From Promethearchaeota archaeon (lineage in GTDB: Archaea > Asgardarchaeota > Lokiarchaeia > Sigyniarchaeales > SOKP01), in NCBI GenBank assembly GCA_019058365.1, contig JAHPZE010000015.1, positions 1 through 64,000 on the forward strand: a stretch of DNA of 64,000 nucleotides. The letters run 5' to 3'. Position numbers and translations under genes: made by a program. Each line of letters begins with the position of its first letter. Within the stretch, counting starts at the first letter, position 1. The notes under the pieces were generated by a model. That model was not told the origin of the DNA. It made no database searches and saw only the letters and a program-made list of their open reading frames with translations. Below, in pieces: positions 1-64,000 of this stretch.

Positions 1-75
1 GATAAAAAGAAAGAAAAAATAAAAGAAAAAAAAATAAATCATTAAATACTGATAATAAAAAAAAAAAAGGAATTA

Positions 76-1440
76 TTAAATTGCTTCTACTTTTTCTCCC
101 TTCTCCTTATGAAGTTCAATTAATTTCACTTTGATCTCCCCAACCTTGGATTTTGTAAAAGGGTAAAAGTATAAGCATATCAAGGTTAGACCTAAAGCAA
201 TACCGGGAACAACAATAAATAGAAACCTAAGAGCAAAGTTGACATCAATTAAAGGATTATATACTCCCCAATTACTTTGAACAAACACCGCACCAATTGT
301 TACTATTGAAACTATCATTGAAAGTCGCATAAAAAAGTTTGTTATTCCAAAAAATGCTCCTTCACGTCTAATTCCCGTTTTTAACTCATCTTCATCAATA
401 ACATCTGCGATAAGTAAATAGATAAAATAAAGCATCCCACCAAATCCAAGGCCCATCAAAGAAGCAGTCAATAATACTAATCCATATTCAGCTATAAACA
501 TGAGTGGCAATGAAGCAAAGAAATAAGCAACGATTGAAATAGCATACCCTCTTTTACTTCCAATTTTAATATCTAACCATCTCCATAAAATAACAGAAAC
601 TGCCCCAACAATGTACATGATTCCCATTATCAAAGAAGTGTCAAATGCATCAATATTTAACACTTGCCTGCCAAATATTTGAACTAGTGTCGCAAGGAGC
701 AATAATACATATTCATATAAAAAGAACATAGCAGTATAGAGTACAAACCCTTTGTTTTTCATTGTATACTTGAAGCTATCAAAAAATTTGAATTCATGTT
801 GATAATCAAGTTTAAATTCTTTACGTTCAGTTACTCCCCATTTTAAAGAAACTATTAAAGAAATTGCAATTATTATCGAAGTGATAATTCCATTTAATAA
901 ATAGGTATTTCTAGATTCTTCATTCGCAAGAACTAATCCTGGTACTAATGCAGCAAAAAGTAACCCTACAACAGAAAGTATTTCTTTAATTGTATTAACT
1001 TCAGATCTTTCTTTTACCGTTGTATATAATTCAGGAAATAAGCTATCATATGGAAGTGCAATCATTGTATAGAATGTATCATAACAGATCAACATAATGA
1101 GCAAATATATAAAAGTTTGAAAATCATTTCCTGTCGGAGGAAGCCAAATTATAATCTCTAATATTAACATAGGAATTAAACCCGCCATTATATAAGGTTT
1201 TCTGCGCCCCCATTTAGTGTGTGTACGATCTGATAAATAACCGATGAGGGGATCATTAAATGCATTCCATAATGTCCACAGTATTGCAGCAAGCATATAC
1301 CAATTAATATGTAATCCTACAACAGTGAAATAATATGTAAAAACATAGATATTAAATGCACTGTTTATAAACCACTGAGCAAAACTTCCCATTCCAAAAC
1401 TCCATTTTTGACCTCGACTAAACCGTTGTTCTTCACTCAT
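76..1440 (-). CDS. MFS transporter, glycoside-pentoside-hexuronide (MelB-like) family
   Basis: About 12 TM segments; NAFNDPLIGYLSDRTHTKWGRRKPY and ADVIDEDELKTGIRREG motifs typical of GPH sugar:cation symporters. Confidence 0.9.
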   Translation of the reverse strand: MSEEQRFSRGQKWSFGMGSFAQWFINSAFNIYVFTYYFTVVGLHINWYMLAAILWTLWNAFNDPLIGYLSDRTHTKWGRRKPYIMAGLIPMLILEIIIWLPPTGNDFQTFIYLLIMLICYDTFYTMIALPYDSLFPELYTTVKERSEVNTIKEILSVVGLLFAALVPGLVLANEESRNTYLLNGIITSIIIAISLIVSLKWGVTERKEFKLDYQHEFKFFDSFKYTMKNKGFVLYTAMFFLYEYVLLLLATLVQIFGRQVLNIDAFDTSLIMGIMYIVGAVSVILWRWLDIKIGSKRGYAISIVAYFFASLPLMFIAEYGLVLLTASLMGLGFGGMLYFIYLLIADVIDEDELKTGIRREGAFFGITNFFMRLSMIVSIVTIGAVFVQSNWGVYNPLIDVNFALRFLFIVVPGIALGLTLICLYFYPFTKSKVGEIKVKLIELHKEKGEKVEAI

Positions 1441-1597
1441 TTGAAAATTAACACCTTTTCTTAAAAATTATTCATTAATTTATTAAATTAGATATTAAAT
1501 CTATCTATGTTTTAATAAATGTTAACTTTTAATTTAAAGGATAAGAATATGATTTTGCATATATTCTCTATAGATTAAGCTATAAATATATAGCTAA

Positions 1598-1807
1598 TTA
1601 GGAATATTTCTCAATGATGTAATTTTGTAAGGACCAAGCATATTTCTCAAGATTAAGAATTAGCATTTTTTGTTGTATTTCCCTTAAATAAGGAACATCT
1701 AATTTTTTGAATAATGAATTTAGATAGTCAATAGTATCAAAAATCCCAACTATAACACCCCAATCTCTTGCCCAAGCAGTATCTTGTTGATATTCTAATA
1801 CTTCCAT
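1598..1807 (-). CDS. Small hypothetical protein (69 aa)
   Basis: ATG preceded by AGAGGT SD-like motif (agaggtaataaaaATG); protein-like helical composition; fills an intergenic gap. Confidence 0.7.
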   Translation of the reverse strand: MEVLEYQQDTAWARDWGVIVGIFDTIDYLNSLFKKLDVPYLREIQQKMLILNLEKYAWSLQNYIIEKYS

Positions 1808-1932
1808 TTTTATTACCTCTGGTTATTCATAAAAATATTGCTTTATAAATCTTTAGATAGTAATAATTTTCTAATGAATTAAAAGAAAGAAAAAGAATAA
1901 TTAGATAATTTAATAAAAAAAAGATTAGATTT

Positions 1933-2541
1933 TTATTTTGTCCTTATTACCACAGTTTCGGAAACATTTTGCATAATACGGTATCTCTTCTTAGGATCAC
2001 CAGAATTTTTTAGAAATCCAATAATTAAATCTAGAATTAGTAGCCCAGAAGGTTTTAAAAGGTTGTTTATTACATAATGACCAGAGGTTGCTGGACCAAA
2101 AGTATGCTCATCTACGGTTCTCAAATGCATAGACATTTTTCCAACTGTTTGACCATCATTGTATGCCTCAAGGATCCAAAAGTATAAGAATCCTATGACC
2201 CAATCAAAGGGAAAGGATACACTCCACCATCCTCCGAAGGGATCAAAAATATTGAATGGTATCCATGAAACAAAGATTATTAAAGAGAGAACGGAACCAA
2301 TAATTCCAATGATTATCCCATCAATAATCAATGCAACAAATCTTGCCCAAAAATCGCCATATTGCACTGTTTCTGGTACAATTTTAGCTTGCTGAGCTTC
2401 TTTTTCAGAAACTGTTTCATAAGATGGACTTTCCACAACTTCTTTTCTTGTACCTAAATCCACACCACAAGACACGCAATACCTTGAGTTTGGCTCGAGT
2501 TCACTGCCACATTTAGGGCAGTAACGTAAAGACAATTTCAA
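1933..2541 (-). CDS. Zinc-ribbon + RDD family membrane protein
   Basis: N-terminal CPKCG...YCVSCG double zinc ribbon; RFVALIID and GQTVGK RDD motifs; start may be the second TTG (2535). Confidence 0.85.
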   Translation of the reverse strand: MKLSLRYCPKCGSELEPNSRYCVSCGVDLGTRKEVVESPSYETVSEKEAQQAKIVPETVQYGDFWARFVALIIDGIIIGIIGSVLSLIIFVSWIPFNIFDPFGGWWSVSFPFDWVIGFLYFWILEAYNDGQTVGKMSMHLRTVDEHTFGPATSGHYVINNLLKPSGLLILDLIIGFLKNSGDPKKRYRIMQNVSETVVIRTK

Positions 2542-2647
2542 TTAACACCAATTTTGTTTTTAACATTATTATAATATAAATATTAATTAAGTTAACCTTT
2601 ATAATTCATATAAGATTTATGTAGTCCAATTTTACTCAAAAAAAAAT

Positions 2648-3790
2648 TTAAAGATACATTTGGAAAGTTTTCTCAACAATATCTTTCGTTTCTTTGAATT
2701 CTGAAACGTTAATTAATTTATTTAGATCTTGGATTTCAATTAACTCTTTTTTGTATTTAGTCTTAAATTCTACTGCAAAGTTTTCCATTAATTTTTTCAA
2801 AATAGCATTTTTATGGTTTGTTATTAATACAACTGCAAATCCAACTTCATCGTAGTTTACTATAATATCTGAGTTCTCAGTTTGGAGTACATCAATTTGG
2901 TCTTTTGGATCAACAAACTCAGAGAGAATATGGTTAATACCAATAAGGATATTTCCCCATATAGTTGAATCAAGCTCATTATTACTAATGCTAAACTTAT
3001 AGGAATATAATAAAATTCCTGACTTATGGTAGATATTAACATAAAATATCTTATTAGTTAATTCTGAAAACATACTAGGCTTATTTACAAACAAATAACA
3101 TATATAGAAGATGGTTATCCATAATGTAAAGATATGTAGTTCTCTAAAAATTGATACTTGAAAAACAATATAGAAAATATACATTAAAATTGGAAAAACA
3201 AAAATAATCGTGATAATAAATAAGCTTTTAATAAATTCTTTATTTCTTGCTCGTAAATAGATTATCCAAGAAAGTAGAAAATAATAAATTAAAAAAGAAC
3301 ATTGAAAAATCCCAATAATTAGACCTGTTACAATATTGAATGAGTAATTTATTATTGAAAGATCTGTAATGAAAAATGGGGGAGAATTAGAAGAATTAAT
3401 GAAAATTCGAACGGATTCTGGTGAGAAAAAGGAACCTATTAATAATCCAAAGAGAATTGTGAAAAATAGAAAAGGAAAATAAGGAATCTTTTTGAATTCT
3501 TTTAAAAATGCATAAATTAATGACATAATTAATAATTCAATAAAACCAAAAATGAGAGAAAGTTTCCATAGGAAAAGGTTAATGGTTTCAGTAAAAAAAA
3601 TTACTAAAGAAAATAAATATAGAGTTGAATATATAAATACTGCATTGAAAATCGCTAAGAAGTTTAAAATCACGGTAAACTTTATCCCATATTTAACTTG
3701 ATGCTTAAAGATAAAAATCAAAGTATATGTACTAGCACATAAAGTGAAAATATATCCAATTATCACAGTTATCAGAATTACAATGGCCAT
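2648..3790 (-). CDS. Multi-pass (about 7 TM) membrane protein with C-terminal longin-like domain
   Basis: Hydrophobic N-terminal ~240 aa, then IYHKSGILLYSYKF...ILIGINHILSEF...F..KY pattern of Asgard longin-like domains. Confidence 0.7.
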   Translation of the reverse strand: MAIVILITVIIGYIFTLCASTYTLIFIFKHQVKYGIKFTVILNFLAIFNAVFIYSTLYLFSLVIFFTETINLFLWKLSLIFGFIELLIMSLIYAFLKEFKKIPYFPFLFFTILFGLLIGSFFSPESVRIFINSSNSPPFFITDLSIINYSFNIVTGLIIGIFQCSFLIYYFLLSWIIYLRARNKEFIKSLFIITIIFVFPILMYIFYIVFQVSIFRELHIFTLWITIFYICYLFVNKPSMFSELTNKIFYVNIYHKSGILLYSYKFSISNNELDSTIWGNILIGINHILSEFVDPKDQIDVLQTENSDIIVNYDEVGFAVVLITNHKNAILKKLMENFAVEFKTKYKKELIEIQDLNKLINVSEFKETKDIVEKTFQMYL

Positions 3791-3994
3791 AATTTGGTTT
3801 TATTGCTAAATAATACTTTTTTCTTTATTTTTGCATTTGTGTGATTTCTAGGGGTAATAAATAAATTCTAACTGTACTATTGAATATAGAACACACCTTC
3901 ATAAATATAAATTTACTTTATTCTTTATTAGTTTAAGATATAATTTGAGAAAATCAGAAATTCTTGTTTTATTTAATATGCCTATTTTCCCTAC

Positions 3995-5098
3995 TCATCT
4001 AATTCTTTTAATAAAAGGTTTGAAAAATTCCGTAATTATTTCCTTTGCATTTCCAAATGCTGAAACATCAATTAAACCATTTAGGTTTTTCAATTTTTCT
4101 CTATTCAGTGCAGTAAATTTATTCATAAAATTATTTACTGCTCTATCGATATAGTCGTTTTTATGGTTTGTTGTCAACAAAATAGCATAACCATGATTAT
4201 TATCATATTCAAGTATTATATCTCTATTTTGCATTTTAATAAGCCCTAATTGGTCTTTTTTATTTATAAAATTCGAGAGGATATGGTTAATCCCAATTAG
4301 TATTGAGCCTTTTAAGAGGGAATCATCAGTTTCTTCTCCAGTCTCAAAATTATATGAATACAAAAGAATTCCGCTTCTATGGAAGATTATAAAGTCATAA
4401 ATTCTATTAGTTAGTTCAATAAATAGAAAAGGTTTTGTGATAATATAACAAGATGCCAAAAATGCTCCTGTTAAATAAACTACGACGTAAAGATATCTGA
4501 AAATAAAATTCTGAGTGAGAATATAAGCGGAATATGATATAATCATAAGTGAAAATTGAATAGAAAAACTGCTTAGCAACTTTTTTGATTTATTATCACC
4601 AATACGGGAATAAAATTTTATAAGATTATAGCAAAAAACACCTATTATTATAAAGTTATAACATAATAGAATAAGCAATAATAATAAATTTTTAAATCTA
4701 ATAGAATAATATCCACTAATTGAGTTAATAGTAAATGCCTTAGAAAAGAAGGTTAAACCTAAGATTATTCCTATTATAAGTGAATAAAAAAGAGTTGATA
4801 AGACTACTTTCTTTTCAAATTTAATTATAAATCTATGAATAACACTCAACAAACCTAAAGAAAATACCCAAAATACTATTGAGATTTTCCAAAAAACTAA
4901 TGCAATATTTCCTGTAAAATAAATCTCAGTTGATAAAAGGAATAATGTAAAAAAGAAAATTCCCAGAAATAAATAGATTGAGCTATTTGCATAATAATTT
5001 AATTTATTACCAAAATTTTCTCGCTTGAAATAAACATAAGTAGTCCCAATCAGAGAAATTATTATTGAAGTTATAATCAGAAATATGTCGATTATCAT
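3995..5098 (-). CDS. Multi-pass (about 7 TM) membrane protein with C-terminal longin-like domain, paralogue of 2648..3790
   Basis: Same architecture; FHRSGILLYSYNF...ILIGINHILSNF motif shared with its neighbour. Confidence 0.7.
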   Translation of the reverse strand: MIIDIFLIITSIIISLIGTTYVYFKRENFGNKLNYYANSSIYLFLGIFFFTLFLLSTEIYFTGNIALVFWKISIVFWVFSLGLLSVIHRFIIKFEKKVVLSTLFYSLIIGIILGLTFFSKAFTINSISGYYSIRFKNLLLLLILLCYNFIIIGVFCYNLIKFYSRIGDNKSKKLLSSFSIQFSLMIISYSAYILTQNFIFRYLYVVVYLTGAFLASCYIITKPFLFIELTNRIYDFIIFHRSGILLYSYNFETGEETDDSLLKGSILIGINHILSNFINKKDQLGLIKMQNRDIILEYDNNHGYAILLTTNHKNDYIDRAVNNFMNKFTALNREKLKNLNGLIDVSAFGNAKEIITEFFKPFIKRIR

Positions 5099-5213
5099 TA
5101 TTCATTTATGAATTTCTTTTACTCTAACAAAAAACTAATAGTTCAATATTATTTAAATTTGTTATATTTTAGAAGTCTATTTCTCAATTTATTATATCTT
5201 CAATTATATACCA

Positions 5214-7187
5214 TTGTCTCAATATATAATTGATACTATTAAATTAAAAATAAAAAAAAAGAAATACTCATATGATTTAATTTTAAAAAATGCTATCAAG
5301 TTCCAATTTTTTATGCTAGATTTCATTGATTATCTGAATAAGGAAAGCATCATTCGAAATTTAAAGAATTCTTATAAGTCAGGTATAGATCAACATAATG
5401 AGGAAGGTTTTATCTATAAAGTTATTGAAAATCTAAGTTTATTAAATAAAATCAAGCTACACTACGATCTTTTTATTAGTTTATATGAAAATCTGCGAAG
5501 TCATAAGGAGAAAAAGAAATTAGGTGAATTTTATACTCCTTTATCGGTAGTTAAATATATCTTAGATGGCGTAGGTTATGATTATTTTAATGAAATTGAA
5601 ATTAAAAAATTAATTGATATAAGTTGTGGTTCTGGGAGTTTTATTATCCAAGCGATTAGAAGATTGATTAAAAGATACCTTGAAGTTTATGATCGGAAAG
5701 GAATTTCAGAATTTACCGTTGAAGAAGCTAAGTTGGTAATTGAAAGGATTAAAAATAATATTTATGGTATAGATATTAATCGAATTGCTTGTATTTTATG
5801 TCAGATTAATATTCATTATATATTATTTGATATTTTGGAATTAATTCGAAAAATTGATCCTAATTATCAATTACCATTATTCAATATATATAATTTTAAC
5901 ACACTAACAATTGATACTCCTGAAAAGTATGATTACGTTGTAGGAAATCCTCCTTATTTATTTATTAGAGATATACCAATTATTCAAAAACAGATTATTG
6001 AAAATGGCAATTATGAAACAAATAAGGGTCAATATGATTATTATCAAATATTTATAGAAATTGGATTAAAATTTTTAAAAAATCAAGGTTTATTCGGTTT
6101 TATTGTTCCAGATTCATTACTTGCTCTTTCTAATCGATCAGTTATTAGAAAATATATATATAATAATTCAAAGATCAGAGAAATTTATTATACAGGCCCA
6201 AAATTTAATGAGCCTATCGTTTCAAATATTATCATCATCTTAGAAAAAGAAGACAATGTATTAGAAAGAAATAAAAACAAAATCAAAATCAAAATAAGAA
6301 ATCAACAAGAAAACATAATCCCTCAAAACATTATTGAAAAATGGGGTTACAAATTTTTAGTGCATTTAGATAAGATGGATATTTCAATTCTTGACCATTT
6401 AAATTCAAAATTCCCCAAATTAAAAGATTTACCTAAAAAAAATGATATACAACTTCTTTTAAATAGAGGAGTTGAGTTAACTAAAAGAGGAGAAATAATA
6501 TTCTGTGAATCCTGCAATAAATATTTACCAATTCCTAAAAAAATATTAAAATGCCCCGAATGCAACTCACTTTTAAATAAGCACAATATTGAGCAGATTA
6601 TTTACAAATCATTAGACCACAAAAGGATAAAAAGTAATTTCAAACTATACCTATACTCAATTAGGCGTTATACTAAAACTCAATATAAATATATTGATAC
6701 AACGAAAGTAGGAATAAATTATAAGGATTTTACTAATTATGAAGATCGGATTATCATTCGACAAATTAGCCAAAATAACACAATTTGTGCGACATATGAT
6801 GAGAATTTATCTTTAACATCTCAGTCATTTTATAATTTGAAAATACAAAAATCTTCTATTTCCGAATTTAATACCCTTTACCTATTAGGAATTATTAATT
6901 CCACCTTATTATCATATTATTTCATTAAATCGTTTGGAACGTATAAGACAATATTTCCAAGAATTTTAATTGAAAAAATAAAAGATCTTCCTATTAAAAT
7001 CCCCATGTCTAAAGAGGAGAAAGAAAATGCTAAAAAAATTAAGGAATTAGTAAAAGTAATCTTAGATGAAAAAAATGAAATTAAATATCTCCAGAGAAAA
7101 ATTGATTTTTTAATTTTTGATTTATATCAAATTTCAGATATTACACAAAAGCATATTTTGAATTATATGGAATCCTTGAATAGCTAA
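5214..7187 (+). CDS. N6-adenine DNA methyltransferase (gamma class, Eco57I/TaqI-like), no nuclease domain evident
   Basis: GEFYTP, DISCGSGSF (motif I) before VGNPPY (motif IV); TaqI-like C-terminus (IIIRQI...YLLGIINS...LPIKIP); start uncertain. Confidence 0.88.
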   Translation: MSQYIIDTIKLKIKKKKYSYDLILKNAIKFQFFMLDFIDYLNKESIIRNLKNSYKSGIDQHNEEGFIYKVIENLSLLNKIKLHYDLFISLYENLRSHKEKKKLGEFYTPLSVVKYILDGVGYDYFNEIEIKKLIDISCGSGSFIIQAIRRLIKRYLEVYDRKGISEFTVEEAKLVIERIKNNIYGIDINRIACILCQINIHYILFDILELIRKIDPNYQLPLFNIYNFNTLTIDTPEKYDYVVGNPPYLFIRDIPIIQKQIIENGNYETNKGQYDYYQIFIEIGLKFLKNQGLFGFIVPDSLLALSNRSVIRKYIYNNSKIREIYYTGPKFNEPIVSNIIIILEKEDNVLERNKNKIKIKIRNQQENIIPQNIIEKWGYKFLVHLDKMDISILDHLNSKFPKLKDLPKKNDIQLLLNRGVELTKRGEIIFCESCNKYLPIPKKILKCPECNSLLNKHNIEQIIYKSLDHKRIKSNFKLYLYSIRRYTKTQYKYIDTTKVGINYKDFTNYEDRIIIRQISQNNTICATYDENLSLTSQSFYNLKIQKSSISEFNTLYLLGIINSTLLSYYFIKSFGTYKTIFPRILIEKIKDLPIKIPMSKEEKENAKKIKELVKVILDEKNEIKYLQRKIDFLIFDLYQISDITQKHILNYMESLNS

Positions 7188-7203
7188 ATTATGTGTGATT
7201 TTT

Positions 7204-7368
7204 TTACTGAGTCCTTTTTCTGGAATCGTAAGTTTTTAAAATCCTATCCCATTTGTCAGCGAGTTCTTCAAGATTAGTTCTTCTAAAGAGTTTAACTGCT
7301 CTATCTAAGATTTTGGCAACATTTTCTTCATATTTTAACATATCTGGATCAGATGAAGTTTCTATCAT
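7204..7368 (-). CDS. Small helical hypothetical protein (54 aa), below the ORF-track cutoff
   Basis: Hand translation MIETSSDPDMLKYEENVAKILDRAVKLFRRTNLEELADKWDRILKTYDSRKRTQ*; amphipathic; divergent from the roadblock-GTPase gene. Confidence 0.5.
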   Translation of the reverse strand: MIETSSDPDMLKYEENVAKILDRAVKLFRRTNLEELADKWDRILKTYDSRKRTQ

Positions 7369-7403
7369 GAATAGAAAATGATAAAAATTGATATAAAAAA
7401 TAA

Positions 7404-7465
7404 TATGGTATGGTGATATCTTCGGAAATATGATTGGTATGGTATGGTGATATCTTCGGAAATAT
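7404..7465. repeat. Direct repeat, 2 x 28 nt at 34-nt period, with a third partial copy to ~7480
   Basis: TATGGTATGGTGATATCTTCGGAAATAT at 7404-7431 and 7438-7465; TCTTCCGAAATAT follows. Confidence 0.9.
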
Positions 7466-7554
7466 TTCTTCCGAAATATGATTATCTAAATACATATATT
7501 TATTATTTAGAGATTTTATATTTTTAATAACCTTAATGAGATGATGAAATACTT

Positions 7555-8538
7555 ATGGAGAGGCTTCCAAGTACCAATCTATTAGAAGAAATATTAAGGA
7601 ACTATTTTAATGAAGTCGAGGGTATAAAAGGTGTAGCTATTTGTGATAGAAATGGTTTCATTATAGCTTCAGAATCAAGACAGGAAAATGAAGAAGATTC
7701 AGATGAGATAATTGGAGTCCTTTCTGCTATGCTTGATTCATATATAGACAGGATTAAGGCTGAATTTGGGAAGACTGAAAGTTTTTTTAATATTACTTCA
7801 ACAGGAAATAAGAAATTTGTGTTTAGTTCGATGGGTCCTAGTTCAATTCTGACTACTGTAGCAGCACAATCAACCACAGACATAGAATTAAAAGTATATT
7901 CAGAACATATCGCAGCTAAAGTTGAATTAATTCTTGATGGAAATATAGATATTTCACCAAAAATCCCAGAAATAATAAAAGCCTTATCAAAAACTCGAGG
8001 AGGTAAACTTCCAGATTTAGCAGGAGAATATTCTAATAAAGTTATTCTTACTGGGGATCATTCTGTTGGAAAAACATCTCTAATAAGAAGATTTGTTGAA
8101 AACAATTTTGAAGAAGATTATATTAGTACAATTGACGTACAAATAAGTAAAAAAATAGTGAATCTGAGTGAAAATACTAAAATGAACTTTATTATTTGGG
8201 ATATTGGGGGTCAAGTACAGCATATGGCTCCCTATAGAGCTAAATTTTATAATGGTGCTAACGCTGCTTTCATAGTAATAGATAGAACTCGTCCTGGTAA
8301 TTTAAGTAGCATTGAAAAATGGTTTAATGATATTAACAAATCAGTTAAACGAAAAATTCCAATTATAATAGTTGGAAATAAATCCGATTTAGTAGATGAT
8401 ATTAATATAAGTGAGGAAGATATAAAATCTATTGCTAAACAATTCGATTTCCATTATATACTTACATCTGCTATGACAGGCGAGAATGTTAATGATGCAT
8501 TTTTATATATTGCATATAGAATAGTAGAGACACTCTAA
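7555..8538 (+). CDS. Roadblock/LC7 domain fused to a Rab-like small GTPase
   Basis: N-terminal GVAICDRNGFIIAS roadblock pattern; G1 GDHSVGKTS, G3 WDIGGQ, G4 GNKSD, G5 TSA; no C-terminal prenylation Cys motif. Confidence 0.9.
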   Translation: MERLPSTNLLEEILRNYFNEVEGIKGVAICDRNGFIIASESRQENEEDSDEIIGVLSAMLDSYIDRIKAEFGKTESFFNITSTGNKKFVFSSMGPSSILTTVAAQSTTDIELKVYSEHIAAKVELILDGNIDISPKIPEIIKALSKTRGGKLPDLAGEYSNKVILTGDHSVGKTSLIRRFVENNFEEDYISTIDVQISKKIVNLSENTKMNFIIWDIGGQVQHMAPYRAKFYNGANAAFIVIDRTRPGNLSSIEKWFNDINKSVKRKIPIIIVGNKSDLVDDINISEEDIKSIAKQFDFHYILTSAMTGENVNDAFLYIAYRIVETL

Positions 8539-8645
8539 TCTTTTGATTACAAACTTTTTTATGAGTTCTAAATTTTTTAAATAATTGGTATACTAAGTCA
8601 AGTATATAAATAAATTAAAAAAAAGTTAAAGGAGGTTTAATAAAA

Positions 8646-9566
8646 ATAGTTCTTAAAATTATTTGGCATGATGTGCTTGCGACTTGAAATACTCGTGGAT
8701 ATGTCATGGGATTTTCAATTAAAGAGCTTACATATAAGGGAAAATATCTTATTTATCTAAGTGAACAAGAATTGACAGGTCCTTGGTTCAGTTTTACACT
8801 AGAAGGGGAAAAAATTGGTTCAATTCCAATTATTCTAAAAAATATTGAGCCCACTCCAATATACAATATGGTTAATACTAGAGCTGGAACAGCATTAAGT
8901 AGAATTACTTTAGATTTCAATATAACAGAGTATCTTAAGAAACTGGTCCAAGAAAAGAAAATACACCCAATACCATTAGTGAAAAAACAATTTGTACGTG
9001 TATATAAAGACATTTTCAATCCTCCTAAAGTACCGTATATTAGTACTTTTTTTACCATGAAAAATATTTCCGATTTCGCTTTGAAAGATTTTTCGATGTA
9101 CTTTGTTTTTGATTTTGATATAAATGGACTTGAAGGATATGACAATGACCTGTCCGGTTATGATGAAGAAAATGATATAATTTATCAATATGATGATACT
9201 GGTTTATATGGTGGAATATCTCCCATTTCTAAATCAACTAACTACGAATCATGTTTAACAAAAGATTTTAAAATTGATCAAAGTAAAATGAATCTTTCTA
9301 ATACTCTATATAAAGGGCGTGGAGAAATTTTATCGGCGTTACAGATTGAATTTATGACATTAGAACCTGATCACACCTTTCAGACAGCTCTAGTGATTTC
9401 TGGTGGTTTCAGCAAAGAGGAACTAATTGAAAATATTAAAGAAGGAAAAAATGATGCGATGAAGCATTTACATCAAGTAAATCGATCTGTAAAATCAGAG
9501 CCACGTAATCTCCAAGAAGAAGCTTTCACAAAAATTAATCTCCAGCAAGCCGAAGATTGTAAATAA
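8646..9566 (+). CDS. Candidate selenoprotein of unknown family (in-frame UGA at 8685-8687); ORF track gives only 8706..9566
   Basis: GGAGGT at 8631-8636, then ATA GTT CTT AAA ATT ATT TGG CAT GAT GTG CTT GCG ACT TGA AAT ACT CGT GGA TAT GTC ATG in frame with the downstream ORF; SECIS-like hairpin 15 nt after the stop. The CDS from 8706 is secure; the extension is inferred. Confidence 0.7.
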
Positions 9567-9568
9567 AA

Positions 9569-9647
9569 AAAATCCTAAATAATGACTCAAATAAAAAACT
9601 CAATCCGAACATTTATTTGATGAATACTCTGCTCGAGGTTGGATTTT
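9569..9647 (+). promoter_or_regulatory. Eukaryote-like SECIS element in 3' UTR
   Basis: AUGAC (9582-9586), 9-bp stem UCAAAUAAA (9587-9595)/UUUAUUUGA (9612-9620), apical loop opening with AAA, UGAA (9621-9624); lower helix AAAAUCC (9569-9575)/GGAUUUU (9641-9647). Confidence 0.75.
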
Positions 9648-9665
9648 AATAAATTACATATTCAA

Positions 9666-10736
9666 TTAATATTTAAAATTATATTTTTGATAATTTAGAA
9701 TAAATTTATTATCAACTTCATTGAGACTTTTTATTTTATATAATAGAATATCTCTTTCTTGATTTGTAATAACAGGAAATTTATAGTAGACAGATTTATA
9801 TTTTATTTCTTTATTTTGCTTTTGATATTTTTCTATAAAATTGATATGCTGATTTAGTCTATCATTTAATAATTCAAGATTAAGTTGTTTAATATTCTCT
9901 ATATTTTTTTTAAATATATTTATGAATTCGGAGTTAATCTCATACCCAATTGAATTTCTTGCAGAGATCATTGCTGCTAAAGATGTTGTTCCTGTTCCCC
10001 AGAAAGGATCTAAAATTGTATCTTCATATAAAGAATACATATTAATTAAACGACAGGGCAATTCTAAAGGATAAGCTGCTGAACGTTCCCTGATTTTATT
10101 TTGATTAGAAATGTTTTTGTTTAGATTTTGAGAAGATCCCCTTATCCCCTCCCAGATATCTGAAAACCATTTATTCCTTTCTTCCCAAAAAAAAGCACTA
10201 TGATATCTATTTTCAGATTTTGGTAGTATATCTTGTCTAATATCTCCTTTTCTAAAAAGTAGAATGTACTCATGCTCAAGAGTAACATACGCATTTGGAG
10301 GTAGCATTCCAGAACCTAAGAACTTATTTGGACTATTTGTTGGTTTTTTCCACAGGATACTAGGTAATTCAACAAAATCTTTATTTTGGAAAAAGCTGAT
10401 TATTTTTGCATGATTTGGAAATAATTGGAAGGTCTTACCAATTTTTCTTGTAGCATCTCCAATATTTATGCAAGCAATTCCTCCTAATTTTAATACTCTT
10501 ATTACTTCATTCCACACTTTCTCTAACTCTATATGCATTAAATTAAATGCTTTTTTACTATTTTCCTCTTCAAGTACTTTTTTTATCTCATTATTTAGAG
10601 TAAAAAATAATGAATCCCACATCTCGATCATAGGATAAGGTGGTGAAGTTATCATCAAATCTACAGAATTAGATTCTATTTCACTCATATCTGATGAATT
10701 TTTGAAAAATATTTTATGAATAGTATCCATTTTCAA
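9666..10736 (-). CDS. Site-specific DNA methyltransferase, beta class (probably N4-cytosine)
   Basis: ITSPPY catalytic motif precedes the DPFWGTGTT SAM-binding motif. Confidence 0.9.
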   Translation of the reverse strand: MKMDTIHKIFFKNSSDMSEIESNSVDLMITSPPYPMIEMWDSLFFTLNNEIKKVLEEENSKKAFNLMHIELEKVWNEVIRVLKLGGIACINIGDATRKIGKTFQLFPNHAKIISFFQNKDFVELPSILWKKPTNSPNKFLGSGMLPPNAYVTLEHEYILLFRKGDIRQDILPKSENRYHSAFFWEERNKWFSDIWEGIRGSSQNLNKNISNQNKIRERSAAYPLELPCRLINMYSLYEDTILDPFWGTGTTSLAAMISARNSIGYEINSEFINIFKKNIENIKQLNLELLNDRLNQHINFIEKYQKQNKEIKYKSVYYKFPVITNQERDILLYKIKSLNEVDNKFILNYQKYNFKY

Positions 10737-10919
10737 TGATCAAATATTAAAAATTCAAATTCTATACAAGAATATTTCATTTAAAATTTATATAAATTAT
10801 TATCAAAGAATAGATAAAGATAAGTCGTAGCATTAAAAATGTTCAAATAATTTTAGTAATCCCTGACATATTCTTATTGAATATTTAATTGGCTTAATAA
10901 ATGGACGAATTTAAAATTT

Positions 10920-12020
10920 TTAGTCTAATAATTGATTAAAATATCCAATAATTCTCAGTTTATTATCAAATCGATTAAAATCTGTTATAATTCCTTTTAA
11001 TCCAGAGCCATTATGATAAAGAAATTTATCAAATTTCATATTAACTATTCCAGAGCTTCCAGGAAGAATTTCTTCTCCGTTTATAAATTTAAATGGTGAA
11101 GTTTTTAAGTCTACTAACGCGTTATATTGAATTCCATTTCCTGGTTTAATAGAATTATTTTTTGGTTTATAAAATTGATTGACAAAAACCCTTGCCTTAA
11201 TTTGATGTTCTGATTTGTATAATCCTTGATTAATTAAAATATTATCTCTACTGATATCATCTGCGGAAATATTACCCTTTAAAGCAAGACCGACTCGATC
11301 ACCTTTAATAGCCATTTTAAAATCTCGATCATGTTTTTGGATACTTCGAATAATAACTTTTTTACTTGGACCATCATATCCAGTTAATTCCAACATCTGA
11401 CCTGTGTTAACTCTCCCTTCTTTAATAATTCCTAAAATAACTGTTCCAATACCCTTTACTGGAAAAGCATGATCTATCAAAATTTTTGTAATTCCATTAA
11501 TCTCTACATTTAATTCTTGAGACTGTGAATGAATTTCAATTATTTTCTTTTTCAGCGTAATGTAATCTTCTTTAATCTTCAAATCGAATACTTGTGCATC
11601 TTTTAAACTTGTTGTATCAAGAATTTTTTTTAATTTATTTTTAAAATCTAATAATTTCCATTCATTACTTGAGTTAATACCGGAAATAATTACTAAATCT
11701 TTTGTATTATATAATTGGTGAAATAAGTCCATCCCAACTATTATTTCACCTATAATAGAGTTTAAGCCCATATCTAAATCTATAACCAAAATGTGAATAT
11801 TAGTTAAGACCAGTGTTTGTAAAAATGGTTTAATTTTATCAGGATAATCTAAGGGAGTTAAAGCACAAAATACTTGGTTCAACTCACTATCAAGTCTATT
11901 ATAAAATTGGATATCTGATTTTGTACCGGGAGCACCTAATGCTTGTCCTATAAGTTTATTGTGTTCTAAATTTTCTCCAAAAATTCCTACAATAAAATTA
12001 TGTTCTACTGATTCACTCAT
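10920..12020 (-). CDS. Archaeal SelB-like translation factor homologue (aSelBL type; EF-Tu domain II, degenerate G domain)
   Basis: IDHAFPVKGIGTVILG...RSIQKHD...GDRVGLALKG domain II motifs; no intact GxxxxGKT P-loop. Confidence 0.8.
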   Translation of the reverse strand: MSESVEHNFIVGIFGENLEHNKLIGQALGAPGTKSDIQFYNRLDSELNQVFCALTPLDYPDKIKPFLQTLVLTNIHILVIDLDMGLNSIIGEIIVGMDLFHQLYNTKDLVIISGINSSNEWKLLDFKNKLKKILDTTSLKDAQVFDLKIKEDYITLKKKIIEIHSQSQELNVEINGITKILIDHAFPVKGIGTVILGIIKEGRVNTGQMLELTGYDGPSKKVIIRSIQKHDRDFKMAIKGDRVGLALKGNISADDISRDNILINQGLYKSEHQIKARVFVNQFYKPKNNSIKPGNGIQYNALVDLKTSPFKFINGEEILPGSSGIVNMKFDKFLYHNGSGLKGIITDFNRFDNKLRIIGYFNQLLD

Positions 12021-12164
12021 TAAATCTGAAAAATGTGTACTGAGTCTAAAATTTTATGATTAAAAAGGAAAAGTTTAAATTTCAATTTTTAACTCTGGTT
12101 TTTAAAATTTTATTTATTTTATTGTTAAAAAATTTAAAATTAGATTAACCATTAGTTGATTATC

Positions 12165-13685
12165 ATGGTTAGAGACGCAAAAGTTAACCAAGTAATTTTG
12201 ATTATTCTTGATGATGTTCGTGCAGAACATTTATTTAAACTGATGAATGAAGGAAAGCTTCCAAATATGAAAGAAGTAGCAGAAAGTGGTATTTCATGTT
12301 CAAATTGTGTTACTTCTTATCCTTCTATTACTTTTCCATGTTATGGTAATATAGTTACTGGTTCATATTCAGGATATTTTCCTAAAGAAGGAAGTGCTGT
12401 TCCAATGTATCATTGGTTAAATAGAATGGACCCTCCATCAACGAGTAAAAAACCACCGTTTATTCGTAATTATGGAGATAGATCGAAAGTATTAAAAATA
12501 AATAATGATATTGGCAAAAATGTAAGAACTATTTTTGAACAAGCTCCACAAGGAAATGCATTAAGTTCTTTCTGTTTTTTATATCGTGGAGCTTTCTTTG
12601 TTGTTGGAAAAAGTGTTTTTGATTTAGAAGGTATCTTTAAACATATTTCAAATTCTTTTGAAAACCCGGGAATGTATTTTTCTAATAAAGAAATTCCATT
12701 AATAGCTGTAGGTTATGTTCTCCATACTGATGATCTTATGCATAAACTAGGATTTGATCACCCTAATTACATTAATTTAATAGTTGAGTGTGATAAATAT
12801 CTTGGATCAATAATAAAAACATTGAAAACAACAGGTTATTATGATGATACTGCAATTGCGATTATTACTGATCATGGTAATTATAAAGCTAAAAATATAG
12901 TTGATCTGGAACCATTTTTTCAACAAAAAGGGTTGATTCCTTATGTACCTGAAAAAGGTACAGGAGATTTTGATTGTAATTTTGGCTCAGTTGGCTTCTT
13001 TAATTTTCCAGGAGAAACTTGGCATCATCATCCTACAATTAAACAAATGGAAAGATTTAAACCGAGTGGTAATGGAAAACAAGAGATTGATTTATTTGGG
13101 ACATTATGGGAAATTCCTGGAGTTAAATATATGTATTATAGAGACGATGATAATAAACCAGAAAAAGGAAAGATTCATATAAAATATCGAGATGAAGAAT
13201 CTAAGAAGATAATCAAAGGAGCGATAGAATACCAAGGTTTTGGTAAAGAACAAAAAACAAGATATATATTTGAAGATTTTGATTTCTATAGATACAGTGA
13301 AAATGATAAATCAGCGAAATTCCTTGATAATAGATTTCATACAATCGAAGAATGGCTAGAGGCTACTAATCACATTGATTTTCCTATGATAGTCGACCAA
13401 ATCCCTCGATATTTTAAAAATCCTAGATCTTGCGACATAATAATATCAACTTTGGGAGAATATAGCTTTGGATATGAACATGGCAAAACAGTAGTCACAA
13501 CTCCATTTTCTCATGATATTGGTACCAGAAACTCTATGATCGTGCCATTTATTGTTGGGGGTTCCCCAGAAATTCCACAAATGGAAATTTCATATTGTAA
13601 AACTACAGATATGGTTCCCACTCTATTAGCTTTACTAGGAATTAAACCACACTCTAGTGTTATTGGTAAATCAATCTTACCTTAA
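12165..13685 (+). CDS. Alkaline phosphatase superfamily protein (nucleotide pyrophosphatase/phosphodiesterase type)
   Basis: LIILDDV, YPSITFP (Thr nucleophile), DDLMH, ITDHG and C-terminal SHD metal ligands. Confidence 0.85.
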   Translation: MVRDAKVNQVILIILDDVRAEHLFKLMNEGKLPNMKEVAESGISCSNCVTSYPSITFPCYGNIVTGSYSGYFPKEGSAVPMYHWLNRMDPPSTSKKPPFIRNYGDRSKVLKINNDIGKNVRTIFEQAPQGNALSSFCFLYRGAFFVVGKSVFDLEGIFKHISNSFENPGMYFSNKEIPLIAVGYVLHTDDLMHKLGFDHPNYINLIVECDKYLGSIIKTLKTTGYYDDTAIAIITDHGNYKAKNIVDLEPFFQQKGLIPYVPEKGTGDFDCNFGSVGFFNFPGETWHHHPTIKQMERFKPSGNGKQEIDLFGTLWEIPGVKYMYYRDDDNKPEKGKIHIKYRDEESKKIIKGAIEYQGFGKEQKTRYIFEDFDFYRYSENDKSAKFLDNRFHTIEEWLEATNHIDFPMIVDQIPRYFKNPRSCDIIISTLGEYSFGYEHGKTVVTTPFSHDIGTRNSMIVPFIVGGSPEIPQMEISYCKTTDMVPTLLALLGIKPHSSVIGKSILP

Positions 13686-13778
13686 TTTTTCTTTTAAATT
13701 CAAAATTCTTATAAACACAAGTTACAAGAATTTTTGAAAAAATTAGTTTTTATTAACATCTTTAATTAATTTTGATTT

Positions 13779-15941
13779 ATGAAAAAAACAAAAAACCAAG
13801 ACAATAATAAAGAATTATCATCAAATAGAGAATGGTCTCGTTTAAGACGAATTCCAAGATTATTTATTTACGGATTTGGTATTGTAACACTTTTTTGGTA
13901 TTTTTGGTGTGTTATTGGGTTAGTTATTGGAGTTATGTATTATATTTTCTTAAAAGATAATGCGTGGAAACGAAATGGAATTGTATTAGCGATAGCTATT
14001 GGCTTTGTTACAGTTTTTGTTTATTTTTATAAAGAAATTGCTCCTCTTCAGATCGTAATCTGGTATTCTGTTATTTTCATTATATCATATTCAGTATTTT
14101 TACTTATTTTAGAGGTTTTAAAGAGAAAAAAAATAACTATTAAAAAAGTTGTTCAATGGTATCAGAGGTATGTGAAGTTATCAAAAAGAAAACATAGAGC
14201 AATTGAGTTATTCATTATATTCTTACCTATTAATTTATGGACATCTGTGAGTATTGATCTGGGGGTAATGTTTGATAATAATCCAAGGCTCTTATGGGTA
14301 AATGTACCTACTATGGTTAAACCTAATGAAGTTTTTGACATCACAGTTGAAGCCTGGGATCCTTTTGAACGTTTAAGTGCTGTATATAAAGGTAATATAG
14401 AATTTTCTTTAGAATCATATAATTTTACTAATTATGAGATAATTGTAAATACTGAAGCAAATTTGCCAGAGCCATATAAATTTTCTGGTCAAATATTTGG
14501 TTCTGATATTGCTTATGAAATTAGAGATGGTAAGGATAACGGAAGACATGTATTTCACTCTAGTATTACTACTCCAGGGTTTCATTATATTTTAGTATAT
14601 GATAGCATAACAAGAAATACATACTACAGCAATCCTATTATAGTAAATAATTATTCTTCATCAGATCCATTTATAGTTTGGGGGGATCCTCATACTCACT
14701 CTCAGCTTTCTGATGGGACAGGAACAGCAGACCATTCGTTCTATTATGCAAAACATATTGCATGTCTTGACTTTTATGCACTAACAGATCATGCTGAGAT
14801 TATGCTATTTACTCCATGGTCACTTAACATACTTGAAGATTGTACTAATAATTGGTATGAACCTAATAATTTTGTAACATTACATGGTATAGAATGGACT
14901 TGCGTCAGAACAGGTCACTACGTTTGTATTTTCAGTGGAAATACATTATTAAAGTCACCTATACTTGATTCATATTTTACTGTTAAGTCTCCTCAAGCGT
15001 TATGGAATGTTCTTGATGATTTCACATCAACCCATGGGGTAAGGGCATTAGCACTACCGCATCATTCCACCAAAGAGGCTTATATTCAAGATTGGACGTA
15101 TAACAACCCGAAATATGTTAAGATCGTAGAAGTATCTTCTGTTCATGGAGAGTTCCTATTTGAACAGCGACATCCTTTAAATTACATAGGGGCACTAGAC
15201 AAACCCCCCACATATACAAATGGTTCTTCAGTCGTTGATGCATTTACCATGGGGTATAGAATGACAATGTATGTTGATAGTGATGAGCATGATGGTCATC
15301 CAGGTCATAGTTTAAGTCATACAAGAGCATATATTGGACATCAACGTCCTTTTAGTTTATGGCATACTCGAAACGAACATCCTTATCCTGGAGGTTTAAC
15401 AGCTGTTTATGTTAACAACCTTACAAGAGAAGGAGTTTTCAGTGGATTAGAAAACCAAAGAATTTATGCAAATTCAGACCATGGACGCCCAATTCTTACA
15501 TTCCAAATAAATAAAACACGTGTAGGAGATGGTTCGACATTTGTAGCCAATGGTTCAACCGGACATAGAGAAATAAATATCTTTTTGGCTCAAGATGGGG
15601 CTCCAGTTGCACAAAAATCTAAAGCTGCTTCAGTCACCTCAAATTGGATTCCAAATTGGAATGCAAATATTGAAATTATTAAAAATGGGAAGTTATGGCA
15701 CACTGAAAAAATATCTTCACCAATTGTCAATATTACTATTATTGACACTGAACCTATTACAGGGATTTCATACGAAAATAGTTGCATCAAAAGAGGAAAT
15801 AATTATTATATAAATCAATACAGTGATAACCCGATTGATCCTAGCACTTTAAATACAAATGGTTATGATTTTTATTTGATCCGTGTTGTAGGAGAAAATG
15901 GACGAATGTCTTACGCTGGGCCTATATGGGTGGAATATTAA
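13779..15941 (+). CDS. Membrane-anchored PHP-fold metallohydrolase (DUF3604-like)
   Basis: N-terminal TM helices; WGDPHTHSQLSDG, ALTDH, GIEWT, PHH, SDEHDGHPG motifs. Confidence 0.8.
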   Translation: MKKTKNQDNNKELSSNREWSRLRRIPRLFIYGFGIVTLFWYFWCVIGLVIGVMYYIFLKDNAWKRNGIVLAIAIGFVTVFVYFYKEIAPLQIVIWYSVIFIISYSVFLLILEVLKRKKITIKKVVQWYQRYVKLSKRKHRAIELFIIFLPINLWTSVSIDLGVMFDNNPRLLWVNVPTMVKPNEVFDITVEAWDPFERLSAVYKGNIEFSLESYNFTNYEIIVNTEANLPEPYKFSGQIFGSDIAYEIRDGKDNGRHVFHSSITTPGFHYILVYDSITRNTYYSNPIIVNNYSSSDPFIVWGDPHTHSQLSDGTGTADHSFYYAKHIACLDFYALTDHAEIMLFTPWSLNILEDCTNNWYEPNNFVTLHGIEWTCVRTGHYVCIFSGNTLLKSPILDSYFTVKSPQALWNVLDDFTSTHGVRALALPHHSTKEAYIQDWTYNNPKYVKIVEVSSVHGEFLFEQRHPLNYIGALDKPPTYTNGSSVVDAFTMGYRMTMYVDSDEHDGHPGHSLSHTRAYIGHQRPFSLWHTRNEHPYPGGLTAVYVNNLTREGVFSGLENQRIYANSDHGRPILTFQINKTRVGDGSTFVANGSTGHREINIFLAQDGAPVAQKSKAASVTSNWIPNWNANIEIIKNGKLWHTEKISSPIVNITIIDTEPITGISYENSCIKRGNNYYINQYSDNPIDPSTLNTNGYDFYLIRVVGENGRMSYAGPIWVEY

Positions 15942-16031
15942 AGATTCCTCCTTTTTATCATATTCAATTAGTTTAAATTGAACAAATCTTTAACAAAATC
16001 AATTAGAATTTTTAATTGCAGGGTAAATGAG

Positions 16032-18827
16032 ATGAAAGCTAATAATATAATAATTGTCCCAGAAACACATTGGGATAGAGAATGGTATCTCACATTCCAA
16101 GAATTTCGTGCTAAACTTGTAATTATGATGGATAAATTATTGAATATTCTAAAAACTGATCCAGATTATAAAAATTTTACACTCGATGGCCAAATTATAC
16201 CCATTGAAGATTATTTAGAAGTAAGACCCGAAAGGGAAGAAGAAATCAAAGAATATGTCCAGCAAGGAAGGATTTCTATTGGCCCTATGTATGTACTCCC
16301 GGATGAATTTTTAGTTAATGGTGAATCATTAATTAGAAACCTTATGATTGGACATCAGATTGCTAGAGGGTTCGGAAGGATAATGAATGCGCTTTATATT
16401 CCTGATCCATTCGGTCATATAGCTCAATTACCACAAATTGCTTATGGGTTTGATCATTCATCTATTATATTTGAAAGAGGTTTTGGTAATGAATTTACTG
16501 AAAAACAATTAAATATGGAATTTTATTGGGACGCTCCAGGAAAAGCAGCATCTGTTTTGGGTATTCATCTAATTAGAAGCTATGGATCATTAGCCTTTTT
16601 AGATATTTCTTTAGAACATGGAATCTATAAAAATGCACTTGAAAAGATTAAGAGAGTTGTTGCTGATTTAGAAAATTATACTGCAACACCAATAATATTA
16701 CTCAATAATGGTTCAGATCATTATGAGGCAAATCCAAAAATTGCCGAGATAGTTAAACAATGGAATCAATTAAATCCCAATGTATTATTAGAACAGAATG
16801 ATTTTGAGTACTACATTAAAAAAGTTCTTTCAATAAAACCAAAGTTAAATTCTTTTCAAGGAGAACTTAGAGGTGCAAAATATTCAAATATTATATCAGG
16901 AGTATTTTCTGCCAGAATGTGGATAAAACAAAGAAATTCAAAAATAGAATATTTATTTGAAAAATATACTGAGCCAATTTCTGCAATTACATGGGTCTTA
17001 GATAAATTTCAGCAATTTACTTACCCGGATTCTTATATAAAAACCGGATTAAAGTGGTTAATTAAAAATCATCCTCATGATTCGATTTGTGGCTGTAGTA
17101 TTGATCAAGTTCATAAGGAAATGATAACTCGGTTTGATTGGGCTGAACAAATAGGAAATGAAGTATTTAATCTCTCATTTCTATATCTATCAGATTTAAT
17201 TTCACTTAAAGATCAAGTAAAAAATAGAGTTACCTTAATTGTATTTAATCCATTACCTTGGAAGCGAAGAGATATTGTAATTTTTAATGGAATTTCAAGT
17301 ATGAAGAAAATTCAGAATGGATTCCCTAAAAACTTTAAGATAATAGATTCATATGATAAGGAAATTGAATATCAAGGACATTATATTCCAAGAAAACCCA
17401 GATTTTCTACAGAAAATGATATTACGTTTCAATTCTCATTTATTGCGAATGTTCCAGCATGTGGTTATAAAGTGTATTATATTATACTTGAAGAGGAACC
17501 TAAAAAAAATAAAAATAATAAAGTAGATTTTAATTTGGGAGAAAATTTAATTGAAAATGAATTTTATAAGGTAGAGGTAAAAAAGAAAGGACAAATCAAT
17601 ATCTATAATAAAAAAAATGCTGTTTGGTTTGAAAATGTATGTCAATTTGAGGATGTGGGTGATTGGGGAGATGAATATGATTTTTCAGGTCCCACACGTA
17701 AACAAATGGATAAAAAATTTACTACCAAGGATGCTGAGATATTGGAAATTACACCTTTTCTAAATGGTCCTTCTCAAAAGTCAATAAAAATCAAAATGAT
17801 TATAAAATTGCCTGCGTCATTAACATTAGATCGCCTACAAAGAGAAGATAAAAATATTAATAACATTATTAATCTCTATATTTCTTTATATAAAGGCATT
17901 AATCGGATTGATTTTAAAATAGATTTGGAAAATAATAGTAAAGATCACCGATTTAGAGTACTTTTTCCCTCCAAAATTACAACAGATAAGGTTTTCTGTG
18001 ATGGTCATTTTTATGTTGTTCCTAGAAATATTTTGTTGCCTAATGGGAGACATTGGGTACAAAAACCTTCTAAAACAAACCATCAAAAGGATTTTATTTT
18101 AGTAAATGATAAGTCAAAATGCTTTGCAGTTTTAAATCGAGGATTACCAGAATATGAAGCAATTGTGGATGAAGATGGGACAATTAAAATAGCAGTAACA
18201 CTTCTTCGCTGCATTGAATGGCTTTCAAGACATAATATAGATTCCAGAAGAAATGATGCAGGACCAAGTATAAATACTCCAGAAGCTCAATGTCTTGGAC
18301 ATCATGAGTTTGATTTATCTTTAATAATTGATGAATATAAATCCAATTGGTGGGACTCAGAAATTCATATTAAAGGGAAAGAGTTTAATTGTCCATTAAA
18401 ACCAATATTTCCTCGAATGTTAAAATCAACTCTGAGAAGTTCAGAAATATTATTATTGTCACGAAACGGTGTATTAGCAGATTTAGAAAAACTACCAGAG
18501 AAAAGTTTGAACTCAATTCTGCCAAACGAATTAAGTTTTTTAGAAATTGATAACAAGAATATCATTTTAAGTGCTTTGAAAAAAGCAGAAAAGGGAGATT
18601 ATCTTATTGTTCGAGTTTACAATATATCTCCTTCCTTACAAAAAGCTAAATTGAATTTTTATAAAAAAATTTCGATAAAAAAAGCTGAGATTGTAAATTT
18701 TCTTGAGGAACAACCTAAAAATGAAATTAAGGCAAAAATGAATAATTATATTAAAAATTCACTTGAAATAACAGTGGAACCACATGTAATTGTTACGTTT
18801 AAAATAGAGTGTGTACTATCGGAGTGA
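16032..18827 (+). CDS. Glycoside hydrolase family 38 alpha-mannosidase
   Basis: THWDREW, LDGQ, YIPDPFGH (nucleophile Asp), HPHDSICGCS; ATG 16032 preferred over TTG 15978. Confidence 0.92.
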   Translation: MKANNIIIVPETHWDREWYLTFQEFRAKLVIMMDKLLNILKTDPDYKNFTLDGQIIPIEDYLEVRPEREEEIKEYVQQGRISIGPMYVLPDEFLVNGESLIRNLMIGHQIARGFGRIMNALYIPDPFGHIAQLPQIAYGFDHSSIIFERGFGNEFTEKQLNMEFYWDAPGKAASVLGIHLIRSYGSLAFLDISLEHGIYKNALEKIKRVVADLENYTATPIILLNNGSDHYEANPKIAEIVKQWNQLNPNVLLEQNDFEYYIKKVLSIKPKLNSFQGELRGAKYSNIISGVFSARMWIKQRNSKIEYLFEKYTEPISAITWVLDKFQQFTYPDSYIKTGLKWLIKNHPHDSICGCSIDQVHKEMITRFDWAEQIGNEVFNLSFLYLSDLISLKDQVKNRVTLIVFNPLPWKRRDIVIFNGISSMKKIQNGFPKNFKIIDSYDKEIEYQGHYIPRKPRFSTENDITFQFSFIANVPACGYKVYYIILEEEPKKNKNNKVDFNLGENLIENEFYKVEVKKKGQINIYNKKNAVWFENVCQFEDVGDWGDEYDFSGPTRKQMDKKFTTKDAEILEITPFLNGPSQKSIKIKMIIKLPASLTLDRLQREDKNINNIINLYISLYKGINRIDFKIDLENNSKDHRFRVLFPSKITTDKVFCDGHFYVVPRNILLPNGRHWVQKPSKTNHQKDFILVNDKSKCFAVLNRGLPEYEAIVDEDGTIKIAVTLLRCIEWLSRHNIDSRRNDAGPSINTPEAQCLGHHEFDLSLIIDEYKSNWWDSEIHIKGKEFNCPLKPIFPRMLKSTLRSSEILLLSRNGVLADLEKLPEKSLNSILPNELSFLEIDNKNIILSALKKAEKGDYLIVRVYNISPSLQKAKLNFYKKISIKKAEIVNFLEEQPKNEIKAKMNNYIKNSLEITVEPHVIVTFKIECVLSE

Positions 18828-18834
18828 TTTATTT

Positions 18835-19953
18835 ATGAAAAATTCTAAAATAGATTTTGATGTTTTTATTATAGGGGCAGGTCCTGGCGGTTCTATCGCG
18901 GGTAAGATTGCTGTTGAAAATGGTTATAAGACTTGTATAATTGAAAAAGATGTGATTGGAGATAATGGGCGATATAAAGCATGCGGTGGTGCTATAGCTT
19001 GGGAGTTGATAGAAGAGATAGATTATCCAGAAGATAAAATAAGCCGTACTTTTGAATCCTTGGAGCTTCATCATGTTGATGGGATTAGATTTTCAAAAAA
19101 GGGGAAAGGGGTAACTATATGGCGAAATACATTTGATAAATTTCTAAGTGATATGGCTATAGATTGTGGTGCAATTCTGAAAGAAAGTGAACCTTTAATT
19201 GGTATTGAAAAAACTGATAGTTTTTATAGAATTAGCACCAAAAAGGGAAATTATATTGTTAAATACATAATTGCTTCTGATGGAGCAACCTCTACAACTC
19301 TGAAATTATTAGGATGGCCATATTTCAAAAAAGAAAATTTAATTTTAACAATTACTAAAGAAATGAAAACCTCTAAAGAATTTATTAATAAAATGTTAGG
19401 TAATGATGCCGTTCATGCATTTTTTGGCATAAAAAGTCTTATTCCTATTGGTTATGCATGGTTATTTCCAAAAGCTGAAACAATTACAGTAGGATGGGGG
19501 AATCAAATAAACTTAGTTAAAAATTCTAGGGAGGAATTTAAAAAATTTGAAAATCTTCCTTTTGTTAAAAATGCTCTACAAGACTCTAAATTGAGCATCT
19601 TCAAATCCCATCTCATTCCAGTAGGTTTACGACCTAAACTTTATGAGGATAACGTATTCGCTGTAGGTGATGCTGGGGGAATAGTAGATCCTATAAGTGG
19701 AAAAGGAATTCCTTATGCAATGATGAGTGGTCAAATCGCAATTGAAACGATTAAGACTTGCGAGAATAGAGATAAATTGGATAAACTTGGTATTTATTAT
19801 GAAAAAAACTTAGATAAAAAATTTCTCCGTGTTCTTAAAGCTAAACGAATAGCTCGAGATCAAATTTTCCAAAATGATGAGAATTTAAAAAGATTCCTTT
19901 CTCTGTGGGAAAAATATCGTAGTTCTGAGATAATAATGAGAAGATTACTTTAA
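18835..19953 (+). CDS. Geranylgeranyl reductase family FAD oxidoreductase
   Basis: GAGPGG, KACGGAI, GYAWLFPK, VGDAGGIVDPISGKGI; GGAGTGA SD before ATG 18835. Confidence 0.88.
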   Translation: MKNSKIDFDVFIIGAGPGGSIAGKIAVENGYKTCIIEKDVIGDNGRYKACGGAIAWELIEEIDYPEDKISRTFESLELHHVDGIRFSKKGKGVTIWRNTFDKFLSDMAIDCGAILKESEPLIGIEKTDSFYRISTKKGNYIVKYIIASDGATSTTLKLLGWPYFKKENLILTITKEMKTSKEFINKMLGNDAVHAFFGIKSLIPIGYAWLFPKAETITVGWGNQINLVKNSREEFKKFENLPFVKNALQDSKLSIFKSHLIPVGLRPKLYEDNVFAVGDAGGIVDPISGKGIPYAMMSGQIAIETIKTCENRDKLDKLGIYYEKNLDKKFLRVLKAKRIARDQIFQNDENLKRFLSLWEKYRSSEIIMRRLL

Positions 19954-20040
19954 TTTTAATTGTAAACATATGTGGCAATCCGAAATCTTTTATTTCTGGT
20001 AAATAAAAGTAGAACAATGAGTATTTTACGTATTATCAGC

Positions 20041-20925
20041 TTATGATTTGTTCGTCTCTAATATCCATGTTTCCCTTATTTTCTTCCTTCCCTTTAATTC
20101 CTTAAGTTTAAACCTTGGAATTTTTTCTAATAATTTAATTGAACTTAATTCTGAGCGAGGTGTTTCTATTTTCTTGAATATATTAAAGCCGCAATTCTTA
20201 AAGAAGGCTTTCGCTGCTTCAAAATTTTCAAATTTATTTTCTTCCACATGGTGTTCTGCGAGGAATTTTTTTCCCCGCTCATCATAGAAATTTTTTGTGA
20301 TTCCATGTTGGATTCCTTTCTTTATATAGATATCTGCTGTTATCCAATAACCTCCTCTTTCACTCAATAAATTATGGATTATTAGACATAACTTTCGTTT
20401 TTGCCTTTCATTAAGATAAATCAATAATCCTTCATTCACAATTGCGAACGCTCCAGTAGAAAAACGGTTAATAATTTCAGCAAAAGCGTCTTCATCCAAT
20501 ACATTCAATGCCTGCTGGAATAAATTTTCTGTAGGATATTTACAAAATCTTTTGGTTAATTCCTTCACAATAACCTTTTTAGTTTCTATTATTTGAGGCA
20601 GATCAGTATCTATATAACAGATCTCAGGATCTTTGCACATACTTAGCCCACGAAAGGAAAAACCAGAAGAAAATTCAACTATATTTTTTATTCCGAATTC
20701 GGTCAGCGCCTTATCAACCGACCTATACCTATCTTCAAAATGAATAAGTCTCAATAAGAAACCAATTGATGATAATCTTTTCTTACCATATTGCATGCTG
20801 TTTTCACCCCAGATCAAATTAGCTGCTTCTTTTGCAAAAGGAATGGTTGTTAGTGCCTTAGTTAAAAGCAGCGATTTAGCAGAATGGCTGATTGAATCAA
20901 AATCAGGATTTAACAATTCTTTCAT
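20041..20925 (-). CDS. Class I SAM-dependent methyltransferase (leucine carboxyl methyltransferase-like)
   Basis: IVEFSSGFSFRG, YIDTDLP and NEGLLIYL motifs. Confidence 0.75.
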   Translation of the reverse strand: MKELLNPDFDSISHSAKSLLLTKALTTIPFAKEAANLIWGENSMQYGKKRLSSIGFLLRLIHFEDRYRSVDKALTEFGIKNIVEFSSGFSFRGLSMCKDPEICYIDTDLPQIIETKKVIVKELTKRFCKYPTENLFQQALNVLDEDAFAEIINRFSTGAFAIVNEGLLIYLNERQKRKLCLIIHNLLSERGGYWITADIYIKKGIQHGITKNFYDERGKKFLAEHHVEENKFENFEAAKAFFKNCGFNIFKKIETPRSELSSIKLLEKIPRFKLKELKGRKKIRETWILETNKS

Positions 20926-21052
20926 TATGCTTATTTTTAATTCTTCAAACTAAAAGAATTTTTTCCCCGAGTTATCAATCGAGGTTCAAGTAAATTTTAC
21001 TGTTTATTGTTAAGCTAATTAATAGATTTTTCAGAAAAATAATTATAGTTAA

Positions 21053-21501
21053 TTATAAAGTTTTTTGCATCCTAATCTCAATATCCTCATTACCATGTTC
21101 TAATTGATCCACCTTTACATACCCTAATTTCTCATAGAATCCTACAGCAGAAATAGCAGAATATAAAAAAAGATTTTTAAGATTGTTATCTATTGCTACA
21201 TTTTCAAGTTGAATCATCAATTTCTTCCCAAATCCTTTTCTATGATATTTAGGATCAATAAATATATCACGAATTTGACCTTGTGATGAAATACTTCCAG
21301 TACCTATAATATTAACATATTTTTCTATAATAATTGTATGAATTTCTGGTCTTTCATAAAATTCTTTTTATAACTCTTTACTAAGTATTTTATAAATTTA
21401 GAAGAATAATTTCTACTGTTCACCTCCAACAAACAAGATTGAATTATTTCTATGCACCTTCTCCGATCAGTTTTTTGAATTTCTCTGATAATCTCACTCA
21501 T
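21053..21501 (-). pseudogene. GNAT acetyltransferase interrupted by a 1-nt frameshift
   Basis: First frame MSEIIREIQKTDRRRCIEII...VKSYKK; the -1 frame continues FYERPE...IFIDPKYHRKGFGKKLM...AVGFYEKLGY...MQKTL*; span 449 nt (3n-1); break at the A-run near 21365-21369. Confidence 0.85.
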
Positions 21502-21666
21502 AAAAATCTAACTAAAATATAATAAATAAACTTAGTTATTTGAATGCAAATTCTGTCTCTCTAATTGTTAAGAGTATTGAAAATCTGAAATTCCTTTTAT
21601 TTTACCAAATTAAATGTAGTATACGATTATAAAAATACATTTATTAGTAGAAAGTTGTGATTTACC

Positions 21667-22734
21667 ATGAAATTTACTGAATATTCAAAGAAATATATTC
21701 CTAAAATAAATAATGCAATTAAAATGGTTTATGACCGGAAATTTGATAGTGTACAAAATCCTTTTTTGAAAAACTATTACTCAGAATTAAAGAACTATTT
21801 CTTGTCAGGGGGAAAAAGAATCAGACCATTATTATGTATTGCTACATTCAATGCTTTTAATGAAAAACCAGATGATATAATTGTTCTACCTAGCATTGGA
21901 GTAGAATTTCTTCATAATGCTTCCTTAATTCATGATGATATCATTGATAATGATGATTTTAGGAGAGGAAAACCCGCATTTCATTTCAGGTTTCGGAATT
22001 ATCATCAAAAATACAATTTAAAAAAAATGAGTGATATCGATTTTGGCAATTCAATAGGGATTATCGGTGGTGATTCAGCATTTTTTTTAGGATTAGAAGC
22101 ATATCTTTTTAATAATTTTGATAAGGATCTTAATTTTAATGCCATTAATTACTATGAGCAAGCTTTTATAGAGATTGCTAATGGTGTTTTAATAGAAACC
22201 GATATGGTAAATCAGAGAAATCTGACAATTCCAGATTATATTAAAATGGTTTCACTTAAAACAGGTGCATTAATTGAAAAATCTATTCTAATAGGGGCAA
22301 ATTATGCTAAAGTAGATGAGAAGCTTATGAATAATCTTTCCATTTATGGTATCAATCTTGGTATTATTTTCCAGATAATTGATGATATCTTGGGGACTTT
22401 CGGGGATGAAAAAGTTACTGGAAAACCAACAGATTCAGATATTTTAGAGGGAAAAAAGACATGTTTACTGATTGAAGCATTAAATAAATTAGATCAAAAG
22501 GATAAAATTAGATTAGAAGAACTAATAGAGAATCCAAATATGAGAAATGAGGATGTTCAGGAAGTTAAAGACTTATTTCTTAAAGTAGATGTTGCTAATT
22601 CATGTAAAGATTTAGCAGTATCATACTTCAATGAAGCTAAACAATCTCTCGATAAGCTGTACAATGTGATTAATCAATCTGAAGCTGAATTCTTTGAAAA
22701 TTTATTAAATTTTGTACTTGAAAGAAAATTCTGA
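21667..22734 (+). CDS. Trans-polyprenyl (geranylgeranyl) diphosphate synthase
   Basis: GGKRIRP, HDDIIDNDDFRRG (FARM), KTG, FQIIDDILG (SARM), DILEGKKT. Confidence 0.92.
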   Translation: MKFTEYSKKYIPKINNAIKMVYDRKFDSVQNPFLKNYYSELKNYFLSGGKRIRPLLCIATFNAFNEKPDDIIVLPSIGVEFLHNASLIHDDIIDNDDFRRGKPAFHFRFRNYHQKYNLKKMSDIDFGNSIGIIGGDSAFFLGLEAYLFNNFDKDLNFNAINYYEQAFIEIANGVLIETDMVNQRNLTIPDYIKMVSLKTGALIEKSILIGANYAKVDEKLMNNLSIYGINLGIIFQIIDDILGTFGDEKVTGKPTDSDILEGKKTCLLIEALNKLDQKDKIRLEELIENPNMRNEDVQEVKDLFLKVDVANSCKDLAVSYFNEAKQSLDKLYNVINQSEAEFFENLLNFVLERKF

Positions 22735-22845
22735 AATGTGAAAATTATATTTCAATATAAAATAAGAAAAGACTAAAAATCATAAAAGAATTAATAAGTT
22801 CAATAATATTTTTTTTCTTTTAATTACACAATTGAGAAAATTTGA

Positions 22846-23403
22846 ATGTTAATCGCCATTACCGGAGCCACTGGAATTGATCTAGCCATCAAACTTCTAG
22901 AAACTCTGAGAGAAAAGAAAATCGAAACAGAATTAATAATTTCAAAAAATGCTGAAAAAGTAATTTCTTTAGAAACAGATTATAATATCTCTGATATTCA
23001 AAAATTAGTGAATCAAAATTATGATGCAAATAATTTATTAGCACCTCCAGCCAGTGGTTCTCATAAGGAGGATTCTATGATAGTTATTCCATGTTCAATG
23101 AAATATCTTTCAGCAATTGCAAATGGATATGCGAATAATTTGATAACTAGGGCTGCAGACGTAATGATAAAAGAAAAGAGAAAATTGATACTTGTTGTTA
23201 GGGAAACTCCCTTTAGTGTTATCCATCTTGAAAATATGCTTAAATTAGCAAAAATTAATGTTGTAATTTTTCCACCAATCCCATCATATTACATCAAACC
23301 AAAAACCGTAGAAGAACTCACTGAGTTTACAGTAGGTAGGATCTTAGACCATGTTGGAATTGAGAGTGGGATAAAAAGATGGGGAGAAAACTACAAAAAA
23401 TAA
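22846..23403 (+). CDS. ubiX: Flavin prenyltransferase
   Basis: AITGATG, PASGS, PCSMK, NLITRAADV, RETP. Confidence 0.93.
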   Translation: MLIAITGATGIDLAIKLLETLREKKIETELIISKNAEKVISLETDYNISDIQKLVNQNYDANNLLAPPASGSHKEDSMIVIPCSMKYLSAIANGYANNLITRAADVMIKEKRKLILVVRETPFSVIHLENMLKLAKINVVIFPPIPSYYIKPKTVEELTEFTVGRILDHVGIESGIKRWGENYKK

Positions 23404-23576
23404 ATATATTCACTTTTTATATGTTTTTGTTTAAAACAATTAAGCAAATTAAAATCTTAATGATAGTTTATGATAAATTTAAATATCAAGTGTATCTACA
23501 TAAGTAATTAATAAAACAGACTTCAAATTTAATTGAAGACACCATAATTTAAATCCAACAACCAAAGTGATATTTT

Positions 23577-23798
23577 ACGAAAGAAGGGAAAACCATTCCA
23601 GAGGAAATTGCATTAGAGATATGTGAAAAAATAAGGGAAGAAAATAAAAAAAAAAGGTTCAGTTTTGCAAAAAGCCAATGTTGGGGATGTATGAAATATT
23701 CACAAAAAAAGAATGATATTCGTTATAGATGTATCTTTGGCGATGAGAATAATCGAGGTTGCAATTTAGTTAATAAGATTTTTGATATGAGATATTAA
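23577..23798 (+). CDS. Small cysteine-rich protein (73 aa) with an ACG at the apparent start
   Basis: Open frame (T/M)KEGKTIPEEIALEICEKIREENKKKRFSFAKSQCWGCMKYSQKKNDIRYRCIFGDENNRGCNLVNKIFDMRY*; in-frame TGA at 23568 bounds it upstream; AGTGAT SD-like motif before ACG. Confidence 0.65.
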   Translation, partial: TKEGKTIPEEIALEICEKIREENKKKRFSFAKSQCWGCMKYSQKKNDIRYRCIFGDENNRGCNLVNKIFDMRY

Positions 23799-23812
23799 CA
23801 CTTACGATAAAC

Positions 23813-25705
23813 TTACTGATTTATCCATTGATATAATTCGCCCACTAAAACCCTTTTATCGTTATTACTCCTGAGTTTATTAATATTTTCCACATTCATT
23901 AGCCACAACGAGGATCTTAATTCTTGTTTCAGAGTACTTATTTCTTTGATTGTATTCGATTGAGTATTATTCTTATAATCTTGCCAAGCAGCTTTTAAAA
24001 ATTTAAATGCAAATCCTCCAATATCAGCACCTAAAACAATTGCTTTGGCGATATCTACACCTGTTCTCAATCCTCCTGTCCCTATTATTAGTTTTTTAGA
24101 TACTTTTCTAACATTCATTATACTAACTGGTGTTGGAATACCCCATTCACGAAAAGTATCTGCCATCTTTCGAGTATATGCTTCAAAACTGTCTACATCA
24201 CGTATTGATTCTATTGCAGCAAAACTTGTGCCACCTAAACCTCCGACATCAAATCCATCAAATCCTAGTAAATCAAGCTTTAAAGCGAGATCTGTATTAA
24301 AACCTGTTCCAACTTCTTTAGCTATGATAGGAATTTTCAGATTTTTTCTTATTTCTTTAAATCTTTCTTCAAAATTTTTATATGATATATTACCTTCACT
24401 TTGTACAAGCTCATGTAAGGCATTAAAGTGAATAGCCATTACGTCTGCATTAATCATCTCAATGCATTTCTTAAAATTATCTATATTAAAATTAATATCA
24501 CATAGCTGTCCTATTCCTAAATTTCCTATTACTGGAATATTAGGCGCTATATCGCGTACAATTTTAAATGAATCAACGGTAGAAGGATCCTCTAATCCTA
24601 TTCTTTGACTACCAACACTCATAATAATATTTTCTGAACTTGCAGCATTTGCTAAGATATTATTAATTGCTTTAGAAATTTCATGACCTCCTGTAATTGC
24701 TGAAATACATATAGGAGCTGATATTTTTTTTTTAAAGAAATCAACATACAGATTAATTTCCTCTAACTCATATTCTGGTAGTGGATGATGAATTAGATTA
24801 ACCTCATCAAAATAGTTCTTTACATGTTGCACATTATGCTCTAAAGGTATTTTTATGTGTTCTATCTTCCTATTATATATTTTGTTCCCAATCTTTCTTT
24901 CAAAAGTTGATTCAATACTAGTACATTCTAAATTTTCATTGTTTAAAGCTTTAAGAATATTTTTATTTTTGATTCCATTAATTATTTGGACAGGTATCCC
25001 AAGTTTTATAATCTCTTTGATAGTTTCTAGTTTACCTCTTATACCTCCAGTAACATCAATTTTTTGATCTAACTCTGCTAATTTTAAATCTACCAAATCG
25101 TTAGATCTTAATTTTAATGCCAGCTTTTCGTTTCCATTGTCTTTGATATATATGCCATCTTCTTCAATTGCGAATATTACTTTCGAGATTTTATATTTTT
25201 GAATCTTCTCACATAATTTTAAAATAATTTGATCTCCAGAAAGAATTGTAAATGAAGAATCCCAACTCAGAAGAATGTCACCATATAGGACGGGTATTAT
25301 TCCGAGATCAAGCATTTTTTCAATAGGATCTATAGATTTAAAAATAATTTCATTAAAATCTTGTATGAAAATACTTGATGGTTGAACGGAAATTGCTGAA
25401 CGCCCATTATCAAGCATTTTATTGATGATAATAGAATCAAATTTAATCATTGCTTCATGTGTTTTGGAAAGCCCCATAATTTGGTCCTTAATAGAATCAT
25501 TTAATCCTTGAGAAATTTGATATTTTTTAGCAATCGGATGCCCAAATGATCCACCTCCATGAATTAAAATGATTGCTTTTTTACTTTCAATAATCTGATT
25601 GAGACAACTTTCTAAAATATCTTCCCTAAGAGAAAAAGGCTTGTTTTTATCAGTTAATAAACTTCCACCTAACTTTAACAGAATAATTTCATTTTTACTT
25701 TTCAT
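23813..25705 (-). CDS. fni: Fusion of isopentenyl phosphate kinase (N-terminal) and type 2 IPP isomerase (C-terminal)
   Basis: LKLGGSLLTDK, HGGGSFGH, LSGD, DVTGG (IPK); RKIEH, AITGG, VGSQR, NALHELVQSEG, KEVGTG, GGTSF, WGIPT (IDI-2); ATG 25705 preferred over TTG 25723. Confidence 0.92.
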   Translation of the reverse strand: MKSKNEIILLKLGGSLLTDKNKPFSLREDILESCLNQIIESKKAIILIHGGGSFGHPIAKKYQISQGLNDSIKDQIMGLSKTHEAMIKFDSIIINKMLDNGRSAISVQPSSIFIQDFNEIIFKSIDPIEKMLDLGIIPVLYGDILLSWDSSFTILSGDQIILKLCEKIQKYKISKVIFAIEEDGIYIKDNGNEKLALKLRSNDLVDLKLAELDQKIDVTGGIRGKLETIKEIIKLGIPVQIINGIKNKNILKALNNENLECTSIESTFERKIGNKIYNRKIEHIKIPLEHNVQHVKNYFDEVNLIHHPLPEYELEEINLYVDFFKKKISAPICISAITGGHEISKAINNILANAASSENIIMSVGSQRIGLEDPSTVDSFKIVRDIAPNIPVIGNLGIGQLCDINFNIDNFKKCIEMINADVMAIHFNALHELVQSEGNISYKNFEERFKEIRKNLKIPIIAKEVGTGFNTDLALKLDLLGFDGFDVGGLGGTSFAAIESIRDVDSFEAYTRKMADTFREWGIPTPVSIMNVRKVSKKLIIGTGGLRTGVDIAKAIVLGADIGGFAFKFLKAAWQDYKNNTQSNTIKEISTLKQELRSSLWLMNVENINKLRSNNDKRVLVGELYQWINQ

Positions 25706-25715
25706 TAATTTGCAC

Positions 25716-26682
25716 TCATCCAATCATTGTTCTCCAGGCGTCATATCCTTCTTTTTCAATAGCCTTAGCAATCTTTTCTTGTGCTTCTTCATTTTCAGCT
25801 AAAGAAATAACTAAGCCACCCCGCCCTGTTCCAGTAACTTTAGCCCCTAATGCTCCATTTTTTAGAGCAATATCAACCAATTTATCGTTTATTTCTCCAG
25901 AAACTGTGATCTCTTGAAGTAATTTGTGGTTTTGATTCATTAGTGCACCAATTGCAATACAATTTCCTTTAAGTAAAGCTTGTTTTGCCTTATCTGCTAA
26001 CATTTCATATTCTCTAAAAATTTCTTCAAATTCTTTAGGATTTTCCTGCTTTAAACGTCGAACATCAGCAACTACTTCTGTTGTTGATGCCGTTATTCCT
26101 GAATTTGCTATAACTAAAGGAATTTTTATTGGCGATTTTAGAAGACCCATTGTATTATTGCCCCCATTCAGATTTTTAACAAACCAAATCAAACCCCCGT
26201 AAGTAGAAGCGGTATTATCGATGCCCGAAGGAGTTCCATGGTAAGCCTTTTCTCCTTCATAAGCGGCTTCGTTTATCTTTTCATCATCCAAATTAAGATT
26301 AAATCTATCATTAAGGGCACGAGCTAAAGATGTACATTGAGCAGCAGAAGCACCAACTCCACTTGCAGCAATTAAATTACCAGCAAAAGTTATTTCAAGC
26401 TTTTGATTATCAGTATCTATCTTTAAATGATTAATTACATTGGTAACTGATTTCATTGCCTCATTATACTTCGTTTTTTTGTACCCTGGCGTTGCGGGTC
26501 TCTGATCGTCAACAGACCATCCAGAACCTTCTACAACTTTAACATCTGCTGTGGTAAAAGATCCTAACGCCGATGCTATTGCGGGAAGACCATAAACAAC
26601 AAAATGATAGCGTTTATTCCTTAAATGGGAATCAAATTTCGCCAAATAATATGGTCTTTCCGTATCCTTTTCCATTTCCCAT
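25716..26682 (-). CDS. mvk: Mevalonate kinase, two exons (26682-26638 and 26606-25716; 311 aa spliced)
   Basis: Spliced N-terminus MGNGKGYGKTILFGE|HFVVYGLPAIA restores the GKxILFGEH motif; ASGVGASAA GHMP loop, HGTPSGIDN, GAKVTGTGRGG; ATG 26682 directly abuts the upstream stop. Confidence 0.92.
26607..26637 (-). other. 31-nt bulge-helix-bulge-type intron in mvk mRNA
   Basis: Minus strand GGCG AA|A UUU G AUUCC cauuuaa GGAAU AAA CGCU AU|C: 4-bp central helix GGCG/CGCU and two 3-nt bulges cut after nt 2 give exactly GGC GAA CAU. Confidence 0.85.
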
Positions 26683-27072
26683 TTACTTCACTTCCACAGT
26701 TCCCTCTGAACCATTAACAATGAGTTTTTGTCCTGTTTTTATGCTATTAATATCAATTTTGTCTACACAGGGAATTTCACTAATTATACAACCTACTGCT
26801 ATGATAGTATCAATTTGTTTATTAACGATAGCAACTGGAGCTGTATTGTTTTTTTTCATTCTATACATAGTATAAGATCCTACTGTAGACCCTTTACCGG
26901 TTGGAAAAACTAAAACTTTTCCCGTTATTGATTGGTCGAAAAGTTCGTGCCCAACCTCAACTACTTTCCCTGTATCAGGATCAACACCACCATAAAATGA
27001 GATTCCATCTTTTGTTACAATTGCTTCTGCCTCAGCAGTACCTTTATAGATCTTTCTTCCTTTAAGGATCAT
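26683..27072 (-). CDS. Phosphomevalonate dehydratase small subunit (aconitase X swivel, DUF126)
   Basis: ISFYGGVDPDTG, GKVLVFPTGKGSTVGS; ATG 27072 overlaps the upstream TGA (ATGA). Confidence 0.9.
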   Translation of the reverse strand: MILKGRKIYKGTAEAEAIVTKDGISFYGGVDPDTGKVVEVGHELFDQSITGKVLVFPTGKGSTVGSYTMYRMKKNNTAPVAIVNKQIDTIIAVGCIISEIPCVDKIDINSIKTGQKLIVNGSEGTVEVK

Positions 27073-28262
27073 TTTATAGCCTCCTCGATGCATTCTTCAA
27101 TTGATCCAATTTTTACTTTAAATTTATTCTTTGCACGACCATAATAGCATGCTTTTGCTGAATCTACCATAATTCCTTTAAAACGTCCTTTAATTGGAGC
27201 TACAACACAACAAGTATCTGCTGCGAATTTTGCTCCAGCATCTTCAATTATTTTAGAATACCCAGTTTCATCGGCAATTTTTTTTGTTGGTCGAGCAGTC
27301 GTAATCCAGAATTCTTTCTTTACTTTTTTTCCATTTAATAATTTCGCAATTTCAGCGATTTCGTGAATTGAAGCGTGAGGACACCCTATACTAATGAAAT
27401 CGATTTCAATATCATCATCAATAAGTTCCATTCGCGTTTTATCTAGATCACTTTGATTAATTTCAAAAATAATATCATCTGGTTTAGGATAGTAATTATA
27501 TTCTGGAGTTATTCCTTCCATATGGAATAGTGCTGTTCCACCGTAGGTCGCAATAGATGCACAAAATGATTTGAGCTCTTCAACCGTAGCAGATGGAATT
27601 CCTGTAATATATGGGATTTTTTTTCCTAATTTAACTAATTTGTCCCCAATTATTTTTCCTAACACACCAAATTCGTCGGTACCTTTAATTGGAGTAGTAA
27701 CCTTAACTAATACTTCCCCCAGACGATTTTCATCTAAATGATATCCATATTTTGGCGTTTTTCCTGTAATAGCTGACGCTAAAGCACTTGGACCTCCTTC
27801 ACGATTAGTTCGAGCACCAATTACAGAATTAGCATAACAAACTGCACTACTTTCTGCCCAAGCAAGGTGTTGTCCAAAATGTGGAGTGTTCCCAATAAAA
27901 TATGGTGTACACGAACATGTTGTAATTACACCCATTTTAGCGAAAGCGTCAATTACTCGATTTTGATTTATTGCAAACTCCTTATTTATTCCCAATAATT
28001 GCCAATTTTCTCGATCCATTCCAGCGGGATTTAAGGTTGTTAAAACTCTAATCTTTCCATCTTCTGCCATTTCGTTTAAGAATTCTAAACCCGCTTCACC
28101 AAGATTATCATATGAAACCCCGGCTATTTGAACTCCATAAACATCAACCATGCATTCAGCTTCAAATATTTCACCTAATGTGGTTAATATTTCCATTGAC
28201 TTTCGAGCAGCCTTTCCATAGACTCCATCTAGCATGTCTTGTTCTTCTGATGTTAATTTCAT
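27069..28262 (-). CDS. Phosphomevalonate dehydratase large subunit (aconitase X, DUF521)
   Basis: TTLNPAG, CSCTPY, WAESSA, GARTNREG, GCPH, DTCCVV; mevalonate operon context. Confidence 0.9.
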   Translation of the reverse strand: MKLTSEEQDMLDGVYGKAARKSMEILTTLGEIFEAECMVDVYGVQIAGVSYDNLGEAGLEFLNEMAEDGKIRVLTTLNPAGMDRENWQLLGINKEFAINQNRVIDAFAKMGVITTCSCTPYFIGNTPHFGQHLAWAESSAVCYANSVIGARTNREGGPSALASAITGKTPKYGYHLDENRLGEVLVKVTTPIKGTDEFGVLGKIIGDKLVKLGKKIPYITGIPSATVEELKSFCASIATYGGTALFHMEGITPEYNYYPKPDDIIFEINQSDLDKTRMELIDDDIEIDFISIGCPHASIHEIAEIAKLLNGKKVKKEFWITTARPTKKIADETGYSKIIEDAGAKFAADTCCVVAPIKGRFKGIMVDSAKACYYGRAKNKFKVKIGSIEECIEEAIK

Positions 28263-28277
28263 TATTCTCTCCTTATC

Positions 28278-29588
28278 TTAAAAATATTTTTTAATATCCA
28301 CTTTTGGAAATTCTGCAATTTCAAAATTCTTTCCTTTGATGATAAGTGGTTTAGTTAAATCAAAGCCAATTTTTGTCGTCATTTTTGTTCCAGGCTCAGC
28401 ACTCGGATCTAAACTACTTCCTGGCTCTTTATCTTTGACAATCATTCTTGTATCTCCTTGAAAACGAGTTGCCATCGCCCACTCTACAGATAAGGGATCA
28501 TAAATATTAATATCTTTATCAACAATAAAAGCATGTTTACAGCTTGTGTGACCTGCGAAGGTTCCTTCTATTGCCCTTCTTCCGTCCTCTTCTGATTTTT
28601 TATCAATTTGGACTATTGCGTGCAACCAAGAAGACCCACCAGGACTAATATTTACATCTAAACACTTAACTCCTGCTTCATTCACTTTATTGAAAATAGT
28701 GGGTTCTCTAGGCATACCCATCAATATTTTATGTTCTAACGCTCCTGGTAATAAAGCTTGCCAAATCGCATCTTTTCTATGAGTAATTCTTTTAACTTCA
28801 AAAATAGGTTCCTCTCTAATCACATCATACGTCTCAGTCAGATCGACAAAAGGACCTTCGGCGTGTCTTTCTTCAAAATACACACGTCCCTCTAATACAA
28901 ATTCTGCTTCTGCGGGTATGATAAGATCTACTGAGTTTGCTTTTACGACTTTAATTGGTTCGAGTGCATTAGCAATTTGTAATTCATCAACACCAATATC
29001 AACAGATGTAGCTCCAGCAATTAGTATATTGGGAGTATTTCCAATACAAAAAGCTGCTTCTACTTCGCCATTTTTCTCTAAAAATTTATAGAAATGACGT
29101 CCTTTAACTATTCGGGTTGCAAATTTGTCTTTAGAATACTGCATTGCTCGATGAAAATCTAAGTTTTGACCATAATCGGGATCTCTGGTGACTACAACAG
29201 CAGAACTGATATAATTTCCACCATCCTTGTCACAATGGTATAAAATTGGAATTTTATCTAAATCAATGTTTGTTTCAATAACTTCTTGACAAGGAGCATT
29301 TGTAATAATTTCTGGTTCTGAACGCTTTTCTATTGCTTTTGAGAGCATTGGTATAAGATTTGCGGGTGTTACCCCGAAATATGAAGCAATTATATCTTTT
29401 GTACAAAATAAATTCCCAATTACACGAAATTTTGATTCTCTTATCTTATTAAACATAACTGGAGTGGGTTCAATCTCTTTTAATAGTCCAGAGATCTCTA
29501 ATTTCTTTGATACCTCGATGTTGACTTTTCGAAGAAGTCCTTTCTCATCAATTTGATTTATATATTCTCTAAATCCCATAAATTTCAT
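28278..29588 (-). CDS. UbiD-family decarboxylase, probably trans-anhydromevalonate phosphate decarboxylase
   Basis: DGGNYISS, EFVLEG, EGPFVD, VDKDINI, SSLDPS; adjacent to the AcnX pair, with ubiX nearby. Confidence 0.88.
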   Translation of the reverse strand: MKFMGFREYINQIDEKGLLRKVNIEVSKKLEISGLLKEIEPTPVMFNKIRESKFRVIGNLFCTKDIIASYFGVTPANLIPMLSKAIEKRSEPEIITNAPCQEVIETNIDLDKIPILYHCDKDGGNYISSAVVVTRDPDYGQNLDFHRAMQYSKDKFATRIVKGRHFYKFLEKNGEVEAAFCIGNTPNILIAGATSVDIGVDELQIANALEPIKVVKANSVDLIIPAEAEFVLEGRVYFEERHAEGPFVDLTETYDVIREEPIFEVKRITHRKDAIWQALLPGALEHKILMGMPREPTIFNKVNEAGVKCLDVNISPGGSSWLHAIVQIDKKSEEDGRRAIEGTFAGHTSCKHAFIVDKDINIYDPLSVEWAMATRFQGDTRMIVKDKEPGSSLDPSAEPGTKMTTKIGFDLTKPLIIKGKNFEIAEFPKVDIKKYF

Positions 29589-29659
29589 TCATCTCAATAA
29601 ATTTCTTGGAATAATCTACCTTACTAATATTTTGAGTTACAGAAACAAATTTTATAAAA

Positions 29660-30940
29660 CTAAAGGTTTTTATTTTTATCGATTCTTTTTAAAATTTCTT
29701 TTGCATAATCAACTCTAATTTTCTTATCCTCAACTAATTTGTTTGCTACCTTTTCTATTAATTTTTCAGGTACTCCAGCAAGTCTTGCAATATTTCTTGA
29801 ATGTAGCGTCATATGACCTTTTTGAATCCCTTCTGAAGCTAAAGCCCTTAGAGCAGCAACGTTTTGAGCTAAACCGAGAGCTGCAGCTACTTGAGAAAGT
29901 TCATTGGCACTTTTAACATTCAAAATTTTTAAAGCTAATCTGGTCATCGGATGTATCTTAGTCATACCTCCAATAATACCAAGAGCAAGCGGTAATTCTA
30001 TTTCTCCTACTAGATTTCCATCTGAATCAACCTGAAATTTAGTCAATGGAGAATATTGCCCCTTCAATGAAGCATATGCATGAGCTCCAGATTCAATAGC
30101 GCGCGTATCATTTCCTGTAGCTAATGTTAAAGCTACAATTCCGTTCATTATGCCTTTATTATGAGTAGTAGCTCTATAAGGATCTGCAAGCGCAAACTCA
30201 TAGGCATTTAAGATACCTTCTACAACTTCTACTCCACCTAATAACTCCTTATCAAAAGTCGCCTTACTTTTTGCTAGTCGATGAGTTGCCAAATTGGATA
30301 CAATTCTAAGATAAACTTTACCACCACATATTTCTTCTATAAATGGACTGATAATTTCAGCCATAGTATTTACCACATTCGCTCCCATTGCATCTAAAAC
30401 ATCAACTAATAAATGAAGAATCAACATTTCTCCTTTTCTTGTCATTAACTCTCGAATTTCAAGTTCAAAAGCACCGCCACCCAACTCATTCAATAAAGGA
30501 TCTTGTTCATTAGCAATTTTTAAGAGATGATCTTTATTATTCAATATTTCTTCTTTTGCAATTTTAATATCAGGTAAATCAGTTATCTGTATCTGTGAAA
30601 TCATTACCGATCTTACTTCTTCTGAATGAAAACCTCCACATCTTCTCGCAAATTTAGCTGCATTTGAAGCTGCTGCTATAACTGATGGTTCTTCAATAAC
30701 CATAGGTATTATATAATCCCTATTATTGATTTTAAAATTGAAAGCTAAGCCAAATGGTAATTGGTAGCTCCCAATAACATTTTCTACTAAAGTATCAATT
30801 TGGTTAGGTTTGAAATATCCAAAATTTTGTAAAATCTTCATTTCTTCTTCATTCAGGTTAGCTATCTTAGAAATTTTTCTTTGACGTTCCTCTAATGATA
30901 ACTTATAAAATCCGGAGATATCAGAATGGAATTCTTTCAT
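29660..30940 (-). CDS. HMG-CoA reductase, class II
   Basis: ENVIG, EEPSVIAA, DAMGAN, HNKGIMNG, GNDTRA, EGIQKGHM. Confidence 0.93.
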   Translation of the reverse strand: MKEFHSDISGFYKLSLEERQRKISKIANLNEEEMKILQNFGYFKPNQIDTLVENVIGSYQLPFGLAFNFKINNRDYIIPMVIEEPSVIAAASNAAKFARRCGGFHSEEVRSVMISQIQITDLPDIKIAKEEILNNKDHLLKIANEQDPLLNELGGGAFELEIRELMTRKGEMLILHLLVDVLDAMGANVVNTMAEIISPFIEEICGGKVYLRIVSNLATHRLAKSKATFDKELLGGVEVVEGILNAYEFALADPYRATTHNKGIMNGIVALTLATGNDTRAIESGAHAYASLKGQYSPLTKFQVDSDGNLVGEIELPLALGIIGGMTKIHPMTRLALKILNVKSANELSQVAAALGLAQNVAALRALASEGIQKGHMTLHSRNIARLAGVPEKLIEKVANKLVEDKKIRVDYAKEILKRIDKNKNL

Positions 30941-30956
30941 AATTAAAATCTCTTTT

Positions 30957-32168
30957 CTAAAAATTAATAAAGTTTTCTATATCTCCTTTTATTTTCTTAG
31001 CTTCTGGAGAGGTGGAAGTAATTATTTTTGAGGGACCGCCTATTTTTCCCTCAATTATTTCATATCCTGATATAAATGGTTTTAATTCATCAATTATCTT
31101 GTTTTTCTCATTTTCATGAGTTAATAAGACTAGGGAAGGTCCAGTATCAATTGAGAAATAAACATTATACCCATTTTTTTTTCTGAGTTCACGAATCTTA
31201 AGCATAATTTTTAACGTGTCGGGCTCCCATGCAATAATGTTATTTCTTTTTACTGACATTGCTACAGAATGCAGACAAAATGTATCATATTCTGCTAATT
31301 CACCGATTTTATTTAAGTTAGAATTCTCTAATCCTTCAAAAAATTCGAAAATAAGCTGTTTTCGTTGTTCTAACCAAGCAGAGAAAAAAGGTGATGTCGG
31401 AACAATTTCATGTGCCTGATTTGTTTTTAAATCAGATTTAATGGGAATTGTTAAAAGTGCAATCTCTTCTACAAAAGATTGATGTTCTTTACGATCCAAT
31501 CGAATTGAAAAACAATCAAAAGGATCAATATTTGGATGACTGAGTAAAAGAGAAAATCCTCCAGTAGAGCTCCGGGAGCCAGAACTCGCAAGATATCTTG
31601 AAAATATACTCAATAATCTTTTGTTATGTAAATAATTTTCATCATTATTATAAATAATAGCAGCAGCTGCTAAAGAAAGAGCAGAAGAACCCGAAGCTGA
31701 AGTCCCTAAACCCTTACCTATTTGTTGTCCTTTCTCTGTTCTTAAAAAATTTCGAGAAATCAGTATAGCCTTTGTGCTTATTTTGGAATAACTTCGAATA
31801 AAGTCTAAAGTTGCCTTAACTCTTTCTAATTCATCATTAAAAGCAGGTTTACCATCAAGAAAGACACGATCTTCCTTCAAATTTTTATCTAATTTTAAAT
31901 AAGAAATAGTAAATCCACAATCATTATTTAAAGAGATACTTGGGAAATAGGGAATTCGATGTTTAGCATTAATAATTCCATGATATTTTAGGATACCTTG
32001 AATAGGATATGCTATAGTATATGCTTCCCCCTCGCTCTGTGTAGTAATGCTTTTAGGAGGAAGATCTTGAATTTGATAATCGTTTCGTTTTAAAAAGTCT
32101 AAAATTTCGAGGTGATCCTTTTCTAATTTTGTAATAAGATCTTTTGAAAGTGAAGTGTTCATTATCAT
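30957..32168 (-). CDS. mvaD: GHMP-family mevalonate (di)phosphate decarboxylase, haloarchaeal/Chloroflexi phosphomevalonate decarboxylase-like
   Basis: YPIQGILKYHG...PYFPSIS, GLGTSASG, ELAEYDT..LH, YFSIDTGP. Confidence 0.8.
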   Translation of the reverse strand: MIMNTSLSKDLITKLEKDHLEILDFLKRNDYQIQDLPPKSITTQSEGEAYTIAYPIQGILKYHGIINAKHRIPYFPSISLNNDCGFTISYLKLDKNLKEDRVFLDGKPAFNDELERVKATLDFIRSYSKISTKAILISRNFLRTEKGQQIGKGLGTSASGSSALSLAAAAIIYNNDENYLHNKRLLSIFSRYLASSGSRSSTGGFSLLLSHPNIDPFDCFSIRLDRKEHQSFVEEIALLTIPIKSDLKTNQAHEIVPTSPFFSAWLEQRKQLIFEFFEGLENSNLNKIGELAEYDTFCLHSVAMSVKRNNIIAWEPDTLKIMLKIRELRKKNGYNVYFSIDTGPSLVLLTHENEKNKIIDELKPFISGYEIIEGKIGGPSKIITSTSPEAKKIKGDIENFINF

Positions 32169-33841
32169 TCAAGAGGAATGGGAAGATCTTGGATTTGATA
32201 ATCTCTATTCATCAAATATTTTTCAGGTATTGGAAGATATATTGGACTCCAATTTAACAATCCCTTTGCGTTAATGTTTTCCTCGTTTTCATTTTCAACT
32301 CTCCTTATTTCATACTCTAAAGTACTGCCTTTTTTTACGTTTTTAGCTACTCTTACTAATCCTTCTTTCAAATATTTTAGATCGTTAATGTCTGATTGAG
32401 CAATTGGATCGCTATCTAACTTTGCAAAGAGAGGGAAAAATCTTTTATGAAGTCCTGAATGCCCTTTAGGGCAATGGTTTAATCCTTTTATATTGGGGAT
32501 AAGACATCCCTCATCGCAAAAATGAAGTGTAAATCCTCTTTTATTATTATATTCATGTTCAACAATATGACCTAATAATATCTCTGGTTTTGTATGACCA
32601 TTCTTAATTAATTCATATTCTTGAACACTTTTCTTTTCTTTTAATTTTATAAAGTCATTTATATGTGGTCCGTTTTGGACAATTTCATTAAAGCTTTCTT
32701 GAACTTTTAAAAGACCTGAAATACAGGTAGCTCCTGAGCCATAAGAGCCAAAATAGATCGTATCATAAACGCGAGCTTGATTTTCAAGAAGATATATAAT
32801 CTGAGCCCAAATTGAAGCGTTGTACATATTTCCAAAGTGCATTGGAACATTTAATTGAGGAAGTACTCTTTCTTTTACATTTGTGTTCACCCAGTATGAA
32901 AATCTCTCTAAAGTTGTAGAAGAAATGCCTCTTTCTTTTAATTTTAAATAAAGATATTCTGGTAAAACGGTAACATCATGTAAAAAATGATCAAGCTTCT
33001 TGATTATAGATGTACGAACTTTATTCTTATCGAATTTAGGTAGTTCATTTATATGTTTAATCCAACGCTTTAATATTATTTGCTGCATTATCTTAAGGGG
33101 AAGCTTGGAGTATGGCGCATGAAATGTATAAAAATCCGCATGAAAATCCCCAATATTTCTAATCAAATCATCATAAGCAGCAAGTTGGAATTTAATATAC
33201 GCATCTTGAGAATAACTTCCAAATGCTTGTGCGTTTTTATTATTGTGAGATCTGAAAAAGTCATTTACATTTCCTGAAACCTTTCCAAAATTCTTAGCAA
33301 ATTTAGCTATTCGAGGATTTTTCGATATTACTAGTGCAATAGCACCTGATCCTTGTGTTGGTTCACCTGGAGAACCAAGATGATATGAAGAAATATCAGT
33401 GCTTATGACAAGAGCCTTATTTATTATTTCCTTTTCAACCAAGGCGATAGCATTAAGAATTGCTAGTGTACCTCCAGCACAGGCGTTGTAGATATCTTGA
33501 GTCAATGAATTGGCGGAAATCTCTAACATCTCAGCAAAAATATTAGATACTGATTTTGCTGCATATACTTCTGTTTCAGTACCCACAAATAATGCGTCTA
33601 TACTTTTAGGAGAGATATTACCTCTTAATAAAGCATTATAGCCCGCTTTTAATCCAAGAGAAATAATGTCTTCATCAATTTCTGCTAAACGCATTTCTTT
33701 AGATAATAAACCCTTTTCATATTTTTCTGGATCTACATTTCTCTCTAAGGCAAGTTCTTTTAAGTTAACATAATGTCTTGGAGCATGAAATCCAATTGAA
33801 TCAATTCCAATATTCGAAAATAAATAATCGTTAGAAAGCAT
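32165..33841 (-). CDS. HMG-CoA synthase with C-terminal Cys/His-containing extension
   Basis: GTE (Glu), NACAGG (Cys), GEPTQGSGA, FHAPY (His), GNMYNAS, SYGSG; about 140 extra C-terminal residues. Confidence 0.9.
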   Translation of the reverse strand: MLSNDYLFSNIGIDSIGFHAPRHYVNLKELALERNVDPEKYEKGLLSKEMRLAEIDEDIISLGLKAGYNALLRGNISPKSIDALFVGTETEVYAAKSVSNIFAEMLEISANSLTQDIYNACAGGTLAILNAIALVEKEIINKALVISTDISSYHLGSPGEPTQGSGAIALVISKNPRIAKFAKNFGKVSGNVNDFFRSHNNKNAQAFGSYSQDAYIKFQLAAYDDLIRNIGDFHADFYTFHAPYSKLPLKIMQQIILKRWIKHINELPKFDKNKVRTSIIKKLDHFLHDVTVLPEYLYLKLKERGISSTTLERFSYWVNTNVKERVLPQLNVPMHFGNMYNASIWAQIIYLLENQARVYDTIYFGSYGSGATCISGLLKVQESFNEIVQNGPHINDFIKLKEKKSVQEYELIKNGHTKPEILLGHIVEHEYNNKRGFTLHFCDEGCLIPNIKGLNHCPKGHSGLHKRFFPLFAKLDSDPIAQSDINDLKYLKEGLVRVAKNVKKGSTLEYEIRRVENENEENINAKGLLNWSPIYLPIPEKYLMNRDYQIQDLPIPLE

Positions 33842-34236
33842 TAATGATATCTCTCGAGTTGATGATATTTCTTTTTAAAATATTTTCTATATGTAATGTT
33901 TATTTGTTCAAAAACTTATCTATATAAAATTAGTTTTATTAAAAGAATTGCTTATTTAAAAATTCTCAGTGGACTAATATTTTCAATAGTTCAAATTCTT
34001 ATAAGTGGTAAATATTATGAAAATTACTGTTACTCTTTTACAAACATTCAAAACTTAGAAAGCTTAACCATAACCCTTAGAGTAAGAAAAATTGTAAGAG
34101 ATTTAACTCTAATCTACTTAACATTGCTCGTTAAAATTCTATCAATAAATTATAATTCCTTTAAATTATAAGGAAGATTTAATATTTTTAATATTCATAT
34201 TAATATTGAAAAGAATACAATATTATAATGGGTTAG

Positions 34237-34974
34237 ATGGTCACTACTTTAGAAGAGTTAAAGGAAACAGCACAGGATAAGTTACCTAAGCATATAGGCC
34301 TGATCATCGATGGTAATCGTCGATGGGCGAAAAAGAGAAACTTAGAGATTAATTTAGGTCATTTAATTGGATATGAAAATCTCAAAAAGAGATTATTCGA
34401 TTTTTTTGATGCGGGGATCCACTACTTAAGTTTATATATTCTATCGCTTGAAAATGTGAGGAAGCGTAATACTAAAGAACTTGAGTATATTTATAAGATT
34501 ATGGTTAAAGCTGTCGATACGATTATAAATGAATCAATTGTAAAGGAGGAAAAGGTTAAATTTAATGTTATCGGCAGGATTTCAATGCTACCAGATAAAG
34601 TAAGAAGAAAGATTGAAGAGTTAATTAAATTTACTAAGGATCACAGTCAAAATTTCATAAATCTCTGTATTATGTATGATGGTCATGAAGAAATTGTGGA
34701 TGCTGTGAAGGAAATAGTTAATAATGGAATTAAGCCCGAACAAGTTAGTACAGATTTAATTAAAGCACACCTTTATACAAAAAATTTTCCTCCATTAGAT
34801 TATGTAATTAGAACGGGAATGGATGACGGAGCAAGAATTTCTGGATTCTTGCTATGGGATTCTTCTTATGCTGAATTTAAATTTAGGAATGATTTCTGGC
34901 CTGATTATAATAAAGAGATGGTTATTGAGGATTTAGAAGATTATATAAGAAGAAATCGACGAATGGGACAATAA
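34237..34974 (+). CDS. uppS: cis-prenyltransferase (polyprenyl diphosphate synthase)
   Basis: HIGLIIDGNRRWA, SLEN, IRTG..RISGFLLW, WPD and C-terminal RxG. Confidence 0.92.
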   Translation: MVTTLEELKETAQDKLPKHIGLIIDGNRRWAKKRNLEINLGHLIGYENLKKRLFDFFDAGIHYLSLYILSLENVRKRNTKELEYIYKIMVKAVDTIINESIVKEEKVKFNVIGRISMLPDKVRRKIEELIKFTKDHSQNFINLCIMYDGHEEIVDAVKEIVNNGIKPEQVSTDLIKAHLYTKNFPPLDYVIRTGMDDGARISGFLLWDSSYAEFKFRNDFWPDYNKEMVIEDLEDYIRRNRRMGQ

Positions 34975-35098
34975 TTCTTCTATCTATTTTATTTCATAAA
35001 TCCAAAATAAATAAATCATTAATAATTGTTAAACCTATAAATTAATGAGAGATTTAGAATTACTAATTTATAACGTGAACAAATAAATCATTTGAATT

Positions 35099-36937
35099 AT
35101 GGCAAATGCTGACAAAATCATCTCATTGAACATCACAAAATTCCCGCAAAACTTATTAATACCTGGGATTAACAATGAGATTATTATCCAAGTAATAAAT
35201 TATTCAAGTAAAAAGGAGGATTTTAAATTTGATCTTGAGGGAGAAAATTTAAATATTAACGTGGAACCCGATAGTTTTAAGAGTAATATTGAATTTAGTC
35301 CGGGGGAAACAAAGAGTATTCATTTGAAATTAGATCCTACTACTGATGGTTTTGGTAAATTAACAATTAATGTCCACCGACTTAAGATTATTAAATATAC
35401 TGTTAAAGTACAGAAAATGAGAGAGGCTATCCAAACGAGTAAAATTAAGAAGATTTTTGATAAACAAGCATTTAAAGTTACAGAAACAGTTGAAAAATTT
35501 AATCCAGAAGATTATATTATCGATATGAAGGAAAAAGTATTAAAGCAGGCTGAAAAACAATTAGGCTTATTAACAGAGCAATATAAATCATCGCAATCGT
35601 CAGATATATCTAGCTCTGAATTACTTGAAAAAATGGAAGCTTATATAAAACAAATTGCGAAAGGATATCTTTCAATCGATAATCCTCAAAGGGCATTAAA
35701 ATTAGCATTAATGCTTTCAAATAAGAATGAACAGAGGAAATTCTATCTTAGTCTAATTCGCGCTTATGCTTTAAAAAATCTCGATATAATGCTTCAAATA
35801 GTTTCAAACCTACCCGATTTAGAAAAACGACAAAACATATTCAAATTTCTAGCATTAGATCAAGTATTAAATAATCCCGAACAAGCAATTAAAATTGGAA
35901 ATCTAATTCAAAATCCCTCTATTAAAGAAAGTCTTCTAATTAATATTTATGGTCAAATTATCAACTCGGATCCTTCATTAGCTTTGAAATTAAGAGAGCT
36001 AATTGATAATAATACTCTAAAAATTAAGCTTCTATTCAATATTGCTAATAAATTAAAAGAACACGATGCAAGAACTGAATTAATTAATGTAATTAACTTA
36101 ATAATTAAGACACTTCTAAAAATTCTTGTAGCAGGTTTTGATAAGTCAATTTATAAAATGCTTAAAAATGCAATATATGCTTTAGCTGAGGTCGATAACC
36201 CCATTTCTGCAAATGCTATTATTGAAAGTATACCAATTCAAGAAGTTAAAGAAAAAATAGCGAAAGATTTATTTGATGATATTTATATAATGGTTGATGA
36301 AATTAAAACAAAATATGAATCGGAATTAGCCTTTTCTCAATATTTTCTATTAAATACTTACGTTTCCACCATTACGAATGATATTAAAAATTTTAGTCTA
36401 ACGGGTGGAAACATTAGTAATAATGTTCTTATAAATGATTTTAATTTTAGTAATGTGTTTATATCTTTATTTGCTTTTGATTTCAGCATTTTTCCAATAC
36501 TAGATCGTGTATATAACGATTTAAAATATGCTCTAAACAAATCAATCGCATATTATACTTTTCCATCAAAAAATAATTATAATCAGGATGAGGTTAGAGT
36601 ATTAACTAGTTCATTGAAACAATTTTTCAAGAATTTCGAAAATACCCCTGGCCAAGTATCAATTTTTAATTTAGATTTCATCCCATATCTAGGAAAACCA
36701 ACTGTGATTATATCGCAGGAATCTGATATAGATAATAATATTTACTCTAATATTAAAAAAATCGGAGACCCCATTAATCTAATTGTTGATAATTCTTTAT
36801 TCAAAGGAGGTAAAATCTCTGAAAATTTAAAGCAAATTTTGCCCTCTAACAAATGTAAAATTATTAATTTAGTTTTATCTTACGAGTTCATCAACGATTA
36901 TAATATTTTTAAGACATTAATACAATCTTTACTCTAA
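35099..36937 (+). CDS. Hypothetical protein: N-terminal beta-sandwich-like region, central helical repeats
   Basis: 612-aa ORF; repeated P..Al.l...i.....k..l helical units between aa ~190-390. Confidence 0.7.
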   Translation: MANADKIISLNITKFPQNLLIPGINNEIIIQVINYSSKKEDFKFDLEGENLNINVEPDSFKSNIEFSPGETKSIHLKLDPTTDGFGKLTINVHRLKIIKYTVKVQKMREAIQTSKIKKIFDKQAFKVTETVEKFNPEDYIIDMKEKVLKQAEKQLGLLTEQYKSSQSSDISSSELLEKMEAYIKQIAKGYLSIDNPQRALKLALMLSNKNEQRKFYLSLIRAYALKNLDIMLQIVSNLPDLEKRQNIFKFLALDQVLNNPEQAIKIGNLIQNPSIKESLLINIYGQIINSDPSLALKLRELIDNNTLKIKLLFNIANKLKEHDARTELINVINLIIKTLLKILVAGFDKSIYKMLKNAIYALAEVDNPISANAIIESIPIQEVKEKIAKDLFDDIYIMVDEIKTKYESELAFSQYFLLNTYVSTITNDIKNFSLTGGNISNNVLINDFNFSNVFISLFAFDFSIFPILDRVYNDLKYALNKSIAYYTFPSKNNYNQDEVRVLTSSLKQFFKNFENTPGQVSIFNLDFIPYLGKPTVIISQESDIDNNIYSNIKKIGDPINLIVDNSLFKGGKISENLKQILPSNKCKIINLVLSYEFINDYNIFKTLIQSLL

Positions 36938-37035
36938 AATGAAATAAACAAACTAAAACTATAAAATTAAGATTTGTTATATGTATAGTAAGCGAATAAA
37001 AAGAGAGAAATACGCAATTAGAAGGTAAAATTGCT

Positions 37036-38697
37036 ATGGCAAAAGATAAAAAAAAGAAAGAAAAAAAGAAGAAAAAGAAAGATGATCCGTCAGGTGATAC
37101 TTTTTCTCAATTATACGCAAAAGAAGGAAAAACAAAAGCACCTATAGGTATTTCATTGGGACAAAGTATTGATAGATCGGGTGATAAATTATTTTTAGGA
37201 ACAGATTATATGGAAGTACTTATCCCTGAAAGGCCATGGGCTGATATGTTAGCTGATGTTGAACATTGGACTCCTTTACCATTCACCCATGGCATTGAAA
37301 TGGAATTAATTATTGCTGATGATAGTGGGGAATACCCTCCCGGAGAAGAAATGGTTTACCGAATGAAAGAAATTGTGAAGGATGCAATCAAAATTATGGA
37401 TGAAGTTCTCTACGAGGGAAGAGAAGATTTTTTACCCGTTCCTGATTATATTAGACAAAAAGTTTTAGCTAGACCGTGGGGAAGGGATGATCTTGAAAAA
37501 GGGTATACAATGGATATACGCTATGCTCTAGGAGAAAGTTCTGTTGATATAGATTCTTTTGCAAGAGATGGAAATGTCACAGCAATCACCTATATATTAG
37601 AATTAGTCACACCTCCATGTGTTTATGTTGAAGAATTAGCATATTGGGCGAGCACTTTATTTTTATTAGCGAAAGCTACTCTACCTAAAGATCTGCATAT
37701 AATTGCTTCCGCTATTAATCCTGCGACGAAAGAATACATGCGTGGGGTGTCCCAAGCTGATCATTCGCACTTAGGTTCTTTTAATTCAGAATTAGAGAAA
37801 ATTCAAGCCTATTGTATGATTCGAAATTTTATACCTCATCTTATTGCTCTTACATGCAATTCTCCAATTTTGAATAACAAACCAACGGATGTGGTTAAAA
37901 TTATAAATAGGAGGATTACTGCCCCAAATTGCACTAGATCTTTGCGTTTAAAGTATAACACAACTATGTTAAGTGGGAATGATCCTAAATATTATATCCC
38001 TTATTTAACTGATTTAAGTGAGAATTCTATTAATTATTTCCTTCAAACAGTTCAGAAGGCAAGTTTAGAGGATGGTAGGTTCCAAGATGTTTTCCCAGTA
38101 ACGGATTGGGGAACGATAGAAATCCGAATTAGCGATGCACAAATTTCTATATGTCGCCGTATCGGAGTGGGAATGCTAATTCAAGCTATGTGCTATAAAG
38201 CTAGAAAACTGCTAGAAAAGGGGGTGTGGGTACCTGATGCGGGTAGTGAAACAATAGCAACAAATCGTCAAGGAGCAATTGAGCGAGGTTTGATTTCTTT
38301 ATTCCGACCTATAAATATTACACGTGAAAAACTCGCACAATATGATCCTGAATTTGCAGAGCAATATTTGGGTCCAGAAAATCAACCTGTAAGATACATG
38401 ATGCAAGGTGTGCAACGCATGTTCTTTTATTTAAAAGATGAACTGAAAGAACTGAGATTCTTGTATAGCCCATTCCTAAAACCCTTGCTTCAGTCTGTCT
38501 TTGGGAATGTAAGCTATGCAGAACCTCCAATAACTGAAGCAGAATACCAGTTAAGTCTTTACAAATACAAATTGGATAACGGAGAAGATCCTAGTATTTT
38601 ATATGATTTAATATATTTCACTATCCTTTATTGCCAGGATCCTCTAAATAATCCACTTACCGGGATTTTAACCCTTCCAAAAGAAATGAGAGAGTAG
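37036..38697 (+). CDS. Glutamate-cysteine ligase family 2 (carboxylate-amine ligase) protein
   Basis: THGIEMEL, LELVTPP, HSHLG, LIALTCNSP, GTIEIRISD; Lys-rich N-terminus. Confidence 0.8.
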   Translation: MAKDKKKKEKKKKKKDDPSGDTFSQLYAKEGKTKAPIGISLGQSIDRSGDKLFLGTDYMEVLIPERPWADMLADVEHWTPLPFTHGIEMELIIADDSGEYPPGEEMVYRMKEIVKDAIKIMDEVLYEGREDFLPVPDYIRQKVLARPWGRDDLEKGYTMDIRYALGESSVDIDSFARDGNVTAITYILELVTPPCVYVEELAYWASTLFLLAKATLPKDLHIIASAINPATKEYMRGVSQADHSHLGSFNSELEKIQAYCMIRNFIPHLIALTCNSPILNNKPTDVVKIINRRITAPNCTRSLRLKYNTTMLSGNDPKYYIPYLTDLSENSINYFLQTVQKASLEDGRFQDVFPVTDWGTIEIRISDAQISICRRIGVGMLIQAMCYKARKLLEKGVWVPDAGSETIATNRQGAIERGLISLFRPINITREKLAQYDPEFAEQYLGPENQPVRYMMQGVQRMFFYLKDELKELRFLYSPFLKPLLQSVFGNVSYAEPPITEAEYQLSLYKYKLDNGEDPSILYDLIYFTILYCQDPLNNPLTGILTLPKEMRE

Positions 38698-38698
38698 T

Positions 38699-38744
38699 AT
38701 ATTTTGTTTTTAGCTTTCAATTTCATAGCGCAAAAATAAAATAT
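38699..38744. terminator. Inverted repeat between convergent genes, possible terminator
   Basis: ATATTTTGTTTTT (38699-38711) / AAAAATAAAATAT (38732-38744); very AT-rich, so weak evidence. Confidence 0.3.
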
Positions 38745-38807
38745 GAAGTTTAGCACTCTTCTCTCGTTATATTAAATTTAATATTTAAAAAAAAGAATGA
38801 AAATTTA

Positions 38808-40145
38808 TTATTTATATACTCCATATTCCTTCGTGAACTCAATCATAGCTTTAATGTTTTCTGGTTTAGCATCATCAATTACCGCTCCATTCATCATTAA
38901 ATAACCACCATCTTTACCAACACTATCTATTAATTTCTTTGCGTATTCTTTTACTTCTTGAGGTGTTCCTAAATTTAATAAAGTGATTGGCATGTTACCT
39001 CCCACGCAGGCAGAGTCGCCTAAAATTTCTTTTGCTTTTTCCATATCTGTCAAATCAAACGCCCATATAGCCTTACCTTTAGGTAAATCTTTAATAACTT
39101 CAAGACGCGAGTTAAAACCACCCTCAACATAAGAAAATGGTATACATCCTTCTTCTATTAAACCCATGAGTAGTTTTCTAAAGGATGGCCAGTAAAATGT
39201 CTTAAATTGTTCATCAGAGAGAAAACCGTCAGCTCCTTTATGTAAAGGTATGAATACAATAGGGTTTCCATTCATCTTAGCCATAGATACACCCATGTTA
39301 ACCATCAATGGCGTAATCACTTCAAGAGCTTTAAGCAGTTTATTAGGTTGTCGGTATAAATCAAGCATTATCCCCGTAGTTCCTCTAAGAGTATCACCAA
39401 GGGTATCATAAGGGGCTTTTGTAGCCCCACCAAAGAAGTTTGGAAATCCTTTTTCTGCCATCTCCTTATCGAAAGCTCCGAGTGTTCCTGCCCACTTTAA
39501 GGCATCACTTCCAGCGTCCATAAGAGCTTTAAGGGCTTCTTGAACATCTGGGAGGCCATATGGTAAAATGTTGCCACCAGTAAATGGCAATTCGATTATA
39601 TTGGTGAGAGGTGCTAACTGTTTAAGGGGATCTAACGTTCCAAATATACGTGGTAAATAGACGCTTCTAAAGAAACCAGAGGGATCTTGAATAAAGGCAT
39701 CATACTCATCCGCTTTCATATATTCACCCTCAAGGCATTGGTATGAAAGGTTAGGAGAGACTCCATGACCTGGCCAAGCATATAATTTATAATCAAGAAT
39801 ATCAAAAAGTTTTCCTGGACCAGGTACAAAACACCCTATATGGGCATCTGGTTCAAAATCTAAAACCGATTTTTTCCATGCAGAAAAGAGTTTGTCGTAA
39901 TCATACATAGATTCTTGTGGAGTTATACCACTATAAAATGCGGGGAAAAAGCCAACCATTAGAACAACCGGGATTCTATCAGGCTTTTTTTTCAATTGAA
40001 TAACGTCTTTTATCCTTATTACTCTTTCCTTATACGCTTTTTCGGTGCTGGGGTTGGCAAATTCAATATTTTGGGGTGAAAGCCATCTATTAAACATTTC
40101 TTCTTGTTTTTCATCTAATGATAAATTTTCCCATTTCTTTTCCAT
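38808..40145 (-). CDS. Uroporphyrinogen decarboxylase family protein (likely corrinoid-dependent methyltransferase, MtaA-like fold)
   Basis: PDRIPV, LRG...LDLYRQP, FKTFYWP, GGNMP...GTPQEVKEY..KLID, AKPEN; adjacent corrinoid protein. Confidence 0.85.
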   Translation of the reverse strand: MEKKWENLSLDEKQEEMFNRWLSPQNIEFANPSTEKAYKERVIRIKDVIQLKKKPDRIPVVLMVGFFPAFYSGITPQESMYDYDKLFSAWKKSVLDFEPDAHIGCFVPGPGKLFDILDYKLYAWPGHGVSPNLSYQCLEGEYMKADEYDAFIQDPSGFFRSVYLPRIFGTLDPLKQLAPLTNIIELPFTGGNILPYGLPDVQEALKALMDAGSDALKWAGTLGAFDKEMAEKGFPNFFGGATKAPYDTLGDTLRGTTGIMLDLYRQPNKLLKALEVITPLMVNMGVSMAKMNGNPIVFIPLHKGADGFLSDEQFKTFYWPSFRKLLMGLIEEGCIPFSYVEGGFNSRLEVIKDLPKGKAIWAFDLTDMEKAKEILGDSACVGGNMPITLLNLGTPQEVKEYAKKLIDSVGKDGGYLMMNGAVIDDAKPENIKAMIEFTKEYGVYK

Positions 40146-40185
40146 TTTTTATTACCTCTTATAATTTCTCTACTGAGGACTATTA

Positions 40186-40815
40186 CTATTCAACTATCCA
40201 TTCCTTAGCCAAAGCTACTGCTTCGATTGCATCTTTTCCATAGGAGTCTGCACCTACATATTTTCTTACGTTCTCGTTTATTTGCCCTCCACCAATCATT
40301 ATCTTTGTTTTTTCAGGTAACCCTGCATTTTTAATTTCTTCTATCGTCTCTTTCATAGAGTCATATGCTAGGGTTAGAAATCCACTCAAGCCTACAATTT
40401 TTGAATTCACTTCTCTTATTTTTTCTACAAATTTTTCTTTTGGGACATTTACGCCAAGATCATAAACCTCAAACCCATTTGACTCTAACATAAATTTTAC
40501 AATATTTTTGCCTATATCGTGTATATCACCAAATACTGTCCCTAAAACTACTTTTCCTAAACTCTGAACCTTGGCACCAGCTTTGAGCATTGGTTCTATA
40601 ATTTCTGTTATTTGTCTTAGAATCTCTCCTGACATGATCAAATCTGGTAAGAAGAACTCTTTATTCTCAAATTTCTCTCCCACTTTAGCCATAGCGATTC
40701 TAATTTGTTCTAAAATTTTCATAGGATCCTCTCCAGCGTTAATTTTTTTCTGAACGAGATCTATAGCTTCCTTCTCGCATAAATCTACTATTAAATCTAT
40801 TAAATCCTCAGACAT
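40186..40815 (-). CDS. Cobalamin-binding corrinoid protein (MtaC/MttC-like)
   Basis: B12 cap helices; GDIHDIGKNIV, GLSG, IGGG, GADSYG. Confidence 0.92.
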   Translation of the reverse strand: MSEDLIDLIVDLCEKEAIDLVQKKINAGEDPMKILEQIRIAMAKVGEKFENKEFFLPDLIMSGEILRQITEIIEPMLKAGAKVQSLGKVVLGTVFGDIHDIGKNIVKFMLESNGFEVYDLGVNVPKEKFVEKIREVNSKIVGLSGFLTLAYDSMKETIEEIKNAGLPEKTKIMIGGGQINENVRKYVGADSYGKDAIEAVALAKEWIVE

Positions 40816-41018
40816 TACAATTCCTCCTTTTAATTAAAATTTAAACTTATCTATATTTTAGATTTCTCATTTATCTCATAAGGAGCTTTTATTTATAAAT
40901 ATTATCTTGAATTTCTTTCAAAAATATATTTTTTTAATATTTCAAGATTTTAAATTCGTATATATGGTTGCTTAACCTTGTAAGAAATAAGAAGAAATGA
41001 ATGCTTACCCCTCATTTC

Positions 41019-42314
41019 TTAACTCAGAATTAAAGTGTAAAGCATTGTATATCCTAATATTATTAAGAAATGAATTGTTGCGAAAAAAGCTCCATATTTT
41101 AGTAGGCGCTTGTAATCCAAATTTGCAACTCTATATTTTTTTGCCAATGATAGAGTGAGAAGATCACAAGCAGAACCTTGTGGTAAAAAGTTACCCGCCA
41201 TATTAACTCCACTTATGAAAGCAATGATGATCGGATTAGGAAAGAATCCATCTCCTATAAGAGCTGAAAAAATCGGGAGAAGGATGATGGTAACTGGTGT
41301 ACCTGCTAGAAATGCAGATAAGAGAGAAGAGATGGTTAATGTCATCAACACTGCGAGATAAATGTTATTATTTACAAAATTTACCAATCCTGTGGAGATC
41401 AACTCTGAAAAACCGAAGTATGATAAAGAATTCGAAAGAATGAATAGGATCGCAAATACAATGATAAGCCTCCACGAAATATCATTCTTAAGATCTGAGA
41501 AATTAGTTTCCTTTGAGTGAATTAGAAGAAGAATTGCTGCGGATATGGTCGCGACAAGTGCAGGCGTGAATCCTAAGACCATGAACACGAAAGTAGTTAA
41601 AACTGTAATAACTGTCATGAAAAAGTACTTTTTATTTTGGATCACAATTCTAGGGTCAAGTATCTCTAAAAGTATCTTCTTATTTCGTTCAGTTGGTTTT
41701 TCTTCCTTTTTTAAAATAAACCAATCCATCAAAAAAATGGTAAGCATTAATGTGATTAAAAACAAAATGCCCATATTGGCAAAGTACTCACCAAAACCCC
41801 ACCCAAATTCCTGACCTATAATTAAGTTTTTCAAGCTAGAAACAGGGGTTAGTATAGCACCAATATTTATCGTAATGGTCATCCCCATCATGTAGGTACC
41901 CGAAGGTATCTCTAAAACTCGGCAAGTCCTGTAGATCAATGGTATCAATATCAAAGAAAGAGTTAAATCCTCGATAAAGCCAACAATTATGCCTGTAAAC
42001 AGACAAATCAGATAAAAGAATAATCTGTTATTCCCCTTCGTTATATGAATCAATTTTATGGCGGTATATTCTAAAACTTGGTCATTAACTGCAAAGTAGA
42101 TAATTATTTGCATGGCAAATATGAAGATTAACGTGTTAAAATTGATAAATCCAAGTATATCGACCTCAGCAATATTACCAAAAGTAAGCATTGAAAGTAC
42201 TGCGATGACTCCTATGAGTAATGCAATAGGTAAATAATCGATCTTATTTTGGGAAAAAAAAGCCATCAAAATGGCAAATAATACTAAGATTATTATTATC
42301 GCAGATACGTTCAT
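41019..42314 (-). CDS. ArsB/NhaD/SLC13-family (IT superfamily) permease
   Basis: Many TM segments; NIGAILTPVSS..NLII and NMAGNFLPQGS repeats. Confidence 0.8.
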   Translation of the reverse strand: MNVSAIIIILVLFAILMAFFSQNKIDYLPIALLIGVIAVLSMLTFGNIAEVDILGFINFNTLIFIFAMQIIIYFAVNDQVLEYTAIKLIHITKGNNRLFFYLICLFTGIIVGFIEDLTLSLILIPLIYRTCRVLEIPSGTYMMGMTITINIGAILTPVSSLKNLIIGQEFGWGFGEYFANMGILFLITLMLTIFLMDWFILKKEEKPTERNKKILLEILDPRIVIQNKKYFFMTVITVLTTFVFMVLGFTPALVATISAAILLLIHSKETNFSDLKNDISWRLIIVFAILFILSNSLSYFGFSELISTGLVNFVNNNIYLAVLMTLTISSLLSAFLAGTPVTIILLPIFSALIGDGFFPNPIIIAFISGVNMAGNFLPQGSACDLLTLSLAKKYRVANLDYKRLLKYGAFFATIHFLIILGYTMLYTLILS

Positions 42315-42503
42315 TCAATAACAAGAAATGGTTTTTATTTTAAAAAGAATCACTTTGACTTAGAAATTCTAAAAAATAAAAGATTAGAGGAAAGTCATAT
42401 AAGATTTTGTGATTCTTGAAAATGTTTTATTTATAACATATAAAAATTTAAGATAAGAACTATTTTCAACTATTAGAGTAATCGAAATTATAAATCTTGA
42501 AAT

Positions 42504-43025
42504 ATGAATACTAATTTTTCTCAAGGAAAAAGTTGGATCATCTCAGCAATTAGTGATATAAAAATAGTTCTAAATAGCCTTAAAAATGAATATTACTCTC
42601 TCGTAGCATTTAGAAGTCAGTTTGCTGTAGAAAAATTAAATAAAGCAGTATTAAGTTTTATGGGACTGAAAATAGAAAAAACACATACTCCAACGAGCAT
42701 ATTAGAAGAAATACTTAATAGTAATTCTACTTTTAGTATTGATCAAGAAACAAGAAAGATAATTGAAAAAATTTCAACCTATTCAAAATTTTTTGAAAAT
42801 GAAGGAGTTCAAACAAGATATGGAACAATTAAGGATGATATATTAATCATCGCTGAAGAGATTTATCAATCTTTCGAAGATATTAAAATTTTCCTCATAA
42901 ATCTACAAAAAATTGTAAATTGCTATTTAAAACTTCTTAAGGAGAACCTGAATATAACAGAAAATGAATTTAAAGAGTTTAAACAATTAGAATTATTATC
43001 AGGAGAATTAAAGCAATGGATATAG
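42504..43025 (+). CDS. HEPN domain protein
   Basis: AFRSQFAVEKLNKA, KTH and TRY motifs; overlaps an MNT gene. Confidence 0.82.
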   Translation: MNTNFSQGKSWIISAISDIKIVLNSLKNEYYSLVAFRSQFAVEKLNKAVLSFMGLKIEKTHTPTSILEEILNSNSTFSIDQETRKIIEKISTYSKFFENEGVQTRYGTIKDDILIIAEEIYQSFEDIKIFLINLQKIVNCYLKLLKENLNITENEFKEFKQLELLSGELKQWI

Positions 43026-43504
43026 ATTTGAATTTTATAAAAAACGAGTATTTTTCCAAAAAAATAGAAAAATACTTACATCACTTATTTCAAGTAAATA
43101 AAGAAATAGTAGGAGTAATATTATTTGGCTCAATAGCAAGAGGAGATGCAACTTACTCGGAAGAAAAGATAAGTGACATTGATTTAATTATAATTTTTAG
43201 AGATAATGAACTTCCAGAACATTATAGAAAAAGAAATGATCTGAAATTTAAATTAATGCAATCAGCACCTTCAGGAGTAGATTCACTCTGGATGACAGAA
43301 AGAGAATTTTTAAATTTAGTTAAAATAAAAACCGATATAGTCTTATATGCTTTGGATGAGGGAAAAATGTTATATGATCCAGTAGGGTTGATAAAAAAAC
43401 AAAAAGATATTTTATTTAAAGAATTGAAAAAAAAAGGCGTTAAAAAAGAAAAACATTATTGGGTCTGGCCGATAAAAAGTTTTGGAGAAGAAATTGAATG
43501 GTAA
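43016..43504 (+). CDS. Minimal nucleotidyltransferase (MNT)
   Basis: ILFGSIARGD...SDIDL; EGKMLYD. Confidence 0.88.
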   Translation: MDIDLNFIKNEYFSKKIEKYLHHLFQVNKEIVGVILFGSIARGDATYSEEKISDIDLIIIFRDNELPEHYRKRNDLKFKLMQSAPSGVDSLWMTEREFLNLVKIKTDIVLYALDEGKMLYDPVGLIKKQKDILFKELKKKGVKKEKHYWVWPIKSFGEEIEW

Positions 43505-43625
43505 TGGATTTTTAATAAAATTTTTAAGATTTTTTTTAAAATTATATATAAATTAACTAGTTAAATTCTAAAATGAATGAGAAAATAAATTATATAAAAA
43601 AATATAAAAGAATTGAAATAAGAAA

Positions 43626-45173
43626 ATGTTAACATGTACTTTAGAGCAAGATGGAAAAAAGCGAATAGAGCATTTACTTGTAATTGATGCACATTCTCAT
43701 CTAGGGCAAGATGTTGATGGAGCTACAATGATGAATCCTTTAGCTCCAGGAGCAGGGACTTTCGATTTTTGGGGTAATGTCCAAGGCAGAATTAAGGCAG
43801 ATTGGGAGAAGACAGGGGAACAATCATTTACAACTACAATGGATGGGAAATTTACAAAAATCTCATGGTCATTCACTCCCTTTCCTTTTACAGATAGACT
43901 TTATACTGAACTTGAAAAGCTCGGAAAGAGTCATTCTGCTTTAAAAGCAAAATCTAAGTTTTACTCGTTCATAGATCAAGGTGTATGCTTTCCATTTCAA
44001 GACGTGTTTAGAGATAAACATCCCGAAGCGCTATATAGAGCAAGCAATATAAATATTTCACGTTTTACTACAAGATTCCCTTTTTCTATGAAATTAATTG
44101 GATATGGTCGCTGTGATCCAATGGAGGGACAAAAAGCTGTAAACGAAGTAAAGTATATAAGAGAAATATTAGGACTTCGAGGTTTAAAATTACATCCTCG
44201 ATCAGAAGGATATATAGATAAAATAACTTCTGTAAAAGTAGTTAATGTGCTTGTAGAAGCAGCCAGTTATTCTTTACCAGTTATTTTTGATACAAGAGGT
44301 CGGGGATCGATCTTAGAAATTGGTAAATTAATAAGATCTGCTAGAAATATAATTCAGTCCAAATATCCTGATTTATTACCTCATTTAAAAATTATTATAG
44401 CTCATTTTGCTCAAGGAAATATTGATGATTATGAAGTGTATAATACTATTGTTCAACCAAATACATACGGAGATCTTTCAATGTTGCATGGAGCAGGTGC
44501 AGGAAATTTCTTTGAAAGTTTTCGAAGATGGTTTCAATCCAATAACAAAAAAAGTGTAGATAATCGAGATTGGTCGGAATATATCTTGTTTGCTTCAGAT
44601 TTTCCCTACTTTGGAGATGCACATGCACAGAAACTAATGAAATATATTATTAATAAACAGTTCTTTGATACAGGGGGAACAATCGCGGATGTTAGAAATA
44701 TCGTTGGGTTAAATCAATTGAAAGTTTTACCAGAGTACAATCTTCCTCAAATTAAGAAAGAACAAAAAGTTACCCCTAGTTTAATCCTTTCTAACCCATT
44801 ATTTAATGAAAATAAGATGAGTACTTATGATATGTCCATAGTGGTTTTAGCAAAGTTAATTGTTGAGAATAAATTAGATATTAAAAAATTCTGTATTCAA
44901 TTCAAAGATTCTTGGGATTCTTTTAGCGAAGATATTTTATTAAGCATCATATCTAATAAGAATAAAAAAGAAATAAACTTATTATTGATGAATTTAGTGA
45001 AAGATCAGATTTCTCTTTTTGCACCATTGCAAGGCAATATTGAATGGAAAAAATTTGGATATAAATATTTTAATCCAGAAGACCGTGCTTTCTTTGCGTC
45101 AGTATTTAAACAAAATTATTTAGCTACAGATGTTCTAAAAACAGTAGAGACTTTTTCACATATATATACTTAG
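43626..45173 (+). CDS. Amidohydrolase family (Amidohydro_2) metal-dependent hydrolase with C-terminal extension
   Basis: IDAHSHLG, GLKLHP, IIAH, LFASDFP. Confidence 0.85.
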   Translation: MLTCTLEQDGKKRIEHLLVIDAHSHLGQDVDGATMMNPLAPGAGTFDFWGNVQGRIKADWEKTGEQSFTTTMDGKFTKISWSFTPFPFTDRLYTELEKLGKSHSALKAKSKFYSFIDQGVCFPFQDVFRDKHPEALYRASNINISRFTTRFPFSMKLIGYGRCDPMEGQKAVNEVKYIREILGLRGLKLHPRSEGYIDKITSVKVVNVLVEAASYSLPVIFDTRGRGSILEIGKLIRSARNIIQSKYPDLLPHLKIIIAHFAQGNIDDYEVYNTIVQPNTYGDLSMLHGAGAGNFFESFRRWFQSNNKKSVDNRDWSEYILFASDFPYFGDAHAQKLMKYIINKQFFDTGGTIADVRNIVGLNQLKVLPEYNLPQIKKEQKVTPSLILSNPLFNENKMSTYDMSIVVLAKLIVENKLDIKKFCIQFKDSWDSFSEDILLSIISNKNKKEINLLLMNLVKDQISLFAPLQGNIEWKKFGYKYFNPEDRAFFASVFKQNYLATDVLKTVETFSHIYT

Positions 45174-45335
45174 AATATTGAAATTCACTCTCAAAAAATT
45201 TTATTCTATTGCACAATAAATTATACTTAAAAAGAATATTAATGTCTTATTCAAAGAGATCTTATTTAATTTTCGTGTGATAGAAAGATATTATTTATTA
45301 ATTTTAGACATCATTTTTTAAAATTACTTAAGTTT

Positions 45336-46370
45336 TTAAGAAAATTGTTTTAATTTCTCTGATTTCTCATAGAACTCTCTCCCAAGTCGATCATCTCCAA
45401 TTTCAATGCATTTTTCAGCTAATTTTTCGAAAAGTAAAGCAGCATTAGAAAAATTTCCATTTTCTAACGCTGTTTCAACACTATTTACCAGATTTTCTCG
45501 TTCAAAAAGGGGTTTTAATAAGGGAGAGTCTTCAACACTCATTTCAAGAATATCTGCGATAATTCGAATCATTCTATCACGATTATTAGGATTGACAGCA
45601 ATCATAGAATACGCTTTAACACCAGTCATTCTTTCAATATCTTCAACTTTCACGGCTTCAGTTAAATCTTGCTTATTAGCTATTATTGCTGCATGAGCAT
45701 AAGGAGCCTCTTCAGTAATTAACTCCAAAAAAGATCTACTTCTTTCAATATTATTAAGTGTTGAATCAGTAATTAATAAGACAGCATCACTGCCTTTAAT
45801 AAATTTGTTCCAAAGAATGCTAAATTGTTCTTGACCAGCGAAGTCCCATAAATAAAACACTAAATTTCCAATTTTGATTGTTGCTATCTCACCATTAATA
45901 GTAGGAATATGCTGTAGTGGAATTTCTTTTGCTTTAATCAATTGAGTAATTGTGGTTTTACCTACACCAGAGTATCCAACAAGAGAAATTTTTGGTTTGA
46001 GATTTCTATGAAATCCATCAATGATAGAATCTAAAACATTAAAAATAGCATTATCTTTAATCGTATGAATTGTATCTCCAAATAAACTTAAAAATTCCAT
46101 TTTTAATCTATATAATTCTGATTGAACTCTATTATAATCGTCGCTTAATGCAGATATAAAAACAAAAATTAAATTTAGCTCTTTTTCAGTAATGTAAGAT
46201 ATTTTATATTTAAAATAATCATAAGTTCCAAACTCTTTACCTATTCTTGAAAAAGAAGCATTACTAATATCTGAAACAACATTTTTAAATTCCACATCTC
46301 TTAATGCTTTTGCGTAATCTCTCCTATATAATACGGTTCCATTCTTGATTACAAAAACTTGTCTAAGCAT
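45336..46370 (-). CDS. Longin-like domain + small GTPase + C-terminal helical domain
   Basis: MLRQVFVIKNG...LIFVF N-terminus; GYSGVGKTT, PT, WDFAGQE, ANKQD. Confidence 0.88.
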   Translation of the reverse strand: MLRQVFVIKNGTVLYRRDYAKALRDVEFKNVVSDISNASFSRIGKEFGTYDYFKYKISYITEKELNLIFVFISALSDDYNRVQSELYRLKMEFLSLFGDTIHTIKDNAIFNVLDSIIDGFHRNLKPKISLVGYSGVGKTTITQLIKAKEIPLQHIPTINGEIATIKIGNLVFYLWDFAGQEQFSILWNKFIKGSDAVLLITDSTLNNIERSRSFLELITEEAPYAHAAIIANKQDLTEAVKVEDIERMTGVKAYSMIAVNPNNRDRMIRIIADILEMSVEDSPLLKPLFERENLVNSVETALENGNFSNAALLFEKLAEKCIEIGDDRLGREFYEKSEKLKQFS

Positions 46371-46412
46371 AGTTTTATCTCAATATTTCAAACCGAAATT
46401 ATCAAATATTTT

Positions 46413-47345
46413 TTACGTTCTCCGGATTTTATAATAATTTTCAATTTTCAACTTTATTTTTTCTTTTAAATTAGATATTTCATCAGTTTTATTATTTTCT
46501 GAAAAAATAATCAATTTTTTAAGTTCGGGATTTATAATTTCAAGATCACCAACAATTAATTTTAGAATTTCAACTCCAGAACTAATAGATTGAATATTTC
46601 TCTTAATATCATAATTACCGTCAATGGTTCTTATATAATAGGAAATTACAAAATAAATTTTATAAATTAGTTCTGTGTTAAAATCATTAGTCATCGATTG
46701 TACAATAATATAATTTTTGCTGTTAGTAATAAAACAAATCAAATTGGTAAAATTTTTGATATTTTCATCAATAATTATCTTTAAATTCTTAGAATCCTGT
46801 GATAGATTACTCAATATCTCCGAAAAAGCATTAAATATAGTGTAATCTATTTCTGGATAGATACTTGTAAAATAGAAAGGTATTTCTATTGGTAGAGTAA
46901 ATCGACTTTTTATACCTCTCTTCATTAAATGGAAATTATCACTAACTTTTTGGTTAATTAAATCAATCTTATGAAAAAGAATTACCAGATTATTTTCATT
47001 GTTCCTAACTTTCAAAATTTCGAAGATAAGCTTTACTTCTTTAATAATTTCTTGGGAATTTTGTATCCATATTGGATAATCTAAGATATAAATAACAACG
47101 CCAGCATTTTGAAAAGCTTTTATCTGATCATTTTCGTCTAATAATAAAAAAGGTAACTCTTGCCCAGAAGTGTCAAATATACTTAATTCTATATCCATCC
47201 ATGAATATGACCTTTGAATTATTCCGCGTGTAGGTTCGAGAGGATTTAGCATAAGATCAGCGGGATTTCCTCCTTCAAATAAAAGATTAAGAATACTTGT
47301 TTTACCTACTCCAGCTCTTCCTATTAAAGTTATTTTTTCAGGCAT
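46413..47345 (-). CDS. Rag/Gtr-like small GTPase with C-terminal roadblock/longin-like domain
   Basis: GRAGVGKTS, LEPT, DTSGQE, FHKIDL and FTSI: the HKxD and TSI signature of Rag GTPases. Confidence 0.85.
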   Translation of the reverse strand: MPEKITLIGRAGVGKTSILNLLFEGGNPADLMLNPLEPTRGIIQRSYSWMDIELSIFDTSGQELPFLLLDENDQIKAFQNAGVVIYILDYPIWIQNSQEIIKEVKLIFEILKVRNNENNLVILFHKIDLINQKVSDNFHLMKRGIKSRFTLPIEIPFYFTSIYPEIDYTIFNAFSEILSNLSQDSKNLKIIIDENIKNFTNLICFITNSKNYIIVQSMTNDFNTELIYKIYFVISYYIRTIDGNYDIKRNIQSISSGVEILKLIVGDLEIINPELKKLIIFSENNKTDEISNLKEKIKLKIENYYKIRRT

Positions 47346-47386
47346 TTTGTTATAAATAAGTTTTTTTTCAATAAGTACACAAAATT

Positions 47387-48196
47387 TTAAATTATAAAGT
47401 ATTGATCAATTACTTCTTCAAATTCGAAAAATTGGGTTAATTCGCCATTGAAATTTTTAAGCTCAATTCTAGTATCAAATTTTTCTATAAATTCGTCGGA
47501 TATTATTTGCATATATCTTTTGAATGTTTTTGGTATTTCTCCTCTTTCAATTAAGTAGGCAAATATAGCGTTTTTTTTTATATTCAAATAAAAATTTTGA
47601 TTTCCAAAATTTATTTGTCTAAGAGTTATACCTGGTTCTTTACGCATCATTTCTCTTGAAAAGGTTAAAATAGCTGAAATAAAACCACTTATAGGTAACT
47701 CACATTCAATAAGCTTTTTTTCTTCTTTATTTATCTTCGAGAGTAATAAATGCCCTGCTATTCCAATAATGAATAATGCTAATACTCCTTTGAATTTTGG
47801 GATATTAATCTTGTTATAACAAATATCTTTTATAGTTGAGATGGCCTCATGTTGACATAAACTATCATATAATTGCCGAGAAAGATTATATAATTCTGAA
47901 AAATTCAATATTTTCTCTTTTTTATCTAAATATATGACACATATAATTTCATCTTGTTCATTATAAAAGTAATGAATGTATAAAGTAAAATTTGAGATTA
48001 TATCAATTAAAATACCTTCTTTTTTTGTTAAAATTTTTTCTATATTTTTATTAATTATATTTCTAATTAGTTGGATACCTATTCCCTTTTGAAAAATAAT
48101 TTCTATTTCTCTTTTTGAACTAATACCTAGGATTTTTACTAATCCAATTCCTAAGAGTTCTATTGAATTCGTATTATATTTTACTGCTGAAATCAT
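47387..48196 (-). CDS. Hypothetical protein with longin-like domain(s)
   Basis: LFIIGIAGHLL...ISGFISAILTFSREM...LRQI...EFIEKF...FNG..QF..F..VIDQYF longin pattern. Confidence 0.7.
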   Translation of the reverse strand: MISAVKYNTNSIELLGIGLVKILGISSKREIEIIFQKGIGIQLIRNIINKNIEKILTKKEGILIDIISNFTLYIHYFYNEQDEIICVIYLDKKEKILNFSELYNLSRQLYDSLCQHEAISTIKDICYNKINIPKFKGVLALFIIGIAGHLLLSKINKEEKKLIECELPISGFISAILTFSREMMRKEPGITLRQINFGNQNFYLNIKKNAIFAYLIERGEIPKTFKRYMQIISDEFIEKFDTRIELKNFNGELTQFFEFEEVIDQYFII

Positions 48197-48636
48197 TTAA
48201 GTTCTCTGGATATAATTTTGGTAATTTTACACTTTCTTGCTAAATTTACTATTGATTTTTCTTCCAAAAAACGCTTTTTTTAATATATTTTTTAATGTAA
48301 TTAGGATCTAATTCTTATAAACATAATATAAAAAAGGTTCTTTTTTAATCTTTGCTTCCCATAAAAAATTATTTATTGCCTAATATTTTATAACTTAGAA
48401 CTTATTAGATTTAAATTCATTTTTTTTGTACCCTTTATTCAATTTAAGGTTAAAATATTTATATGAATTCTATTATTTTATGTTTATATTTAAGTTATAA
48501 TTTTGATTTTAAAAATTCTGATTTAGAAAAGGACATTAAAAATAAATTTAAGATTGAATCTATTCATAATGATATTTACCTAGATTTGAAATTCTCAATT
48601 GTTAATTACATATTATAATTTATATGGTTAAATATA

Positions 48637-49770
48637 ATGAATAAAGAAGTAATTCAAATCCTGCTAATCGAAGATAATCCTGGAGATGCTCGGCTTATCC
48701 AAGAATTTCTTAAGGATTCCAAAAAAGTTGATTTTATAATAAAAAATCATGAAACTCTTAGTGAAGGATTAGAAGAGTTATTAAATAATAAATTTGACAT
48801 TATTTTATTAGACCTTAATCTCCCTGACAGTTCTGGGTATGATACTGTGAAAATTATATATGAAAAAATAAAGTTTATTCCTATTATTATACTTACTGGA
48901 AGAGATGATGAAGAATTAGCATTGAATTCTTTAAAATTCGGAATACAGGATTATTTAATTAAAGGAAAAATAGATCCAATTCTATTAGAACGATCTATTC
49001 TCTATACAATTGAGAGATATCATTATATTGAAGCATTCAAACTATCAGAAGAAAAAATTCGTGGAGAATTAAATCGTACAAATTTTTATAAAGATTTGTT
49101 TATCCATGATATAAATGATATCTTTCAAGGGATAATGTCGGCAACCCAGATTTATAATATGCAACTTAAAAATCCTGAAACTAGTAATTATATTATTGAT
49201 ATTAACGAGATCATTGAAAATCAAATTAAAAGAGGAGCAAAATTAATTTCAAATGTAAGAAAACTCTCTCAACTTGAAGAAACTGAAATAGTTCTTAAAC
49301 CCGTTTTAGTATATAATTTTGTATTAAGATCAATTAAAACATTATTAGATACACACAAAAATCAAATAATTAATTCCCAAGTAATTTCACCCCATAATAA
49401 CCTAAGTGTACTTGCTAATGATGATTTAGAAGAAGTATTTGATAATATTTTAATAAATGCTGTAAGACATAATGAGAATCCAATAATAGAGATCATAATC
49501 AAAATTTCTAGATCAACATTAGATAAGATAAATTATATTAAAATTGAATTTATAGATAATGGAATAGGTATCGAAGATTCAAGAAAAGAATCAATTTTTT
49601 TAAGGGGGACTACGAAAGATACTTATAAAGGTGGTCTAGGTTTGGGATTATCTCTTGTTAGTAAAATTATTGAGAGTTATAAAGGTAGAATTTGGGTGGA
49701 AGATCGAATTGAGGGAGATTATTCTCAGGGAAGTAATTTTGTTATGTTAATTCCTGCTTCTGGAGAATAA
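48637..49770 (+). CDS. Hybrid response regulator/histidine kinase (REC-HisKA-HATPase)
   Basis: LLIEDNPGD, LLDLNLPD; HDIND H-box, NILINA, DNGIGI, GLGLGL. Confidence 0.92.
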   Translation: MNKEVIQILLIEDNPGDARLIQEFLKDSKKVDFIIKNHETLSEGLEELLNNKFDIILLDLNLPDSSGYDTVKIIYEKIKFIPIIILTGRDDEELALNSLKFGIQDYLIKGKIDPILLERSILYTIERYHYIEAFKLSEEKIRGELNRTNFYKDLFIHDINDIFQGIMSATQIYNMQLKNPETSNYIIDINEIIENQIKRGAKLISNVRKLSQLEETEIVLKPVLVYNFVLRSIKTLLDTHKNQIINSQVISPHNNLSVLANDDLEEVFDNILINAVRHNENPIIEIIIKISRSTLDKINYIKIEFIDNGIGIEDSRKESIFLRGTTKDTYKGGLGLGLSLVSKIIESYKGRIWVEDRIEGDYSQGSNFVMLIPASGE

Positions 49771-49912
49771 TGATATTTAGTAGTGTACCTTTTTTTGTGT
49801 CTATGTCTATAATAATTATTAAAAATAAAAAACATATATACAGTTTTATAGAATCAATTTCTCTTTTTAAAAATAATATATTTTCAAATTAAGATAAGAA
49901 CAACATTTTTTG

Positions 49913-52141
49913 TTAATTAGTTTCAGAATTTTTAGGAATAGTAAAAAAAAAAGTAGAACCCTTATTTACTTGGCTGGTAAACCAGATTTCTCCTCCATGA
50001 AGTTGTACTAATCGTTTTGTAAGTGCTAAACCTAATCCCGTCCCAGGAATTTTTTTTTTCATTTTATGTTCTATCCTTCCAAATTCCTTGAAGATAACAT
50101 GATAATCTTCTTGAGCAATCCCAACTCCTGTATCTTCAATTTGAAACTCCCAATGATTATTTTTATCAATGCATCTAAAAATTATTTTTCCTTTTTCTGT
50201 GAATTTTATTGCATTATTAAGAAGATTAAATAAAATTTGTTTGAACCTTAATGGATCCGCTCTTATATATATATCATCACTAATACCTTCTGAATGATAG
50301 CTTACTCCTTTCTCAATAAATAAATAGTTTACAATAGAAATCAATTCTTTCATCATTGAAATTAATTGAAAAGTTTCAAAATTCAATTCAAATTTACCGA
50401 CTTCAATTAAGGATAAATCTAAAGTTGATTCAGTTAGTTTTTTCAAATGATTAGCTTCTGAGTTAATATCCTTTAAAGTCTCTAATTGTTCCTTATTTAA
50501 TTCTCCATAAGCTCCTTCTAATAATAAATCTGTAAATCCTGAAATCACATTTAAGGGTGTTCTTAATTCATGAGACATTGTTGCCATAAATTTCACCTTA
50601 AATTCCAGTGAGTTAATTAATTGGTCTAATAATTTTTCGCGATTCCTCTCATAATTCTTTCTTTCTGTGATATCAGAAAAAAAAGATTGAATAATCATAT
50701 TATCAGCGATTTTTATAATAGTTGATGTTACTTCTACATCAATTAATTTTCCATCCTTTCTTTGAATTGATATTTCTAAATTATTGAGTTCTGATGAATT
50801 ATATAAATCTTCATTATAATGCTTATCAATAATTTCTGTATATTCCGAGTCAAATATGTCATGAATCTTAAAATTCAATAGCTCATCTTCACGATATTTA
50901 AATAAATTTATAGATTCTTGGTTAACCCGTAAAATTTTCCCACTTATATCGATTAAAAGTATTGCTAAGGGCGCATCTTCTATTAATGCATTCATTTCAT
51001 GGAGAGTCTGTTCCAATCTTCTTACTTCTTGCTCTGATTGTTTAATTTCAGTTATATCTTGAATTAATATATAAATCAGCTTTTTATTGTCAAAATCCAT
51101 CAAGGAAAATCTAAGTATACTCCAAATTGAATTTTTATTTTTCTTTTTAATTTTTAATTGTACTGGTTCTGGTATTTCTCCTTCTTGTAAAATCTTAAAT
51201 GCGTTTTTAAATAGAGCAATGTTTTTTTTTGAAATTAATGGAGTATTTGTATAACACTTGTATAAAATTTCATCTTTGCCATATCCTATTAATTTCTCTA
51301 ACATTGAATTACAGTCTAGGAAGATTCCATCCATATTCACAATAAGAATAGGATATGGCGAATTTTCAAACAAATCTCTGTATTTCTTTTCACTTTCTTT
51401 TAACTTTTCCTCAAATTTTTTTCGTTCAGATATATCTCGAAGCGTTAAAAGATAAGCAGGTTCATTGTCCCATTCAATTTTTACTGCTTGAATCTCTCCA
51501 GTTAAAATTACTCCGTCTTTTTGTGCTATTGAAATTTCATTTTTTTCTCCATCTCTTTTTGGTAAATAAAAAAATAATCCAATAATTTCATTAATTTTTT
51601 TATTAAGATATCTTTCAGCAGCAGGATTTAAGAACTTTACTTTACCAGATTTATCAATGATAATAATACTATCAGCATTCTCTTCAATTATCTTTCGAAA
51701 ACGAGCTTCAGTTTCTTGTAATGATTTTGTCAATGAATCCATCGCCAAAATTATCTTATACCTATCTATAGAGTGCAATATCGCCCGGATAAGAGGATTA
51801 CCTTCTATTTCCCCTTTAATTAAATAATCTTGAGCGCCTGTTTGAACTGCTTTCCGCGCTAAAATTTCATCGTTAAGCCCTGTTATAACAATTATTGGTA
51901 TTTTCTTTACTTTTTCCCTTGTCCGTAGAACTGTTTCAAATCCATCACTATCTGGAAGCTTTAAATCTAACAAAATAACATCGAACTCTCTTTCTTCAAT
52001 AAATTTTAATCCATCTGAAAGCGTTTCAGCATTCCATAAATCAAAATTAAAACTTGTTACTTGGTTAAGTAATTCTTTTATTAATCGAGCATCACCAGGA
52101 TTATCTTCGATTAATAATATTTTTAAATTATTATTCACCAT
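49913..52141 (-). CDS. REC + 3 PAS + histidine kinase
   Basis: REC N-terminus; PAS ends DISERK, DITEIK, DITERK; SHELRTPL, NLLNNAIKF, DTGVGI, GTGLGL. Confidence 0.92.
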   Translation of the reverse strand: MVNNNLKILLIEDNPGDARLIKELLNQVTSFNFDLWNAETLSDGLKFIEEREFDVILLDLKLPDSDGFETVLRTREKVKKIPIIVITGLNDEILARKAVQTGAQDYLIKGEIEGNPLIRAILHSIDRYKIILAMDSLTKSLQETEARFRKIIEENADSIIIIDKSGKVKFLNPAAERYLNKKINEIIGLFFYLPKRDGEKNEISIAQKDGVILTGEIQAVKIEWDNEPAYLLTLRDISERKKFEEKLKESEKKYRDLFENSPYPILIVNMDGIFLDCNSMLEKLIGYGKDEILYKCYTNTPLISKKNIALFKNAFKILQEGEIPEPVQLKIKKKNKNSIWSILRFSLMDFDNKKLIYILIQDITEIKQSEQEVRRLEQTLHEMNALIEDAPLAILLIDISGKILRVNQESINLFKYREDELLNFKIHDIFDSEYTEIIDKHYNEDLYNSSELNNLEISIQRKDGKLIDVEVTSTIIKIADNMIIQSFFSDITERKNYERNREKLLDQLINSLEFKVKFMATMSHELRTPLNVISGFTDLLLEGAYGELNKEQLETLKDINSEANHLKKLTESTLDLSLIEVGKFELNFETFQLISMMKELISIVNYLFIEKGVSYHSEGISDDIYIRADPLRFKQILFNLLNNAIKFTEKGKIIFRCIDKNNHWEFQIEDTGVGIAQEDYHVIFKEFGRIEHKMKKKIPGTGLGLALTKRLVQLHGGEIWFTSQVNKGSTFFFTIPKNSETN

Positions 52142-52159
52142 TTAATCACCAATTTATTA

Positions 52160-52555
52160 TCAAGTGGAATTAGCTTCACTATTGACTCTATTCGGTGAAT
52201 TTAACGCTTTATTAACACTCGTAATTAATTCTTCATGAGTAAAAGGTTTCTTTAAAAAGATAGAAGCTCCAATAGAAATCGCTTCATTTTTAATGCTATT
52301 ATCAGCACTTGCAAAAATAATTTTTGATTTTTTTTTTAAGCTTAGAATTTCCTTTGCTGCTTCTAATCCATTTTTAACCGGCATTCGATAATCTAATAAA
52401 ATGATATCTGGTTTTTCTGATAAAGATTTGAAAATACTAATTGCTATTTCTCCATTATTCGCTTTTTCAATAATATCAAAACCTTTTGATTTTAACATCA
52501 ACTCATACATTCTTTGTAAATCTAAATCATCCTCAACAATAAAGATACTTGTTAT
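52160..52555 (-). CDS. Single-domain response regulator with ATA start (ORF track truncates at 52510)
   Basis: Upstream frame adds ITSIFIVEDDLDLQR, which carries the essential acidic pocket; GAGGTGAT SD precedes ATA 52555; in-frame TGA at 52562-52564. Confidence 0.85.
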   Translation of the reverse strand: MTSIFIVEDDLDLQRMYELMLKSKGFDIIEKANNGEIAISIFKSLSEKPDIILLDYRMPVKNGLEAAKEILSLKKKSKIIFASADNSIKNEAISIGASIFLKKPFTHEELITSVNKALNSPNRVNSEANST

Positions 52556-52556
52556 T

Positions 52557-54422
52557 TTATATCACCTCAGGGATCAAGAAAATAACATTACTTCCTCTCG
52601 AATAATCACCTTTAACTCTATCTTCCACCCAAATTCTACCATCATAACTCTCAATTATTGTTTTGACTAAAAACAACCCTAATCCTATTCTGCATAAAGC
52701 GTTTGCTTCATTATATCCTAAAAATATTGTCTTCTTCCATTCATCAGGAATTCCTACACCATTATCCATAAATTTAAATTTTAAATATTTTTTTCGATTT
52801 ACTATTTCACTAGTAATTTTAATAGAAATTTCTACCTTTTTGTTTTGATTATGTATTACTGCGTTAGTCAAAATATTGTTAAAAGCATCTTCTATTAACT
52901 CATTTGCTTGAATTTTTGTTTTTTCATTAAAAATATCTAGATCTACATTTATTTCTCGATTTAAAAAGGAAGTTTTCAAATGTTCTATTGACTTTTTCAA
53001 TGTATTTTGGACTTCGATTGGACAATTTAGCATTTTAATTCCTTCCAGCTGTGAAAGTCTTTGGACATTTAAAATCAATCTTGCTCCTCTTTCAATCTGA
53101 TTTTTAGAATGTTTCATTATTTCTTTGGATAATTCTCTATTATTAGATGTCCTAAGATCTTCTAAACATAATTCAGTAGCAGATAATAAATTCTGAAGTA
53201 TATTATTCATATCGTGCGTGAAAAGATCTTTATAAAAAATCGCTTGATTATATGCTTCACGGAATTTTTTTTCACTTTCTTTTAATTTTTGTTCGGCTTT
53301 CTTACGTTCTGTAATGTTGTGATTAATAGCCACAACACCAATAGGCTTTCCTTCGTCATCTTTAATAAGTGAGACTGATGATAATAGATTAAGCCACTTA
53401 CCATCTTTTCGTGGTTGAGTAACTTCACCTTCCCAATAACCATTTTTAAAAAATTGTTTCAGAACATCTTCTTGAGTATTATTAGGATATTTTACTGTAA
53501 TTGTATCCATTACATTTTTCCCTATGATTTCCTCAGCCTTCCAGCTATATATCCTTTCTGCTGCATTATTCCAGCTAATAATATTGAAATCTAAATCAGT
53601 TGAGATAATCGCGTCAGACACGTTATCAACTAACATAGCTTGATATTTAATTTTTTCTTCTGCTTTCTTACCTTCTGTTATATCACTAATTGTCGCAATC
53701 ATTTTTGGTGTTCCATCGATATTTATAATACAACCCCTTACCATACAAAAAACATAATGACCATCTTTATGTTTTGTTCTAAATTCCATTGAAACAATAT
53801 TTCTGGTTACTTTTGCCTCTTCAAATACTTTTTTAACAGTTGTTATATCATCAGGGTGTATAAATTGAAATCCATCTACTCCAGTAGATTCTTCAGCCGT
53901 AAATCCTGTAATATTAAATATTTGTGGACTTACATATGTTCGTGTCCCATCAAGATTGCTTTCTATGATTGCTTCAGTGATATTATTAACTAGATTTCTA
54001 TATTTTGCTTCAGATTTTTTTAATTTTTTCTTTATATTATATCTCTCGATTGCATAATTTATAGAACGTTTAAGTAATATAGAATTAACTTGTCCTTTAA
54101 CTAAATAATCTTCTGCTCCAATTTTTACTGCGTCAATAGCTAATTCTAAATCATCTGTACCTGTCAAGACAATTATTGGAATATTTTGAGCTTTTTCAAG
54201 CATCATTTTTAATGTATCAAAACCACTACTGTCAGGTAACCTCAAATCTAATAAGATTAGATTAAAATCAACTTGAGAGAGCTGTTCTATACCTTGGGTT
54301 AAATTATCAATATGGGCTATTTCAAATTTGTCCAAACCTAATTCTTTATTCATTTCCAATATTATTCTAACGTCTCCAAGATTATCTTCAATCAGTAATA
54401 TATTAATAGATTTAAATTTCAT
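52557..54422 (-). CDS. REC + 2 PAS + histidine kinase
   Basis: REC N-terminus; FIHPDD PAS; THDMNN H-box, NILTNA, DNGVGI, GLGL. Confidence 0.92.
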   Translation of the reverse strand: MKFKSINILLIEDNLGDVRIILEMNKELGLDKFEIAHIDNLTQGIEQLSQVDFNLILLDLRLPDSSGFDTLKMMLEKAQNIPIIVLTGTDDLELAIDAVKIGAEDYLVKGQVNSILLKRSINYAIERYNIKKKLKKSEAKYRNLVNNITEAIIESNLDGTRTYVSPQIFNITGFTAEESTGVDGFQFIHPDDITTVKKVFEEAKVTRNIVSMEFRTKHKDGHYVFCMVRGCIINIDGTPKMIATISDITEGKKAEEKIKYQAMLVDNVSDAIISTDLDFNIISWNNAAERIYSWKAEEIIGKNVMDTITVKYPNNTQEDVLKQFFKNGYWEGEVTQPRKDGKWLNLLSSVSLIKDDEGKPIGVVAINHNITERKKAEQKLKESEKKFREAYNQAIFYKDLFTHDMNNILQNLLSATELCLEDLRTSNNRELSKEIMKHSKNQIERGARLILNVQRLSQLEGIKMLNCPIEVQNTLKKSIEHLKTSFLNREINVDLDIFNEKTKIQANELIEDAFNNILTNAVIHNQNKKVEISIKITSEIVNRKKYLKFKFMDNGVGIPDEWKKTIFLGYNEANALCRIGLGLFLVKTIIESYDGRIWVEDRVKGDYSRGSNVIFLIPEVI

Positions 54423-54900
54423 TTTTTACCTCCTTATTATAATAGTGATTATTTTGAATTGATGGTAATTGTGCAATATTAAGCCAAAAGTCGCCAATAC
54501 TACTAATAATTTCAATGAATTTTAACATGCCTATTGGTTTAGTAATATAGCAGTTCGCTTGTAAATTGTATGCAGTTAAAATATCGTTATAAGAGTGTGA
54601 TGTTGTTAATACAACTACAGGAATTCTTCGTAGTAAAGTATGATTTTTAATTTCAGTAAGAACTTCTCTACCATCCTTTCGGGGCAAATTAAGATCCAAT
54701 AGAATTAAATTTGGATAATTTGATTGCTTATATTTACCTCTTTTATATAAATAAGCTACTGCTTCTTCACCATTTTGTACAATATTTAGATTAATGTTAA
54801 AATTTGATTCTCTAATTGCTTCAATCGTTAACCTAATATCACCGGGATTATCTTCAACTAATAGTAATTCAATTGACTTTTTTTTTCTAGCAACACTCAT
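54412..54900 (-). CDS. Single-domain response regulator (Rcp1-like)
   Basis: [32 protein letters not shown]. Confidence 0.92.
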   Translation of the reverse strand: MSVARKKKSIELLLVEDNPGDIRLTIEAIRESNFNINLNIVQNGEEAVAYLYKRGKYKQSNYPNLILLDLNLPRKDGREVLTEIKNHTLLRRIPVVVLTTSHSYNDILTAYNLQANCYITKPIGMLKFIEIISSIGDFWLNIAQLPSIQNNHYYNKEVKNEI

Positions 54901-54948
54901 TATTCTGCGATAATTTTTTCTCTTGTTTTTATTTTATCTTCCATTTAA

Positions 54949-55389
54949 TTACTTTTTGTGTCCATCTGGAGGTAATTTCACTATACTAAACCAAAAATTA
55001 CCTATTGACTTAACAACTTTTATAAATTGTTCTATATCTACTGGTTTTGTAATAAAACAATTAGCATAAAGCTCATATGATTTTATAATGTCTTCATCAG
55101 CAGAGGATGTAGTAAGAATGACAACAGGTATTCTTTTTAATGGGTCTTCCTTCTTTATTTCTTCTAATACCTCACGACCATCTTTTTTTGGTAAATTCAA
55201 ATCTAATAGAATTAAATCAGGGCGAGGTTTTCTTTCATATTTATCCTCTTTTCTCAAAAATGCTAAAGCCTCTATTCCATCCTCGACAATATGAAGATTA
55301 TTGAAAATTTTACTCTCATTTAAGGCTTCAACAGTCAATCGAACGTCACCAGGATTATCTTCAACCAATAGAATCTCAACGGGAATCAT
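54949..55389 (-). CDS. Single-domain response regulator (Rcp1-like), near-identical to 60233..60706
   Basis: [28 protein letters not shown]. Confidence 0.92.
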   Translation of the reverse strand: MIPVEILLVEDNPGDVRLTVEALNESKIFNNLHIVEDGIEALAFLRKEDKYERKPRPDLILLDLNLPKKDGREVLEEIKKEDPLKRIPVVILTTSSADEDIIKSYELYANCFITKPVDIEQFIKVVKSIGNFWFSIVKLPPDGHKK

Positions 55390-55451
55390 TTTTTTTTACC
55401 TTACTCACTTTTTTTATTTAATTTTTATATTTATATTCTTTTATTATTATT

Positions 55452-57596
55452 TTAGTTATAACTATTAAATTTCTTTTTTGGAATGGAAAAATAGAACGTG
55501 GAGCCCTTATCTTTTTCTGATTCTACCCAAATTTTTCCTCCATGACGTTGAACTATTTTTTTACATACAGCTAATCCAATTCCAGTCCCTCCATATTCAT
55601 CCTTTTTATGGAGGCGCTGAAAAATTATAAAAATACGATCAAAATATTGCGAATCTATTCCTATCCCATTATCTTTAACACTGAATTCCCAAGAATTCTC
55701 TTTTACTTCTCCAGTTATATGAACCATCGGAATCTCTGAGGTATTGAACTTGATTGCATTAGAAATTAAATTCTGAAATAGCTGAGTCATTTGTGAATCA
55801 TCGGCTATAATTACTGGAAGAGGATCACATGTTACCTCCGCATTTGATTCTGTAATTAAAGTAGATAAATCAATTTTTACCGATTCAAGAATTACATTCA
55901 TATCAGTTGCTTTAAAGGGTTTACCACGCGTTCCTACCCTTGAATATAATAATAAATCATTTATTAACCCCTGCATTCTTATAGCACCATCTGCAGCATA
56001 ATTTATGAAATCATTTGCATCATTATCTAATTTATCCTTATATCTTCTCTGCAATAATTGAGTAAAACTTGCTACCATCCTTAATGGTTCTTGAAGATCA
56101 TGTGATGCTACATAAGCAAATTGTTCTAATTCTGCATTTGAACGTTTTAAATCTTCCATTAAAATTTTTAATTCTTGTTCAATATTTTTAAGTTTTGTAA
56201 TGTCGATATTTGTTGTAACAATATTTTTAATAACACCTTTTTCATCTATATTTGAATATCCATTAACCAATATCCATTTAACATAGTCATTTTTGGGAGA
56301 GACTATTCCACCGATATAATCTTTCAAGGGTTTTTTCGATGAAAGAATTAAATTTGCAGGATATTCTTCTTGAGGGATAATTGTATGATCTTCTTTTATA
56401 AAATTCCATTCCTTATCGATGGTTTTTTTACCTACCATCTGATCATAAGTGAGTTCCAGTAATTCTTCAGCTTTTTTATTACACGAAATTACACTTGTAT
56501 CAGCATCATGAACAACGATTCCTACAGGTAAATTTTCGAGTAAAAAGCGATATTTTTCTTCGCTTTCTTTTAATTCTTTTGTTCTTTTCTCAATTAGGAT
56601 TTCAAGCCCTTCTTCCATTATCAATCTAAGTATTACACTTCCCACTTCCTTTCCAATTGCTTGAAGTATGGTTCTTTCTTCTTTAGTAAAGGTATGGTTT
56701 TCTGAATTGATTACATTCAATGCTCCTATGATTTTTCCTGCTGTTGTTATAGGAATAATCGCAAGTGCAGAATTTTTCCACTTTTTAGAGAGTTCTGGTT
56801 CAAATTCTTTATTATTCTCTGTAAAAATTGCATTCCCCTCAACTAAAACAATTCTATAAGGCATTGAATCATAAGAGATACATTTTACCGTTTCAATAAA
56901 CTCAGAAGGCAGACCTTTATGATAGAAAATATTAGCCACTCTCTCCTCCTCATCATTTAGATATAATGCTCCTCCAGTAATATTCATTAAATTTAACACT
57001 ATATCCACTAATTTTTCACTGAAATAATTCAAATTCTCAGCATCGTTTCCCAATTTGATAATTTTATTTAAGATCTCTAATCTATTGTTAAAAAGTATAA
57101 CTTTTCTTTCCATTTTTTTCTTTACAGTTATGTCTTGAACTATTCCTTCATATCCTATAAATTGACCTTCTTGATTTTTTAATAATCTAGTATTTTCCAA
57201 AATCCACTTTTTATTACCGTCTTTATCATAGATTTTTGATTCAAAATCAGAAACAAAACCGTTTTTTTTTATTAATTTTTTAAAATTATCTCGATTATTA
57301 GAATCTCCATATATTTGAGAATCAATATTATATATACTCTTAATAAGTTCGTTAGGGGTATCATAACCTAGAATTTTTGCCATATTGGGGTTTGCTATTT
57401 TATAGCGATTGCCACCTGTACTCTGATAAATACCCAATATACTATTCTTAAAGATATTCTGATAATTCTCTTGTGTTTGTTCTAACTCAAGAGTTAAAGC
57501 GATCATTCCTTTGTTTGATGCTATTAACTCTTCAGTTAATTCATCAATAATCTTTTGTTGTTTTTTGAGTTCCTTTTTTAAACTTTCTTTCCTCAT
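55452..57596 (-). CDS. PAS-GAF-PAS histidine kinase
   Basis: SHDLQEPLR, NLISNAIKF, DNGIGI, GTGIGLA; N-terminal coiled coil. Confidence 0.92.
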   Translation of the reverse strand: MRKESLKKELKKQQKIIDELTEELIASNKGMIALTLELEQTQENYQNIFKNSILGIYQSTGGNRYKIANPNMAKILGYDTPNELIKSIYNIDSQIYGDSNNRDNFKKLIKKNGFVSDFESKIYDKDGNKKWILENTRLLKNQEGQFIGYEGIVQDITVKKKMERKVILFNNRLEILNKIIKLGNDAENLNYFSEKLVDIVLNLMNITGGALYLNDEEERVANIFYHKGLPSEFIETVKCISYDSMPYRIVLVEGNAIFTENNKEFEPELSKKWKNSALAIIPITTAGKIIGALNVINSENHTFTKEERTILQAIGKEVGSVILRLIMEEGLEILIEKRTKELKESEEKYRFLLENLPVGIVVHDADTSVISCNKKAEELLELTYDQMVGKKTIDKEWNFIKEDHTIIPQEEYPANLILSSKKPLKDYIGGIVSPKNDYVKWILVNGYSNIDEKGVIKNIVTTNIDITKLKNIEQELKILMEDLKRSNAELEQFAYVASHDLQEPLRMVASFTQLLQRRYKDKLDNDANDFINYAADGAIRMQGLINDLLLYSRVGTRGKPFKATDMNVILESVKIDLSTLITESNAEVTCDPLPVIIADDSQMTQLFQNLISNAIKFNTSEIPMVHITGEVKENSWEFSVKDNGIGIDSQYFDRIFIIFQRLHKKDEYGGTGIGLAVCKKIVQRHGGKIWVESEKDKGSTFYFSIPKKKFNSYN

Positions 57597-57630
57597 ATTG
57601 AATAAAAACGAATTGATTTTACTATACTAT

Positions 57631-58650
57631 TTAATTTAGACTTCTATTTTCTTTTATAACAATTATTGTGGCATCATCGTTATCTTTTGCTAAATTTTCT
57701 AACATATGATAAGCAATAAATCTTGCTGGTTCATTTAATAAATGAGAATAATCTATCCATCGCCATCTAGAGTTTATCCCATCAGAAAATAAAACCATAA
57801 TAAAGCCAGGTTCCCAATGATGTTTCATAACCCTAATTGTTGGTATAGTGCGTCCCACAAGACCTCTTTGAGTTATGAATGTCTCTTGCATTTTATTACC
57901 AAATGTACGCGCTTCAACGTTACCAACTCCCGTAAAGAAGACATCTTTATTTATTAAATCAAATCTTGCTAAAGCGATTACAATACCTCGCGAATGTCGG
58001 CACTCAATATGTAAACCACGAATGATCTGATTAAGAGGTTGATCAAAATTCTTTTTTATGTATTCTAATGCTATAGTTGTCGCTCTATTAGCCATTGGAC
58101 CATGCCCTAATCCATCAATCACGCTAATTAATACATTTTCCTTCCATCTTTTAATAATAAATGCATCACCGTTCACTTGAAATCCAGGATAAGGGCGAGA
58201 GACTCCACTAAAATCAAGGGGAAATATCACTTTTTTTATTACATCTTTTATCCATCGTTTGACAATAATATGAGTTCCAATACCTTTTCGAGAAATAATA
58301 TTGAAATTATCCATTAATCGGTTAATAGTTCCCAAACCAAAACCTAAACTACCAATTGTTGAAAAGCCATCAACGATTGCTAACTCAACATCTTCAATCC
58401 CCGGGCCATTGTCTATGGATTCTATTTGAATGCCTTTTTTACCTTGTTCTTCAATTGAAGTTATAATGATTTTTCCATCTTTAGCGTACTTGATTAAATT
58501 GGAAACTAATTCGCTTGCTGTAATTGCTATTTCTTCTATATCTTCTGCCTTGTTAAAACCAATTTGTTTTGCAATTATTCTTGATTTTTTCCTAGCTTTT
58601 ATCTTATCATTTGGATGACCTACTTCCATCGACCATTTTTCTTTTTCCAT
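57631..58650 (-). CDS. RsbT-like ATPase fused to a PP2C/SpoIIE phosphatase (RsbX-like)
   Basis: SELVSN, DNGPGI, GFGLG; NGD, IDGLGHG, FSDG, DDAT; ATG 58650 overlaps the rsbT stop. Confidence 0.88.
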   Translation of the reverse strand: MEKEKWSMEVGHPNDKIKARKKSRIIAKQIGFNKAEDIEEIAITASELVSNLIKYAKDGKIIITSIEEQGKKGIQIESIDNGPGIEDVELAIVDGFSTIGSLGFGLGTINRLMDNFNIISRKGIGTHIIVKRWIKDVIKKVIFPLDFSGVSRPYPGFQVNGDAFIIKRWKENVLISVIDGLGHGPMANRATTIALEYIKKNFDQPLNQIIRGLHIECRHSRGIVIALARFDLINKDVFFTGVGNVEARTFGNKMQETFITQRGLVGRTIPTIRVMKHHWEPGFIMVLFSDGINSRWRWIDYSHLLNEPARFIAYHMLENLAKDNDDATIIVIKENRSLN

Positions 58651-59060
58651 TAAGATTTTAACCACTTCTTAATAATTATTGTTGTACCTTTTCCTACTTC
58701 AGATGTAATCTTCATTTCGTCCATCAATCGTTTCACACCTGATAATCCCATTCCTTGACCATTTCCAGTAGAAAATCCTGGTTTCATTGCATTCTCAATA
58801 TCAGAGATACCAGGACCATTGTCTTTAAAATCCAATTGAATTCCTTTCTCATCATTATGTGTTAATATATTCCAAGTCATTACGCCATTCTTTGCATAGA
58901 TAACTATATTCCTACCTAATTCCGATGCTGCTGTTATGATACGAGTAATGTCAGTAGTACGGAAACCCATAGTCTCGGTTATTTTGCGTAATATCCTCCG
59001 AATTCGCACGAGCGCCGTTTCATTATTAATCTCTATTTCTCCTTTAATTTCACTATTCAA
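58650..59060 (-). CDS. rsbT: Stressosome serine/threonine kinase RsbT
   Basis: TAASELGRNI, DNGPGI, GFSTGNGQGMGLSGVKRLMDE, GKGT. Confidence 0.9.
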   Translation of the reverse strand: MNSEIKGEIEINNETALVRIRRILRKITETMGFRTTDITRIITAASELGRNIVIYAKNGVMTWNILTHNDEKGIQLDFKDNGPGISDIENAMKPGFSTGNGQGMGLSGVKRLMDEMKITSEVGKGTTIIIKKWLKS

Positions 59061-59127
59061 TATAATTTTCTCTCAAAAAAATTTTTAAAATCAAATTGAC
59101 ATTTTTATTTTGGTTTCTTAAACTGAA

Positions 59128-59487
59128 TTACAACTTTAATAATTCAAGACCTTTATCTACATTTAATACAAAGAGAGTATTACCGAGATTAAACCCTAAT
59201 TCTACCGTAGTAATGGCAACACTTGGATGCATTCCCGCAATAATCGTCTTAGCTCCCATTAGAGCCACCATTTGAGTTGTCTCAACAATCGTCCTTACAA
59301 AAAAAGAGTCTACAACTTCTACTGTTGAAATATCCAGAATTAATCCATTTACTTCATAATCTTCTAAATTTTGTAATATTTTTCTTTGTATAATCTCAAT
59401 TTCTTCAACACTGGCCTCCCATGGTATTTTTACCAATAAGACATCATGAATTTTATTGATTGAAACGGTTTCCTTTCCTTCTGGCAT
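59128..59487 (-). CDS. rsbS: Stressosome STAS protein RsbS
   Basis: LILDIS.VEVVDSF (phospho-Ser position), GMHPSVAIT.VELG. Confidence 0.9.
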   Translation of the reverse strand: MPEGKETVSINKIHDVLLVKIPWEASVEEIEIIQRKILQNLEDYEVNGLILDISTVEVVDSFFVRTIVETTQMVALMGAKTIIAGMHPSVAITTVELGFNLGNTLFVLNVDKGLELLKL

Positions 59488-59510
59488 TGAATATTTTGCA
59501 ACCTCTAAGA

Positions 59511-59957
59511 TTAATCTTTATTCGTGCTCACAATTTTTAATTCAAGAATGTCCAACGCCATCTTAACTCCTAGTGCTAAAGTCCGAGCTGTCATAATATC
59601 GGATAGAACTATGCCCAAATGAACTAATGTTTGTGCTATAGGGGGTTTTATCCCTGTTATAATCACCTTCGATCCTAAAAGGCGAACAGCAGAAACAGTA
59701 TCAATGATATGCTGAGACGTTCTGGAATCTACGGTTGGAACTCCAGTTATATCTATCAAAGCAACTTGTGCATCCTCTTTCATTATCTTTTCTAATAAGT
59801 TTTCCATAATCCGTTGCGTGCGCTCGGTGTCTAAAGTACCAATAATAGGAGCAACGATAAGACCATCAAATATTTTTACAATAGGGATCGAAGCTTCTAA
59901 GATTTCGTTAATTTTTTCCATCTTTATTTCCATCCTTTCTTTTAAATTTTCACTCAT
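59511..59957 (-). CDS. rsbR: Stressosome STAS protein RsbR, lacking a full N-terminal sensor domain
   Basis: PIIGTLDTERT, IDITGVPTVDS, RLLG...TGIKPPIAQTLVHLG; only about 25 aa before the STAS domain. Confidence 0.88.
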   Translation of the reverse strand: MSENLKERMEIKMEKINEILEASIPIVKIFDGLIVAPIIGTLDTERTQRIMENLLEKIMKEDAQVALIDITGVPTVDSRTSQHIIDTVSAVRLLGSKVIITGIKPPIAQTLVHLGIVLSDIMTARTLALGVKMALDILELKIVSTNKD

Positions 59958-60232
59958 AATTTCTCAACTAAAGTGTGTTTTTTTTTATATATTAGTTACA
60001 AGATTTTCAATTTAAACACTATATAAAAAAAACAATATTTAAGGTTTTACTTAAAATAAAAAAAGATTAATACTATAATATATTGTGGGATAAATCTGAA
60101 TAATAATAGTATATAAGGAAAAAAGTATTGTACTAAAAATAATGAAATAAACATTAAATTAATATTTTTTTTAGCAACACTCATTATTCTGAAAAATTTC
60201 TTTCTCTTGTTTCTATTTTTTCTTCCATTTAA

Positions 60233-60706
60233 TTACGTTTTGTGTCCATCTGGAGGTAATTTCACTATTCTAAACCAAAAATTACTTATAGCCTTAACAA
60301 CTTTTATAAATTGATTTATATCTACTGGCTTAGTAATAAAACAATTAGCATGATGGTCATATGTTTTCATAATATCTTCCTCAGCAGAGGATGAAGTAAG
60401 AATGACAACAGGTATTCTTTTCAATGGGTCTTCCTTCTTTATTTCTTCTAATACCTCACGACCATCTTTTTTTGGTAAATTCAAATCTAATAGAATTAAA
60501 TCAGGGCGAGGTTTTCTTTCATATTTATCCTCTTTTCTCAAAAATGCTAAAGCCTCTATTCCATCCTCGACAATATGAAGATTATTGAAAATTTTACTCT
60601 CATTTAAGGCTTCAACAGTCAATCGAACGTCACCAGGATTATCTTCAACTAATAGAATCTCAACGGGAATCTTTTTTTTTATCTTACTCATTTTCTTAAT
60701 ACTCAT
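60233..60706 (-). CDS. Single-domain response regulator (Rcp1-like), duplicate of 54949..55389
   Basis: Same motifs and near-identical DNA; start may be ATG 60691. Confidence 0.92.
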
Positions 60707-60740
60707 ATATTAGCTTTGCACACCTTTATTATAGAGATTT

Positions 60741-63700
60741 TTATCTTAAATCTTTAGGTTTTGGAATTGAAAAGTAAAACGTTGATCCTTTTCCTGTTTC
60801 CGATTCTACCCAAATCTTACCTCTATGGAGTTGAACTATTTTTTTACACACAGCTAAGCCAATTCCAGTCCCTTCATATTCACTTCTTTTGTGTAAACGT
60901 TGAAAAATTACAAATAGACGATCAAAATTTTTTGGATCAATTCCTATTCCATTATCTTTAACAGAGAACAAATATTCGTTTTCTTTTACTTCGCTAGAGA
61001 TATGTACTTCTGGAGTTTCTCCTCCATGAAATTTCATCGCGTTGGAAATCAAATTTTGTAGTAATTGTATCATTTGAGATTCGTCACCGAATATCACAGG
61101 TAAAGGATCTCTTAATATTTTAGCTTTATTATCTTGAACCTGACGACTTAGATTCATTAAAACAGTTTCAAGAATTCTATTCATTTCTATTTTTTTAAAG
61201 GGATTCCCATTAGATCCAACTCGAGAATACTTCAATAAGTCTTGAATTAATTTTTCCATTCTTGTGACCCCCTCTATAGAAAAATTAATGAAATCATTTG
61301 CATCTTTCTCTAATTTATTTTGATATCGTTTTTGTAATAATTGATTGAATGTTTTAACCATTCTTAATGGTTCTTGAAGATCATGGGAGGCAATATATGC
61401 AAAGTGCTCTAAATCTTCATTAGAACGCTTTAAATCATTTAAAGTATTTTTTAGATTTTCATTTAACACATCACGTATAAAAAATGTTTGGATCAATTCA
61501 CAGATTCCTTCTATTAAGGCTCTTTCCTCTTTCAAAAATGGGCTCTTATCTTTTGATAGCACTAATTTCGATTGAAAAACTTCTAATTGTCCTATCTCAC
61601 TTGAATCCATTAACAATGGATTCATTAATCTGAATTCGGATTCAATAAAATTTTTTGAAATATATTCTTTATTATTAATTGTTAATCGAACAGAAGTAAT
61701 TTCTGGATTATGAAAAGCTTCTGGAATCCGATCTATTATTGATTGAAACAATTCTTCTTGTTTCATATTAGATTTACTTAACAGTTTAGAAATATCATAA
61801 AGACAGGTCCTTTCCTTTATCCGTTCTTTTAGTTTTTTTTCAGCTTTCTTACGCTCGGTGATATCCATTCCATAAACATTTACATAACTTGTTCCTTTTA
61901 TTGGTGTAATAAATAGTGAATAGAAATAATTGTTGAGTACTACTTCTAAAATCTGAGTCGCATTTTCTTCAAATGCTCTATTAATGCCTTCTCGCAATAA
62001 AGTAGGAATTCTATGACCAACTTTTATGTTAAATAAGTCTAATCCTGTTTGATTTGCATACAGGACAAACTCTTTACTTATACGTAATACTGGATTTGGA
62101 TTCTCTTCGGGAAATTTTGCTAAATTTACAACTTCTTCTTCTGCTTTTTTCCGGTCTGTAATATCTCTTGAAATCAATAACCCTTTTTTCAATCCATCTT
62201 TATTTATAAATGTTCTCCCTTTAACTTCAAACCATAAATATGTCCCATTTTTTTTCCTCATTCTTGCTTCTCCTATCCCTTCCCCTGTTTCAAAGCCTTT
62301 CTTTAATTTTTTAGAGACTTCTTTAAAATCATCTGGGTGAATAAAATTTAAAGCAGATTTACCTAATAAATCTTCATATAAATACCCCATTAATTCTTTA
62401 TGAACTTGTTCGTTGATATATTCATATTTAGAGTTCTGATCCAGGATAACAATTAAATCATTCGCATTTTCAGATATAAGACGATATTTTTCTTCAGACT
62501 CTTTTAATTGGTGTTCGAGAGTTTTACGGTTAGTAATATCTATAGATGCAATTACATGTGCTGGTTTTCCCTCAAAATGGATTTGCATGCCATGGCTAGC
62601 AACCCATAATATTTCTCCTGTATCATTAATTACACGATATTCAAGATGTTTCAAAGCATCAGGAGAATTATTAAGAGTCTTTCTAACATTTTCTCTAAAT
62701 AGATTTAAGTCATCAGGATGAATATTTTCAAAAATTCTTTTAATATTCCATTTAGATATTTCACTAACAGGAATGCCAGTTATATTAGCTGATTGTGGAT
62801 TAGCATATTTAACTTTATTATCCTGAATAATAATTAATTCCATCGGTGATTGTTCAGCAATTACCTTAAACTTTTCTTCAGATTCTTTCAATTTTTGCTG
62901 TGTAAGTTTAGCTTCGGTAATATCAATTATCATGGCTAGATCCGCAAATTTTCCATTGTATGTAATCGATGTAGCAAAGATCTCTACCCAAATAGTTTCA
63001 CCAGATTTTTTAATACATTTTACTTGATAACGATTTAAAACGTCTTGATCTCCTTTTTGCTTTTTTGTTAATTGTTGCTTTACTTTTTCTCTATCATCAG
63101 GATGAATAAATTTAAGATGATCTTCCAAATTCCATCTCAGTATTTCTTCAACAGAATAACCACTAATTTCCACCCATTGCTGGTTAATATATATCGTCCG
63201 ATTATCTTGTAAGATTTGTATGCCTATTAATGATTGCTCAGTAATGGTTCTGAATTTTTCTTCGGATTCTTTTAAATTTTGTTCCATTATTTTATTTTCA
63301 GTTATTTCTTGAACCCATAATATTAATTTTTTCGGCTGACCTATTGAATTATATTGATATTTTCTTGTTCCTGATAACCATTTGATCTCTTTATCTTTAG
63401 ACATAATTCTAAATTCAATTTTTCGATTATCAAGATTTTTCGTAAAGTCTCTAAAATCCTCTGGATAAAGAATCTTATAAAAAAGTGTTTCATTTTCTAG
63501 CTCTTGTCTTTCATAACTAATAATCTCCAAAAATTTTGGATTTATATAATCTACTTGTCCGCTCTCTAAATTGATTTCTAAAAATCCCATTGTTGATGTT
63601 TCTATCAAATTACGATATTTTTCCTTAGAAGTCTTTAATTTCTGTTCTGTTAAATTTTTTGAGCTTATATCAGTGAAACTTTTTATAATACCTACTAATT

Positions 63701-64000
63701 CATCATTCAAGTTATATAAAGGATAATTATTGACGATGTAAAATAACAGTTTTCCATCATTAAATTCTTTAGTTATTTCATATTCATATTGTTCTTTACC
63801 AGATAAAATTTGCTTGAGAGAGCATTCCGGAGTAGAGCACAAATTTCCTTTCCAAATATCATAACATTTCTTTCCAATTATATCAGTTTTTTTTAATTGA
63901 AAAAGATTGCAGAATCGTTCATTTACCTTCATAATGTTATAATCTAAATCGGTAACATACATCGGATTTGATGCTGCAAAGATTTGATAGAATTCAGAGT
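60741..64000 (-). CDS. Multi-PAS histidine kinase, 5'-truncated by the window edge
   Basis: At least five PAS/PAC units (HPDD...DITExK); SHDLQEPLR, NLISNA, DNGIGI; frame stays open from 63962 to the window end. Confidence 0.92.
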   Translation of the reverse strand, partial: SEFYQIFAASNPMYVTDLDYNIMKVNERFCNLFQLKKTDIIGKKCYDIWKGNLCSTPECSLKQILSGKEQYEYEITKEFNDGKLLFYIVNNYPLYNLNDELVGIIKSFTDISSKNLTEQKLKTSKEKYRNLIETSTMGFLEINLESGQVDYINPKFLEIISYERQELENETLFYKILYPEDFRDFTKNLDNRKIEFRIMSKDKEIKWLSGTRKYQYNSIGQPKKLILWVQEITENKIMEQNLKESEEKFRTITEQSLIGIQILQDNRTIYINQQWVEISGYSVEEILRWNLEDHLKFIHPDDREKVKQQLTKKQKGDQDVLNRYQVKCIKKSGETIWVEIFATSITYNGKFADLAMIIDITEAKLTQQKLKESEEKFKVIAEQSPMELIIIQDNKVKYANPQSANITGIPVSEISKWNIKRIFENIHPDDLNLFRENVRKTLNNSPDALKHLEYRVINDTGEILWVASHGMQIHFEGKPAHVIASIDITNRKTLEHQLKESEEKYRLISENANDLIVILDQNSKYEYINEQVHKELMGYLYEDLLGKSALNFIHPDDFKEVSKKLKKGFETGEGIGEARMRKKNGTYLWFEVKGRTFINKDGLKKGLLISRDITDRKKAEEEVVNLAKFPEENPNPVLRISKEFVLYANQTGLDLFNIKVGHRIPTLLREGINRAFEENATQILEVVLNNYFYSLFITPIKGTSYVNVYGMDITERKKAEKKLKERIKERTCLYDISKLLSKSNMKQEELFQSIIDRIPEAFHNPEITSVRLTINNKEYISKNFIESEFRLMNPLLMDSSEIGQLEVFQSKLVLSKDKSPFLKEERALIEGICELIQTFFIRDVLNENLKNTLNDLKRSNEDLEHFAYIASHDLQEPLRMVKTFNQLLQKRYQNKLEKDANDFINFSIEGVTRMEKLIQDLLKYSRVGSNGNPFKKIEMNRILETVLMNLSRQVQDNKAKILRDPLPVIFGDESQMIQLLQNLISNAMKFHGGETPEVHISSEVKENEYLFSVKDNGIGIDPKNFDRLFVIFQRLHKRSEYEGTGIGLAVCKKIVQLHRGKIWVESETGKGSTFYFSIPKPKDLR

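Follow-up and report, generated by a model that had tools for sequence, protein, structure and literature searches.

Does the gene annotated at position 8706 begin at its ATG codon, or is the annotated frame the remainder of a longer one that continues upstream through an in-frame TGA? This question is raised by the window analyzed here, a stretch of 64,000 nt from contig JAHPZE010000015.1 of the Promethearchaeota archaeon assembly GCA_019058365.1. The preliminary description of this DNA had favored the longer frame, with selenocysteine (Sec) at residue 14, and all of its sequence elements (the GGAGGT, the 20-codon extension, the TGA, and the 306-codon frame) were found where it had placed them. 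The features of the locus are as follows.

8631..8636, + strand: Shine-Dalgarno sequence GGAGGT, from the sequence
8646..9566, + strand: corrected coding sequence of a putative stand-alone beta-supersandwich selenoprotein of 306 aa, from homologue comparison, with the fold taken from an orthologue model
8646..8648, + strand: inferred non-AUG start codon ATA, from codon conservation across 74 loci
8685..8687, + strand: in-frame TGA, putative Sec14 (codon 14); TGA in 74/74 family loci and Cys in 10 sister-family loci
8706..8708, + strand: Met21, the annotated start, internal in the proposed reading; ATG in 72/74 family loci
9558..9560, + strand: Cys305, the penultimate residue and candidate partner of Sec14; invariant in 71/71 aligned orthologues
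9564..9566, + strand: TAA stop codon of the 306-codon frame, from the sequence

The ATA at 8646 lies 9 nt after GGAGGT, and 20 in-frame codons lie between it and the annotated ATG at 8706. When the TGA at 8685–8687 is read as a residue, a single open frame of 306 codons results, which contains the annotated 286-aa ORF. The database copies of close homologues are all hypothetical proteins of 285–287 aa with Promethearchaeota or Lokiarchaeia labels; from these homologues and the gene content, a Lokiarchaeia-type Asgard host is inferred. As judged from sequence comparison, the database annotation of this widespread Lokiarchaeia gene is very probably 20 codons too short, and the product very probably contains selenium.

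Conservation of the UGA codon

The 306-aa gene was found in 123 of the 134 genomes of the same family, almost always as a single copy, and in 14 genomes from three other families of the order. Counts across orthologous loci are not independent because these genomes are kin. Codon 14 is TGA in all 74 family loci read, which span 38–99% identity, and is TAA, TAG, or a sense codon in none. In these loci, codons 2–13 vary like the gene body (0.27, 0.12, and 0.50 at the first, second, and third codon positions, respectively), unlike the DNA upstream of the start (0.35, 0.37, and 0.44). Third-position variation dominates in codons 2–13 as well as in codons 15–20, indicating that the sequence is conserved as protein-coding both before and after the UGA. 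Furthermore, no indels besides introns are present between the start and Met21 among the aligned orthologous loci, and in most genomes of the family, the match to a profile from which all recoded sequences had been left out begins at position 3–5 and continues through the TGA. Orthologues are conserved upstream of Met21, which argues against a start only at that codon.

In a sister family, the codon-14 position is occupied by the second Cys of a CxxC motif (10 loci and Promethearchaeum syntrophicum DSAG12_02345), and these Cys orthologues begin at a Met equivalent to the proposed upstream start. A CxxU motif is present in five loci, four from two further families and one from a deep-branching member of the own family, and 73 of the 74 family loci have a hydrophobic residue in place of the first Cys of the motif. 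Position 14 was expected to show TGA/Cys pairing if the reading was correct, and orthologues have either TGA or Cys there. The absence of a CxxU motif, as initially described, is correct for the window protein but not for the family; given the orthologues with CxxU or CxxC, the motif of the window protein can be regarded as a CxxU that lacks its first Cys. In a tree inferred without the motif columns, the CxxC genes are on one side of a branch, the CxxU genes come next, and the xxxU genes are nested. The order of these events is a reading rather than a result because the root of the tree is not known. Two of the CxxC genomes were tested and both have SepSecS and a TGA-containing selD, suggesting a choice between Sec and Cys rather than a loss of the machinery.

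Start codon and adjacent introns

Codon 1 is ATA in 56 of the 74 family loci and ATT in three, whereas ATA accounts for only 28 of the 93 Ile codons further inside this stretch. The orthologue L082 has ATG at exactly codon 1, and three orthologues have ATG two codons before it. A Shine-Dalgarno-like core is present at a similar distance from the start in the 74 family loci. In 26 of these loci, an in-frame stop occurs three or fewer codons upstream of codon 1, such that no earlier start is possible there. Based on these patterns, translation of the 306-aa protein would most likely start at the conserved AUA at 8646. Genome-wide, ATG starts peak 7–11 nt after GGAGGT, but no enrichment of ATA after GGAGGT was detected. 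A general AUA-start rule is not supported by that test, and the AUA start looks specific to this gene. Elsewhere among the orthologues, L046 has an apparent ACG start where L044 has ATG. Position 21 is ATG in 72 of the 74 family loci and encodes Phe in the other two; it is not Met in the sister families. Given its conservation within the family, an additional Sec-free product of 286 aa may be possible.

Five genus members (L006, L021, L025, L029, and L049) have an insertion of 28–32 nt one base after the TGA, which always shifts the frame. In gene orientation, the insertion site is at about position 1470 in the first four of these loci and at about position 300 in L049. Each insertion has a 4-bp helix flanked by two 3-nt bulges, and the 5' strand holds the first two bases of the UGA; the outer helix is variable or weak. 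Cuts after the second base of each bulge restore the conserved frame exactly, and cutting at this position is the rule for archaeal tRNA-type introns (PMC10485636; PMC2738675). The insertions are thus inferred to be tRNA-type (bulge-helix-bulge, BHB) introns that are spliced, although no transcript data are available. The window's own copy has no intron, and its genome has two genes for splicing-endonuclease (EndA) subunits. In the genus tree, the intron-bearing genes occupy four separate positions interspersed with genes that lack the intron, which implies repeated intron gain or loss.

SECIS element in the 3' region

A eukaryote-type SECIS element was identified downstream of the stop codon, with the following parts.

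9569..9647, + strand: eukaryote-type 3' UTR SECIS, from a 72-sequence alignment and covariation
9569–9575/9641–9647, + strand: lower helix, from the sequence and RNAfold
9582–9585, + strand: AUGA, beginning 15 nt after the stop, from the sequence
9587–9595/9612–9620, + strand: upper stem, nine Watson-Crick pairs in the window, from the sequence and RNAfold
9596–9611, + strand: apical loop of 16 nt, A-rich and beginning with AAA, from the sequence
9621–9624, + strand: UGAA, from the sequence
9627–9637, + strand: side hairpin within the internal loop, conserved in the alignment and absent from the preliminary description

Both helices were found by RNAfold in the window element (-11.3 kcal/mol). 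The element fits the Asgard eSECIS-like model (PMC11227280), which has an AUGA_GA core, an upper stem of 7–15 bp, and apical adenines; no Rfam model matches it. The search pattern for this element occurs 14 times in the genome, compared with 3–7 times in order-3 Markov genomes of equal size, and its chance is about 5e-5 per 100-nt window. This figure is optimistic because the allowed loop lengths had been chosen broad enough to include the window element. The decisive evidence is conservation rather than the chance estimate. An alignment of 72 3' regions shows little or no variation in the U-GA and GA bases of the core and in two adenines of the apical loop. Pairing reaches 98.8% in the 8-bp upper stem, where six of the eight pairs have two-sided changes, 86.5% in the lower helix, and 90.7% in the side hairpin, which has 32 two-sided changes; overall, 17 of the 19 pairs show a two-sided change. 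Values this high did not occur in any of 500 shuffles, and scores dropped sharply when the register was slid. These comparisons carry the caveat that the structure was derived from the same sequences on which it was tested and that the sequences are kin. A strict SECIS core follows 66 of the 74 TGA genes of the family and none of the 10 CxxC genes, such that the hairpin is indeed kept downstream of orthologues. The perfect 9-bp stem first noted, together with the AUGAC 15 nt past the stop, the UGAA, and the lower helix, is present in the window. However, most orthologues have A.G at the ninth pair, which limits the conserved stem to 8 bp.

The apical loop of the window element (9596–9611) differs from those of the closest relatives, whose proteins are 98–99% identical, and the stems are unchanged. 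For four CxxU genes of two distant families, no canonical SECIS was found within 1500 nt upstream and 800 nt downstream, and this absence is unexplained. Three of these CxxU orthologues (L108, L109, and L110) share a different short hairpin of 6–7 bp with a 5-nt loop and compensatory changes directly after the stop, which is possibly a variant recoding signal.

Selenocysteine machinery

The genome contains SelD, PSTK, SepSecS, EFSec, and tRNA-Sec, which were named at the outset as the machinery that a true selenoprotein would need. SepSecS is present, and two selD genes each have an in-frame TGA and a SECIS-like 3' end. The EFSec-like factor scores just below the curated cut-off (240.9 versus 242.25 bits), and the PSTK match is also under its curated cut-off. 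A tRNA with a UCA anticodon and a Sec shape, interrupted by introns, lies between EFSec and SepSecS; its low score is attributable to the introns. These three genes are located within 7 kb on contig C34. The tRNA-Sec (L136:~140–300; C34 about 23040–23200) was missed by ARAGORN and by Rfam thresholds, and it has one 29-nt intron in the T-loop and apparently a second in the D-arm. In addition, the genome has a VhuD/MvhD gene with two TGA codons. Within the window, 10920–12020 (- strand) encodes a SelB-like/EF-Tu domain 2 protein of 366 aa; the true EFSec is instead the one on C34.

Two paralogous ORFs of about 160 aa are located beside an Acr3-like arsenite transporter gene (L135:1749–2230 and L135:3541–4030; C34 about 290.2–292.6 kb). 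In both, tandem TGA-TGA codons (motifs DUU and GCUU) precede some 38 conserved codons, after which comes a lokiSECIS-like hairpin. The GCUU motif of this family is kept in 30 of the 30 loci read, and homologues are found in 134 of 161 genomes of the class. These ORFs very likely represent a second uncatalogued selenoprotein family.

Predicted fold and conserved cysteines

The fold prediction and remote searches used the natural CxxC orthologue P0121, unaltered, together with database homologues. P0121 shares about 27–30% identity with the window protein, to which the fold is transferred by homology. The P0121 model (mean pLDDT 84, pTM 0.86) has about 17 strands followed by helices, and its structure corresponds to the beta-supersandwich found at the N-terminus of enzymes from GH94, GH149, GH116, and GH15 (Foldseek E about 1e-7). 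Superposition on the supersandwich domains of these glycoside hydrolases (GHs) gave VIA Z scores of 17–21 with rmsd of 2.6–4.2 A over 220–260 residues, and the N-terminal domains of GH94, glucodextranase, and glucoamylase gave Z of 19–21, with an rmsd of about 3 A over 220–240 residues. Galactose mutarotase/aldose 1-epimerase, an assignment that would also call for catalytic His/Glu residues, scored below the GH domains on fold alone (Z 12–13). The nearest Atlas models belong to three unnamed archaeal clusters. The model has no catalytic (alpha/alpha)6 barrel, as its 306–309 residues are occupied by the sandwich and short helices, and the protein has no hydrophobic segment. The 306-aa protein is thus predicted to be a soluble, stand-alone beta-supersandwich with C-terminal helices, as shown by modeling for the Cys orthologue. 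The suggestion of a beta-supersandwich, which had been made from the residue pattern alone, is borne out by this model.

No Pfam match above the cut-off was found for the recoded protein, no NCBIfam match for 55 members, and no match in a PDB sequence search. Among known selenoproteins, SelD, HdrA, VhuD, VhuU/FrhA, PrxL, AhpF-N, DsbA-like, FdhA, FwdB, and HesB-like proteins were considered and rejected, as none gave a profile match and the fold is a beta-supersandwich. The earlier exclusion of SelD, HdrA, MvhD/VhuD, Fdh, and thioredoxin-fold proteins is consistent with the lack of Pfam/NCBIfam matches and the supersandwich model.

Neither position 14 nor Cys305 varies among the 71 aligned orthologues, even at identities as low as 21%. 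The conserved residues also include an acidic motif (D156-x-D158-x-x-G161) but no invariant His. In the orthologue model, the Sec14 position is on a loop after the first strand, and residues 10–17 and 302–309 have pLDDT <50 and are probably mobile. Because both termini are of low confidence, the distance between position 14 and Cys305 is not determined. The idea that the penultimate Cys is a redox partner thus gains from the invariance of both positions and remains without structural support for their proximity. Shorter sandwich homologues without the cysteines occur in other Asgard families, and some large proteins give weak matches to a portion of the sandwich. The Thorarchaeia-type homologues have neither the cysteines nor the GTPase neighbor described below, and remote homologues have CxxCxxC but not the C-terminal Cys. 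One family has a longer protein in which some 400 additional residues, partly masked, are joined to the CxxU domain (L111:2047–4125, - strand).

Gene context

The gene directly upstream encodes a GTPase fusion protein.

7555..8538, + strand: fusion gene of roadblock/LC7 and a small (Rab/Ras-like) GTPase; Pfam Ras E 2e-36, weak Robl_LC7

Of 88 orthologous loci, 77 have this fusion gene as the immediate upstream neighbor in the same orientation, in Sec and Cys families alike, and in P. syntrophicum it lies 21 nt upstream of the CxxC orthologue. It is possibly co-transcribed with the selenoprotein gene. Among the exceptions, one gene is inserted in two loci, several loci have short flanks, and the GTPase gene is nearby on the opposite strand in one locus (L111). 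The inserted gene encodes about 580 aa and lies between the GTPase and selenoprotein genes in two genus members (L113:2413–4149 and L114:3914–5656). The GTPase gene is missing beside three CxxU genes, all from one family. The downstream neighbors are variable. In the window, the pair is flanked by DNA methyltransferase genes at 5214–7187 (+ strand; Eco57I/TaqI-like) and 9666–10736 (- strand; N6/N4 type), and no obvious nuclease accompanies these two genes.

Proposed explanation and alternatives

We are nearly certain, on comparative grounds, that this is a real selenoprotein gene of an uncatalogued family, with Sec at residue 14. The initial placement of Sec at this residue is supported by conservation, Cys pairing, the SECIS element, and the machinery. 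Incorporation of selenium is nonetheless inferred from comparative genomics, and no transcript, proteomic, or selenium evidence is available. In the proposed mechanism, ribosomes would load at GGAGGT and start at AUA 8646, and UGA 8685 would be decoded as Sec via the 3' SECIS, EFSec, and tRNA-Sec, yielding a soluble protein of 306 aa. Sec14 is inferred to be the reactive center. Cys305 would be its most likely resolving partner, the first Cys of CxxC being lost. The distribution of CxxC, CxxU, and xxxU by lineage, together with the invariant C-terminal Cys, leads to the inference of a Sec14–Cys305 selenenyl-sulfide redox pair, which we narrowly favor despite the undetermined distance. Because the gene is kept behind the roadblock-GTPase fusion across two families, the protein may provide a redox or selenium-status input to the GTPase module, a role that is unproven and that we regard as possible but short of an even chance. 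In addition, the weak AUA start and, in some species, the tRNA-type intron beside the UGA would be expected to limit or gate synthesis.

The simplest alternative is that the annotation is right, with the TGA as a stop, a 286-aa protein made from Met21, and the upstream codons forming a conserved leader. The uniform length of the database copies, the ATG at Met21 in 72 of 74 loci, and the non-canonical nature of the proposed start are all compatible with it, but a stop codon would be free to drift to TAA or TAG and never did so in 74 loci. Moreover, the profile free of recoded sequences crosses the TGA in most family genomes, the Cys orthologues begin at the equivalent upstream Met, and the SECIS follows TGA genes only, which together make this alternative very unlikely. 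A lineage-specific genetic code in which UGA specifies Trp or Cys is hardly conceivable: nothing beyond the open frame speaks for it, several orthologues of the 306-aa gene end in TGA, the single tRNA with a UCA anticodon that was found is Sec-shaped, and a SECIS is present. Two products are also conceivable, a Sec form from AUA and a Sec-free form of 286 aa by re-initiation at Met21, which would act as a selenium-dependent isoform switch. Such a switch could draw on the weak start codon, the short distance (18 nt) from the UGA to a near-invariant ATG, and, in 49 of 74 loci, a GGA codon located 6 nt ahead of this ATG. However, the residues beside Met21 are equally invariant, such that its conservation needs no special cause, and the short form would lack the first beta-strand of the modeled sandwich; with Phe at this position in two loci as well, we consider the switch improbable.

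The remaining alternative accepts Sec insertion and differs in its purpose, namely metal binding, with ligands from both ends of the protein, or tuning of carbohydrate binding, rather than a redox relay to the GTPase. The sister-family proteins offer three cysteines (CxxC and the C-terminal Cys), the CxxCxxC of remote homologues occurs without the C-terminal Cys, the closest folds are domains of carbohydrate-active enzymes, and the acidic D156-x-D158-x-x-G161 motif is conserved. Yet the hydrophobic replacement of the first Cys in 73 of 74 family loci reduces the chalcogen ligands to two, a catalytic barrel is lacking, and a common fold proves no function; we therefore regard this alternative as unlikely, though it cannot be dismissed. 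As a whole, the selenoprotein reading is with high confidence the best explanation of the locus, with the redox pair and GTPase link as less certain inferences within it. A more specific synthesis is only tentative and may well be wrong: an Asgard-specific selenoprotein on a carbohydrate-enzyme scaffold may serve as a selenium/redox switch for the roadblock-GTPase module, under up to three stacked, non-standard controls: initiation at AUA, recoding of the UGA through the SECIS, and, in certain species, splicing by the tRNA endonuclease one base past the Sec codon.

Comparison with known selenoproteins and folds

Surveys list seven Asgard selenoprotein families (PMC11227280; PMC4989117), and a 2026 review counts 119 prokaryotic families, 11 of them in archaea (PMC13188914). 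The archaeal families reported are all common to bacteria or methanogens and were mostly found by homology (PMC13188914; PMC11227280). The preliminary description had allowed that the 306-aa family may already appear in Asgard surveys, but it is absent from the accessible ones, namely the 2016 and 2024 surveys and the 2026 catalogue of 119 families (PMC4989117; PMC11227280; PMC13188914). No description was found elsewhere in the literature, excluding subscription journals and supplementary candidate lists from deep learning. The family shows that surveys overlook genes masked by the combination of a non-AUG start with an early UGA. In our searches, the family matched only in Asgard genomes. 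Most genomes of the largest family within Lokiarchaeia encode it. Its predicted fold is not listed for any selenoprotein in the catalogue, and its gene neighbors GTPase signaling rather than energy metabolism. Its recognition corrects well over a hundred truncated annotations. The family can be tested now, as the cultured P. syntrophicum has the Cys form, and about 70 natural SECIS variants with a side hairpin provide material on how Asgard archaea, in the absence of SBP2, read SECIS elements of the eukaryotic type.

The closest known parallels are the lokiSECIS genes (SelD, VhuU/FrhA, VhuD/FrhD, HdrA, and PrxL; PMC4989117; PMC11227280), which share the in-frame UGA aligned to Cys, the same machinery, and a SECIS a few bases past the stop with an AUGA_GA core, a short upper stem, and apical adenines. 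The 306-aa family satisfies each criterion of this class that sequence analysis can address, without belonging to any of the listed families. In contrast, it has no sequence or fold relation to these genes, starts at a non-AUG codon, and has an apical loop of 16–18 nt with a side hairpin instead of 11 nt. The introns of its relatives resemble the BHB introns of crenarchaeal cbf5 pre-mRNA and HVO_1309 (PMC2738675; PMC10485636) in being short, located at a key residue, and built of a 4-bp helix with two 3-nt bulges, but they differ in having an Asgard host, lying beside a recoded UGA, and being patchy within one genus. With the N-terminal supersandwich of GH15 glucoamylase/glucodextranase (1LF6, 1ULV) and of GH94, GH149, and GH116, the family shares the predicted fold, including the following helix, whereas its sequence identity is only about 10%, and it stands alone without an (alpha/alpha)6 barrel and has a Sec/Cys motif. 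Finally, the AhpF-N-like and DsbA-like Asgard selenoproteins (PMC11227280) are likewise lineage-restricted Sec/Cys pairs. These have a thioredoxin fold, are known from bacteria, and comprise 4 and 2 sequences, respectively, whereas the 306-aa family has another fold and is spread through 123 of the 134 genomes of a single family.
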